Of a DNA stretch of 64,000 bases, positions 1-64,000 are shown piece by piece. Each line of letters starts with the position of its first letter. Within the stretch, counting starts at the first letter, position 1. The stretch is from Amoebophrya sp. A120 (lineage: Eukaryota; Protista; Dinoflagellata). The stretch spans positions 186,001-250,000 of the forward strand of contig CAJINV010000020.1 of assembly GCA_905178155.1 (NCBI GenBank), read 5' to 3'. Below the pieces are notes generated by a model. The model worked only from the letters and a program-made list of their open reading frames with translations. It did not search any database and was not told the origin of the DNA. Both the position numbers and the translations under genes were made by a program.

Positions 1-94
1 GGAAAATGCTTCTCATGGGGCTCCGCATGAGAAACAATTTCAGCATGCAGATTTGCAATACAACTATGGCGTGGGGACGTTTTTACATAGGATA
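1..94. mobile_element. Introner family E, partial (window edge); intron of the LRR gene
   Basis: 1-94 is the reverse-complement homologue of the left part of the element at 30772-31056 (…CTCCGCATGAGAAAC…GGGGACGTTTTTACATAGGATA). The LRR exon stops exactly at its end. Confidence 0.8.
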
Positions 95-95
95 T

Positions 96-1312
96 TTCGA
101 ACTCGAGCAGCATGTCGCACTCCAGCACGCGCAACTGCGGGAGTTGCTGAAGGTACGGCGCGATGTCCTGTGCAAAAGAGGTGATATTGACGCAGCGGTC
201 CACGCTCAGGTGAAATAACCGCGGAAAAGCCTGTTCTTGCGACCCCTCCTGCACCGCCAGAAAATCCAACGTCGTCAAGGGATTGGCAGAAAGGTCAAGA
301 ACCTGGTGCGCGTCGTGCGGGGTAGGAAAATAAGAATAACGTACGGAAGATGATGTCGAAACTACTTGGATATTGATTTTTTCTTTTTGTAGCAACATTC
401 TATTATTTCCCGCTCGCGTAGTCTTTCTAGTGGAAGTTATGCTTCCGTCGTAGGATTCCAACTTGCCAGTGCTTTACTTGGAGCAAGAAGCTGTACCAAC
501 CCGAAACAAAGAGAACAAGATACACAACCCTATCCTGTCATTACCACGAGATTTTCTGCCGCCTCTTCCCAAGCTCGCGGCGGCGCCACTTCCCGTAGAT
601 GGCAGTTGGTGATGGCCAGAGCACGGAGCTTCGGGCACTTTTTCTTCAGTACGCCCCATTCTGCGAGCGAGTCGTTATGATGGTATGGCACGAGGAATTG
701 TTGTACCCTATTTCGGCATGATCTACTTCTTCTGTACTCTGATTTAGCTGTTTAAATAAACCAAACGATCGTCCTGGTAATTCAGTGCTAAATCCCTGTG
801 GTAAGCACCAAATCCAAATGCAGAATGAGTTGTTGCGGACGACACTGATTTTATGCAACCGAGCCAGGTCTTCGTGGTCTTTCGCGGGCAGCAGATTTTC
901 CCCGTATCCGTACAAACCGTTTCCCCCGCAAATCGACGCTCTCCACGTCCGCAAGCACCGGTGTGTCAGTTCCTTGCTCGAGGCGCAGCAAAGCATGCTC
1001 GCTAAAGAAATACTCGTCAAGAAGCTCGGACAGGGCCCTGGGAAGTTGCTGCTGTAGCATCTTCTCCGGCTGCGCTTCCGGTGCATATGCAGTCCCAGGA
1101 TGAACAGGACGCTGCTGCGCGGCAGTAGTTGCGGCCCGAAGATGTAGATGTTGAACAACCGGATTGTTCATCGGTATTGGCACACCCCTAATATGTTGCG
1201 GCGGCTGCATGTAAGAAGTCCCGGGCGCGAAAGGAGGACGGTGCCCGCTGCTAGAAGATGCCGATGCCTTCCCAAACGGAAATCCACCAGAAACCGCGTT
1301 CTCGCCTCCCAT
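96..1312 (-). CDS. Leucine-rich-repeat protein, multi-exon, 3' end beyond window
   Basis: Minus-strand 96-303 reads VLDLSANPLTTLDFL…LFHLSVDRCVNI…LQQLPQLRVLECD (LRR pattern) behind a CAG acceptor. ORF 851-1312 has VESVDLRGKRF. Internal exons unresolved; apparent 1-nt frameshift near 905. Confidence 0.55.
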
Positions 1313-2335
1313 CTTGATGGTGAGTCATTTAACTCGCCACGGTATGAAACGCCTTGGGCCTGTAAGTGTGAAATCAAAATATATCCAACGAGAAAATACG
1401 AACAAATAATGCTCCAAAAAGCTGAGGGTGAATATACAACGCTATAGTCAGTTTCTCCATTAGCTGCGGTACGTGTGCTAATGAGGTCCTTGGCTTGATC
1501 TACGTTTCACCTGACGGGCAGGTTGTCCGATACGAAACAGAAAAGGCAATATGCGATCCTGATTGACAGTTTTTTTCTTTTACCAGTATGAATTCTGAGC
1601 AGGGCTGCACCTGTCACAAACAATGACCAAAGCGACAGACCTCGCCGGGAGGGTGCGTTGAATTGCAGGCGATTGGAAATGTTGGTGATCCACACACTAC
1701 TATCTAAATATTGCATTAGTGCTTCGACTTTTTTGCTTTCCAACAATACTAGCAGAATATAGGTGGACTCAGGGTCCACGTGGGACAAACAGCAACTGAA
1801 ACTCCACACACGGAGATGGAGGCTCTCTCTTCACATAAAGAAAAGTAATTCCAAAGCCCCCGTTCTGCTGAATGGATGCAAATAGGCCGCGCCAAGAAAA
1901 GGCTTGACTTTCTTCGATGTACTTTTCGAGATACGCAAACGTGACAGGCCCCACGTCAACGATGGGAACCGGAACGAACGCTCGATTACAAGGACGACCC
2001 GTGTCTGTGTTGCATCTGCCGCGCAGCGAGTTCTGCAGTGCAATGACTACAGTGACGAACATGATAATGAAAGCGAGTACTTTTCCATGTCTTCTAGCAG
2101 CGTGCTGACTGACGAGTCGCACGCCTTACTGTTTTGCATGCCGATGTGTCAGGACATCAAGGGGCTCCAAGTCGAAGTTTTGCATTCGAGCACCCTTTTT
2201 TTTTCGTTCGAATAGGCACAACATCATGGACCACCTCCAGCGTTCTTCTTCACCTGGCAAGAGCAACGCCTGCAATTTCCAAACCGTTCTATGACTGTGA
2301 TCGTCATCGTTTACATTTCAATAGGGACCACGAGA

Positions 2336-2420
2336 AGGAAGCAATAAATCAGACGAGCAAGGCGATTTCGGTGTTAAAAATGAATCCGTCAGCTCTGCAC
2401 GTCGTCACAATAATATCCTG
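2336..2420 (-). promoter_or_regulatory. Candidate SECIS-like stem-loop in glutaredoxin 3' UTR
   Basis: Minus strand GTGAC-GACGTGCAGAG…CTTGCTCGTC-TGAT: UGAN/NGAN core closing a helix of about 11 bp, outer AGGA/TCCT pairing. Apical AA not in the canonical position. Confidence 0.4.
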
Positions 2421-2721
2421 TTGAAAGTATGTTTGTATGATAACGTCCCGTCTACTGCCGATAGAAGAAGTTATTTTTTCATTTTGTACACGGTGCCGGC
2501 GGCGGCTATTCAGACAAGTTGCTGGTGCCCAACGGATACGTACAGGGCAACAACTGCATTGTGTGTACCTTAAGTACGTTCACTCCAGGTTGATGTATCA
2601 AACCCAGTTGGAGGATGCCGTCGAAGAAGACCGTGCCATAAACGGCCAAACAACGGCTCTTGGTTGATCCTGTGTGGGTTCAAGTAGTCTCTGAACAGGC
2701 TAAGTACTTACTTCCTTTCTT

Positions 2722-3885
2722 CTACTCGCGCAAAATCCGTAGCGTCTCGCTCGAGTCCTCGGTGGCGGACAGTGCCTTTTGGATCTTCCCGTTTTATTGA
2801 AGAAAAAAACCTTGCAAGTGTAGCTTTGTGATGCACGACATGGCAAGATCATTGCGTCTATCATGCTGCTCAGGCATTGTAGGGTGTATTCAACCTCATT
2901 TTCGCGTACTATCCGCGTATCGCAGGTTTTTGCGGTTATGCCAGACAGATTTGTAATGCTGTTCCGAGAAGAAAAATGTTACACCTACAATCTTTTTCTC
3001 TTTGATAAGTTTTGCAGCAGGCCTAGTATGCCCATCCAGGGGGCGGCCCCGTCGTTACAGCCGCCAACGCACACACCATTCACGAACGACTGAGGGATGG
3101 TGCGAGACCCATGGATATCGCTGGGAAAGGAACTGAGTACGTGCTGCGCGTAGTATTTTCAATGTCAAACAAATTAAGTGCTGCCTCGCTGCATGCAAAG
3201 TGAGTAAGTCTCTCGTGGGGAAACAAAACACTTCCCTTTCAAGAAGCTGCAGAACATCGTAAACAGAGAAGTGCAATTGCGGCCGCAAATTTGAATTCCA
3301 TGTGGTTTTTCTGCTCTCAAGTACCGGAACAAGAACAACCAGCTGCAGTTGTAAACAGGACACATATAATTATCCTTTATTTCCCCTGCGATATCCGCTA
3401 ATTTCTCGAAGCTCTGCCCGCTCGGCGTCCGTCATATTCTTGTGGTATACGAATTCGACCCCGCAGGTGTTCAGCGCGTCAACAATATGGAAATGAACTT
3501 TTGATGGCACCATGATGTTGACCAACATTGTTTCACTATTTTTCATCGCGATTTTTCCATGGTATTTCAAATTTCATTTCTGTCAGAATGTACATATCTT
3601 GCGGAAGACAGGCGTGTTTTCATGCACAGACTTTCTCTCTCTCCTCGCAGCAGCGCAGCCGTGCTGCGATAAACACCAAAAAACTACAGAACGAGATAAG
3701 TAACGAGAAAATAATGCACCGCCACAATATGAATATAGACCGTCGTGGTCGTAACTGCACCTTACAGCGCCAATAAAATGTTCATTTTCATAGCGGGTCC
3801 GCCTCACAAAGGGTCAGTAATCTTCTCCAAAAACCACCACCCGATGCTGCCGCGCGATTTGGCCCAGCCTTTTCGAGGCGGACAT
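2722..3885 (-). CDS. Glutaredoxin with in-frame TGA at the catalytic position (probable selenoprotein, UPFV), 116 aa, 3 non-canonical introns
   Basis: Exons 3885-3794, 3481-3395, 3111-3009, 2790-2722 give MSASKRLGQIARQHRVVVFGEDY[TGA]PFVRRTRDALNTCGVEF…ELREISGGSRTIPQSFVNGVCVGGCNDG…LLQNGKIQKAL: Grx motifs TVPQ-like, GGxD and GKL-like are all present. Confidence 0.8.
2795..3007. mobile_element. Introner (glutaredoxin intron 3)
   Basis: Ends TATTGAAGAAAAAAAAC / TATCAAAGAGAAAAAG (inverted), flanks CGTTT/AGTTT; removal gives LLQN-GKI. Confidence 0.75.
3116..3393. mobile_element. Degenerate introner (glutaredoxin intron 2)
   Basis: TIR TATCGCTGGGAAA / TATCGCAGGGGAA; duplication no longer visible; removal of element + 5 nt gives EISG-GSRTIPQ. 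Confidence 0.75.
3486..3792. mobile_element. Introner (glutaredoxin intron 1)
   Basis: TIR TATGGAAATGAACTTTTGATGGC / TATGAAAATGAACATTTTATTGGC; removal of element + 5 nt gives PFVRRTR-DALN in frame. Confidence 0.75.
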
Positions 3886-5120
3886 CGTGCTTCGGGACCC
3901 GCTGCCCCCAATTTTGCAGTACGAACTAGGGAGAACTAGAGGTGAGTCTAGTACTCGACTGACTGCACAAGGCTGGTGAATACCAGGGATTTCACGATCG
4001 CCGGTGCCATAGTAAGACGAATGGTGCTACAAGTGGGAAGTGAAGACAAGAGTATACTGCAAGGGTACAAGGATGCCAGTGCAACAAGGAAACACTGCTG
4101 AATCACAGAGAAAAAAAACGAGATAATGTACGACAGGTCTCTTCTCGTATTGTCAGGGCAAGGACACGAGATAGTACGAGTACCAGTGAAGTCATTAAGG
4201 GGCTCAATACGGATTCTAAACGGGCGGTACAGGAACTGCGAGGAAAAGTGATCGTGGCATAGAATTCTGCGCGGAAAAATAAGAAAGATGCTTTTCATCT
4301 TCACAGCTGTGCAGCTGACGTACTGTTTCATGATCTTGTCTGAAACTGTTGCCTTTTGTTCTCGTTAACGAAGCGGCCTATAGCGGCCGGAATACAGAGC
4401 GAAAAGAAAAGAAAACAGCATCACCACCAGCAAGGACTTGTTTTGAAAGGCGAACACGTTCAGAAGGGATTTTCCATCAAATAGATTTATGTCGCCTGCT
4501 CATACAATTACATATTTTTTCATTTTTCATGCGTGATATGAGGAGTGTAAGTACATGTGCATTCTTATGCTATTAAAGAAGTATACAGCGATTCACAAAA
4601 AATCTGCGCTACCAACACCCGGGTCGCTTGGCGGAACCGGCACAGGACGATTGTTGTAGTTCGCAGCTTCTATACAATGGAGCAGTTTTTTTTAGTAGAA
4701 CATTTTACTAGTAAATGCAATCTGGCTTGCAGCCTCCGTATTTCTATCTTGAAAAAAGGGTCGTACACGCTGAAACTGAATCGATATTCTGTCTTAAAAA
4801 AGGTAGTATTGTTTTTTGTTCTGAATACAAAGTCGAACTGTTCTCTTAAAAGGTGGTCTTCTTGGAATTTTGATTTATTTTTCCTCAAAAAAAGTATCAA
4901 TCTACAAGTCTGCTTCGTGGAGCGTAATTGCTAACGGTAACCCTGAATGCTGTATTTCTTTCCCTGACAAACAAATTGTGAACTAAATACTTACAAAAAT
5001 GAAAAATCTTTTGCCTTCGGCTTCGCGCTTGACGTTACGCGGTCCTTACTTAAATTGATGAAAACAATAATTCCAAAACGGTCTAGTACTTGAGGTGCCA
5101 AAACTTCACTTCATCGAATT

Positions 5121-5174
5121 CAACAACGACTTCTGATAATTGCCATCCAACAACGACTTCTGATAATTGCCCTC
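5121..5174. repeat. 27-bp tandem duplication
   Basis: CAACAACGACTTCTGATAATTGCC(A/C)TC x2. Confidence 0.9.
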
Positions 5175-6271
5175 CGAAGATATGATCTACCTGATACGCA
5201 GAAGCTTCAACTTCGTTTTCGTTTTCCCATTCCCGTCATACAGAAGATCTACTTCTCCCGTTCCCTGCGGTTGGAAATAGTGTGCGACACCTCCCCCATT
5301 TTTTTAGTACGCTTCCACCTACTCTGGCACTAGCATCGAAGCATCGATCAACAATGAAGAAGTTGCTCGAAGTGCACACAATCGGGCGATCATGGAATTC
5401 GTATTTGCGGTCTTTATCTCAAAAAGAGATAAATGCATCGTGGTAAAAATGGACCATAGTACAGAAAATTGTGCTCAGTAGACGAGCCGCAGTACTGTTG
5501 TTCGATGTTGACTCCTGGCAAGAAGGTTGTTCCAGACGAGGTGGATTGTTACAAACCACGTCCCACGGACAGTAGAGGAATTCGCGCTAGTGAAAAACTC
5601 AGGTAGTCATAACACACGAACCGAAAGTAAATCGTCGCAAAGGATAATTACTCCTCCAGCAAAGCCTCCTGGTCGGATATCGCAAGAAAAAAGTGCTTCA
5701 GTTACACATTTGTAGTGAATGAAGCATTACAACAAACTTGCCTTGCATGACAGAGAAAAGTTGCAATGCAGAGGGAAAACACGTATGAAATAATGCTCGT
5801 AAGCATTTTGTGCATGACAGCGCTTGTCTCTGTTGCTTGGTCTGTAACACTTTTTTCTTTGCATATCAGAAGAGACACTCGCGTCGTCCCCCGTGTGCGG
5901 ATAGGTGCTGTCCCCAGCTTCATTGCCTTCGTGGATGTCATTTTTTGCGTATGGGAGGATAATAAGTAGTGTCGTCAGGTCCTGCGCGTAGCTAGTGTTA
6001 GACTTACACTCCAGCTCCACTACTTGATTATACACCATTTGCATTTGCAGTGGATCTCATCACCCTCACCACAGAGCGCACCATAGTGCGGAACTTTGTC
6101 ACAAAGAAAAACTCCTGGAGAGCTCTGCTGTTCTTGATTCCAAAAACCATGAGGATGAGTGACGTTTTTGGTCCATGAAGTAATGCAGAAGGCGAAACTA
6201 GCAGAACTGCGAAAACGAGCAGCAGGTTGTTGGTGTCACTACATCTACAATAGACAACGACATTAATTTTT

Positions 6272-9266
6272 CTACTGCCATAGAGACTTGTCATGCTTCG
6301 GTAGGTTCCCGTCTTCCGTCATTCCGGCGTCCGCTGCCAGCGCGCCGAACGGGTAGACGCGCCCCTCCGCCAGGTCTCGCGCTCGCTGGCGCTCTTCCCA
6401 CTTTCGCACGAAGAAAGACTGGAGTACTGGGAGGCAGTAGCTGTACAGAAAGAACGAGATCAGCAGCACGACAGGCCAGATGTACCACCGGATCGCGGGG
6501 TTTATGCGCTTCCCGTCTGCGTCGAAGAGGTGAGGTGCCCGCCCGTGGCTTGTCAAGCGTGCATCTTTGACATCGGTTCCACGAAGAGCAGGACTCTGGC
6601 CCGGCGAAATCTCAGGCGGCTGGTGTGCGTCACGGCCTGGCGTCCGTGGCAAGCGGGCTGTCTTCGCAATTGCGGGGCGGGACGAGCTGCGTGGAGGCTC
6701 AGCTAGTAACTGAACGAATGCATTGGCATTGCCTCCCCCGTGCGCATTGTCCGGTACCGATTGCGGCGATTCATACCTCAATAGCCTCCGCATTTCGTCT
6801 GCCGCGTTGGCTATTGCTGATTTGTCCTCTTGGTGTTGGCTGCCCTGGCTCCATTCAACCCTGATTGCCTCTTCGACAACATCGTCCGCCCCCTTTTGTT
6901 CCGAATAAGAAAACGCCTTGCCCCCCATTTTCGGGAAAGTTTTGATGAACAGCCCTGCGGGCTTTTGCGCCGCTCGCTGCTTCGCCTCGTCGGCGCCGTC
7001 GGTTCCCGGCACTGCCCGTTGCAAGCTCTCGACCTTATATCGCCTGACCCTGCTTTTGCCTGCGTCTGGAGGACCGCCTTCTGGGTATAACAGAAACGAG
7101 GCCGTCACATCGCCGGCAGCTAATTTCACTTCACCATCTGGTGTGCCACCAGCCTCGCTTCCGCTGATCATCCGGGACTTCAAACCGTTAAAATTCTCAG
7201 CAACCACGTCCATCCTTAATCCGCCACTCCGCGTAAAGACATGCACGAAAAGAAACGGCTGCGTTAGCAGGCGCGATGCTTCTCGTACACTTTGCGCGAC
7301 GTCTGGGACCTTGAACCTTGCAGCGAAGCTGCGCGCGGTCAACGCGTTGCGCAGATTGCAGCCAGTAGAAACGTCCGCGTTTACTTGCCCCGCCCCCGCA
7401 GAAAGATACCACCAGTGCGGCGCGTCGCTCTTTCCTACAAATTCCACTGACTGCCCCCTGCTGTCCCTCAGGTCGAACGCGAGGTACCCTGCGATAAACG
7501 CCCGCTGACCTTCGTCATAGGCCGCAGGCGTGGGAACGACATTTCTCTGTTCTGGAACGAGGCGCACCGACAGCAAGCCTTGCTTGCTCATGCTTTGACT
7601 CGAGCGGCCCGGCAGGCCAATGGCCGCAAGGCCGTCAACGAGAACGACGAAGGGCCGGGCGCCCATATCGACGACCCGCTCGCTGCTCGTAAACTGCGTG
7701 GCGCAGGCGATATTGTTTTCGATTGCTGCAAGAACATCTCCTCCGAGCCGGCTGAAATAGTCCTGCGGGCGCCTCGCTGCGGCTTGACGGTGGAGCGCGG
7801 CGTACACGAGGGGCAGGGTTGTCGCGTCCTTCCCCATGTTTTCCTCTTCCGCGCACCCCTTCGCCACCAACAGCTCGGCCGCCGCCAAGGTTCGTTCTTG
7901 TGCCACGGGTCCGCGCGGTCCTTTGCCGAGCAAGGCTGCAACACAACGCAGCGCCAGCGCCGGCTCGTGGCCGCCCGTCACAGCAGTGGCCGCCGAGCTT
8001 CCCGAGGCAGCCTGTTTCCCTGGTGGCTGCGTCTGTGGCGGTGTCGCGCCGTCGCATGATATTGGTTCAAACACGACAGCCACCTCGTACGCCCCCACCA
8101 AATCCAATTCCACTTCCTCCGGTTCACTAGTTTCAGCTTCATTGTGCGCCTCTATTTGTTCCACCTTTTTTTCGGTGGTAAGATCCCTCGCTACAGTGTA
8201 TTTTTCTTCGCCAGTCTTCGACGAGCCAGCTTCCGATACTTCCTCCGCCATGTCATCTGTTAAGTCGGCCTGCTCGTCTGGGTTGCTGGGTGAGTATGCA
8301 TTGCAAATACGTCTGGATCTGGAAGTATGGAGACTTGTGACGCAGTCTGTCATCCACACAAAGAACTGCCATGCATGAGTAGCAAATGCTGTCCCTTGTT
8401 GGCCACGCTGATAGAGGGTTGCCCATGCAGAATAGTAGAGTAGAGTAGAGGGTAGCATGTTGCAGAGTAATCTCTCACAGAACCTGTGATGCGAGGCTAT
8501 GCATTCAAGACCTTCGTTCTGTGCGATGCAAAACCTGCGTCACAAACTTGTACACTTTCCGTCCCAGATCCAAACCTACTACTCAATTTGCACTTGATAG
8601 TTTGTTGCTTGTGAGAATACGGAAGCGCCGCAACCTGATAACGGGAGAGATCGTTAGCGTGTTCGCTTGTTTGCTGACGTGGACGGAAAAGTCGGGCTCT
8701 GGATCTGCTCGCACATCTCCAATCTCGCCCCAGTTTTCCCTGGCGGTCGCGCCCTCTTTGCCGGCGAGCAGAACATTTGTAACGAAGACGCCGGTGCTGT
8801 GGCTGGCAAACTCTTCGAGCTTCCAAACGTCATCCTTTTGTGTCTCAAAAAAGTCGGACACGTCGTTAATGTCGCCGCGGCCGGGCAGTCTTAAGAGCGA
8901 TTTGCTCCATGTGCTGCACACATTGATGGCACTTTCCTTGGGAGGAACGGGAAAGAACAACTTGTGGAGTGCTGGTGCCAACTCGGTATTAATTTTTGTT
9001 TCCCATGCCTTGCGCAGCCGTATCCCGTCCGCCACGGTAGATTTGGAATCGGGGGACACAGCATGGATGAGAGAGGTCCACGCGGTGAGGCTGATCGCCT
9101 GCCCGAGCCTCTCCGCCGGTGGGCGCGCTTCTTCGGGGGTCGTGATGTCTTCACCTTCTCCTTTTTCTGGGCCCTCTGCACCTTCTTCTATACCTGCGCC
9201 TCCTGCCTCTCTGCCAGGCGGCTGGCCAACGCCTCCACTCACCGCCTCCTGGGTGGCCCTGTGCAT
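6272..9266 (-). CDS. Hypothetical protein of about 894 aa with a C-terminal transmembrane helix
   Basis: ORFs 8583-9266 and 6272-8458 join in frame (SNK-PSNPDEQ) after removing 8291-8600; hydrophobic WYIWPVVLLISFFLYSYCLPVL near C-terminus. Confidence 0.65.
8295..8599. mobile_element. Introner family A (diverged copy)
   Basis: Left end TATGCATTGCAAATACGTCTGGATCTGGAAG, right end CCAGATCCAAAC…TTTGCACTTGATA; body colinear with 57645-57906; flanks GTGAG/GTTTG. Confidence 0.75.
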
Positions 9267-10599
9267 TTCGTGCGCCTAACCCTTCGCAACCGCAAAGCGA
9301 CAAAGACTGAAAACAATTCGGGCGGAAACGGTCCCGCGGTGCCGCGAAATCGCTGTATAGAGCGAGGCAAAAAATCTGCCTGGGGGGGAAGTGAACACGC
9401 AGTAGGAGCTGCGCGCGGGCTGTCGGGCTGGGACCGACATACCCGGGCGGGAAGTGGAGCGCGAGCGCTAAACGCAGATCAGCGGGCGGAGAAAGAAAAA
9501 GAAGCGCCCCAAGACGAACGGCCGGCCAGGGGGAGTCAAGCGGGTCGCGCCTGAATGCGTGCGCCGAACGAAGGCCAAAGCATGCCAGCGGACAGGCACA
9601 CCAAAAAATGGGAGCGGGGGGCACGCAGGAAAACAAGCCAGCCCCCCCAGCATGTGGAGGCTTTCCAGCACAAGCGAAAGGGGGCATCGTGAAAGCGCCG
9701 CCCCCGCCATCGCGATCACCCTTCGCCTTCTCATAGCCATCATGTGCTATTGCTGCTGGTTACAGCTATGCGTCGTGTTCAATGGGATCCTTTAGTCTCG
9801 TTCTAACGGGGGGCGCTCTTTTTTCAACCAGAGACAATGAGAAAGTGAAAGCCCGGCACCCACGTGGCCAAAAATTAAATGCCAGCGCCTGCCCTGGATT
9901 CTATTTCCAGGGGGCCAAGTAACTGGCCGGGCACTGTCGAGCCTGCCACGAAGGCGCGTCTGCCTAAGGGCTGGCGCTCAGAGAAACGGCTCGTGGCGGA
10001 GCGCCGCTTGTGTTAGCGGTGTCCAGATCAGGTCAGCGGCTTACTCCTGGTCAGCCTCCGCCTAGCCTTCGCTTAGCAACTCAACAGCGTGGGCTCTCGA
10101 AATCGGTCGGGGGCGCAAGACCCTAGAGAGGCTGCGGAGAAACAGACAACACAAGCCACGAGAAAGTCGCAGCCCCAAAGCCAAGACGCCGCTGAACTTC
10201 CCGGGCAACAGAAGCGATGCCTACGCCGTTGAACTCCCTGCGCCTCTGTCTCGTTTCGAGTTTTCCTTTCTTCTGCCCCCGAGACTTGGCCGCCTGTGCG
10301 CCGCTTCTACTTTTCTCGCGCAGTACTTTTTTTTTGTTGATGCGGGCGCGCGCGCCCTCAAACCAATGTCCGAGTGCCCTCGCCTCGCCTGCCTTTTGCT
10401 CTCGATTTCAGCGGCAAAAGCGCGCAGCTGCGCATGTCGGTTACAACTCGGCAGGCTAAGTCCCCACAGTTTAGCGACCAACGAGGCGCAACGCAAAAGA
10501 ACTGAATCCGAGAAAGCGGGGCCGCGCACATCCGTGCCGGAAAAGGGAAGGAGGCGGCGCCACAACGGCCGGCGTCCTGCAGGCCTAAAAGGGCCAGGG

Positions 10600-11030
10600 G
10601 GAGGGCTGGAGAGAAACCGAGAAAAGAGAAGCGGGGGAAAGGGGAACTGGAAAAAAGAAAAGCCGGTAAGAGGAGAAACCAGGAAAAAGAAAAAAGCCCG
10701 GAAAAAAAAAGAAAAGAGAAACGGGAAAAAAGGCAGCGGAAAAAGGGTAACCCGGAAAGGGGAAACAACAAAACCGAAAAAAGGAACACCGAGAAAAGAG
10801 AAACCGAGAGAAGCGGAACCGGGACAAGAGAAACTGAAAAAAGGGAAACCGAGAAAAGGGAAACCGGGAAAAGGAAAGCCGGGAAAAGAGAAACCGAGAA
10901 CAGAGAAGCTGAGCGAAGAGAAACCGAGAAAAGGGAAACCGGGAAAAGAAAAGCCAAGAACAGGAAAACAGAGAAGAGAAAAACTGGGAAAAGGGAGACC
11001 GAGACCCTCGGTCCCGAGGAAAGAGAAATG
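10600..11030. repeat. Imperfect ~15-bp purine-rich minisatellite
   Basis: Recurrent GAAACCG(A/G)GAAAAG(A/G) units; translates as KGKPG/KEKPR repeats on +. Confidence 0.8.
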
Positions 11031-11159
11031 AGCCGCCGCGCCTGCGGTTCACGATTGTCCATCCCCCCAGCCAAAGGCAGAAAAGAGGCGGGCCACAGGT
11101 CCGCACATAGAGAATGAAGGGCGCCGGGGCACTAGCCGCCCGGCCCCAGCACAAGAAAA

Positions 11160-11300
11160 GCAATGTAGTGCAAGCTTCTATAGACAAAAAACTATTTTTT
11201 AGGCGAGCTTGAAAAGCTACTCTCGTCCTGTCGTTGAAAAACAATGTAGCGCAAGCTTCTTAGACAAAAACTAATTGTCAGGCGAGCGCGAGCTTGAGCT
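11160..11300. repeat. Imperfect ~50-bp direct repeat
   Basis: CAATGTAG(T/C)GCAAGCTTCT(A)TAGACAAAAA(A)CTA…AGGCGAGC twice. Confidence 0.75.
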
Positions 11301-14300
11301 GTCGCTGAAAAACAAAAACGGTCCGGGCGACCAATTTTGCATGAAGAGAAGGAGCCGCCGTGCACGCCTCGCCCCAATGGGCCCGCGGGGCCTCTCTACA
11401 GTCGTGTCACCACTGCTGAAGAACGGGGCGCGCGCGGGCTGCTATCGGAGGCGCCCCGCAAGAAAAAGGCGGGCCCCCGCAGCTGCCACAGCCCGTAGCT
11501 AGGGCAGGACGCAGGGCACTGCATACAGCGCCACAACCTGAAGGCCCGCCGCGGCGCCAACCGCTATGCACGCTTCTGGCCCCAGGTGAGACCAGACGGC
11601 TGGCCGCCCATGGTTCGCTACTTGCTCTCCTCCCGTGTCAGCGCCGCCGAATAGTCCTGCATCCTTACCTGGTTCTAAGTGACCGAAGCAGCCATAGCTA
11701 CTTTGACATCATGTTAAAAATCACAATGCAAAATCATAACAGGCACACAAGGACAAGTCGCGAGCCGCAGCACGGTGGAAACAAACTTTGTTCGTTTTTA
11801 CAAAAAAAAAAAATGGTGAGCCCTACACCAACAATGCTTTTCTCTTCAGTAGAAACACTCGAAAGGCTGTAGAAATTGCTACCCATAGTCGGCTCATGCC
11901 AAGAAAGCTACTAGGCTAGGACGGGCGTAGTTCGCGACCACACTACATGCGACCGCGCAATCCTGAAGCGCAATGGATTGGGGCGCACTGCTTCGCACTA
12001 CAGGAGAGCCAGAGTATAGGGCGGAATGACAACCGTATCATCCCGAAGAATGGAGCAAATCCGCCTTCCTCAGGCCGCCACACCGATCTCAGCTGCTTCG
12101 TTTCGGCTCTGCGCAGGCCCTCCGGGATTAAAACTCCGCAGCGTCCTCTGAGAAACTAGACTCCCTCCTTCGGGGCGGGTGGTCCGCGCGCTGCAAGAAC
12201 GCCTCGAAACACATCGTGGCGTCCGAGGCCCCCCAAGGATCTTCTCCCTGGAGGATCGACATCCCGGCACACATAACGTCCCTCGCGCAGCAGTTGAAGC
12301 AGCCCCAAGCGGACTGCACGAAAAGTTTGCAGGCCGCGGACGCAGTGTGTAAATCTGAAAACCCAATTTCAACCAATGTGAAAATCCAAAAAACCACGAC
12401 CTCACCTTGGCAGCGAAGCGATATAGAAGGCCTTGCACGCCGGCCAAGAAAGCCACGGAACTCGGACCCACGCGGCCCTCGACCCATGCTTTGAACTGGC
12501 TTCGCGCGAACCCGTCCAAGAAGCCTCCCGAAACACGGCGGCGACAGCGCAGCAGAAAAAAAAACGAAGCATGAAGGGAGTTGCCTGAAAATTGCATCCT
12601 CGCATCAAGCCATCCCTAAGAGCTCTAGTGGCTCCTGTCTTGTGTCCTCGGTGGCGCCGTCCCAGCACCACCACACACTGATCCGCGTCTTCCTGGAGAA
12701 GGCACGGCGCAGCAGAGAAGCATCACCTACTTCAGTTTTCGAAACAAGTTCTCTTTTGCTCAAGAATACGTAAGAGACAGCTGCTGCAACCGCTGTGACC
12801 AAAAAGCATTGCTTGCGAGCGTTGTCTTTGGTTGCCAAAGCTATCAATCTCTCGATTGCAGTCGGCAACTATCTATTCCTGATTCATGCCGAGATCTAGC
12901 ACTCACACAAACCTCGCCTCCTCGCGGCCATGATCTGCTGTCGGTCATTATGTGTCGTTTCCAACGGGGTGCTTTCTTCTCTTTCAAGACAGGCGTGCTC
13001 ATTCAACATCAGGCAACGAGAGAAAGAAATGTTGAAACCCCACATGCATAATTCTAAACTTGAATTTCATATAGGGAATAAGCGCGCAGCGTGTCAAAAA
13101 GTAGGAAAAAAGTATTAACATTCCTAAACACTTACAACAACATCAACACAAAAAATACTTGGCTGCACGTTGTGCTGCATTGTGAGCGCGCTGCTCTGCT
13201 TTCGACACCGTCGACTTTACCGCATCGAATGTGTCATGTGCGTTCGGCACCATTGTACCCGGATATGGTGCGAACCACTTCCCCATACCACACTTCCCAA
13301 CGCCCCCACTGCCATACGCTGGGAAAGTCCTTCCCCACCGGTGAGAAAGTGCTGCCCCAGTGACGGGGAAGTGGCGAATCCAGCCTCGACTTCCCAAGCG
13401 CCTGCTCTAATGCCCTGGTGTGCGTTGCCCACGGCAGCTGCGGATGTATCTCTAAGTATATGGCCGCCACCGTCCGGCAAATACAGGAGGGCGGACACGG
13501 AACGACACTGACAGACGGGGCGGGCAGTATTGCAAGGAAGCGCGAGGAGAGACATTGGGAACACGGCGGGGCCGCACTGCGGGGCAAGGGTGAAGGAATA
13601 ACGGAACAAGAGAAGGAGACATGACACACAGGGGGCGACAGTGAACAAAGGCAGCGCAAGGGAAAGGGAACCGCCAAGGCCAGCCGGCGCAGCGGGCGGC
13701 GCCCTCGCGCCTGCTGGCCTCGACGACCTAATCTCCGAAGCCTACGCTGTAGACTCTAAAAACGAACCAACCGGCCCGCAGCTCCATGCATCACCACTCC
13801 GGGTGCAGTGAGGTGATGCAAGGCAGGTGGGGGACGTGACGCAGGCGAAGTGAGGTAGTGACGCAGCTCCGGCGGTGATGCGTGGGGAAGTGGATCAAAG
13901 AGATGGGGAAGTGATTCACACCGTTACCATGACGCCCGCTGATGGTAATATACATGGGTAGCGCGAGGCCCTAGGTCCCTCAGGGAGCAAAGCTCCCCGG
14001 GCAGTCCCCAAGCAGCGGAAGCCCGCCCTTCGGGAAGAGGACTCCTCCGCGAAGGACGTAGGGCCCGGGGTCTCCCGCTTGGTCATCTCCCTGAAGGATC
14101 TAGGGCCGCCCGGTTTCCTGATATACCAGCCCCGACAGATGAAGCCACGCGTTGTAATGCGTGCTGTGGTTGTATGCGGGCGAACAGACCTGCCGCAAAA
14201 TTGCCACAAAATTGCACATAATTCGCGTTTTCCGGTGCAGAAACGCCATCCGAAAGCCGACCGGATCTTCCTCCGATCTCCATGCATGCCACAGGGCAGG

Positions 14301-14443
14301 TTTTCGCCTGGCAGTTTTCGGCAATGACCTGCCACTATTGCTGCCCCTCTTGGAGACCAGAAATAGAATTGCTGCCGCAATTGCTGCCACCATTGACTTT
14401 TCAGCTCACCTCTCTGACCAGGAGACCGGTCACTGAAAAAAAA

Positions 14444-14570
14444 AAACCTGCACACAATTTGCTGCCACAAGTGGCGCCACAATTGTGGCATCGAAATATC
14501 AGACACAGAGAATATTTTGTGCCGCAATGAATTGTGGCACCAATTGTGGCAGCAAATTGTGCGCAGGTTT
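14444..14570. repeat. 127-bp fold-back with 41-bp inverted arms (MITE-like)
   Basis: AAACCTGCACACAATTTGCTGCCACAAGTGGCGCCACAATT (14444-14484) pairs with 14530-14570 with a few mismatches; inner segment also self-complementary. Confidence 0.8.
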
Positions 14571-14595
14571 ATTGCGCGAGCAAAAAACTTGTCCG

Positions 14596-14675
14596 GGTGG
14601 TTGGCAAGGTGGCTGGGGAGGTGGCCGGGAAGGTGGCTGGGAAAGTGGCACGGAGGGTGTCTCGGAAGGTGGATG
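14596..14675. repeat. 12-bp imperfect tandem repeat
   Basis: GGTGGCTGGGAA-like unit about 6 times. Confidence 0.75.
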
Positions 14676-14748
14676 AGGGGTCTCCGAATCACAGCCACCG
14701 GATGAGCCGGTGCACGCCCCCTCTCGGGCAATGTGGTAGCTAACAAAA

Positions 14749-17383
14749 CTAGCACGCGCGCTCTTGAACCCACGTTGCTATCGAGGCTACTGCTATGTAT
14801 CCGGGAGGGGCCAGGCACCTACTCACTAGGCAAAGTATGTGCAATTTTTGTGCAGAAATCTGTGTACAATTTTGCCCCGGCTTATTATTATGCGTTTCAG
14901 GAGATTGCTCTGCCTTTTTCGTGCCGGAGCCGGTCAGGGAGCTAGTTGCCCAGCGAAAGCGCGCCCTCATTTCCAATTCACTCCCTGCGTCGGCACTACC
15001 TTCCCCGTCCGCGTGGCCTCGCTCGCCTTTGTCCGTGGAGCTGCTTCCGCTAGAGTCTTGCTCCGCCCCGTTGCTGCCACCAGCCGCCCCGCCGACCTTC
15101 TGCTTCACCTGCTCGTCACCCCCGTCTTCCGACGCTAACGCGTTTTTACTTTCGGCTCGACTCGCCTGTCCCGCCTTCTTCCCGCCGTCCAACGCGGCAT
15201 CTTGGGAAGGTGCGCTGTCTTCGCTTGATTTCATACCATTTTTTTTCGAGTTTTCCGGCGTTTTTCCGTCGGTGTCGGAAGCCGCTTGACCACCGGTTTC
15301 CGCCTCCGTGGAAGTTTTCGTGGAACTGCTCGAGGCACTTGTTCCAGCGGCGTCTGAAGCCAGGCCTCCATTTGCGTCATAGGAATCGTCTTTGTCGACT
15401 GCAGATCCGGTGGCGTCATGGCTGCTTGACTCCGGAAGCTCCTCCGCAGCGGCGCCAGGAGTGTGGTGCGAAGATGAAGTAGAAGGCATATGAAAACTAA
15501 ATTTCCCCGTGCCATCCCGCGGATCAGTACTTCATGAGCTAACACACTGCAAAACGTCGTAAACACAAACAGGCTTCCAACGCACTGCGCTTTCTTTGTA
15601 CTTTACTTCTGTAGCATCAATTATAATTAACAAACATAGCATGACAATAATTCCTTTGTTTAGCTGAAACCACATGGTACACAGAATGCGGAGCTCTAGC
15701 ACCAGCACGATCTTCGTCGCTACTACAAGCCTGACCTTCATCATGACTACTTCAAATACCAACTCGTTGCTACGCAGCAACGACGTCTCTATGGCCGAAA
15801 AAGGGGTCGGAAAAGTTCCCACGTCCGTAGGACATCTCATCAGAACCAGCTGCAGTCGAGTGGTGCTCGTTCTTCATCGTCCCGTCGTCATCACCTTCAG
15901 CCGAAGTGGATGACTTCTTTTCCTCGCTAGAAGCAACTTGCAGTATGCGAGAAAAAACCATCTTCATCAGTGTCCTCTGTAGGGACCGTCTTTCGCAAAC
16001 AAACGTAGCGCGCTCACCTGCAATGCAAATTACAACTTCGAAGTGCTTGCCGATATCTACTTAAGTATGTGCGTGTTCGTTGGTACGCACGGGATCGTTT
16101 ACTACACGGCCCAAGATAGCTTGATCTTCGACGTAGGAAACACCCTAGCACCATGATCTAGCATGTCCTCTCTCATGCCCAACACATTTTTCGTGGCCGT
16201 GCTCTGTCCAGCAGGTTTTTCTATCATTAGATTGACAACCTTCTTTTCTCGATTGGATAGGTTTGGTTTCATCCGCGTCATCACCCTCGCGTTTCTCGCT
16301 AGCGGTATCGCCACCATGCTTCTTCCCGTCCTTGGCGTCAACGGCGTCAGTTTTTTCCTCCGACGATGCAGAAGTTGTGCTCGGCGCAGTGGTGTCTTCC
16401 GTCTCCGTCTTCGTAGTCGAATCCGCGTGGTCATCAGTGGACGACGACGTAGCAGTCTTTTTCACATCAGACTTCTCGTTTTTTTTCCCCGCACCCGCAG
16501 CCAGGTCCGCTTTATCGTCTTTCGACGAGGAGCTTTTTTTCGACTCGGCGGGCGCATTCTCGTCGGAACTGGATGAACTTGCCTGCCCTGACGAGGACAA
16601 AGACACTGTTGTATGGCGTACTTAGACGTATTAGATTCGACCGTGGGGACAACGACAGGAAGCTTTTGATTGCAAATTTGCGTGCGTGATCTATCAGCTA
16701 CATTTTATTTACTGGTGTAGGTACATGACAAGTTGTGGCTTCCATAACCGCTGCATGGCATTGTGCACAATAAGCGTCACTAGAAACCCGTATTCTTGAT
16801 ACATTGAACGCAGGCACAGACGCAACTCCTTAGGGCAACGTTCCGCCAATGCAGTATCAGGTGGAGGTAAATGAATTTCCAACGTAGTGATTGCAAAACG
16901 TAGAAGACTCGCTGCATCAGGATGCTCTCGACGAGCACTTGCTCGTGTGTGTTTTTTTTCCAATCGAAACTCTGGCTGAGCAGCGTGGTTGCGGAGGTTG
17001 CCTCTCATGCAATACAACACGAGCAGGATGGCCCTCACTATGTTGTCCAAGAAGTTTGACGCGTCACGTCCAAGCTAGCCATACACCTCTTTAGTGGATT
17101 TGTCCTTTTTCTCGGCCTCCGAGGTGTCCGTGACCTTGTCCACCTTGTGCTCCTCCTCGTCTTTCCCAGGTGCTTTATCAGCCACGATTTTCTGCTTCGG
17201 GTTCGATTCTGACGTACCAGCACCCTCATCGTGCCGGATCGCGGCCACCAGCGGCACGCCCGTCCAGCCCCCGAATGTCAACCCACCGGACGTCGCTAGG
17301 GTAAAACCGAGGATAAACCTCCGACAGACGCAGGCCAGGTTTTTTACCGGCATCCACGAAGAGATAACCCCTGCAGCAGTCAT
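14749..17383 (-). CDS. Ser/Asp/Glu/Lys-rich low-complexity protein, possibly secreted; multi-exon, ends uncertain
   Basis: Four compositionally similar minus-strand ORFs (17075-17383, 16145-16606, 15770-15967, 14749-15489); hydrophobic segment FILGFTLATSGGLTFGGWTGVPLVAA at the N-terminus. Confidence 0.5.
15944..16259. mobile_element. Possible degenerate introner
   Basis: Ends TATGCGAGAAAAAA / TATCCAATCGAGAAAA; removal + 5 nt is in frame (TK-QVASS), but a GT-AG alternative also fits. Confidence 0.35.
16612..17083. mobile_element. Degenerate introner
   Basis: TIR TATGGCGTACTTAGACGT / TATGGCTAGCTTGGACGT; removal + 5 nt joins KEV-VSLSSSG in frame. Confidence 0.6.
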
Positions 17384-19952
17384 TGTGCCTGCAGCTTACG
17401 CTCGTACAACCCGGAGCTGCACGTTGGCAGTTGGTGTCGTTCACAGTTGGATCCAGCACAAAAGTGATCCCGTCACACGTCGGCCGGCGAAGTCCCTGCT
17501 CGGACACCAGGGTCCGGCGGTACGTACCGTACCGGGGTCCGGGTTCAAAATACGGGTCCGTTGTTCGAAACAAATCGGTGTGGACAAAACAAAAATCAAG
17601 CAGTTTCAGTCATTCCCCCGTCCCGCGGGACGAGGATCCGTAGACATGTTCGAAATGGAAGTTGGCCCCTCACTCTACTTTCTTATGTCTTTTTGTACAG
17701 TAGATCTGGCGTGCGTTCGCATGATGGATCGGCACACTTGAGCGCCTTTTCGTTGTTCTATCAGTGCTGTACTGCGAACGGGTCTACAGGGGGGAGCGCC
17801 AGCATCGCAACGCATAGTTGCAATGAGTCAACATAATTGAAGACTCCGCGCAATTTGTAAGCTTTCATCTTTCGCCACAAACTAACAGTGCGCGAGCAGG
17901 TGCAGGCAGACTATTTTCATTCATTCTCGTACATTCCATGCTCCTCCCCAAGAGCTTCGATACATCAAACAGCTACTTTCAAAAGTCTTTTTCTGCAACT
18001 GCAGTGACTGTTTTGCGCGACTAAAGTGCGATTAATCTTCTGCGCGTGCTGTTTACATCCATCTACTGCGAGTCAACTACTTACATGTTCGTCGATGCAT
18101 ACACTCTCGCACAACTTGAACTTGCTGCTTTTGCTCTTGGACGCCGCCCGAAGAAATGTCATGCACAAAGGTGCCAGGGCATCATCGAAGTAGAGTGAGG
18201 GGCACTACTGAAAACTTGCGGTCGATAAAATTTGTTCTTCATGCATCGCATTTAGGTCCCAACATCTCAACTATTTTACTCCTACAGGTGTTTGGTATCG
18301 CATTTTATGACTTTCTTCGAAATCACAGTGGGTACATTTTCAAACTTGTAGAACCAGTGTGCTGTGATCGCAAAATTTTCTCCACTCGTAACGGAACAGA
18401 GAGGTGAAAATCAGGAGGAGGAGTGACTTCTACTGCACAAGAACAGCTCAACAGGTCGCTAGTGAAACAACTCTCATCGCTCGTCTCTGGTGCATAGTTC
18501 AATGTGAAAGTCAAGGTCGTTGTGAATGACCTGAGAAATAATGCGCGTTTGATTTTGTTTTTCAACTTCGCAAAGAATAAGAAAGCTGAACTCTTCTACT
18601 TATACACAAACAGCGCATGATGAAAGACTGTCTCCTGACAAATACAGAAGTTGTGAAGAACAATCTGTGATTTGCATAGCACGATCGAGATACATATTCA
18701 TCCACAGCACCAGTCGTCCGCGAGGTAGATTTCTCGCACTTTGCGGATTCACGCTTCACGTTTTCTAGATTTGAGCTATTGCAAAGCCCATGCGTCGGGC
18801 AAGAGGCTGGCATGTAACCCACACTGCAAGTACGAAGGACTTCGTTCGTAAGTGATGGACTAGATTCCATTGATTTGCGTGAAGTTTCGTGGACGAAGCT
18901 GAAGCTTGTGTCAACGAACGATCGTCGCTATGAAGCATTTCTGCGAGAATGCGCCAGGAACCGGCGGGTCGACGTTTGATCGTGTTGATGCCCGTGATGC
19001 CCTCACGAGCGACGTATGGAGGTTTGCAACAATTTTTTTTAGTGCCTTCTATCATCACCTCTGACTGTAGTTTGCCTTTTTTTTCTACACGCTCTACGAA
19101 ATTTGGCACGTAGAAATGGTGACTCTGACTTCGATTTGGTGCTAGAACAAACAAACGCGCAGCAAGTGTCTCCTTATCGAAAAGATGCTTCCTTTCTGGC
19201 ACTGTTCAGCCCTCTCCAGATGCTCGTTGGCCTATCCCTTTTTTGCAAATCTTCATGCGTCTATGCGCACTGAATCAAGGAGGGCCAGCCTAGACTGCGT
19301 TTTAAACTCGGAATTCATCCGGCATTCTGAGTCAGTAACTCAAAAGCAGCATCATGGCGTTTGTAACTTCACAGAAGATGCAAATTGAACGTCTGTAAGA
19401 TGAAGGGGAAGTACGCAATCAAAAGTGCACGTGATGCGATGATGGACTGAGACTGAGAAAACAAAGTTGCGTGATGCATACGCAGCAGCGGTTCCAGCTG
19501 TTTGGCGTCCCATATGTCTTCGGTCGTGTTATGCAAGCGAGTCGTGTTTTTCTTGAAGTGACGCGGCTGATGCACTCATTCATGAAATCGTGTAGATAGC
19601 AAAACATGCTCCGAGCTATGCGGGCTCAAAATGTTCATTGGCAGAATGTGTTTGCCATGGCGCTTGTTGTGAGTTTCGTTTTTCTTCTTTTTCTGATTCA
19701 GTGGTAGCACATCCACTTTCAACTTGCTTGTTTTCTCAGCGTGCTATATCACCACTTGCCTGAGTAATGTTGAATGGTTCTCGACGCTAACTGAGTAAGT
19801 GGATCGTAGAAAGCAAGGCAGCGCTCTGTCTGTTTTATTACCTACGTTCTATCCATCAAGAGCTAAATTGAATAAAATTCCAACTACCTAGTACCGTTGA
19901 TGCAAGACATAACCCATCGCGCACAGCAGTTCTTCTTAGGTCTTTCTCTTTG

Positions 19953-22900
19953 TCACACAATTTCAAGAAATAGCAGAACACTCTTTTCTTTTCCTTCATA
20001 GTGTCCCATCGTGTGTTTGTAGCGCGAGACCTCACCCGGCGTCAGCCGGTCGGCGTCCCAATTCAAGCTGCTGCCCCGCCGCCGCCGCTTTACTGGCACG
20101 TTGTCCGCCCCGAAGATGGTCGCCAGGTCCGGGTTGACGACATCGGTTCCGAAAATGGTATCGGGGTCGTACCGGCTCTGCTCCAGCACCCGTGGTAGCC
20201 AATCGTCGCACCTAAGCACGGACAACAGTTGTAAAGCAAGGCAGGCATTAACACACTTAATTATAATTGTCTTCGGACACCAAAGGTCAACAGACAGGAG
20301 TCCGTCCGTAAAAATAGACGCACGGCTCGATTTTTTGACAACAACCGGCGTTGATGGCGTTGATGTACTAACGTTATCGAGGAAAATCTACGTACAAGTT
20401 GCGGCTGTGGCCACTGTGTCAAGATCAAATGGCTCTTGGATGGGTTCAGCGAACTTTCAGCTTTTCTCCGCACGAGGACGGGGCATGTTATATGATTTTT
20501 TTGTCAGCCGGCGGCCTTAGCGTCAGTGACTGATGTGCTCATCTCATACATATGATCATGTTTCGCGGTGCGATTAAAATGTTCGACAAATAAAGCTTCA
20601 GCTTCAGGAAAAACTAAAAATGCTCAACAGCAGTCTGCGACTTAAGTCGTGCTTACATCCATCGCAGATTCTGCGAAAGAAGAACCAATGTTACAACATC
20701 AGCTCGATGATGATACGAAATTTCATGCATGCAGCAAAAAACACATCGGCTCTAGCCTGGAAAATCATGTCCTCTTCGAAGGAACGGAGTTTTTTTGCAG
20801 AAAGGAATCTCTGTCACATCTGCTTGCTGCACTCACATGCATCACAAGAGCATGAGTTTCTGCACAGGTACTGCTTTCCGTACTGCTTCTATGTATTTTC
20901 AGTTCCATGAGTGAAACAATTGGTACTTACCATTTTGGAATGCGTTTGTGGCTGCGGTCCGGAGACTCGTCGGAATCCTCTTCGCCATCGGAGGAGGCCC
21001 GCTCTGACACTTCGTAGTCCTGTATCATGCTGAAAAATTCATTCGCTTTCGTACTTCTGAGGCAGCATCAAATTTTTCTGCTTGTTGTTCCTCACTTGGA
21101 AGACCACGAACTCCAATTCGTTCCTATCACGTTCAAGCAGCAAATGGATCATGTAGCCGCCGAGAATCAAGAATCGTGAATAAACGAACGCACAAAGAAG
21201 TGAAGCATCGCAGATATTGAAGACGAGTTTTTAACTGTATCGCGTTATTTGTGCCTCACATAGAGCTGCAAATTGAAGAATCTTCCGCAGGATAGTGTCC
21301 TCGTCCCGTTTGCTGCCTCGAATGATGCAACGCCGTCTCTGCATCTCACGGTGGTCCAGTTTCTGGCAGGCGAAGGACGCCGGATCCACGTTGGTGAGCT
21401 CGATGCTGGATATGGAAGCGCCAGGATCGCAATCAACAAAATCGAAATAATTTGCGATGCATAAAATCGATACCAGTTGGAATCTCAGTTTCCAGGTGGC
21501 ACATGACAAATTGCGGGAGCACCAAAATCCAGTCAGTCATGCTCCTTGGGCAAAGGAGACTGCTCCTGTCATGCTACCCTGGCAGTACATGGTTACTGCC
21601 AAACAGGCTTGCAATCGGTCTCATTTGCCTCCTCCCCAATACAGGCCTTACGTGCCCTACATTGTTTTATGCATGACAAACTTTTTCGATTTGGACGATT
21701 TCGATCCTGACACTCCCATACTAGAGGTGAGCAGCGTCGTGTCGTCCGTCAGCTTATTCAGATCCACCGACAGTGTCTGGTCGCCCGCAGCTTCCGCGGG
21801 TCTCGAATCTGGAAAATTGGATAGATTTTTTTCTGCGACACTCGCCGAGACTGTCTCGAGGTTCTGGTCCACGTGCTGCTCCACTTCCATGCCAGAAGCC
21901 CCGTCTTGTTCCGTACCAGATGGAGCGGGTACCGAAACGGCCAGTGGCGGCGCACCAACGGGATCATGTTCTGAAGGGACGATGCGTTGCTGGTCGGTAG
22001 ACGGTTGATCCTGTGCGTCGGCGTGCAGAGCTTTTTGCTCAGGGGGCGCATTCAACTTCATTCTACCCGATGCGGAACTTGACTCACTGGGACCAGCACT
22101 TCCATCGGGAACTGGCGGCTCGGAAGTATTGGCAAACGCTGCTTTCGAGGATGACCAACTACTGATGTGTTTTTCATTGATAATTCAACAAGCGGCTCCA
22201 GACATTCACGGCGCGTAGAATTCGAGCGAGATAATGTACCGAAAACTTGCTGTTGAACTTGAAGTCAAAATAGTAGCACCCTAAACCTCCAAAACGACTT
22301 CGGATAATATCTATACGTCTCTGCAGCTCCTCCCCCTTCCTCGTCTAGCATTTCGACATCCATGCTGGCGTCTGCGAGTCTGATTTCTTCTAGAACCTTC
22401 CCCGACTGCTCCTGTTTCTTCAACATCTGGCCCCCTCTAGCTCTAGTATCCCGCTCCGCCGACCCGGTCATCTGCTGAAATTTCGGACTGCTGTTCTTCG
22501 GGAAGCGAATGGCGCTGTTCTGAATCTCGTCGATGCGGGCTTGGAACGCCTTCACACGCTCCGAAATCGCGGCGCAGGGGGTCCGGGGTCGGGGGGTACG
22601 GTCGACATGGAGTGTCCGGCCCAACGGGGAGGCATGATGCGTCGTTGGCCTTGATTCGTTTTTTCTCTGCTCCCGGTCCGACTGGTCGTGTATTTTTCCT
22701 TTCGTGGAAGAGGAAGATGGCTCCGGCAGCTTAGCTTCCACTACCATTTCATTGGCAGAATGACAATTTCCAGGAACAGCACAATCTTGCTCACCCAGCC
22801 AGCCCTGGTCCTGTCTTTTCGCTTTTGCATCGCACTGCGAGGTTTGCCGCGGTTCCCTACCTCCTGCTTCGACCGTCCTGTCGGATTGTTGACCTGCTGG

Positions 22901-24647
22901 TCGAATCACGGCACCACCGGTAGTACCGTCGATGATTCGCATGGTACTATCGCCATTCCGATCTACTTCGAAGACGCGGTTATTACAACTCGATGCACCA
23001 GTAGAAGACGCCTGCTGTGACGCTGCCACGACTTCTTGCGGCCAAGAAGTACCTTTTTGCAACACTGTAGTCTGCGGCTGCGGCTGTGACTGTGGCTGTC
23101 TCGTATGATGTAGTACCTCCGCAATGCCAAAATCCTGCTGCATCGCGAACCGTGCGGAAATCAATCTGGACTGCGACGACGAGGTAGACGCGGAGCCGGC
23201 CGTGCATCCGGGCTTCACAGCAGTTCCTGTATTGTTCATCCTCATCCCTCCTGCATTCCCGCTCTTCACAGCGGTAGAGGATGCCGACCGTGGCTGCAGG
23301 GGCGGTTTCGATACCACGTGTGACCGCAACGTTTCCATGGACGCCGCACGCACGGCTGTGGAGGAGGAAGAGCCGCCGGCGCCGGATGTATTAAGAGACG
23401 GATTTTTTCCTGCTGCTGTTGAAGACCCGGAAGGGAAACCTGCCCCAGAAATCATGTTGCCGGCTGTGCTGCCAGTAGCGCTGGTACCACTATGTTGGTG
23501 TGCTGCTCCTACTGCACCAAGTTGGTGATTCGCGCCGTCTTTCTGCTGCTGGAAAAGAACCTGCAGATGACTTCCCGGTCGAGTAGTGCCCGAGCTGGTG
23601 CCGAAAAACGCACTCGAAGTGGTAGACTCCAAGACCGTGCTGGCCATCGTGGCCTTATCAAATGCAAAAATGTCTGGGTCTGGAAGATTAGAACTGGTCA
23701 TGCCAAATCCGGATGATGCAAAAATCTGTGTTGCGTGTGTGCCAAAAGCTGTCCGCTTTTGACCAAATTGGGAGGGAGTTTCTCATGCAGGAAAGGCATG
23801 AGAGAGACCTCAAAGGGTCTGTCATGCTAGGTCTCGCATTCCAGACCTCCTGGCTCATGCAAAACGTGCATGACAAGTCTCAGAATCTTCCAAACCCAGA
23901 CATTTTTGCAATCCATAGGCCTGCGTCGCGCACAACTGTTGGTCCGCTGCTGCCTGGCTGTGCGTGCCGAATTCGCCCAGCTTGCGCTCCGCCGGCTTGC
24001 CTAACAGATTCTCCTGCACACGCGTCACGTGCCGCTCCAGCACTTCGGTGACCTGTGGGAGGAATGATTTGTTTGCTTTTTCTTTTTCGGCGGCACACGC
24101 CGGGCTGCGTCCTCCTGCTTCTGCTTCTACAGTGACAAGTAAAAAAATTTTCACTGTTTCTACCTTCAGACACGAATCGGAATCAGCAGAATCAATCATT
24201 GTAAAAACGAAACAAAGAAGTACTGTACATCCTTATCCAGCTGTTCGCGATGCAGCCGCTCGAGGATCCGGGGCCGCAGACAGGACAAAATCTTATCGTC
24301 GCTGCTGTTGCTGGCTGTGTGCACCACACTGGCCAGCTGGTGCTTAGTTTCCTGCAGTTGCCGCCGACACCACGCACTGTCCCGCTGGATGGCGCGGCTT
24401 GTGCAGGTGCGCACATCGTGCAGAAAATCTATGCAATACAAATCTTATTCCGTACACGACGTACCAAATGCATCACAAATTTCGCCAAGTTGGAGCATAC
24501 CATTTGTCATGCAGAATAGGGCTGGGGAAAATTTTTATCATGCAGAGACCGCGTTTGTAAATCGTCGTGTTCTACTTCGGGAATAAATTTCCTGTGGATA
24601 GGATCCACGATTACACAATGAATCGGATCCGGATCCTCTACCTCCAT
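19953..24647 (-). CDS. INCENP: INCENP-like protein 1 (Aurora-binding IN-box)
   Basis: C-terminus DNYEVSE…DESPDRSHKRIPKWCDDW…DPDTIFG…PDLATIFG…RRRRGSSLNWDADRLTPGEVSRYK. Four introners (24430, 23656, 21411, 21023) plus GT-AG introns (24053-24228, ~22162-22318, 20212-20930). Confidence 0.75.
21023..21294. mobile_element. Degenerate introner
   Basis: TIR TATCATGCTGAAAAATTC / TATCCTGCGGAAGATTC; removal + 5 nt gives KRDEDNYEVSE, matching paralogue KRQEDNYELSD. Confidence 0.7.
21411..21720. mobile_element. Introner family D (long TIR of about 55 bp)
   Basis: TATGGAAGCGCCAGGATCG…GATGCATAAAA vs inverted TATGGGAGTGTCAGGATCG…CATGCATAAAA; TSD CTGGA/CTAGA; in-frame join LTSS-IELTN. Confidence 0.85.
23656..23917. 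mobile_element. Introner family A
   Basis: TIR TGCAAAAATGTCTGGGT(C/T)TGGAAGATT; perfect TSD GGCCT; join CATQA-TMAST. Confidence 0.92.
24430..24600. mobile_element. Degenerate introner
   Basis: TIR TATGCAATACAAATCTTATTCCG / TATCCACAGGAAATTTATTCCCG; flanks AAATC/GGATC; join VIVD-LLHDV matches paralogue VEDLLSDV. Confidence 0.75.
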
Positions 24648-25430
24648 GGCTGCGTGGACGGAGCGAGATCGGTCGTGAACGTGAAAGTTTGTTTGGCTGC
24701 TACTCTTTCTATCGTCCTACATAGGTAAACGTTTCCTAGTCTGTTCGTTATGAAGAATCTGTAAGTCTACACGACTACCGCTCAAATGAGCTATTGCTCT
24801 GTTTAAGTAGTACTTACTTCTTTTCAACTTCTGACGTCGAATCAAGCACATTCTTTGTCTTTCCAACTTTCTTCAGCCATCAGCATTGGGCAGTTGCGGC
24901 AAGATTCAAAGAACTAGCATGGATGATGAGAGGTGCGGAACTCAACAGAAGCCATCTAGTTCAACAGTTCACAGTGTGTTGACGCGAGGGTGAAACTTAA
25001 TTCGGAACACTAAAGGTTTCAAGATGACCTCACCCTGAACCAGAACACGACGCATCTAGAGGCTGCTTCCATTCTCAAATTGATTCCTCATGCCGCGGAG
25101 GCTGTTGGTAAGTAACTACAAAAGCTCGATGGGTGCGCAGCTTCTTGAATAAAAGTCTTTGGCCCACCTGTAGCGAACAAGCGCAGCGAAGACACGACGC
25201 AACAATGGTGTGAAATAAATGTCCTTGCTGATGAACCAGACGAGTAGAGCGATACCAATAGATACAAATACCGGCGGTGCCAGAACTGCTCCCTCGGCAA
25301 AAATCAATGCCTCCAGCGTTCTTCTATGCTTAAATCCACTCGTCAGCACTTCTCATCACATCACCTGTTTCCCACTTCGTGCGGACGAGTTTTCATCACT
25401 TCCTCTTCCCCGCTACCTGGAAGGTCCTCG

Positions 25431-26603
25431 CTACCTGGCTGACCCGGAGTTCATCCCACTGGGCCCCGACATCCCACCGGCGGCGAAGTTGTAGGTGAAG
25501 GGCGCTTATCAAATGTAAAAATGTCTGGGTCTGGATGTCATGCACATTTTGCATGACTCCTGATGTCTGTGATGCATGCCCTAGCATCAGAGATTTTGTG
25601 AGGGCTTTCTGATGCCTATACCGCATGACAAATGCTCTTTCCGTGTAGCAAAGCTTGGACTCTCTTTGCTGCTCATGCAAAAATACAGATTTTTTCAGAA
25701 TCCAAATGCAGCATCACAAGTTCCAACCTTCCAGACCCAGACACTTTTGCACAGGATAGCGCTTTCTTGGCTTCAAACGTGGTTTTCGCCGCTTGCTGCT
25801 CCGCGGGGCCTATCCTGTGCAAAAGTATCGTACTCGTATAAATGCAAGTCATGCATTACAAATCTTGCTCCCAAGGCAAATCGGCATTACAAATTTTATT
25901 TCTCATGCTGAGGAAATTTGTAATGCATTTTTATATACGAGTACGATACTTTTGCAATTCATAGGGCCAAACGAAACGCTGCCCAACAGGGACTGCACGC
26001 ACCGCCCCACCTCCTTGTAGTCGTCGTCGCTCAAGTTGTCGGGGAGTTTTTTCGCGGCCCGGTTCAGCTGCGTCAGGCACTTACGGTCAATTTCGCGGAT
26101 CAGCTGGCTGCCGCAGGCGTTTTCCAGCTCGGAGAACTCGCCGCAGACCGGGTACCACTGCGCGAGGTTGAAGAGGTCGAATTTGTTCTTCTCCATGCAC
26201 CGCCGAAAGTCCTGCCGGTACTGCCCGCAGGTCTTCGCGAACAGCCGCCCGTACGGCTTGCCGTAGGCCTTGAGTGACTGCGACAGTGGCGGATTGGAGG
26301 TCCACCATTGCGACTTGAGCTCGCTGGCGCACCGGCCCACCTCCACCCGCGTCGGCACAAATTCCGCGTCATATCGAGTGCAAAAGTATCGTACACGTAC
26401 TACTTGCAGTTATGTATTGTTCTTAAGGCAAAACAGCATGACAAATTCTAGCGCTCGCGCTGAGCAAATTTGTAATGCAATTCAGACTGAAGGGATACTT
26501 TTGCAATGCATACGTCAATGGCTGCGTCCAAAGTGGTCCGGTTCACGTTCACGCCAGCACCGCCGCCGCCGCCCTTGGAACCGGATGAAAGGCCATTACC
26601 CAT
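25431..26603 (-). CDS. Twin CX9C (CHCH-like) protein with N-myristoylation motif; 3 introner introns
   Basis: MGNGLSS start; CGQYRQDFRRC…CGEFSELENAC; continuous frame to …GMNSGSAR* after removing 26372, 25811 and 25507 elements. Confidence 0.7.
25507..25758. mobile_element. Introner family A
   Basis: TIR AAAA(A/G)TGTCTGGGTCTGGA; perfect TSD GCGCT; body is the reverse complement of 57645-57906. Confidence 0.92.
25811..25963. mobile_element. Introner family B
   Basis: TIR TGCAAAAGTATCGTACTCGTATA; perfect TSD GGGCC; join SFGP-AEQQ. Confidence 0.92.
26372..26512. mobile_element. Introner family B
   Basis: TIR TGCAAAAGTATC; perfect TSD CGTCA; join AAID-AEFVPTR. Confidence 0.9.
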
Positions 26604-27463
26604 GGGGTTTCGGGATTGCAGATCGTCGTCGGTCTTGTACTACGAGAACAATTTAAACTCTCTCAAACATCAAGTGTTCATGGGACCATGATCATGCACC
26701 ATACATTCGACGGCGAAGTAATCTCTGACTCTATCTCCACATATTTCACTTTACTAATTTCATATCATGGCGCCGACGAGAACCGCAACCTGGTCGTAGT
26801 TGAGAGTTCTGTTAATACCGAAGCAACAATCAGACCTGGTGGGTACTATCCAAAAAAACAACAAGCCTACTTACTTATCCATCGTTCTTTACCTGGTATT
26901 CATCAACCTGAGAGGGACAGACGCAATGCGCTCGAGTTGTCAATCAGTCGCTTGCCTGGGCACCGTAGCGTTGCTTCAAGAAATCAGCCGGGCTCTACTT
27001 ATCGCGATCACTTCAAAGAAACTCAGTGCCCATGATCCTTCAGATCTTGATCTTTTCTCGTGTAAAATAACACGCGACTGGAGATAGAGATCCGCAGATC
27101 TCAAAGTCGGACCCTGAAAAGCACAATTATGCTGCAGTTTTCTCTCACTCACGCGCAAGCACGACCAGAGCGAGCAAAAGACAGTGAAAAAACCTTGCGG
27201 ACTGAAAAAGAACAACCGGCACTAGCATCTCATCCTGCTTTTTGTCGCTCATAAAGCCACACGGCTCAGGATTCTCTGCAACTTCAATTTTTCTTTTTGA
27301 TATTTCAATTTCGACTTTCATCGTACAGTTTTCTGTCTCACACGTGTCCGATACAGGAATAAAAACTGCAGCGGGACACAAGTACTCCCGTCATTCGCAC
27401 TACCACTCGCCCAGCACATGATCAACCTGCGCTACATTCGAGCGGTACATTCGAGCAGTACCG

Positions 27464-29983
27464 CTAGTCCCGGTACAGCAGCACTTTGTACCAGTTCCGC
27501 GGATTGCCTCCCAGCTCCGTTTCCGCGCCCGCGCGCCAGCCGCCCGTGGACTCGGCGCGGTCCAGATTCCAGCTCAGACGGCGCTCGGAGTCCGTTTCCT
27601 CGCCGAAAAAGGCGATGGCACTGTCCGCAAAGCGGAGAAAAAGGTTCGGCGAACCAGCGAACCCGAAAGACCGCTCCCGCCACCGATACCAGTAGGTCGT
27701 TTGCGGCAGCTTCGGCGCGTGGTCTCGATGGGAGGTTCTCGAGCTCGACGAAGTGGTCCGGTTAATATCTTCTCCTGCTGCATCTACCCCTTCCGCGCGT
27801 CGTCGAAAAGGTGGCTGTCCCGCCAGCTGTCGGCGATGCGCTTGCAGCGCGGGCGCGGGGACCGCCGGCCACGCGTTGTCGCTGGCGTCAACGGCGCCAC
27901 CGAAGAAATCGTCCCGCTCGACCGTCACGCGGAGTGCGATTTCCGCCGGGGCCCAGGCGGCGAGAGCGAGAGTTGAAGGGGAAGAGGTGGTAGAAGCCGA
28001 GGGTCCAGGTGCTGCTGGTCGTCGTGAAAAGGGGAACATTGGTCTATTCTCCGCGTTTGCGTCGGGTTCGTTTGTTCTAGTTTGAGAACTGAACGTGAAA
28101 AAACGCGCGAGGCGCTGCACCACGCCCGTCTGGCAGTCGGGATTTTCGTATTCGGCATACAAAATCGGTGGCGGACCCAAATCGAGGGGCTCCTCAAGGT
28201 CGGAAAGGTCGTGTTCTGCTTCGGATTTCGGATTTTCTTTTTCTCGCGAAACAGCACGACCATCGCTGTCTTTGGACAAGGTGCTAGCACGAGACACGTT
28301 TATTTCAGGTAGTGGACCAGCAACATCTTCTTGCGCCGCCGGTGGCGATTTTTCTCGTGCTTGCTGTTCAAGCAGCTCAACTCTTTCCGCAGGATTTCCA
28401 GAAGCAGTCCCCGGATCCACAGGTGCGGATGGTGCCGTATCTTCGTTAATACCAGGCACACCGACAAGCATTCTTCTTTCTTCCTGCGCGGGCGCGGCTG
28501 ACGCTGAGGGCTCCTCTACCACCACATCAACTTCCGCCATCCCCACTTCCGGCGCAGCTGGCCCAGCTGGGTCCTCTTCCTCGCGCGCTCGTTCAGGCAC
28601 AGCTTCAAAATCCCCCTCCCCGTCGTCACTCTCTCCGCCAGCGTCGAGCGCCACGCCCCGCAAACCCGCAAACACCCCGGCCGCTCCTTCGTCCTCTTCC
28701 TCACCCTCTGCGTTATTTTCCGCCTCGCGAAAAAGCGCCCGCAGGGCTGCGCGAAACCGCGGCGGCGCCCGCGCGAGAAAGCCGGCCGCCAAGTCGTTGC
28801 CCTCGCCCGCGTCCTCGTTCTGCACCCGCGTTCTGCGGGCTGTCACGGACTCCCGCTCTACTTGGGGCGTTGTGCCTTCTGCTTGTTGCGAAGCAGTACG
28901 ACTTTCCGGTGAAACTAATTCGGCGCCTTCGACGTCCGGGTCCGCTCCAGCCTCGTCATTTCGATCCAGAAGTAGTCCCGCGGAGGAAGACGCCCCCGCA
29001 CCTGGATTTGATATCCTTTCGCCTTCCCCCTTATACCAGTCCCGGATTCTTTTCACCAACGCAGATCCGTCCTCGTCCTCGTTACTTCCAGTAGCGTCTC
29101 CGCGGCGCGCCGGACTGTCTTCTCCTACTGCAACGTCCTGCCAGGCGCCCGCCAGCACGTACTTGGCGTTCTCCGGAATCAAATTATCCAAATCCTCGTC
29201 CAGGGTAATGTGGTCGTAGCGCTCGAAGTACGCCAGCTTCCAGGACGTCGGAAACCGCATAAGACTCCGCCAATCGAACTGCTGCAGCGGACCGGGCGTG
29301 AAAAACCCAGCCTCCCACAGGTGCAGCACCTGCTTCCATGATTCCCCCGCGGACTTTTCATACGGAACGAGGTCAAACGGGGTTCTTTCCGGTTTTTTTT
29401 CCGCACTTCGGCGTGGCGCGGCGGAAATTGATGTTGCGCTCTCTTCATCTCGAAGATGTTGATCTTCAGCATGATCATAACCTCCGTTCGCACTGCTGAT
29501 ACGATTTTCTTCTTCATCTTCGATTAGTCGCACACCGTCTACTTGGCTGCTGGTGCTTGTCGGAACGTCTATGTTGCCGTCCTCGTAGGCAAACGACGTG
29601 GAGCTGAAGTTTATGTAGAAGAGGTTGTCACTCTTTTCCCGGACCCGCAGGCGTCGGCGGACCTGCCGCTGGGCCACGACTTCGCCGATCAGCCGGAAGT
29701 ACCGGCAAACGCACTCTAGCCGCCCGAGGTCCGCTGCGGAGAGGAACGGCATCACATTCTCCGTCAGTACGGCCGCGGGGATGATCTGCACCGGGGCGAA
29801 TTCCGGGGTCGGATTGATGTTCCGAGAAGTACTACCAGTAGCAGTGTTGTTATCCGTGCTCTTGCTTTTCAGAAACGGGATTTTGCTCAAAACAGCCCGG
29901 AAAATGGTTGAAATGTTGACACACGCAGCCGGGAACAGCGACGACGGCCGCAGGCTCCAGGCTGGCGAGGACTCCGGCGGCAT
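27464..29983 (-). CDS. F-box protein, single exon, 839 aa
   Basis: IIPAAVLTENVMPFLSAADLGRLECVCRYFR (F-box); Trp-rich C-terminal domain (TYWY…RLSWNL…GGWRAG) after a long acidic stretch. Confidence 0.75.
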   Translation of the reverse strand: MPPESSPAWSLRPSSLFPAACVNISTIFRAVLSKIPFLKSKSTDNNTATGSTSRNINPTPEFAPVQIIPAAVLTENVMPFLSAADLGRLECVCRYFRLIGEVVAQRQVRRRLRVREKSDNLFYINFSSTSFAYEDGNIDVPTSTSSQVDGVRLIEDEEENRISSANGGYDHAEDQHLRDEESATSISAAPRRSAEKKPERTPFDLVPYEKSAGESWKQVLHLWEAGFFTPGPLQQFDWRSLMRFPTSWKLAYFERYDHITLDEDLDNLIPENAKYVLAGAWQDVAVGEDSPARRGDATGSNEDEDGSALVKRIRDWYKGEGERISNPGAGASSSAGLLLDRNDEAGADPDVEGAELVSPESRTASQQAEGTTPQVERESVTARRTRVQNEDAGEGNDLAAGFLARAPPRFRAALRALFREAENNAEGEEEDEGAAGVFAGLRGVALDAGGESDDGEGDFEAVPERAREEEDPAGPAAPEVGMAEVDVVVEEPSASAAPAQEERRMLVGVPGINEDTAPSAPVDPGTASGNPAERVELLEQQAREKSPPAAQEDVAGPLPEINVSRASTLSKDSDGRAVSREKENPKSEAEHDLSDLEEPLDLGPPPILYAEYENPDCQTGVVQRLARFFTFSSQTRTNEPDANAENRPMFPFSRRPAAPGPSASTTSSPSTLALAAWAPAEIALRVTVERDDFFGGAVDASDNAWPAVPAPALQAHRRQLAGQPPFRRRAEGVDAAGEDINRTTSSSSRTSHRDHAPKLPQTTYWYRWRERSFGFAGSPNLFLRFADSAIAFFGEETDSERRLSWNLDRAESTGGWRAGAETELGGNPRNWYKVLLYRD

Positions 29984-30662
29984 TCTGATTTTTTTGATGT
30001 TCTAGTATGGTGGCGATCTGGGAAAATGAAATCTAACTTCTCTTGCGTGGACGCAAGTTCGTTGATGCGGCGAAGTACAACCAGGGCGAAATCTTTCAGC
30101 GCTGGTAAGCAAGTCGTAGTACGGGTTTGCAGCAGCTGAAAAAGGGCTCTTACTTCAAAAGCGCGACCTGTTGAGGTCGTCTCTGCGTGAGACTAACTAT
30201 CTTTCTAAAGAAAAGCCGCATAGCTCACGGGAGAAGGTTGTTTTGAAAACTGTGAAGACAGAGTCCTGAGCGAGTGCTTCGACTTTCCACCCTTTTTCTT
30301 TTTGCAGCTCTCCGAGCGGCAAAGAGAACGAAAACTACCAAAACACATCTTCTTATCATCCGCCACCAGCCACAGCAGATTCTACGGAAAGGGAATCGCT
30401 TCACCGGGCCAATAAGAACGTGAATCCTCCCCGCTCTGCATACTTCACGAGCCAGCACCTTGCGGCGCATAATTTCGATTTGTAAACAATTTCCGACTAC
30501 AGACTGACTGTATTCTATCGTGCTTGACAGGTCATACAGTTCAAACAAGCTCTCAATGACGGCATAAGATTCAGATCATTCGCAGTGGCATGTCTACCAC
30601 CACAGCAACTTGTCCCCGAAAACGCTGCGACAGGGACAGCCCCTTGCTCCCCCTTATACTCC

Positions 30663-33600
30663 TCACTCTTCCTCCTGGATGACCCAGGGCCGCAGCTGGT
30701 TGGTGCGCTTCTTGTAGGCGTCCACTTCGCGCTTTGTCAACCGGTCCTTTTCCCAGTTCTCCGAGGACCCGTATCCTATGTAAAAACGTCCCCACCCAAC
30801 ATCTGTCATGCTAATCTGCATGCTCAAAATGTTTCTCATGCGGAGACCCATGGCAGGCGTTTTCTAGTCGTGTTTTAGGATTTGTAATGCTCCAACCAGC
30901 ATAACAGGCTAGATCTGTGATGCTTCTGAACAAGCTAAACAGGATCACACTACTTACGAGGCCAAATTTTTGTAATCCGCAACAACCAAAGCTGAGTGAT
31001 TTGTCTAGCAGATTTCCCATCTTGACTATGGGGCGGGGACCTAATGGCTCAGGATAACCCGCGGCGCTTCTTCTTGCTGCGCACCTCCGGCCCGAAGATC
31101 CGGCCCAGGTCCGGGTTCGCCACCCGGCCGCCAAAGATCGTGTCCGGGTCGAACAACCCCTGCTGCTGCACCTTTTCCGGCCAGTTGCGGCACCAGTCGG
31201 GCACCCGCTTGTCGCGCCGGTCCGGGGACTCCTCGTCGGTGGAGCACTTGTCACTCAGTTCGTAGTTGTCCTCCTGTCGCTTTAGGTGTCGGATCGCCTG
31301 CCGCTGCGTGCGCAGCGACTCCAGCCGCTTCCGTTCGGCCTCGCGGCGGACCCGCGCCGCGTCGGTCGGCAGTCGGGCGTCCGGTTCTGTCTGCGCGCTG
31401 CGCATGCCCTGATGAGAGAGAATGCGTTTGGATCGTGGTTGTGGGGAACGGAAGTAGCCACACCAGCGCAAGTTGCGAAGGCGAATAGCAACGCCTTCCG
31501 CTGATATTAGTCAAATACAATTCATCCTCATCATCATCGACTTTTGGAGAAATTGTACAAAATCGAAAATTCAACGACCATACCCCTGGCGGCGTGGACT
31601 GCGGCAAGCGGCTCGGCGGTTCGGGCGGTTGTCCGTCTGGTTGCACTAGCAAGCCACCCACAATGTCCTTCGGTGTGCTTTCTGGGCTAGAGGAGGCAGC
31701 TGGTTTTGAAGGTTTTGTATGCAAAGCAAGCAACAGAAAAGCTTTTTAGCACTTGCACTGCGCCATGTTCAAAACAAAAAAAACAAGCAAATCTCCGATC
31801 GAGGCGATCTTTTTATCACAGTAACTTTCATTCCAGTACATTCATCCTCTTATACCTGACCCCGCGGTGAAGTACGCTGCATCGGAGCTGGCACACCCGA
31901 CAGAGAAGTAATCCGCCGGGGAAAACTTCTGAATTTCCACCGGATCCAGTACGATTGGATTGCCAAACCACGAATGGTTGGACTGGTTACTCACTGTGCT
32001 GCCGGGCACGACCGCGGGCACTTTGCCACCAGCAGCCGCCGCTCCAAGAACTCCCCCTGGGGGCGGCATCTTCTTCCGGTCGGCCTCCATGTTGTCCTGC
32101 TTTGATACTTTATTCCCGCCCTCGTCTGCTGTGCCAGCTGGTTCCACTGGCGGGCCGCTGCCCATCAGTTTGGGAAGCACCAGAGAGGATTTCCGTTTGC
32201 CGCCGTCGTCCGACTTGAACAGGTTGCTGCCTTGGTTGCTGAACAGCGAGTGCGAGGAGAACAAACTATTCGAGGGCGCGACGGAAACGGAGGGGTAAGG
32301 CGCGAAAACCATGTCCGGGTCGTCTGATTTCTTGCCTGTACTACTCCCCGCCTCACCAACCAGCGGAATCTTGTCCGTCGCCTCGAAGTGCAGTTCCCGC
32401 GGGAGCGCGGCCGTGATATCGGCGTCGGGCTGGGGCGGTTTTTCCACGGCGCTGTCGCGAAACAGCAGCCCCGTGTCCATGAATGCATCGTCGTGGTCGA
32501 TTTTCTGCAGTGAATCTGCCATGATTTTTTTGTCGTTCCTGCTTTCATCCACCCCGTCTTCCGCGTTTTGCTGCTCTTTTTTTCCATCATCTTCTCCCTT
32601 GTTTAGTATCAGCTCGTCAATCTTCTGACTGCTTTGCTCAAGTTCCTCATCCTGCTGCGCAGCCGCGACCACGCGCGCAGCCCCGCCGCCGAACGCGCTC
32701 TTCCGCGGCGGCTCCTTCTCGGAACTCTTGTCTTTCTGGGACCGCTTGTCCGTGGAAACCTTCTTGTCCCGCAGATTGCCAGAAACTGCCTGATCGGGGT
32801 CGACGGCTTCTTCTTCTTTCTTCTTCGAGTTAGAACCTCCTCCGGTAGCAGCGTTTTTTCCCGACGCCGACGAGTTCTCGTCTGGTTTCCTTTCCTTGTT
32901 TTCCGCTCTGCTGCTGCTCGAAGAGGAGGACGACTTTTCGGTCGAGTTCTTGGGTTTATTTTCTTGCACAACTTCTTTCTCTACCGCGTGTGCTGCTGGT
33001 GCGACTTCTACTTTTCCCTCCTTTTCTTTACCGGAGCCGCTTCCTGACAAATTGTCGATCTTCTTCTTATCTGCTTTGAACATCTCGCTCAGCGCTGCCA
33101 CGCTCCGTCGCGGCTGCGGTAGTGGCTCCTCGTTCTTTACTTTCAAGTCCGCGGATTCCGGAACGACCAGGGGAGCCTTGGCTGGAACATTTTCATCATC
33201 TGCAGACGCCTTTGCTGGCAATGCCGGCGGCGGCATCGACCTGTCGTTCGTTGTGCGTTCGTTTGTATCGCTCAACACATGCAGATACAGTAAAAGACTT
33301 TTGTGTGCATAAAGCTACGCGATCTTATTTTCAAAAGGATCATCTACTTCACATGCAGAAAAGCTTATCAAATCAACCACATACTCGTCCGCCCCGGCCG
33401 GCTTGGCGGCGCTGTTCGCACCCGCAAAGACGTCCGTCGTGTCCTCAAACAATGCGTCCATGTCCACGTCGCTTTTTCGCTTGCTATTGTAGTAGCCCTC
33501 GCTGAGCGCCCGCACGAGCGCGTCACTGTCATGGGTCTTGTCCAATTTGCTCTTGCTGCTGAGAAGCTGCGCCACTTTGGCGGCCGCCAGCTGCCGCGGT

Positions 33601-35293
33601 TTGGGCGGCGACTTCGCGACCGGGTTGTGCTCTCCAATTTCTTGCGACACCCGGTTGACGCTCCGGCGGAGCACCGGCTGAAAGGCCAGCTGCGGGACGG
33701 GCTCCTGCTTATTCCCGCTCTGCGAAAACCGGGTCGGCGCCCCCGCCGTGCCCACCTTGCCAAATACGCCGGCCATGGCAATTACCTTGTTCGTCGTGGA
33801 TCCGGCTGCTAGAGCTGCGGAAGCCGCGAAACTTTCTGCCTTTTCCTCCTCTTTCTTGCTGCCCGACGAGCTACTTTTCGCGTCCGGCGGCTTGTGGTTC
33901 TTACTGCTTCCTCCAAAGGACGACCTGCTCGCAGCCGGCTTACTAGAAGACGACGACGACGAAGAGGAACTACCCGCTGTGGGTTTCTGTACACCGGGGG
34001 CAACACCCACACCGCTTGATGCCGCGCTGTTGTTTTCCGTCGTGGTCTTGGTACTCTTCAAAAACTGATATTTGCTGCTGTTGTTCTGCGGCGCCGCGGT
34101 GACCTCCTTACCCGATTTGATGTTACTACTTCCGCCCGCCCCTGCCACCGTCACGGCGGTTGCGGTGACCTTCGCAATCGGCGCGGGCTCGAAATTACTG
34201 GGCTTCGAGGAGGCGACAGCCGATTTGCTGTTTCCGGCTGCCCCACCGCTGGTAGAAGATGGCACTCCAGCTGTCGGCTTAAGCTTGCTCTGGTGGTCCT
34301 GCACCACGCGTGGTCCCTTACTCGTGCTCCAACTTCGAGTGCTATGGTAGCTCTCACCGGACTGCCGCTCATCCTCCATGATACCATCCTGCTGTTTCAT
34401 CTCCTGCGGCTTCTTCGACGGAGGGGGCCCTCGGACGTCGATCGCCGCGCTGGTCTTGGTAGCTGGTTGCGATGATCTGTGTTGGAAACGAAACAAACAA
34501 ATCAATGTCCACGACTTTTAAGTATCAGAAAAAAAACATGACCCACCTTAAGAAATGAAAACATCAAAACAACGAGCCTCTCTATACGATGGCTGCGCCG
34601 GCTGTGGTCGAGCGCGTTTTGCTTGCTTCCTCGCACGAACGCCATCCTCCATGTGTGTGCGCAAAACATCGATGTGATGCTCCACAATGTCGCCGATCCT
34701 GGGTTGGGTATTTTTGCACTTAAGTAGACAATTTTGTACGAATAAGAGATGGACAACACGAAGACTGTTCAAAAGCCCACCAATCAAAATCTATCTAGAA
34801 GCGAAAAAACATATTCTCCCAAAACTCCGTACCTTCCTTCCGACTCGACGAAGAAGCCCCATTTGTGGTTTTTCTGAATGGGCGTTTTGTTCTGCTCGGC
34901 AGCCTGCAAGACGTCGTAGATCTCTTGCTTCTTCACGTCGACCCAGGCCCGATGGGTCCCGATCGCTTCGTCGACGAATTCCGTGACATCGGAGAGTAAA
35001 TCCTCTACCAGCATGGAGAAGGGTCGCTTTCGGTTCTTCTGCGAGCTGGAGCTGCTGCTGGAACCAGGGACCACCGCGGCAGAAGCGCCGCCGGTGCCAT
35101 GCCGCGGCGCGGTGCTGCTTGGCATACTGGGCGTGTTTATTTGCGCGGTAGTAAAGAGTGTTTTGTATTTACCGACTCTTGTTTTTTCGTGCGCTATACT
35201 GAGTTGCTGTTTCTGAAGATCATATTTGTTGCGCACCATTTTGATGTATCGCCAAATTAAAATTTGCACCAGCTCGACAACATGCAAGTCCAT
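30663..35293 (-). CDS. INCENP: INCENP-like protein 2 (IN-box); start codon uncertain
   Basis: EDNYELSD…DEESPDRRDKRVPDWC…DPDTIFG…PDLGRIFG…KKRRG-SSENWEKDRLTKREVDAYKK after removing the 30772 element; upstream low-complexity exons joined by GT-AG introns. Confidence 0.75.
30772..31056. mobile_element. Introner family E
   Basis: Ends TATCCT…AGGATA; perfect TSD ACCCG; splits the conserved RRGSS motif. Confidence 0.9.
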
Positions 35294-35392
35294 GCATTAT
35301 GCATTTCATGCGCGACTGCTCCGTCTCCCAGCAGAAAAATTCGAATGTTTTTTGACACTGGGGTTTCAACGACTAACTTGCGAGAAACATTG

Positions 35393-37994
35393 CTATCTTT
35401 TTCGCTTACTTACACACCTCTCGCTCACGAGGACGACCACGCCGAGTAGTACATTTACACTTTGATCTTGGAACACGTGACAATTTGCTTCTCTAGCAGT
35501 GAAACCGCGAGAGGCGGTGAAAAACGCACTATCGATCGATACGATTTGGCTCGCGTTGTGCATCCTACTTCTGTCTGGCGGTCTCATATCAGTACTACCG
35601 TAGTTGCGCTCACCACGATAACTACGAGGACCACTTTCAACATTCTCGCACCGACAAACAAAAGCAAGGTTGCGCAGCAAACTGAGAGCTGAAGCGAAGA
35701 TATTTTTCTCTTGTTCCGCCCGGTCCGGGTGAAGTACAACTTCGGGATACCTGCCAGACTGGGAGATCCTCGGAGAAGCACTCTCCTCCTTCCCTCGTTG
35801 TTCCGTCGTGAGACTCGGTGGAGCAGGAACTGGTTCGGATTTATTTCCCGGTGCCGCATCGCTCGGTGTTCGTGGCGATTCCGGTTCTTGCACATACGCA
35901 GGATCGTCTGGTGGTGCATCCGAGGTTTTCTGACTGGCGTCTCCCTCTCCTTGCCCCGCCCCTTCATCGTGCCCTCTCGTGGTACAGCTCCTACTTGGTG
36001 CCTGTACAAAAATTTCCTCCGACCCCGACCCTTGCGGCTGGGAAAATGAGGAGTTTGCTTCCACTTCCTCCTCCTCGAAAAACACACCACCGTCCACAAA
36101 AACCCGCAGTTCCCGCCGCAAAATCGCCATCAACAGCGGCGCGTTGCAGCACCGCCCCGATTTTTCTTCGAAAAAACGCCGGAACTCTGGGCTCCGGCGC
36201 ACAGCGTCAATGTCGATCTCGATTGTGCTGGGAGAAGAAACTTTTGCTGTAGTAAGTTCCCGACTTTTCCCCTCGTCCTCCCCGAGCAATCTCGTCACAC
36301 CAGCAGCAGACGCAGGACTACTCGGACTATTTCTTTTCACGAACTCCGCCGGAAAACAGGGTACGGGCAGCGCGTCCCACAGCTTCACGTTTCTCAAGCC
36401 GTGCGGGACGATCAAGCCGTCGTCGAAGCTCCGGCCAGCGTAGTCCAACGCCGTGTCATTATTTTCCGTCGTTTGCAACTCCACGTCAGCTTTGTTATCC
36501 AGCAAAATCTGCAACACTTCCACGTTCCCCAACGCGGCGGAACACATCAGCGCCGTCCGGCTGTACTTTCCAAAGTATTGTAAATTCACGTCCGCTTTTT
36601 CCTGCAGCAGCACCTCCACCAGCTGGTAATTCCCATAGTCCGCCGCAAACGCGAGCGCATCGAAACCGACGTCTGTGATCTGCCGGACGTCCGCCTTCGC
36701 ATTTAGCAACGTGAAAAAACTGTGCGCGGTTTTGCTACTCCGCCGGTTTTTGCAGCAGGCGATCATCAGGGCGGTTAATCCGTAATTCGTCTGCACGTTC
36801 ACGTCCGCGGCCAGGTCCACCAGCAAATTCAGCAACGCCGGGTCTTTGACCGTGTTGTCCATCCCGGCCGCAAACATGGCAGCGGTGAAGCCCCCGGCAT
36901 TGACCGCGTTGATGTCTGCGTTCAGGTGCTGCACGAGGAGTGTGCAGGGTAAAAGCATCGTACTCGTACTAGTAGAAAATGCGTCACAGATGATTTTTCC
37001 AGCTCCAGGAAGAATAATGCTGATCAAGAAACACCAGCATGCAATTTTGCGACTGCTGGTACGAGATACTTTTGCAGTTGATATGGAGGTAAATAATCTG
37101 CCTTCTTTCCTCCGCGTCCTTGTTCCGCATGGCACAGAGCAGGGCCGTGCGGCCCGTGTCGACCGACCGCCGATTCACGTAGTCGAAAAGACGCTTCTGC
37201 TCGGCGGGATTCAGCAGCTGCGTGTTACTGTGCGTCAGGGGGTCTTTGCTCTGTGAAGGTAAAAAAGTGGCAGCCCCTACTTTGTCCGGCGGAAGTCCGG
37301 CATTTGTCGTGTCGTGGCCACCTAGTACTTCTACGGCATCGCTATGTGCTTTGAAGATCTGCTTGCTCTCGAAATCTGAATCGTCCGGCAACTGAACCAC
37401 TGTTTTTGTGCTGCTGGCAACAGAACTTGCTTTATTTTTCCTTTCGTTCAACATTTCGGCGCCACTACTAACCGTGTACGCCGAAACCTTACTATTAAAC
37501 CGCGAACTGCACCGCGACGCGACGTCTTCCGCAAGATAATTAACCGTCAACTTCGTGTCAAATACGCCCGGAAATTCCTCCGTGAGCAGGTCCAACACCG
37601 CAGCCAGGTCCTCGGTCTCGCAGACCCGCATCAGCTTCGTCGTGTCGTTCGCCGTGAACTGACTCGTTTGCAAGTATTCGCGGTACAGAGCTGTGATGTC
37701 GGACGTGTAGGTCGTCGCAGAACTACTACCTTGCTGCCCGTTTTGTTCAACATCATTATGCTTCCCCGCGTCCACGTTGGCGTAATGCAAAAGCTCGTCG
37801 TACAGCCGCCGGGTTTGGGGGTTGATCAGAACCTCGTAGGCCGCGCGCAACTGCTGAAACTCGGCGGTCGCAGCTCGCTCGGAACTCGCTCGGCTCTTGT
37901 CTGGGTGACGCTCCCGGGCCAACCGCTTGTACTGCTTCCGCAGGTCCGCTTCGCTGGCGTCGGCGGGGAGGTTGAGGCACGCGTAATACGCCAT
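35393..37994 (-). CDS. DnaJ (J-domain) plus ankyrin-repeat protein
   Basis: YYACLNL…YKRLARERHPDK…FQQLRAAYEVL; ankyrin repeats (GRTALLCA, GLTALMIA, RTALMCSAALGNVEVLQILLDNKADV); joined across the 36941 element. Confidence 0.8.
36941..37083. mobile_element. Introner family B (one terminal TA mutated to TG)
   Basis: AAAAGCATCGTACTCGTAC / GTACGAGATACTTTTGC; TSD AGGAG/TGGAG; join IIYL-LVQHLNADIN. Confidence 0.82.
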
Positions 37995-38606
37995 TTTTTT
38001 CTCTGTGGATTTGGCTAGAAGTAGAACATCTTCATCCTGCTCGAGAAAAAAAAACGCTCGTGGTGACTGCAAGTATGACACCAACAGACGCATTTCAGAG
38101 GCTAGGCACACGACAAGCAACAAGATTCATTAAAAACACTTTGGAACACTTCTCTGGTCTGCTTAAGAAGGCTCGAAGACTCCTGTGAGAAACAGAAACT
38201 GAAACCCCTGTCGTCCTTATTCTCTCCTGTTGCGCCAAAAGGGAAGATGAGGCCCAGCTCTGCTAGTCGTGTCAAATACAACAAAAAGGAGTCCTTGTAC
38301 TATGTGTCGTGTTTCTATGTCTTCTCATGTTCTTTCAGCGTCCCCGATATCCAATCCGACGTGGTGGTCGGAGCAATAGCAGCCACTCGAACAACAACCC
38401 TTAACTAGACTGCTGTTGTATGTTTCCGACGTCGCTGTATTTATTCTTTTCCCATCAAAACCGCATGCTGTGGCTGTTCCTCTGCTACAGCAGGAACATC
38501 TCTACACGAGCATGTTGGCAACGCGTTCACTTCACGATCACAATATCGCTAGCTCGTCCACACAAGAAAGGGAGGGGACTGCGAGAACCTGAAATTGTTC
38601 CTTTTT

Positions 38607-40475
38607 CTACTGCAGATTTTTCTTCAGCCGGTCCGCCGCTTCCGCCAGGTCGTCCATTTGGCGGCAGAAGCAAAACCGAATGTACTCGTTTGCCTTCTCC
38701 TTGTTACTGTAGAACGTGTCCCCCGCAACAGTTGCCACACCGCAGTTCTTCAGTAAGAACATGCACGCGTCCTGTGCCGTTTCGAAGTGCTTCAGCTTCT
38801 CGACTTTCCGGAATTTCGCGAAGATGTAGTACGCTGCAAACGGACCGATGATCTCGAAGTTCAGTTGCTTCAGCGTAGTTACTAAAAAGTCCCGCCGCTC
38901 CTCGTATTTGTTCTTCAAATACCGGTAGTACTCTTCGTCCATTTTATCCAGCAAGCTCTCCACCCCCAGCTGCATGGGTGTCGGTGCCTGCAACACGAGC
39001 TGGTCGTGCACGGCGCGGACGGTCTTCGCCAAGTGCGGCGGACAGATCAGCCACCCCACCCGCCAGCCCGTGCAGGAGAAGGATTTCGACACCGAGTTCA
39101 TCAGCAGAGAGAGACTTCCCATCTTCACCACGTCCTCGTCGCTGAACCCGGCTTCCTTCGTCAAGACCTGGGCCGTGTCGAACCCGGGCAGCACGTGCTT
39201 GCTCCGCACCGCGCCGTCGTAAATCATGTGTTCGTAGATGTCGTCCGTGATGAGGTACGCGTCGTTGTCCAAGCAGATCCGGCACAGCTGCTGCAGCTCC
39301 GGTATGGTAAAAACCTTCCCGGTCGGGTTGTGCGGGTCGCACAACACCAACGCGCGGCACCGTCGCATCTTCTGCCGGATGTCGTCGAAGCTGAGCTGCC
39401 TATCCACTCGTAAAAGCATCGTACTATTGTATTCGACGTAACCAAAATGCATGACAAATGTGGTTTTCTTTTCCTACCAGAATCTGCATGACAGTTTATT
39501 TCCCTTCGAAAAAATTATACTTTGGCATGCGATTTACGGAAGTACGATGCTTTTGCCTTGCCTACTGCCAGGCGTTGGCCGCTTCGTCCTCGAACAACGT
39601 CGTGATTTCGCAATTCAAATGGAAAACCTTCGCCTGCTGCGGATACAGCTCGTGATAGGGCTCCATCACCAGAATGGAGTCCCCCGGCTGGCACACCGAC
39701 CGCAGGGCCACGGCGAAGGCTTCCGTGGCGCCAAGCGTAACCGTGATGTTCGCCTCGGCGTCGACGTTTTTCTGGTTCGTGACGCCGTTGAGGAAGCCTT
39801 TGTTCCCCCCGTACCACCTCGCGTAGTACTCCTCGATGCACTTTCGAATCTGCGGCCGCCCCACCGGCATGGAGTACTGGGAGTGCGCGTCTTTGGCGTT
39901 CTTCTCTGTGATGATTTGCCGTATGAAGTCCTCGAAAGAAACACTGCTGGAGCAATTTTTATCAGCTTCACTCCTCCTCTCCACCATCTGCTGTAGCAGA
40001 TCCTGCGCTGGCATCTTCGCGATTTCCTGTGCCTTGTCCGCGCTGCCGCCCAGCAGCGCGCAGACGATGGAAACCACACCCTCGGGGGGCGGGGCTTCGT
40101 TGGGAAAGCCCTGACTCAGGTTCACGGCGTTGTACTCGAGCGCGAGCTATCAAACGCAAACATGTCTGGCTCTGGAAGAGCGTGATGCTGTTTGTGCATG
40201 ACACGGAAGGTCGCGCATGCAAGTCCTAGCATCACAGGTTTTGAGCAGGTTTCGCAATGCCTGACCTGCATGACAAGTCCCCTCTTTGGGCGACAAGAAA
40301 GAAGCAGCTTTTGCGGTCCATGCATGACAGATATTTGTCTGCTTTAAAAATGCGCATCAGAAGTGTACATGTTTCCAGACCCAGACATATTTGCAATGTA
40401 TACGAGCCGACTCATCAACCGGATCCCGGACTCCTTCACGCCCGACTGCTGCTCCGGCGCCGGGGGCGTCACCAT
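38607..40475 (-). CDS. Class I PLP-dependent aminotransferase (kynurenine/methionine aminotransferase-like)
   Basis: ESGIRLMSRL-ALEYNAVNLSQGFPN, TLGATEA, PHNPTGKVF, ITDDIYEH, SVSKSFSCTGWRVGW, IRFCFC; two introner introns. Confidence 0.9.
39401..39564. mobile_element. Introner family B
   Basis: TIR AAAAGCATCGTACT; perfect TSD CTGCC; join ANAWQ-LSFDDIR. Confidence 0.9.
40148..40402. mobile_element. Introner family A
   Basis: TIR GCAAA(C/T)ATGTCTGG(C/G)TCTGGAA; perfect TSD CGAGC; removal restores the aminotransferase N-terminal motif. Confidence 0.92.
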
Positions 40476-42160
40476 CTTTCTTGTGGAGAATGTTTATTTT
40501 CAGCTGTTTGCGAAAACAGTGGCACATTCAAAAAAAAACATACCGCTCGCCCTATCAATGCAGAACCAACTACGAGCAGCGAACCAAAAACCAATTACTG
40601 CACGCTGCAAAGACTCTCCACTTTTATTCTGTGCTTCGGTGACTAAAACTAAATGAAAAAAACGAGTCTGTCACGAGAGCAGCGCCACCGGCCCGGATCA
40701 TCTCTAACATTACTGTCCGAATGATATATACCGTTTCCTGATCGTTCCGCAAGGGAAATTTCGATCAATCGCCATGCCCCTCAAAAAGAAGGAGCCACTG
40801 TCGTTGATCTTGTATTAGCCGAGATAAAGCAACTCTTTTAGTATCAGTTTCAAAACCGATTACACGTTCTCCGTACTCTGTCTCGCTTGTTGTGCTTGAC
40901 CGAATGACACATTCGCATTGCCGCAAGTGATCGGAAAAAAAAACTGAGCGTGGCACAAAACAGGTCGCACACCGTCTGCTCCTTGCGGATTCTGTCACTC
41001 AATTTATTTCACGAACTGCAAAAGAAAAAACGAACATTTTCGCCACGTGCAGCTCTGGACCACGAGGGAAGAAACCATCCAACTTGATGCCCAGGAAGTA
41101 GCGGAGCAAGCTTTCGTATCACCTTTGCGCAGTTCGCATTGTATCACTACCGCGTCGTCACAAAGACTAGTTCCAACAGCATCGGAGTTCCAACAACATC
41201 GGGTCTCCTGAGATGAGTCAAGTTGCTCGCACTAGTCTTTCCGATATAAATGAAAGTCGCTTGTTCCGAGGCAGCGATATGCTGCAACAGAAAATTCTTT
41301 GACAGCGTGCTGAAAGTTTCACAGACAGATGTTCAATTTCAGGGTCGCTTGCGCTTCTGTGCTTTGTCGCATTGATATACTACTTCTAGATTGTCGGAAT
41401 CGCGATGTGGATAATTTGCAAAACATGACAAGAAGGATGTCGTCGTGGCTGATCTTCTTACTGTCGTTTGTGTTTGAGCTTGACTAAGACTACGAGTAAG
41501 ACTAGCAGCATTACATGAAGAAATAAGAATAAAGGGCAGCTCGCTCTAGGGTGTAATAAAGGCGACAGCAACAGTTGCGCGCTGTTGCTGCCGCTGCTGC
41601 TATTTATAGTTGTTACTCTTCTCATGTGGTCGCGGCGGAGCGAGAAAACATGGTCGGAATGGATGTGCTCCTGCTGGTATATACCTGCAGTTGCGGTGGA
41701 GGAAAATCGCAGGTGTAGTAGAGTTTCTAGTACAACTGTATGCGCAAAAACCACCGCGCGTATGACAACTCTATTTTTGTACAGTGTGGAAAATTTGTCT
41801 TCGACATAGAATGCGAAGAAAGTCAGGCTGTACAACCGTTTGGTGCTGCTAGTCAGTCGTGACGAGGTACTGGTACTATTTCATTTTCCAGCTCCAAACT
41901 CGTCGGTCTTTTACAGTGTCGCTATTTGTATTTTTCGGTGCATCGGGTCACATCGTTCTTGCGACAACAGTGTTAGATAGCTAGGAACAAGCGTGGTTCA
42001 TTTCAAGAAAATATCCCTCACGACTTTAATTCTGTCCATGAGTCAGGCTACTTACTATTGCTTGAGAAATGATCTTCTGCGTACTGTGTGTATGATGATA
42101 AAATGTCATTATTTGAAAGGCTACTCACGACCTACAGGCCGCAACATTAAATGTTCCTCG

Positions 42161-45100
42161 TCATTGCTGTGCGCAGCCAGGGTCGTCCGACGTCCCATTG
42201 CGCGAGGAGTTGTTATTGCTGTTATTTCGCGTACCGTAGTTGTTCGGTTGGTTCACTGTGGGCTGGTGATTCGACCTTCCCAACCGGGAAAACAGGCTCG
42301 AAGTAGTATAGTTTGTATTTCCACCGGTCGTCGACGTCGTATTTGGAATGATAGGAATAGGGGGATTGACATTGAGACTATTCGCAAGTAGACCCGGCAG
42401 CGCTGCCGGTCGCTTGTTGCTTGCAATAGTACCTCCTGATGATGTGAAGGGGTCGCCACTGTCGGCGCGAAGATCATTTGTTCCACCTCCACCGAGATTT
42501 CTACTTCTGAAGGGATCCAACTCGACGCCGGAACTGCGGTTTAAATCGTAGTTGCCCAGCAGGCTGCTGCTGCTGGTGGTGTCCTGCCTGTTGACACTGC
42601 TGTCCACGTTGTTGCTAGAAGTACTCATACCAAATGATCCCGCACCTGCAGCGTTCTTGTTCGAAAACAGGTAGCTGCTGCTGCTACTGCTACCGTAATC
42701 TCTTCCAAAGACCGCGCTGCTACTGCCCGAAGATGTCGCACCTCCTCCGCCTAGGAGGAGGTTATCATTGTTCTTGTTACCTGCTCCGAAGGAGAGATTA
42801 AGCAGCGCCCTACTGGTTGTGCCGTTGTGATAGCTGCTGCTAGAAGAGGAACTGCCCGCGGACGACGACGAGCCAGCGGGTGCTGGATTGTTGTTCACTC
42901 GCGAAACTACCATGCTGTTCCAGGACGAGTGGTCCGCCGCTTTGCCGCTTGAGAAGACGTCGCTGCTTTTGGGGTGCGACGTGACCACGTCCTCGCTGCT
43001 GCTGGAGGCACTCAGCACGCCCGCGCGCTCGCCCACTTTGCGCTTCTCCTGTTCGCGTTTCGCAAGCGCTAGTTTGTGTTGCACCACGACTTCCGCCTCC
43101 ACGGTGTCCCTTGTCACAAACCGCCACACGTGCACTTTCTTCTTCTGGCCGTACCGCCGCGCACGCCCGATGGCCTGGGTCTCGTACACCAACGCTTTGG
43201 AGAACGTGTTGGCTACCTGTAGAGCAACAGCGAGATGACAGTGAGAAAACTTTCAACTACTTTTATGCAGTAAGTTCGCAGATTTCTCCAGCTTTTTACG
43301 AAGCTGCAAGTAAGAACAATCAAGCACACAGATGCACAACACTACCCCGGAAAGCCAACATGAAGACAATGAATCGAAAGAAACACAGCAGTCATCTGTC
43401 AAATACGTACCATGGGGTGCACGAACAGGATGTGATTCGCCGACGTGAGGTTCGCGCCGCTCGCGTTGCTCTCGAAGCTCATCAAGAGAATCCTGGGCGT
43501 GCCGTGTGGGATCCGCGTCCCCTCCGCGTAGACCTGGTTGAATTCCTTCAGAATTCGGCTTTTTTTGTGCCCCGAGCCTGAGAGCGAGGTGTAGGGGAAC
43601 CCGGAGCTCTCGAACGCGTCCGCCAGTTTGTCCTGGATCAGCTTCCACTGCGCGAACACGATCACCTTGGCGCTGGGGTCGTCTTCCAGGATTTTCAACA
43701 GTACCAGCATGACGGACTCCAGCTTGCTGCCGAACTTCCGGTACCTCCGCCGGTCGGTGTCTTTTTTGCACTTCTGCTCCCACCTTTCCACGTGCCCAAA
43801 CTCCTTGTTGTAGAGCTCTAACTTTCCCCAGCTCGTCGTTAGGTGCTCCTTTCGGACGACGCCCGCGGGTAACGACCTATAACGGGGGTAGAATGAAAGG
43901 GTAAAAAAGGTGTACGTGTAGAAAGTACTTTTACAAACTTCTGTGTGAAGCCCGGGACGTGGCAAAGAACCAAATGGGTCTCATACGGTCTGAAGCACAT
44001 GCTGCACAGTTCGGATGAATCGAAGTTCATGATCAACACCTTGTGCTGCGCCAGTGCCAGACATCAATACAAACATACGGTTTATTTGTGGCCTTGGTGG
44101 AAGTTGATGAAACGTCCATGATCATCAAAGTAAAACGAGTAAAGAAGAAGTACACTGGTTTCTTGGAAGCAGCAGCAGGCTTCACATCCTTCTTCGCACC
44201 GCTGCCAGTCGCGCCATTTTTGTGCTCGCCCTCCAGTTTCTCTATGTCCTCCTCCATTTTCCGGATCCCCTCCGCCTCATCAGCAATGTCGCAAATGTCC
44301 GTGGCTTTCAAACCTGGGTGGTTGCACGTGGGGCACTTGCCAGTGCCGCTGATGGAGCTCGCCAGGCAGGACTTACAGAACGCGTGGCCGCAGGGGGTCA
44401 GGCGAATGTCCCCGACCGTAAATTCGCCCTTCGCGTAGTCGCACGGGGCGTTCAGCGGTAGGGCGTCGTTGTAGCAGATCGGACACTCAAATTCCAGTTG
44501 CTCCTCTTCTTCCTGATTGTTCTCGCTCTTGTTCTGGTGCCCGCGACAGAAGGTCTGCAAGCTGCGGCAGAAGAAGCTGAAGGGCTGGAACGCGGGCTTC
44601 AGCGCGTCCAGCTTGGTCTGGAAGTTTTTCATGCCGTAGTCGTAGACGCGCCGCACCAGCTGGGCCAGGTGGTCGGTACCCTCGCCGACGTTTGGCCGTC
44701 CGGGCGTGGTCTTGTTCGGGGTCATCTCTTTCGGACCGAAGGCGGCTTGCTCGGGGAAGAAGGGGTCCAGCTGCAACCGGAACTGCTGCTCGTCGGGTGG
44801 GTGCGTGTTCTGCTCCAGGTTCTTCGACCCGAACGCCGCGCCCAGCAAGCCCGGCAGGCCCTGGTCCCAGATCGGGTCCAGCTCCCGCTCGGGATCCTCT
44901 CCGAGAAGGTCGCGGAACTTCCCATTGGACGTCAGCAGCCGCTCGAGGTGTTGCAGCCGCCAAAGGAAGTACTGGTCCGCGTTCAGCATGTCCCGCTTCT
45001 TGTTCGGCTGCGGTCTTCCGTCGCTGTCTTTCGGCAGCCGGGCGGTAACCAAGTCGTCGTACTCTTTCACATACGCCCGCAGCTTGGGCAGAATCCCGTT

Positions 45101-48100
45101 CGTGTCGTAGTCGCGACGCGGGTAGGCCCGGTACAGTCGCTTCGCGCATTCCACCTGCCGCACAGCGAGGGCGACCTGAGGGATGTAGAACAGAAGTAGC
45201 TTATCGCAATTTCATAAACGTGGTCCAACTAAGAAGTAAGTAGTGCCGTTTCATTGGAAGTAAGTAGTGCCGTTTCATTGCATCTATCAGCACAATAGCG
45301 GGTTCATTTCATTCCCATACACGAACCAGCGAAACAGAAAAATCTCGGCGAGCAGCAGGATCAATGATTTTCGGTTCTACAAATAAAATTTACGCATACC
45401 TTTCGGACCGCGGCATCCAGCCGGCGCTTGTGCACCTCGTATACGCGGTTGATTTCCTGCGTTGCGTTGTTGACGTCCCGCCGCGCCACGGTGGAGTAGG
45501 TGCAGCACAGCTTGATGAGCGCCTCCCGACTGCGCGTGTCCGTTTTCGCGACCACGAGACTGGCAAAGTCCAGGTTTTTGTCCAGCTTTCGCTTCTTGCT
45601 GGCCGGCCCAACAGCTCCCGCGTCATCCTGGTGTAGTTCCTCCCCCTGCTCTGCCTTGTCGCGATCCCCCTCCTCCTCTACGTCGGGATTCTCTTGATTT
45701 TCCTCCTCGTCTTCGCCGTCCACTAGTCCTATCTGTAGGTAGTTCACGTTGTTGACTTCGTTCAAGTACAGTGCCTTCTCCTCGGGGTACTGCCGGACCG
45801 CAATCACGTGTTCCACCGTTTCAATCCCCTCCAGCAGCGACTCCGCACTGTTCTGCCGGATAAAGGCCTCGACAAACTTCCTCGCCTGCTCCCAGTGCAC
45901 GGTGCTGAAGTCCCAGCCGTGCGACTCGGTCAACAGCTCGTGTCGGCGGTTCAAGATGTAGCTCGCGTCCCGGAACACAAAGGAGTGTACCGGCTGATTC
46001 GGGTCGTGGCCGATCCGGCCCTCGCTGTGGCAGAACCGACAGGCAAACTCCTTCCCCGCGGCCGTCTCCTTCACGGACGCGCACCCCATCGTGTAGCACA
46101 CCGGGCAGACCAAACGGCTCCACTGTGCTTCGTCCACCAGCCGACTCATGTCGCGGCTCACGCACTCCTTTGGAAACCGGGCCTTCGCGAGCTGAGAGTC
46201 CTCCTCCCGGTTGGCCAGGTCCTTCTTCGCCCAGGTGCCGTCCGTCAACACCCCCTGCACGCGGTCGGCCAGGTCCTGCGACTCCTCCTGTAGCCCCACC
46301 AGGTCGATGCGGAACAGCGAGGCCATGCCCACGACACTCCGCACGGATTCGATCCGCGGGGTTCCGGTTAGACCCCAGATGTACCGCGCGTTGAACTGCA
46401 CCAAAAGGTCGATCTTGTCCATGTCCATGCTTTCCACCTCGTGAAATTCGTCGTACACCACGCGCTTCCAGAAGAAGTCCTCGAGCAGACGGCACTGCTG
46501 GTTGTCCAAGATCTCCACGTCGTCCCCGTTGCGCTTGCGCTGGTTCTTCACGTAGGTTTCGGAATACAGCAGCCGGTAGGTGACGATCACAATGTCGTAG
46601 TCGTACACGTACTGGTCCAGTTCCTTCTTCATGCCCCGCACGTCCCGCACTACTAAAACCCGTCTGAGGAGATCCCGACCCACGAACTTCTCGATCTCGT
46701 CCTTCCACTGCCCCAGCAGCTGCACCGGTACCAGAATCACGGTGGCTTCGGTTTTCACCAACTTCCGGCCGTCCTCGGAGATCACGTACTCGATCTTGCG
46801 CTTCCGCGCATTCTTTCGGCTGTTCCGGTTCCGGGCCTTTTCCCCAACGCTGGAGTTCTCGTTGGCGTTCGACGACTGCGAGGCGGCGTTATTTGTTCCT
46901 TTATTTGAATTTGCTTTTGCAGCCTTGTTGTTCAACATAGCGGTTTTCTTCTTGTTCTTCGCGTTGATATTATCACCCCCTGCAGCGGCGTTCATTTTCA
47001 CTTCCTGCATGTCTTTGTCGTCCACCTCGAGATTGCGTCGCGCGTCGTCCCCGAGCGTGCTGACGATCAGGCCGATGCAGGTGGCGGTCTTTCCGTAGCC
47101 GACCTTGTCGGCCAAAATGCCGCCCCGCACGGGGGTGGTCACCTTCATGGTAACCTTCAGGCACCAGTCCACCACGTCGGTGAACCGGAAGACCCGCACC
47201 AGGTCCACGGTGTGCTTGCCGTTGGCGCGCTCCCGGTCCTGCATCCACCGAAGGCTGCGCCGCTGCTCCGGCCGCAGCTGAAACGCCTTGCTCCACCCCT
47301 GCGGATTCTCCGCCGCCCGGTCGTGGTCGTTGTTGGGAATCTCGAACTCCGCGCCGAGGCCCTGCGTGCCCAACCGCGTGAGGCCGTCCAGCTCCTCCGC
47401 CTTCATCACGGCCACGTCGTACGCGACCGACCGGTTCGGGTACAGAAACCGCACCTCCTTCGTGCACTCCTCGAAGACCCGTGCCAGGTGCAGCTTCATC
47501 ACGTCCCCGGTGGGGGCCCCGATCTTCGGGTGGTGGAAGAAGTCGTAGAAGTAGTTGTGGCGCGGGATGGTGGTGCTCTTCGGCAGCTGGAGCCGGTTCA
47601 AGTGCTGGTGCGCCCAGTCCTGGTCCGAGTGCGTCTCGAAGCAGAGAAAGCTTTTGTACTCCCTCTCCCTTGTCGGGTCGGCGCCATAGTACCGCATGCG
47701 CGTCCCCTGGTAGGTCTTGTACGTGATGCGCAGCCCCGCTAAATGCGGGCAAAACAGGTGCTGGAGCGTGTTGGCATCGCACGCGAAGTGTCGCCCTTCG
47801 AACGCCGACAGCCGCAACCCCGGGTTGTACGGGTTCCACTGAAAGCCAGAGGCCTTGATCCCGAACTCCTCCGGCTTCGGCGGCCCGCCGACGAACTTGG
47901 TGACAATGCTGTTGTCCGAGAAGCCGCGGGAGATGTCTTTGCCCTCGAACGGCCCCCCAATGCGCTCCCACTGGAACGTCAGCCCGCCGCCGCCGCGCGC
48001 GAACAGACACACATCCGGGTTCGAAACTTGCAGCAGCAGCTCGCCCGCCGCGACCTTGTCGCTTTCCTTGGTCCCGCCGAAGCTGCCGCCGGCCTTCAGC

Positions 48101-49416
48101 AGCACGGGGCACGATGACAGGTCCATCGTGGACAAATCAAATGGCGCGGTCTTCGTGGTCGACAAACTGCGCACGGAGAGCGCCTTCTGCAGCAGGGGCG
48201 GCGAGGAAGAGCTGGACGCGCCGGCAAACGACTTAACCACGCACGCTCCCTCCGTCACGAAGCGTTTTTGCTCCGGCGTGAGGTTGACGGCCCGCACGGG
48301 CCCCTTTGTGTTTTGCAGCGAGGCCGCCTGCTCCTGCGCTGGAATTTTGTTCTGCGGCTCTCGGGTGTACTTTTTCACGTAGTCCTCCACATACCTCCAC
48401 GGTTCCCCTGGGCGCAAGTCCCCGCACCACCTGCGCATCTCCGTGGGAACTGCGAGCCCCAGCCACGACTGCTGCGGCTTCCACTTCCGCAAATCCGCCC
48501 ACTTGAAACCATCTTCGCTGTCGCTCACAACGTCAATCGTGGCGACAACCTCGTCGTCGTTTTCCTTACTGTTTTTCTTCTTTCCCTTCGCCTTCGCTTT
48601 CGGTTCCGGTGCGGCCGGCTTTTGCAGCGCGGCCCTCAGCGTGTCGACGAAAGCTTGTAAGCAGAACCGGCACGGACACGTGGACAACCGCTTGCCTCGC
48701 TCGGTGAAAAACTGCCCCGGGTCCGGAAACTTGGGTTGCCGTTTCGCCGGCAGCGCGGCGTCGAGCTCCGCAGCCACTTGGGCCGCGTCCTGTTTGTCCG
48801 TAAAGGACAACTTCAAACCGGCCCTGGGGTCGTTCCGAATGCGTCTGAGCTCGATCCGCAATTGCTCATACTCGAAGATTCGTGCTGCTGAAAGACCTTG
48901 TGCAGCTGCTGCGTCAAGAACTTGTGCCGCGGCCGGCGGGCGGGGTGCCGGAGCTGCTGGTGGCGGTATGTAGAGATTGGGACCTACCGCAGGTCGTGCC
49001 GGAGCTGCTGGACCATCTTCTTCATCCTGGAGCCCTGGCACTATCGCCTGTAGGCCTTGCGGTGGCGCTGGCGGCGCGACCGCTGGGAGCGGCAATGCGG
49101 GTGGCTGCTGATAAGTATCCTCCTCTTCGTCTTCGCTGTCGTACACCGGCTGGAGATTGCCCACCGGCACACGACGTCGAGGTGAAGCAGGCCGGGCTTG
49201 CACCTTTGGCCGTTGTACCGGCTGATTTGCCTGTATTCCTTGCCCGCCGCCCCGGGCCTGACGCAGCGCGACTACCAGCTCATTGTCCGTCCGCGTCAGG
49301 CTTGGATCATCCATCCACGCGTTCACCACGGCCTCGGCGTTCCGCCCATAGTACTCGAAAAGCAGGTCCGCCACCTCGCGGCTGCAGTTCGTCAGCATCT
49401 GCACCATATCAGCCAT
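42161..49416 (-). CDS. SNF2-family ATPase with inserted RING finger and N-terminal UBA-like segment (RAD5/16-like; resembles DNMT5 ATPase module)
   Basis: GGILADKVGYGKT, VVYDEFHE, WGLTGTP, RING CPIC…CGHAFCKSC…CPTC, SGANLTSANHILF, ETQAIGRARRYGQ; three GT-AG introns (~45175-45399, ~43877-44153, ~43218-43410). Confidence 0.85.
45233..45280. repeat. 24-bp perfect tandem duplication inside an intron
   Basis: GAAGTAAGTAGTGCCGTTTCATTG x2. Confidence 0.9.
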
Positions 49417-50624
49417 TTTCGCTTGGAGGTCTCGCGTGTGTAAGTAGTATCGATGAAGAAAAGTACTACTTAGTACTCAGCGGGTGATGTTGAACCTGCT
49501 CTGCCCAAATCGACCGCCTCCAGAGTGAGTGGCTTACTGCGCAAAAATTCTGCACATTTTGTTCCTTCTACCGATCTTCCTTCTAAGGCATAAGTACCGG
49601 GATGGATACTGTGCTCCGCTTTTAGAAAAAAGAAACTTACAGCTGCTCTAGTTGTGGCTTTTTTTCTGTTGAAGATTTTGAATCACGCGATAACAAATCG
49701 AAATACGAAATCGAAGTCGAGGCGATAAAAATGTTTTTCCTTTTCCGATTCCCTCCGATCTTTATCTGCTTCTTGGCGCTTCTATGCAGAAAACATGCTT
49801 AGATTGAACTCATCCGGGATCTGTGCCGCTTTGCCTGCTATCCAAGAATCACTGGAAGTACTAAAGCCGCGAAAAACTACACAAACGCCACAGAGAGTTC
49901 GAAATCATGAAACCTGATCTTCTAAATCTAGTATAGACCAACAGAAAATGATGTTCTCTTCACGCTAGACCCACATAAGTAACCCGACCTGAAGATGCAG
50001 AAGATAGAAGATGTGCTGTCATCAAACGAGATAGTCAACAAGGATCAGCAACCACGGTTCTACTCACAATTGATTCTTCGACTTTTCAATTTGAATCTTC
50101 ATCACGCTTTGCAACTTCAATCAACAACGAAATGCGTTTCTTTGTTTTGGGCCAAAAGGATCTGCAGACATTTACTTAAAGGTTTCCATCAGACACAGAA
50201 CATCACTTTTGAGGATTTCGCTCCATCCAGCATCGGTTGGTACAAGGAATTTCAGTTCTTCACGGAGAAGAGAGCGCCGAGACCACGAAAGCAATTTGAA
50301 TTTAGGTTCGACGTTCCACAGATCCACGCGATTATTTCTCTCATTTGCCCTAGCAGGACTTCGACTTTGCGGGAGGTTCTTTGTTCTTGTTCATTATCAT
50401 GATCATGCTCATCGCCATGCGCAGAGAAACTACTACTAGGAGACTACCATCATGTTCTTTTTCTTGTTGAAGATAAAATCTTCGCACAAAAACAGCCCGT
50501 CGTGCTAGTTCTTGTACGCTCTTGTTCCAACTGCAGCTCTAAAAGTAGATTCATCCGCACCACGAGGTTTAGTAAAGTAATTGCCACGACTCCAGCGCAC
50601 GACCAGAACGCTTCTTTCTATGTA

Positions 50625-52322
50625 TCACAAAGCCAGGAGTTTTTCCACCAAATGCGACTCGAACCTGAGATCACGCTCGCGCCAGTCGGTTTTCTCCCTC
50701 ACCCGCCAGTCCCGGATTGCCGCGCGGTTGTCTTTCGGAAAAAGATCCCGATAGTCCACGCCTGGGAGCTTCCTTGCCAAGTACTGGGCGTAGTGCACAT
50801 CACACACACTGCGGTACTTCTCCGCGCCGCCCACCCGGTCTTCGAAGGAAAATTTCCGGGTCGGAATGGCGATCGTGGTTGGCAGGGCGGGGGGTGAAGA
50901 TGTTGTTGATCGTCTAGAACAAGGGGTGCTTTGATGCTCGTGGTGTCTTCCTCCACCATCCATAGTATGGCTCTGGTCCTTGTCCTCTCTCTGCTCAGTG
51001 TAGCAGTTCGTGCTTCTATTTGTCGTTCCTGAAGATACTCCTCCTCCTGCTTGAGGAAATGAACCATCTGACGCCGGTAGTAAACCCGAACTCCCACTGT
51101 TTGAAGACCTCGCTGGTACTACAACTTCTGCTCTTTCGAAGGCGATGCAGTGCGGGCAGACGCCCTGCAGATGGAGAAACTGCACGTCCTGATGCTCCGC
51201 CTCCATGAGCAGTTTTGCGCACGGCATGGCGCCCGTGAACCCGATCTCCAAACCAAACACCACGATCGCAAGGGCGTGCTGTTCGGCGGCGCGTAGCAGG
51301 TGCGCAATACCGGCTTCGCTGTGGCTATCCTCAAAAAGATGCAGCTCGTCGATCAAGAGGACAGGCTTTGATGTTCTGATGTCCGTAGACATTTCGTGGT
51401 CGGGCTCGGGCCCATGCCCATCGATAAAAGTAGAACTGACGCCATTTGGTAATATTCCAGAAACGTTAATAAAGCCGCTTGCCAAATCCTCTCGTGAACA
51501 TCCACCTGAGAGGACAACAGGTGTCGCGGTTCGGTTCACCACAGGTGCTGGTGACAGTTGTTGACTTTCCGCTCGACCGTCGCGATAAAAATCTTCGCCG
51601 GCGCCAAGGTCTGTCTCATCTACTTTCCGCCTCTTCGATGCAGGAGGAAACAAAACTTTCGGCCCTGACCTTGTCGGCCTTGTACGAATATTAGAACCGC
51701 CGTTTTTACTTGCTTTCTGAATCAGCTGCGCCAAGCCTTCCAGCTTGGACAGCCGCAAACAGGGCAGCGACTGCCGGTGCTGGTCCGCCAACCGAAGCGC
51801 TTCTTCCCCCAGACTGGGTAGTCCCGTCAAATCTGCTCTCGTGGTTCCTGTCCGCCTGGGCGGAGGTGTTGTTATGTTCTGCAATGCCTTGGCAAGAAAA
51901 TCGGGCTCACTACCTTCACTGACACGACCTTTATCGACCACGAGCTTCCCGTTCACAAACCGTCTGTCGTTGTATGCCTTTTCTCGGTAGATCTGCGCCT
52001 GGGCCTTCAAAAAGGACGGGTCTTTAATTTTCGGGTGTGCGCGCAACCGGTCGTCCCCGTACCGGGTGTCTTCGCTGGGGCGGATAACCAACACCGGCCG
52101 CTGCTGCTCCTCCAGCGCCAGCGCGCACTGTATCAAGAGCGACGACTTCCCTGCGAACATGGGGCCGTACACGAAAAACACGTTATTTTTTCGCTCGGGT
52201 TCTTCGCCGGGTCGGCGCGTAGGAACAAAGTTCTTGTCCCCCGGCGTTAAGATCGGTTCTTCATCTTCCCGCGGACTACTGGTCCCGCAGGGGCTCGGGG
52301 GTGTCGCAGTTTCGCTTGTCAT
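50625..52322 (-). CDS. TK1: Thymidine kinase (TK1-type) with long insertions
   Basis: YGPMFAGKSSLL P-loop, DTRYG, LLIDELHLF, CPHC…VGGAEKYRSVCDVHY. Confidence 0.8.
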   Translation of the reverse strand: MTSETATPPSPCGTSSPREDEEPILTPGDKNFVPTRRPGEEPERKNNVFFVYGPMFAGKSSLLIQCALALEEQQRPVLVIRPSEDTRYGDDRLRAHPKIKDPSFLKAQAQIYREKAYNDRRFVNGKLVVDKGRVSEGSEPDFLAKALQNITTPPPRRTGTTRADLTGLPSLGEEALRLADQHRQSLPCLRLSKLEGLAQLIQKASKNGGSNIRTRPTRSGPKVLFPPASKRRKVDETDLGAGEDFYRDGRAESQQLSPAPVVNRTATPVVLSGGCSREDLASGFINVSGILPNGVSSTFIDGHGPEPDHEMSTDIRTSKPVLLIDELHLFEDSHSEAGIAHLLRAAEQHALAIVVFGLEIGFTGAMPCAKLLMEAEHQDVQFLHLQGVCPHCIAFERAEVVVPARSSNSGSSGLLPASDGSFPQAGGGVSSGTTNRSTNCYTEQREDKDQSHTMDGGGRHHEHQSTPCSRRSTTSSPPALPTTIAIPTRKFSFEDRVGGAEKYRSVCDVHYAQYLARKLPGVDYRDLFPKDNRAAIRDWRVREKTDWRERDLRFESHLVEKLLAL

Positions 52323-53713
52323 CGTGTTTTTTTCTCAGCGGGTTCCGTAAACCCGCTCTGGTCGGTTACGGCTTCGTTCGGTCATTAGAGGGGGCTCGTC
52401 GGGACTGCAGTCGCTTCCCCGTTGAGATTCCGAGGGCTTCTACCTTCAGATTCAGTCACTGTAGCTGTTGCTGTAAACGGAAAAAAATATAAATGGATCG
52501 TGTTCATCGCTCGTATCAAGCGAGGTTGCGAAGAAATCACAATAGTAACGAATTTCGATTTGAATTTTCTGTAGTGAATGTAGTGCACGTTCTTTTTAAA
52601 AGAAGGATGTAATATACGCCATGCAGAGCGGCTTGTTTTCAATCGTTGAAATGCGCATCCTTATCCAAGTACAATCTAACTGCGCGAAAAGGGGATACTT
52701 AACACGGCCGATGGTCCTGAAAGAAGAGTGCGGCATGGAAAATATCACTTTAGCATGGAGAAAATCAAAATGCTACGAAATTAATATTGCCTTTTTCATG
52801 CACGACCGCGCCCGACTTGTGCTGTTAACAGCTAGCTAGCACAGCAGAATGCGTTCGCGAATTTTTTTCGAACAGAGACAAAGGATCCACTATGCAAAAC
52901 TACAACCGACGTCTTTCTCTTCACCCTGCTATGCGACAAGGGGAGGGGAAAAGCATAGTTTTTGTTCCACCCTACCTCCTGGGTAGTACCTGTCGTGCTC
53001 GTGATAGTGCGTATTACATTAGAACAAGCTCTCGCAGGAAGGTCATAGAACAAGCTCTCGACGCAGATACATAGTTTTCCTTCCGTAGTACCTCCGAATA
53101 AACTACAGAGCGACAGAAGAACAAACCAGGATGAGAACACGTTGTTGATCTTCGGTCTTCTTGACCAGCAATCTTGACGCCTACTCGGCGAATCGAGTCT
53201 GTTCTGACCCATGATCATGGTCAGAAGCTTTATGACTCTATCGAGCAAGGTGGATTTTGACAACTACAAGGGGAAAAATCAGTGCGGTTTTTCACGAATC
53301 GCTAGCAGTGTCGTATTATCTTCGTGCCGTAGCCAAGCTTAGTTTCTTAGAGCAGCTACGGGCTTATTTTTTCAGTAGTGCGTAGTTGTAGTAGTTTAGT
53401 TGCGCCAAGCAGAAAACTCATCAGAAGTGCTACACATCTTATAAACAGTGCTACACATTATCTGCGCGTGGTGTAACTTCGAGAAAATTTTTCTTTATCA
53501 AAATGCAAACTATCTTCACTCGTGCTAGTAGCGCTACCACCACCACCACACACGGTACTTAGTTTGTATATGTTGTTGTAGCTGATGCTGAAAGAGTTGT
53601 CTATGACATCTAATATGCAAGACAAAAACACACTGTAGTAGAGCTGTACCTGTTGTAGCTGTTCTCAAAAAACGCGAACTTGTTATCCTTCGGTCCGATT
53701 AAGTTCACATTGG

Positions 53714-54131
53714 TATGCATTGCAAATATCGATCTGGGTCAGGAAAAATGCGAGATTTGTCATGATAGTCTGGCATGACGCTGAGCTCTGTACTATTGCG
53801 TGACCAGCAATAGCTCTATTTGTCTGTCATGCAGCAACGCTGTTTCTCATGCGAAAAACGCAACTGCACAAGGCCACGGAAAAATCTGTCATGCTTGGTG
53901 GTGCAAAACAACCGACGTCTTTCTCTTCACCCTGCTGCTGTTCCTCGGAACCCGAGTCGAAGAAGAGCGATTTGGATTTTCTCATGCTACTTTAGCAGCT
54001 CGACCTGTAACCCCAAACAGGCTCACAATCGGCCTCACTTGCCTGCTCTGCAACACACGTGCCTCGGGTCATGCATTTTATGCATTACAAATTATTTCAA
54101 CTTTGACGATTTCAAACCTGATCCTTCCATG
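53714..54131. mobile_element. Chimeric introner: left part family A, right part family D
   Basis: 53714-53900 colinear with family A (TATGCATTGCAAATATCGATCTGGGTCAGGA…AAAATCTGTCATGCT); 53960-54131 colinear with right half of 21411-21720; the dispersed motif lies at the junction. Confidence 0.7.
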
Positions 54132-54135
54132 ACAG

Positions 54136-54660
54136 GCCCCCCTTAGTGGAAGACTTCGAACCGAACGATCGCGAGACGGTGCGGAAGGCGTACCAAGAAG
54201 CCGTCCTGCCTGCGACGTTCATCCGGGAGGAATGTTCGAAGGGGTACTACTACGGCGTGTACAAGATCATCGTTTTGCGTGCATGACAAAAAACCACGAA
54301 GGAATGCTTCAATTTGCTCCTCACAGTCCGAGTCCGGTCCAGGTCCACCCGGGAAAAAGTACTTCCTCTACTACCCGCGGCCCACCAAAACTTGCCGAGG
54401 AAGCGGGGTCCGGGTCCAGGGGGTCCTGGGAGGAAAAGGTAAGGGTGGTAAATTCGAACAAGGAAAAAAAGGTGGTGAAGATAATGAAGAAAACCACCGA
54501 GGAAGCGACGGGGAGATGAACAAGTCGTACAAGGGAAAAAAAGCGATGTTCTCCGGCGCCGGCGGGGGCAAAAAAGGCGACGGCGACTCCGACGATGAAA
54601 AAGGCCGGTACTACGGGAAGCAGGGAAAAGTAGTAGATGAAGCTGATGAAGAAAAAATGC
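54136..54660 (+). CDS. Plus-strand coding fragment (possibly truncated gene or pseudogene)
   Basis: PPLVEDFEPNDRETVRKAYQEAVLPATFIREECSKGYYYGVYK then a Gly/Lys/Asp-rich frame that runs into the dispersed motif. Confidence 0.3.
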
Positions 54661-55623
54661 AGAACAACCGACGTCTTTCTCTTCACCCTGCTGCTGTTCC
54701 TTTTCGACACAAAACTAAAACAAAAAAAAATAACGCCGCGATATTATGCCGATCTGCGTTACCGGCGCCGCTTATGCAGAAAGGATCTTATGCAGCTCGA
54801 ACTGCTGCTTTTCCACTACTCGCGAAAATATCTCAGTCTCACACGTGAGTGCTTGCTTTTCTCCGCATAAGCTGCTGATATTGTACAGAATGTAGTTAGT
54901 CGGCAAGACACATCTAATTTGATGCAAGTGAATTCTTCAAGGAAATTTCCACTTCCGGAAAGAGTTTTTTTCCTTCGTTGCTTTGGAAAGTAGTAGACCG
55001 ACAGAAAGCTTTTGTACAGAAATTTTGGCAAAGGTAAGAAAATGTGAAGTTGTACAGGGCTAGTAATTCTCAATATTTGGTGACAACTGGGTCGGTGTTT
55101 ATTCAAGTTGTGAAAATATTTATTGCAATGTAGATACAGTGATGGTGACTTCAAAGCAGGACGCTCCGTGCAACCACAATCGATTGAGTACAGTACTTTT
55201 TTATTTTCAATACAAGTGCGGAGTCGCATAATCAATTTTCACTTTCTTTCGGTTTCTGCAAATCAATGCTTGGTACACGAACGATAGACGTCAACCTAGA
55301 AGAAGTGCAAATTTCTACAAAATGGAGAGTTAAACACGATAAGAGCCAATGGTGGGCAGACTCCATGTATACAGTCTCATAGCGGCGGCGAAAGAGCGCA
55401 AACCGCACGGAAAATTTGTGTACAGAAAGGTCATTGAAATCAGTGTAAGGAAAGAACAAAACACGAGGTTACAGGTCGTGGAATCAATTTTATCAAATCA
55501 GCTACATTTTTTGGCTGCATAGCAATTTCAAACAAAAAAGACAAAGATTGGAAAATCTTCCTTTTCAAACAACCAACAAGCGCTGCTGTATGTAGTTTGT
55601 AAGTAACCGACACGTTTGATCTA

Positions 55624-58158
55624 TCACGCGTCTCTGCGCGCCGTGGTGCTTAAGCCAATATCGAAGGCACGCCGCAGCGGTGCCAGTGTTAGCCGAGTAA
55701 TGGACGACGAGATATCCAACAAAAAAACTGTGCTAGTGTAATTCTCTTTGGCCGACAGCATCACAGATTTGCTCTACATGACAGAGAAAACCTGTGATGC
55801 GTGGCTTGTAAGGGAAAACACACATGAAGAGAGGACTTCATGTTTGTCTGGCATGACAGGTGTAACAAAACACTGTTGCATGTTTATTTGCATGACAGAT
55901 TTACACTTACACAGTTTTTTTCTTGCATACGGGAAGTCCGGAGTGTACTCCACTTCGTCATTGGGACGCCAGGCTGTGTACTCCGCGTCATCCTGGAAAG
56001 ATTCGGGCAACACGCCGCTCATAATATTTCGGATCAGCGGCAATCGCAGCTCTTTCAGCTGGTGGTGTTGGATTCGCAATTTCTGGTTTATTTCTTTCAA
56101 TATCAAATGCAGACATGTCTCGGTCCTCTGGAAGGGTGCGCGACTTGTCACGGAGTTTTTCCATGACCCATGAGGTCTGGAATGCAGGACCTATCATGAT
56201 AGACTCTGTGCGATCTCTATCATGCCTATCCTGCATGAGAAACTCCCTCCCAACTTGGTGAAGAAAAGTGGACGCCTTTAGGTTTAGGTAATCACGCAAC
56301 ACAGAGTTTTGCATGATTCAGATTTAGCATGACAAGTTGCATCCGTTCAGACCCAGACATACTTGCAAAGCATATTCAGCGTCAGCTCGTCTGCGGTTTT
56401 CCGCTCCAGCACGTCGTCGGGCATCATAGCCGACATTAGGTTATCCCGCCACCTCTCCCCGAAGATGTTCGTCCCCGCGTCCACACCCGGGAAGTGCGTC
56501 TTCGCCCCCGGGTACCCCGGCGGCGTCCGGCGCGGCCCCGACTCGTCCTGCAGAAAAGGCACGTGGTGGGTCTCGCAGGTGATCTGCAGCTCTTGCATTC
56601 GCATCATCAGCAGCATCTCGTGCTCCTTGTCCCGCTTCCGCTCCTCGGCGGTACGCTTGTCCGCCATCTGGTCTTGAATAATCATGCCCGCCGCCCGCAT
56701 GCTCAGTTTCGGCTTGTGCTTCTTCCCGCCCTCCGGCTGCGGGCCGCCGGACAGGGCCTCTTTCGCGCGGGACAGGATCAAATTGCTGAATTCCGTGTTG
56801 TCCTGCGGTTTTTCCTTTTTCTTCGCGAACACCACGTTCCGCGCCTTGTCGATGAAGTACTGCCTCAGGTTCTTTCGCATTCGGTCGAACACCTTGGGGT
56901 ATTTCTGCCGGTATTCGAACGCCTTTTGCCAGTACTGCACGTTCCGCTTCAGAATCTCCCGTTCGTACTCTGCGATGTCTGCGATCGGGTTCACCACCTC
57001 GTCCCGCTTGTCAGCGTGCTTCTTCTCCTCCATGTACGCCTTGTGCGCGGACCGCTGCGCCTTCTTCTCCGACAATAGCGCTCGGTTTTTGGCCTCCTGC
57101 CGCGCCGCCCGCTGTTTCTCCTCCTTCTTGGCCTGTCGCCGGTCGCTCGCGCGCTGCTGCGTCAGGGCTGCGTCGTTCGTCACAATGTGTACGTTCGCCC
57201 GATGGTGTGCTGCGGGGGCTCCGTCCTCGCGGTTGGCGGCGGAGGTCTGATTCTCTCCGCCCTGATCGTTGGCGACCGCGTTCAAACCTTCCTTGATGTG
57301 CTGGTCATGGCCTGGTTTTGCGGATGTTGCTGTATCCGGCCCGGTCACGGCGTCGTCCCCGGACGGAACAACTCCACGGAGCTTGTTCCCACGACCGTCG
57401 CTTGCCTTCATTCCGTACCACACCTTGTCGTGCATCAGTGCGTTTAAATCCTTTGCGTCCTTCTTCAACAACTTTGCGATGTTCATTTTCTCCAGGTGTC
57501 GCTTCCAGGCCTGTTCCACAAAGTCGATCCGCACGCCCCGTCGCTTTTCGTCGGCGATCTGCTCCTGTTCGATCGCGCGGTCCGCCCGCCGGCCCTTTTC
57601 CGACCCAGTGGTCCGCTCGGACCCGGTGGTGCTACCCATATCCGTATCAAATGTAAAAATGTCTGGGTCTGGAAGAATCCAACTTGTCATGCTGATTTTG
57701 GATTCTAAAGAAATCTGTATTGCATGAGCAGCAAAGAGAGCCCAAGCTTTGCTACACGGAAAGAGCATTTGCCATGCGGTATAGGCATCAGGAAGCCCTC
57801 GCAAAATCTGTGATGCTAGGGCATGCATCACAGACATCAGGAGTCATGCAAAATATGCATGACAAACGTGGCAATCTTCCAGACCCAGACATTTTTGCAA
57901 TCCATAATCCGACCGTCCGTCGGTCGTAATCGACCGGCGCAGCCACTCGTCCAGGCTGGCGTCCAGGGTGCGCTGGAACGCGTAAGTTTCCTGTTCCGAA
58001 ATCATGCGCGGTTGCGGCATCTGGTTCTCGAGCAATTTCGACAAAGCCCCGTGGTAGGCCAGCCGCTCGGCGCCGTCCGAGAACATCCGACCGGGGCCCC
58101 ACCGACTGTCATCGTCGGACACGAAGGCGACCCATTGCCCGTCCCAGTTGCTGAACAT
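55624..58158 (-). CDS. Hypothetical coiled-coil protein with three introner introns
   Basis: ORFs 57844-58158, 56347-57837 and 55774-56151 join in frame (GRSD-MGSTT; ELTL-KEINQK) after element removal; last exon frame less certain. Confidence 0.7.
55713..55929. mobile_element. Introner family C
   Basis: TIR AAAAAAACTGTG(CT/TA)AGTGTAA(T/A)TCT; TSD CGAGA/CGGGA. Confidence 0.82.
56101..56374. mobile_element. Introner family A
   Basis: TATCAAATGCAGACATGTCT…AGACCCAGACATACTTGCAAAGCATA; TSD TTCAA/TTCAG; body is the reverse complement of 23656-23917. Confidence 0.88.
57645..57906. mobile_element. Introner family A
   Basis: TIR TG(T/C)AAAAATGTCTGGGTCTGGAAGA; perfect TSD ATCCG. Confidence 0.92.
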
Positions 58159-59241
58159 CTTCAGAATTCTTGCAGGAGCTCCTGTGCAGGTCGTCGTGGA
58201 TATTCTTGGCGGAGGAATTTAGTGCCTGATGTCACGCAACGGTCACAACAATTCGCGAAATGCTGTTTTCAGCGACGATCTTTAGCAGAGTATGGAGCAC
58301 GTGACGTGGGAGCGCGTGAACTTTCATTTTCGTCGTTCTCCAAAAGAGGAGTGGGCTTTGCAGAGTCAGCAGATAGATCTGGTGTTCACAAGAAAAAAAC
58401 GTGTGGTCACAACAGCAGCTAATAGAACAAAGGCAGGACATCAGAATAGGGACGAGCAAAAGATGCGAGAATCTTTTTCTTTATTCAGTTCACAACGACA
58501 GAGCAAGTATTCACTATTGTCCCGATCGCCACGACATTGCCCGGAGTCAGCGAAGGCTTACAAGAACGACCAGTGGCGAAATAACCACTTCCTGCAGCAT
58601 GAAAGTCGAAAAATGATTTTCAGCCCGATTTCGAAAAGACACGTTAAAACTTGAATTACGATTAGGCATTCTCCAATTCCACAGGTTGATTTACCGACGA
58701 CCTTCGAGTTAGACTGAGTGTCAACAATTGCTGCACCTGCACAGCTACAGTAGATCGGCGGCAAAAGATGAAAATTGTAAAGCCATCTTTCGAAGGCATC
58801 CACCTGACAAGTTCCGAACCGGGTCGATGCAGTGGAAGCGTTTTATACCATTGCCTCAGATTAAAGAAACGACCATTACAAGAACTCGAATCATGTTTAC
58901 TTCTCCGACCTCGAACACTCCAGCATCTCAGTTTTGCTCTTATCAGAACGACCGCCGTTCCAAGCCCTAACGGAGGCAGTTTCTTTTTTTAGTTCGAGAT
59001 CATCAGACTTGCCCAATTCACCTCAAAGTTCCAGAAGGTCGTCGGTAAAGTGCAGCGCGCTTGCAACTGAAGAAGCTACTAAACTCACTCACACGATACG
59101 CCCTTGTTCTAAAAGTGCAACGGTGAATGTACAACACTCGTCCTTGTTCGCAGATTATAGATTTACATCACACACAGATCGTCCAATTGAGGAATAGTTC
59201 CTCCTCCTTTGTTTCGCAATATCCACGAAGATCAAACCCGC

Positions 59242-60047
59242 TTACTTGGCACCAGCGCGGTTCTTGGTGCGGTCCTTGGGGGTCGTGCCCTCACGGAACT
59301 GGTTCTTCGCCTTACGCGGGATGGTCTTCAAATAGCGGCAGCGGCCCGTTCCGGTGGTCTTACGACGGATAGCCTTCTTAGACCAGTTGTACCTGATTTT
59401 GGATGAGAATTTAGATATGTGGGTTAACGAACGTTTTGTTCAGGACTATGATCTAAATCTTGACGTTTAGGACAGAGAAGTGCCTATATTTTCTGTACAC
59501 TCCATGGTTTGACCCGGTGGTTTGGCCAAAAAGCTGACCCTGTACTTTTCAAGAAAAGCTCACCCACCGCGACAAGGAATATGGAGCGCTTCGTGCGTGG
59601 GAGCTGTAAAAAGCTCAACCAAAAGACACACGAATTGATTTAGGACTTTGCCAAGCTCGCACCACTAGGGAATGTCTTGCATTCAGTAGGCGAAAAAATG
59701 ACATCGCGACTCAAGAGGAATATTGAAGTGAGTCGCATCAAGTCCGACAGACGGGAAAAAATTATTCCAGCACTGCTCTCACTCATCTTTAATTGTTCTT
59801 CACAATATTATCTCGTGGACAACATTAAGGTCCCTTCGCTCCCACAAGGGAAGGTGCAGATAGAAGCATATCTAAATTTAGAAAAACATGAAATCAAAAA
59901 AACTCCATACGTTCGGATCTTCTTGCTCGGGTAGCCGCACCTACCGCAGCGCTTCTTCTGCAGGTGGAAGGCGCGAGCGCCGCAACGGATGCACAAGCCA
60001 TGCGAGTGGCTGTTGTGCTTACCCATAGAACTCGTACCCTTCGTCAT
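59242..60047 (-). CDS. RPL37: 60S ribosomal protein L37 (eL37), one GT-AG intron 59393-59910
   Basis: [23 protein letters not shown]…[35 protein letters not shown]. Confidence 0.97.
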
Positions 60048-61122
60048 CTTGGCAGAGCGTGGTTTTGTGAGTAACTAAATCTGTGTGTGTCTGCAAACTC
60101 GATCTGTGACGATCCGGTCTGATCTGACCCTACAAAACTAGGCAGAAAACCCAGTTTTGGTCCCTGTTTGGTAGTGATTGAAAAAGGGAGGAAAAGGTGA
60201 TTCGGAAGGTAGAGACAGACAGCGACTGACAAAGCTAATGTCTGCGTCAAGATCTTACAAGCAGAGATCCACCAAAATTTAGAATTTAGATCCGCCGCGT
60301 TTTCGTGGGCTGAAACGACAGATCTGCACTGATCTTTCTCTTCCATTTTCTGGGGATGTAGTAGACTGGATCTGTTGCAGCTGTATTGATTTTGCTGACC
60401 GTTTGTAAAGTTTCTGCCTTCATCTGAATTTCGCTGTAGGGGTGGGACAAGCAAAACTACTTCCAACTACATCAGACCGACGTCATTTAGATCCGATTTA
60501 GATCTGGCACGCTGGCTACTTCATAACGGGTGCAGGCTGGACGCGATCTTTGCTGCGTGATAAAATCGATCTTTTTTGTCTATGCGTGAAGTACGAGTTT
60601 CGATCTTTTTCGACGTCCATTTCGGATCTAAATCACGGCAATTTCTCGTCTGGTACAACGAGTTTTAGTACCTACTTCTGGAAAGTTTCCTGTGTCATTC
60701 GCGCCTCTGGAACTTTCATTTCAGGTAGTAAGAATCCCACGAGAACCGCAACACAAAAATACAGCCCGGCTTGTGAGCACTCAGCGCAATCGAGCCATTA
60801 GCTTCACTTTGCTTTTCGTACTAACGCTACTGTACATTCCAAAAACCAGTAGTACTGGTTCTGCGATTCGTTTAGATCAAATCTCTGCGCTCTGTCGAGT
60901 AAGGTCGTGTCTAATGTAGGGTTGCTTCAGTACTGTAGTAATGTTCGTTGATTTCGTGTCACTAGATGTACGTTTTGTTCTCGTAGTTTCGCCCTCTCCA
61001 GTCAACAAGGTTGCAACTGCTCTGTCAAGATTTTCCAAAGTAAGTAAATCTTTATGCTGTTGCACCACTCCTTGCCCTAACTTCAAAATCACTCGTCCCT
61101 GCCGGAGCCCCATCCCGGCAGT

Positions 61123-63668
61123 TTACGCACCGCACTTTCGCCGCTTCGGGCTGGAGGTGCGTCCCTTGCAGGTGTCCGCGCTTGTGAAGGGGGTTTTCAC
61201 GTCCGCCTGGCACCCCGACTTCCTGCCCGGTTGCTCTTCCGAGTGCGACGGCGCGTTAAATCGTTCCTTGTCGTACGCCTGTTCGTGCACGCCCGCGACC
61301 GCGCGGCCGCTGGCGTCCGCCCGGTTCTGGAAGCTGGCGTCCCACTTCAACGCAGTTTCCGAGGAGCACGCGATCGAATCCTGCCACGCAACGCACTCCA
61401 TCGCGGAAACGTTGTGCTCGCCAAACAGCTCTGAAAAGATGTCGCGATACAGGTAGGCCTCCTTCGTTTTCGGCGTCTTTTGCGGAAATCTGGGAATGTG
61501 TATGATGTGGTGTTAACATTTAGAAGTTGCTCAGCTCCTCGCTTCTTCTCAAAGGATTCTTTTCAAGATGTTCAAATGGCTGCGAGTCGACAGTAAGAGT
61601 TGTTCATCTTGCTGCAACTATTGCTCGGCAGTATTAACTGAGGCAGAATGCTCTTGGCAGGAATCGCATGCCCGCACCCCTGCCTTCGCATCGTTGCAGA
61701 TCTCTACTAGCGGCCGGGACACAGCGATGATTTAGAAAATTTAGAACTCACGGCTATGTTGCTCTTCGGTCTAGTACCCTTTCTGCTACTACGTATAGAA
61801 AATATCCTACGTTACAGAAGCAATGACAAAACCATATCCGTACCCCTACCTGAATCTGGCCGCTTCCATTTGCTTGTCCGAGATGATTTTTTCGGCGTGC
61901 TCCTGAATGGCGTCGATCCAGGAGTACCCCACCCCGTCCGAAAACTGTTCCTTTTGCCGCCACAGCACGTCCTGGGGCAGGTAGGGGTCTTTTTCCACGT
62001 CAAACGCCTTGCGCAACAGGTACTTCTCGCACCGGGGCTTTCCCGTCTCTTCGTCGCGGCACATCTTCTGCGCTGGGTCCATGGAAAACGCAAAGTCCAG
62101 AAACCTGCGGTCCAAGAAGGGCACCCGCGCCTCCAGACTCCAGGCCATCGTGGCCTTGTTCGCGCGGAGACAATCGTACTTGGACAGCTGCGCCACCTTG
62201 CGCAGCGTTTCCTCGTGAAATTCCTCACGGTTGGGCGCCTTGTGGAAGTAGAGGTACCCGCCAAAAATCTCGTCCGCGCCCTCACCGGAGAGCACCATTT
62301 TGATGCCCGTGGCCCGGATTTTTCGGCTCATCAAGAACATCGGGGTGGAGGCCCGGATCGTGGTCACGTCAAAGGTTTCGATGTGGTAAATCACCTGTTG
62401 TGTGGTGGGGAATGTGACCACGGGGATAATTCTTCTGTTTTTGCAAAATGTAAAGAGCGCACTACAAGAATAGGTGCTGCATTGACATTCACCTGCACGG
62501 TTGGTTCTTCTGTGGAAGCGAATTTACGCAACTCGTCGTACCGAGTTTGCATATCTACGCAGTTTTACTCTACCCGCAACAAGCGGCACCTGTTCCGGAC
62601 TTCCAAGCTCCTGCATTTTCACAAGACCTAGCACCACCTAGAGTAGCAAAGTACCTCTCGCAGCGCGTCGATTCCCTGCTGCAAGGTAAAAGTGTAGGCG
62701 TGATGCACCGTTCCGAGAAAATCCGCTACTTGCTTTGCCGCCTTGTGGTCGGGACTGTTTTCGAGGCCGATGCAGAAGGAGTGCAATCGCGAAAGTCGCA
62801 GCGGTGCCTCCGACCCGCTCTGTGCGCACTGATCGGCGCCCTGCGCGCGGATGGCCTTGGCCGTGATGGAAGCAACCAGGGAACTGTCCAATTTATGCAT
62901 GGGAAATACGGGGCTCCGCTAGTCTGAAAAGAAGTAGATTTTTTGTACGTTCAGTTTAATTTCCACGCGAGGAAGGGAGCACATTGCGGTACTATTAGCG
63001 CGAAACAACGCTGCCTCACTGTTGGTACGCTCAGAGCGACTCCGCGACGTTGCGGACTACGCATAACCAGAGTAATTCCTAAAACCTGTGGTGCCTACGT
63101 GCGCATTCTAGAACACTGCATTGTGCGTATTCATCCGAGAGTTTCTGCATGACAAGCTAAATCCACCGTCTCCTTCTTCCAGACCCGCGGAACATGAACA
63201 TCGTATTTCCCGTGCATACAAGCCTCCCGACAGCAAAACTCCGTACGGCACGTCCGCCATTAGATGGGATTTCACGGAGTCCTCAAAGGCGTGCCGCAGC
63301 TCCGCTGGCGTGATGCGCTTCTGTGGCGGCGGCGGGTAGGCGCTGAGGACCTTGTGGTCCTGCAGAAACCAGGCGGTTTTGCTGTCGCCGACTAAATACG
63401 GCTCAAACTTCTGCGTTCGCGAGTCGTACACCATACCGGGCGGAAATTCGTGGAACTGCACGCACTCCTTGACCAGCACCTTCATCTCCGACGCCACCCA
63501 GAAACTGCCGTCCTTCCCCTGGCCGTAGTAGAGGGGGATAATCCCGATCGCGTCCCGGGCCACCACGAAAGCCCCCGTTCGCTCGTCCAGGATCACGCAC
63601 CCGAACATGCCGCACACCTGGTTCTTTTTCAAAAACTCCGCGCCGTCCCGCGCGTAGAGGTGGAGAAG
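61123..63668 (-). CDS. ASNS: Glutamine-dependent asparagine synthetase, 5' part outside window
   Basis: [67 protein letters not shown]; one introner and two GT-AG introns. Confidence 0.95.
62894..63218. mobile_element. Introner splitting the SGGLDS motif
   Basis: 17-bp TIR TATGCA(T/C)GGGAAATACG; flanks CAATT/CAAGC; removal + 5 nt restores SGGLDSS. Confidence 0.9.
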
Positions 63669-64000
63669 GTGTTGTGGAATGGAAAATTTGTTTTGTTTCC
63701 TCCGACAACAAGAGTGAATCGATACAGAGCTGCCTACACAAGCATACTAGCGCTTGCGCGTTTTATACAAACTCTACTTGTTGCCTTGTCGTGGAAGTAC
63801 ATATACAAGTGGAACATCCTCGTCCTCCGATGAAATTACTCACCAAACACAAAAGGAATGGACCCTGCTGATGTTGTGGCACACTTACAAAAAAGCCTCC
63901 CAAACTGTGGTAGCTACTTCTAACCGTTCTTTCTTTTCCTCCAAGACCAAAAGTGATTCTCCCCTGTTGTGTGGAAAAAACGAATAATAATCCCAGTTGA

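Follow-up and report, generated by a model that had tools for sequence, protein, structure and literature searches.

A single-copy glutaredoxin gene with a predicted catalytic selenocysteine in the syndinean parasite Amoebophrya sp. A120

Our analysis of a stretch of 64,000 nucleotides from the genome of Amoebophrya sp. A120, termed here the window and numbered from its first letter, has identified a gene on the minus strand that we consider, with a probability of roughly 0.88, to be a functional, single-copy and highly transcribed glutaredoxin of the class I type with a predicted catalytic selenocysteine (Sec). The original prediction of a Sec-containing glutaredoxin at this place is supported by spliced contigs, by the conservation of the TGA codon in orthologues, by the presence of the Sec machinery in the same genome and by selection on the frame downstream of the TGA, and it is from this combination that we infer the insertion of Sec during translation.

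The coding frame, as read directly from the letters, starts with an ATG at 3885-3883, contains an in-frame TGA at 3816-3814 as its codon 24 and ends with a TAG stop at 2724-2722. It is interrupted by three elements, which were removed by hand and by script following a rule that cuts 1 nt before the TAT at the start and 4 nt after the ATA at the end of each element. The remaining exons (92 + 87 + 103 + 69 = 351 nt) make up 116 codons and a stop, with the reading frame preserved across all three introns. The complete glutaredoxin of 116 amino acids that this rule had been claimed to assemble is thus recovered, with exon borders that are shared by transcript contigs. Both the VVVFGEDY-TGA-PFV and the GGCND motifs are located in this frame, and they confirm by direct reading that the resolving Cys is replaced by Val while the Cys of GGCND is retained, as originally predicted. 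An in-frame TAG is found upstream of the ATG at 3885 with no in-frame ATG between the two, which thus defines the start codon. As had equally been proposed, the gene escapes automated annotation on account of both the in-frame TGA and the three non-canonical introns. Its features, in the direction of transcription, are:

3886 to 4093, minus strand: 5' UTR (minimum extent), seen in transcript contigs and containing the in-frame TAG
3794 to 3885, minus strand: exon 1 (92 nt), ATG followed by MSASKRLGQIARQHRVVVFGEDY-U-PFVRRT, with a split codon at its end
3814 to 3816, minus strand: in-frame TGA, proposed to encode selenocysteine, aligned with the first Cys of the CPFC/CPYC motif of homologues
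3482 to 3793, minus strand: intron 1 (312 nt), a non-canonical introner, TAT...ATA element, terminal inverted repeats matching at 20/30 positions
3395 to 3481, minus strand: exon 2 (87 nt), (R)DALNTCGVEFVYHKNMTDAERAELREIS(G)
3112 to 3394, minus strand: intron 2 (283 nt), a non-canonical introner, terminal inverted repeats matching at 17/30 positions
3009 to 3111, minus strand: exon 3 (103 nt), GSRTIPQSFVNGVCVGGCNDGAAPWMGILGLLQN, with the cis-Pro 'TIP' and the GGC-N-D glutathione-site motifs
2791 to 3008, minus strand: intron 3 (218 nt), member of a repeated introner family, terminal inverted repeats matching at 22/30 positions
2722 to 2790, minus strand: coding part of exon 4 (69 nt), GKIQKALSATEDSSETLRILRE, then the TAG stop at 2724-2722
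2077 to 2721, minus strand: 3' UTR (about 645 nt), unspliced in a transcript contig
2337 to 2420, minus strand: candidate SECIS hairpin in the 3' UTR, with a GUGA 5' core from 2408

The predicted splicing is reflected in contigs of two sequencing runs that were placed on positions 500-4500 of the window. The RNA nature of these runs was guessed, but it fits both the presence of spliced forms and a content of about half of the sampled words. The junctions 2790|3009, 3111|3395 and 3481|3794 are joined, exactly at the predicted borders, by record 8 of X4 (1566 nt, at a depth of about 2750) and by records 2 and 6 of X1. On the 3' side, a transcript contig continues unspliced from 2790 to 2077, and on the 5' side one contig is collinear with the window to 4118 and another departs from it at 4093. 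No letters differing from the genome were reported for these contigs, the TGA included. The codon is thus found in RNA-derived contigs, which argues against its origin in an assembly or sequencing error that would have turned a TGC or TGT into TGA. Since the contigs originate from two separate samples, both from one study and distinct from the samples with the full genomic stretch, since independent orthologues carry the same TGA and since nothing was found in favour of such an error, its probability is negligible.

The three introns lack GT-AG ends and are flanked by imperfect terminal inverted repeats. Together with their removal in transcript contigs, this assigns them to the introners of Amoebophrya (Farhat et al., 2021, PMC7789003), which share the inverted repeats and the absence of canonical splice sites and from which they differ in no essential respect, with all three junctions following the fixed-offset rule. 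Intron 3 is multi-copy, with at least 39 scored copies of about 80% identity elsewhere in the genome, obtained from 364 first-look candidates. The exons and the UTR of the glutaredoxin gene are single-copy in the genome, where no paralogue was found at the DNA level.

Protein searches and alignments of the A120 gene were carried out exon by exon, with the pieces taken singly. At this level, exon 2 shows a weak match to the Pfam family Glutaredoxin (E 0.021, profile positions 16-48) and exon 3 matches solved glutaredoxins in the PDB, among them Grx2 at E 0.0065, while the single exons score below the cut-off of PF00462 (22.9 bits). Membership in the class I profile is instead established via the orthologous proteins P0002 and P0035, which reach 29.8 and 27.9 bits from profile position 14-17 to 60, compared to 58-61 bits over positions 1-60 for the Cys forms P0012 and P0018. 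Both motifs of the glutathione site are present in exon 3 (RTIPQ and GGCNDG), and seven positions are invariant in 17 family members (P39, G49, G50, C51, N52, D53 and G54).

The column occupied by the TGA was compared with a Cys-glutaredoxin encoded in the same genome (L017, VVFSKEW-C-PFCRK; KLVVFSKEWCPFCRKAKDTL). When aligned separately, the piece preceding the TGA reaches as far as ...KEW, and the one following it begins at PFCRK, leaving a single residue of L017 unaligned, which is the first Cys of its CPFC motif. The in-frame UGA thus aligns with a Cys in homologues, as is characteristic of eukaryotic selenoproteins, and both this alignment and the direct reading place it at the N-terminal catalytic Cys, in agreement with the earlier claim. 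The dithiol motif C-P-[YF]-C expected after beta-strand 1 is absent; its place is taken by U-P-F-V in A120 and by U-P-Y-V in the orthologues, so that the U-P-[FY]-V motif is conserved without a resolving Cys. As read from these alignments, the active site is a predicted Sec-containing variant of the monothiol type and not a dithiol motif. Two other A120 loci, L019 and L011, where a TGA had appeared inside a match to the family, were considered as further Sec forms and rejected, as both are Cys forms interrupted by introns.

Relatives of the gene were collected in a phmmer search with the 34 residues of exon 3 against 1.84 billion representatives, which returned 34 matches at E <= 1e-3. These define a glutaredoxin subfamily with the signature 'GGCNDG..PW[MH]G..LL.SGKL', whose more distant full-length members carry CPYC or CGFC and include a cluster with a Micromonas 'glutaredoxin family protein'. 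The closest matches are short open reading frames that start at the fourth position of the active site (P0002, MRKTRDAF...; P0005, MQKSRAAL...), where the A120 counterpart reads V-RRTRDAL, and other database frames of the subfamily start at an internal Met. Such truncated starts would be expected with gene callers that stop at the TGA. A profile scan of metagenome contigs provided two unspliced orthologous loci, whereas P0035, when used alone as a query, did not retrieve related loci. In the first (L060, JACKZZ010012560.1) the frame reads ...NKFVICGEDY-TGA-PYVQKSRAAL... and ends with TAG, and in the second (L059, Ga0256417_1041113) it reads MSSGGPISEVVKANKFVVCGENF-TGA-PYVRKTIETL... and ends with TAA. 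The respective sites, GEDY-U-PYV and GENF-U-PYV, place the TGA in the same column as in A120. The search for orthologues thus recovered TGA in the close relatives and CPYC in distant homologues.

Downstream of the TGA, the two metagenomic orthologues share 59 of 90 residues (66%). Their identity by codon position amounts to 0.68/0.84/0.34, with a dN of 0.27 and a saturated dS. The conservation of the first two codon positions combined with a nearly random third position thus reveals purifying selection on a translated frame, in line with a UGA that is conserved and read through in a selenoprotein. The A120 protein aligns to both orthologues in collinear pieces (exon 1b at positions 0-6, exon 2 at 8-34, exon 3 at 35-69 and exon 4 at 69-90), with 50/101 identical residues to L060 and 50/109 to L059 (46-50%).

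These observations bear on the proposal that the TGA would be a true stop, in which case the gene would code for a peptide of only 23 residues, followed by the relic of a recently disabled glutaredoxin in an expressed pseudogene. An open frame of 92 codons would be encountered by chance in about 1% of cases and is weak evidence when taken alone, and the stability of the candidate hairpin in the 3' UTR is not unusual, showing no excess over shuffled sequences (z = 0.03). However, the same TGA is followed by intact frames in two orthologues with the described pattern of selection, the A120 frame was kept despite the insertion of three introners, and the very high transcript depth is unlike that of a target of nonsense-mediated decay. 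We thus regard a pseudogene as very improbable, as had originally been argued from the intactness of the frame.

If the TGA encodes Sec, its recoding would depend on a SECIS element in the 3' UTR. A candidate found there has a GUGA 5' core from 2408 onward, at a distance of 314 nt from the stop codon, and a UGAU 3' core that ends near 2348. In its helix II, 9 of the first 12 positions are paired (10/13), and a short helix I (AGGA/UCCU) closes the hairpin. Equivalent elements are found in other selenoprotein genes of A120. In the GPx paralogues L040 and L041, part of the 3' UTR is conserved and contains the same GUGA and UGAU cores, with compensatory changes in helix II. The cores recur in the GPx gene L042, and the 3' UTR of SelW holds a similar GUGA...UGAU candidate, which was also used as control. 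A descriptor built from these A120 control elements (GTGA, at least 9/12 helix II pairs, TGAT, span of 36-80 nt), with thresholds that were set after the glutaredoxin candidate had been seen, matches only once on both strands of the 64-kb window, at 2408-2349 on the minus strand within the glutaredoxin 3' UTR. The candidate only just satisfies this descriptor, with 9/12 pairs as the lowest number allowed, and the AA that usually follows helix II directly is missing from it. At other loci (about 263 kb on both strands, with overlapping loci excluded) the descriptor found seven matches, comprising the four control elements, two blind matches downstream of SelK and SelU in sense orientation and one that is likely false. 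Shuffling sets the chance expectation at 0.0046 matches for each UTR, with a match in 28 of 5000 shuffled UTRs (p about 0.005).

A covariance model obtained from two GPx genes, SelK and SelU, which did not include the glutaredoxin, placed the same site at the top of the window (16.3 bits, E 0.7), and model R1, based on the two GPx paralogues, recovered SelK and SelU weakly. The evidence from covariance models is weak, since model R2 missed the GPx gene L042 and SelW. The 3' cores of the control elements did not align in MAFFT. No SECIS of Rfam was detected in the window at the gathering threshold, in E-value scans of positions 1-4200 and 2050-2730 or at the orthologous loci. The Rfam model SECIS_1 (RF00031) found no match genome-wide, including the control loci SelM, SelW and SelO. 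Because Rfam also misses these selenoprotein loci, its negative result in the glutaredoxin 3' UTR is uninformative. Scans of this UTR for AUGA-centred elements by hand and by script gave nothing convincing, and a SECIS of SelM was not found. The SECIS that had been sought in the 3' UTR was located as a candidate of the GUGA type seen in this lineage, but neither as a textbook AUGA element nor as one known to Rfam. The hairpin at 2337-2420 is most likely the one that would direct recoding.

The components for the synthesis and insertion of Sec, whose presence had been named as a check on the prediction, were found in the A120 genome. They include four genes of tRNA-Sec with the anticodon TCA (64-67 bits compared to a gathering score of 47), SepSecS (131 bits), SelD in a Cys form (GCACK), a PSTK-like gene and an exon of eEFSec, whose best relative in the PDB is human eEFSec (2e-44, compared to 1e-18 for EF-Tu). 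A TGA is also located at the canonical Sec site of at least seven other A120 genes, namely three GPx (NVAS[GIK]-U), SelW (CGG-U-GY), SelM (SCPA-U-RLN), SelK (RRG-U-G-stop) and SelU (RRSG-U-KPC).

A decoding of the UGA as standard amino acid, be it Trp or a near-cognate Cys, or its readthrough, in either case without selenium, would gain credit from Amoebophrya ex Karlodinium veneficum, where UGA encodes Trp in about one-fifth of the transcripts (PMC6394959), and from the fact that the evidence for the SECIS is statistical and not decisive. Yet, a second strain in the same study did not show such a signal (PMC6394959), and an ambiguous use of UGA in A120 is argued against by long stop-free frames of 1351, 839 and 728 residues in the window and of 758 and 889 residues among conserved genes, and by SelK, where a TGA closes the frame directly after Sec-Gly. 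Other in-frame stops encountered in family searches were located in introns where checked. Moreover, the codon occupies the column of the catalytic Cys, where a Trp would inactivate the enzyme, seven genes of selenoprotein families carry in-frame TGAs at their classical Sec positions, and the genes of the Sec pathway are present. A decoding without selenium is thus highly unlikely.

In the favoured reading, that of a Sec-containing glutaredoxin, three transposon-like introners would be excised from the pre-mRNA at fixed offsets to generate a frame of 116 codons, whose UGA at codon 24 would be recoded to Sec during translation by the A120 machinery (tRNA-Sec(UCA), PSTK, SepSecS, SelD and eEFSec, together with an assumed factor of the SBP2 type), presumably in response to the GUGA...UGAU-type hairpin that lies in the 3' UTR, 314 nt downstream of the stop codon. 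The U-P-F-V site would provide a selenolate nucleophile, and since it lacks a resolving Cys, we infer a monothiol-type (monoselenol) mechanism. In such a mechanism, Sec would attack a glutathionylated substrate or a disulfide to form an Se-SG intermediate, from which a second molecule of GSH would regenerate Sec. By analogy, an alternative resolving residue may be provided by residue 78, the conserved Cys in the GGC-N-D loop, a role that is drawn from class I glutaredoxins in general.

A broader proposal appears possible but rather doubtful. It holds that U-P-[FY]-V glutaredoxins would make up a distinct 'monoselenol' subfamily that is conserved among marine protists and in which the loss of the resolving Cys was coupled to the gain of Sec and where the Cys of the GGC loop would act in resolution, and that the entire selenoproteome of A120 would have shifted to SECIS elements with a GUGA core lacking the canonical apical AA. 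If true, this shift would imply a co-evolved SBP2.

Collectively, our results suggest that the A120 genome encodes a working selenoproteome of at least eight genes (three GPx, SelW, SelM, SelK, SelU and the glutaredoxin), which escape standard tools first by their in-frame TGA and non-canonical introns and then by their GUGA-type SECIS. Selenoproteins and glutaredoxin both go unmentioned in the genome paper (PMC7789003). For annotation, the study offers a concrete descriptor with which further selenoprotein genes of syndinean parasites can be sought. In redox biochemistry, it points to a natural Sec-glutaredoxin without resolving Cys that is conserved in at least three organisms and in which the benefit of Sec to a glutaredoxin would be tractable. 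Nothing is overturned by these findings, since the occurrence of Sec in CxxC motifs and that of Sec-GRX in algae of the SAR group are established.

Among known glutaredoxins, the dithiol proteins of class I (PF00462), such as human Grx1 and Grx2, the CPFC protein L017 of A120 and the Micromonas cluster P0012/P0036, share with the A120 gene the order of beta1, active site and helix, followed by the glutathione-binding motifs TVP (cis-Pro) and GG(C)xD. The signature 'GGCNDG..PWMG..LL.SGKL' is common to the Sec forms and to the Cys forms P0012, P0018, P0021 and P0027. In contrast to these dithiol proteins, the predicted Sec forms contain Sec in place of the first active-site Cys and Val in place of the fourth, and they carry a C-terminal extension ending in ..E..[KR]IL.., which is absent in the Cys forms. 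With glutaredoxins of monothiol mechanism, the class I variants of the CPYS/CSYS type, the A120 gene shares a CxxC motif without resolving residue, and in both cases deglutathionylation would proceed via a mixed (seleno)disulfide with GSH, although the predicted nucleophile in the A120 protein is selenium. The protein also differs from the CGFS class of Fe-S glutaredoxins, which A120 encodes in separate genes (L014, L015, L016 and L019).

SECIS elements of the GUGA type have been documented in green algae (Chlamydomonas, Ostreococcus) and in a sponge (PMC3473315). As in the A120 candidates, a G replaces the A that precedes the UGA of the non-Watson-Crick quartet, and the pattern is organism-wide and extends beyond one gene family. 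The A120 elements differ from this known type in their host, which is an alveolate, and in the apical AA, which is not evident in several of them.

The closest precedent is found in the algal selenoproteomes, where Sec-containing GRX is listed as a selenoprotein family of algae of the SAR group and of haptophytes (Jiang et al., 2020, 'The algal selenoproteomes', PMC7539508). As far as this listing describes them, the algal proteins and the predicted A120 protein are both eukaryotic glutaredoxins with a UGA-encoded Sec at the redox-active site, and both belong to selenoprotein-rich marine protists of the SAR group, with Cys homologues in most other lineages. It is well supported that the predicted Sec-glutaredoxin of A120 joins this already known family. 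Particular to A120 are the gene split by introners, the candidate SECIS of the GUGA type and the conserved U-P-[FY]-V motif. Compared to the algal Sec-GRX as listed in that survey, the A120 gene resides in a non-photosynthetic, parasitic syndinean, contains three non-canonical introners and would be recoded by a GUGA-type element.

The SECIS-like elements located in A120 selenoprotein genes are characterised by a common arrangement, in which every element combines a GUGA 5' core with a UGAU 3' core, and in most of them the latter is followed by a run of U:

L040:2236-2293, plus strand, GPx gene
L041:2158-2230, plus strand, GPx gene
L042:755-701, minus strand, GPx gene
L012:1262-1218, minus strand, SelW gene
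L043:1169-1114, minus strand, SelK gene
L048:1291-1211, minus strand, SelU gene

None of these elements was detected by the Rfam model SECIS_1, either genome-wide or in local scans. In the case of SelW, two candidates overlap on the minus strand of L012 (1150-1274), where the UGAUGA closing the first (GUGA...UGAU) doubles as GUGA core of the second, which was favoured by R2, a covariance model built from two GPx elements, SelK and SelU. Only one of the matches to our descriptor of these elements, L043:422-501 on the plus strand, is unlinked to any recognised selenoprotein gene; it is either the single false positive or else an unrecognised element. Searches for SECIS candidates of the AUGA and GUGA types revealed none in the 1.08 kb 3' (to L026:3144) of a SelM-like gene, whose open frame of about 248 codons is terminated by TGA:

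L026:1394-2064, plus strand, SelM-like gene with signal peptide and SCPA-TGA-RLNALPEV

Among the genes of the Sec machinery, selenophosphate synthetase (SelD) carries Cys rather than Sec at its catalytic position (GCACK; N-terminal exon, minus strand of L006), with the match divided among exons of contig C21 that are separated by about 7.5 kb. Of the four tRNA-Sec genes, two are each located about 1 kb from a tRNA-Lys(CTT), which suggests that a tRNA-Sec/tRNA-Lys unit has been duplicated:

L002:459-532, tRNA-Sec gene
L003:2567-2639, tRNA-Sec gene

Within the window, one transcript contig departs from the genomic sequence at 4093, with 362 further letters mapping elsewhere, and a contig from another sample stays collinear as far as 4118; the departure could mean that the 5' UTR is interrupted by an intron and has a further exon upstream, or else that the contig is chimeric. 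A second transcript contig of low coverage (543-1443, depth about 19) omits 680-913 (234 nt), a stretch with AT..AC ends on the plus strand, which is a further non-canonical intron, in a neighbouring gene. Intron 3 of the glutaredoxin gene itself (2791-3008) belongs to a large family of introners, with copies including L031-L039 and about 40 scored at roughly 80% identity, out of 364 first-look candidates on many contigs.
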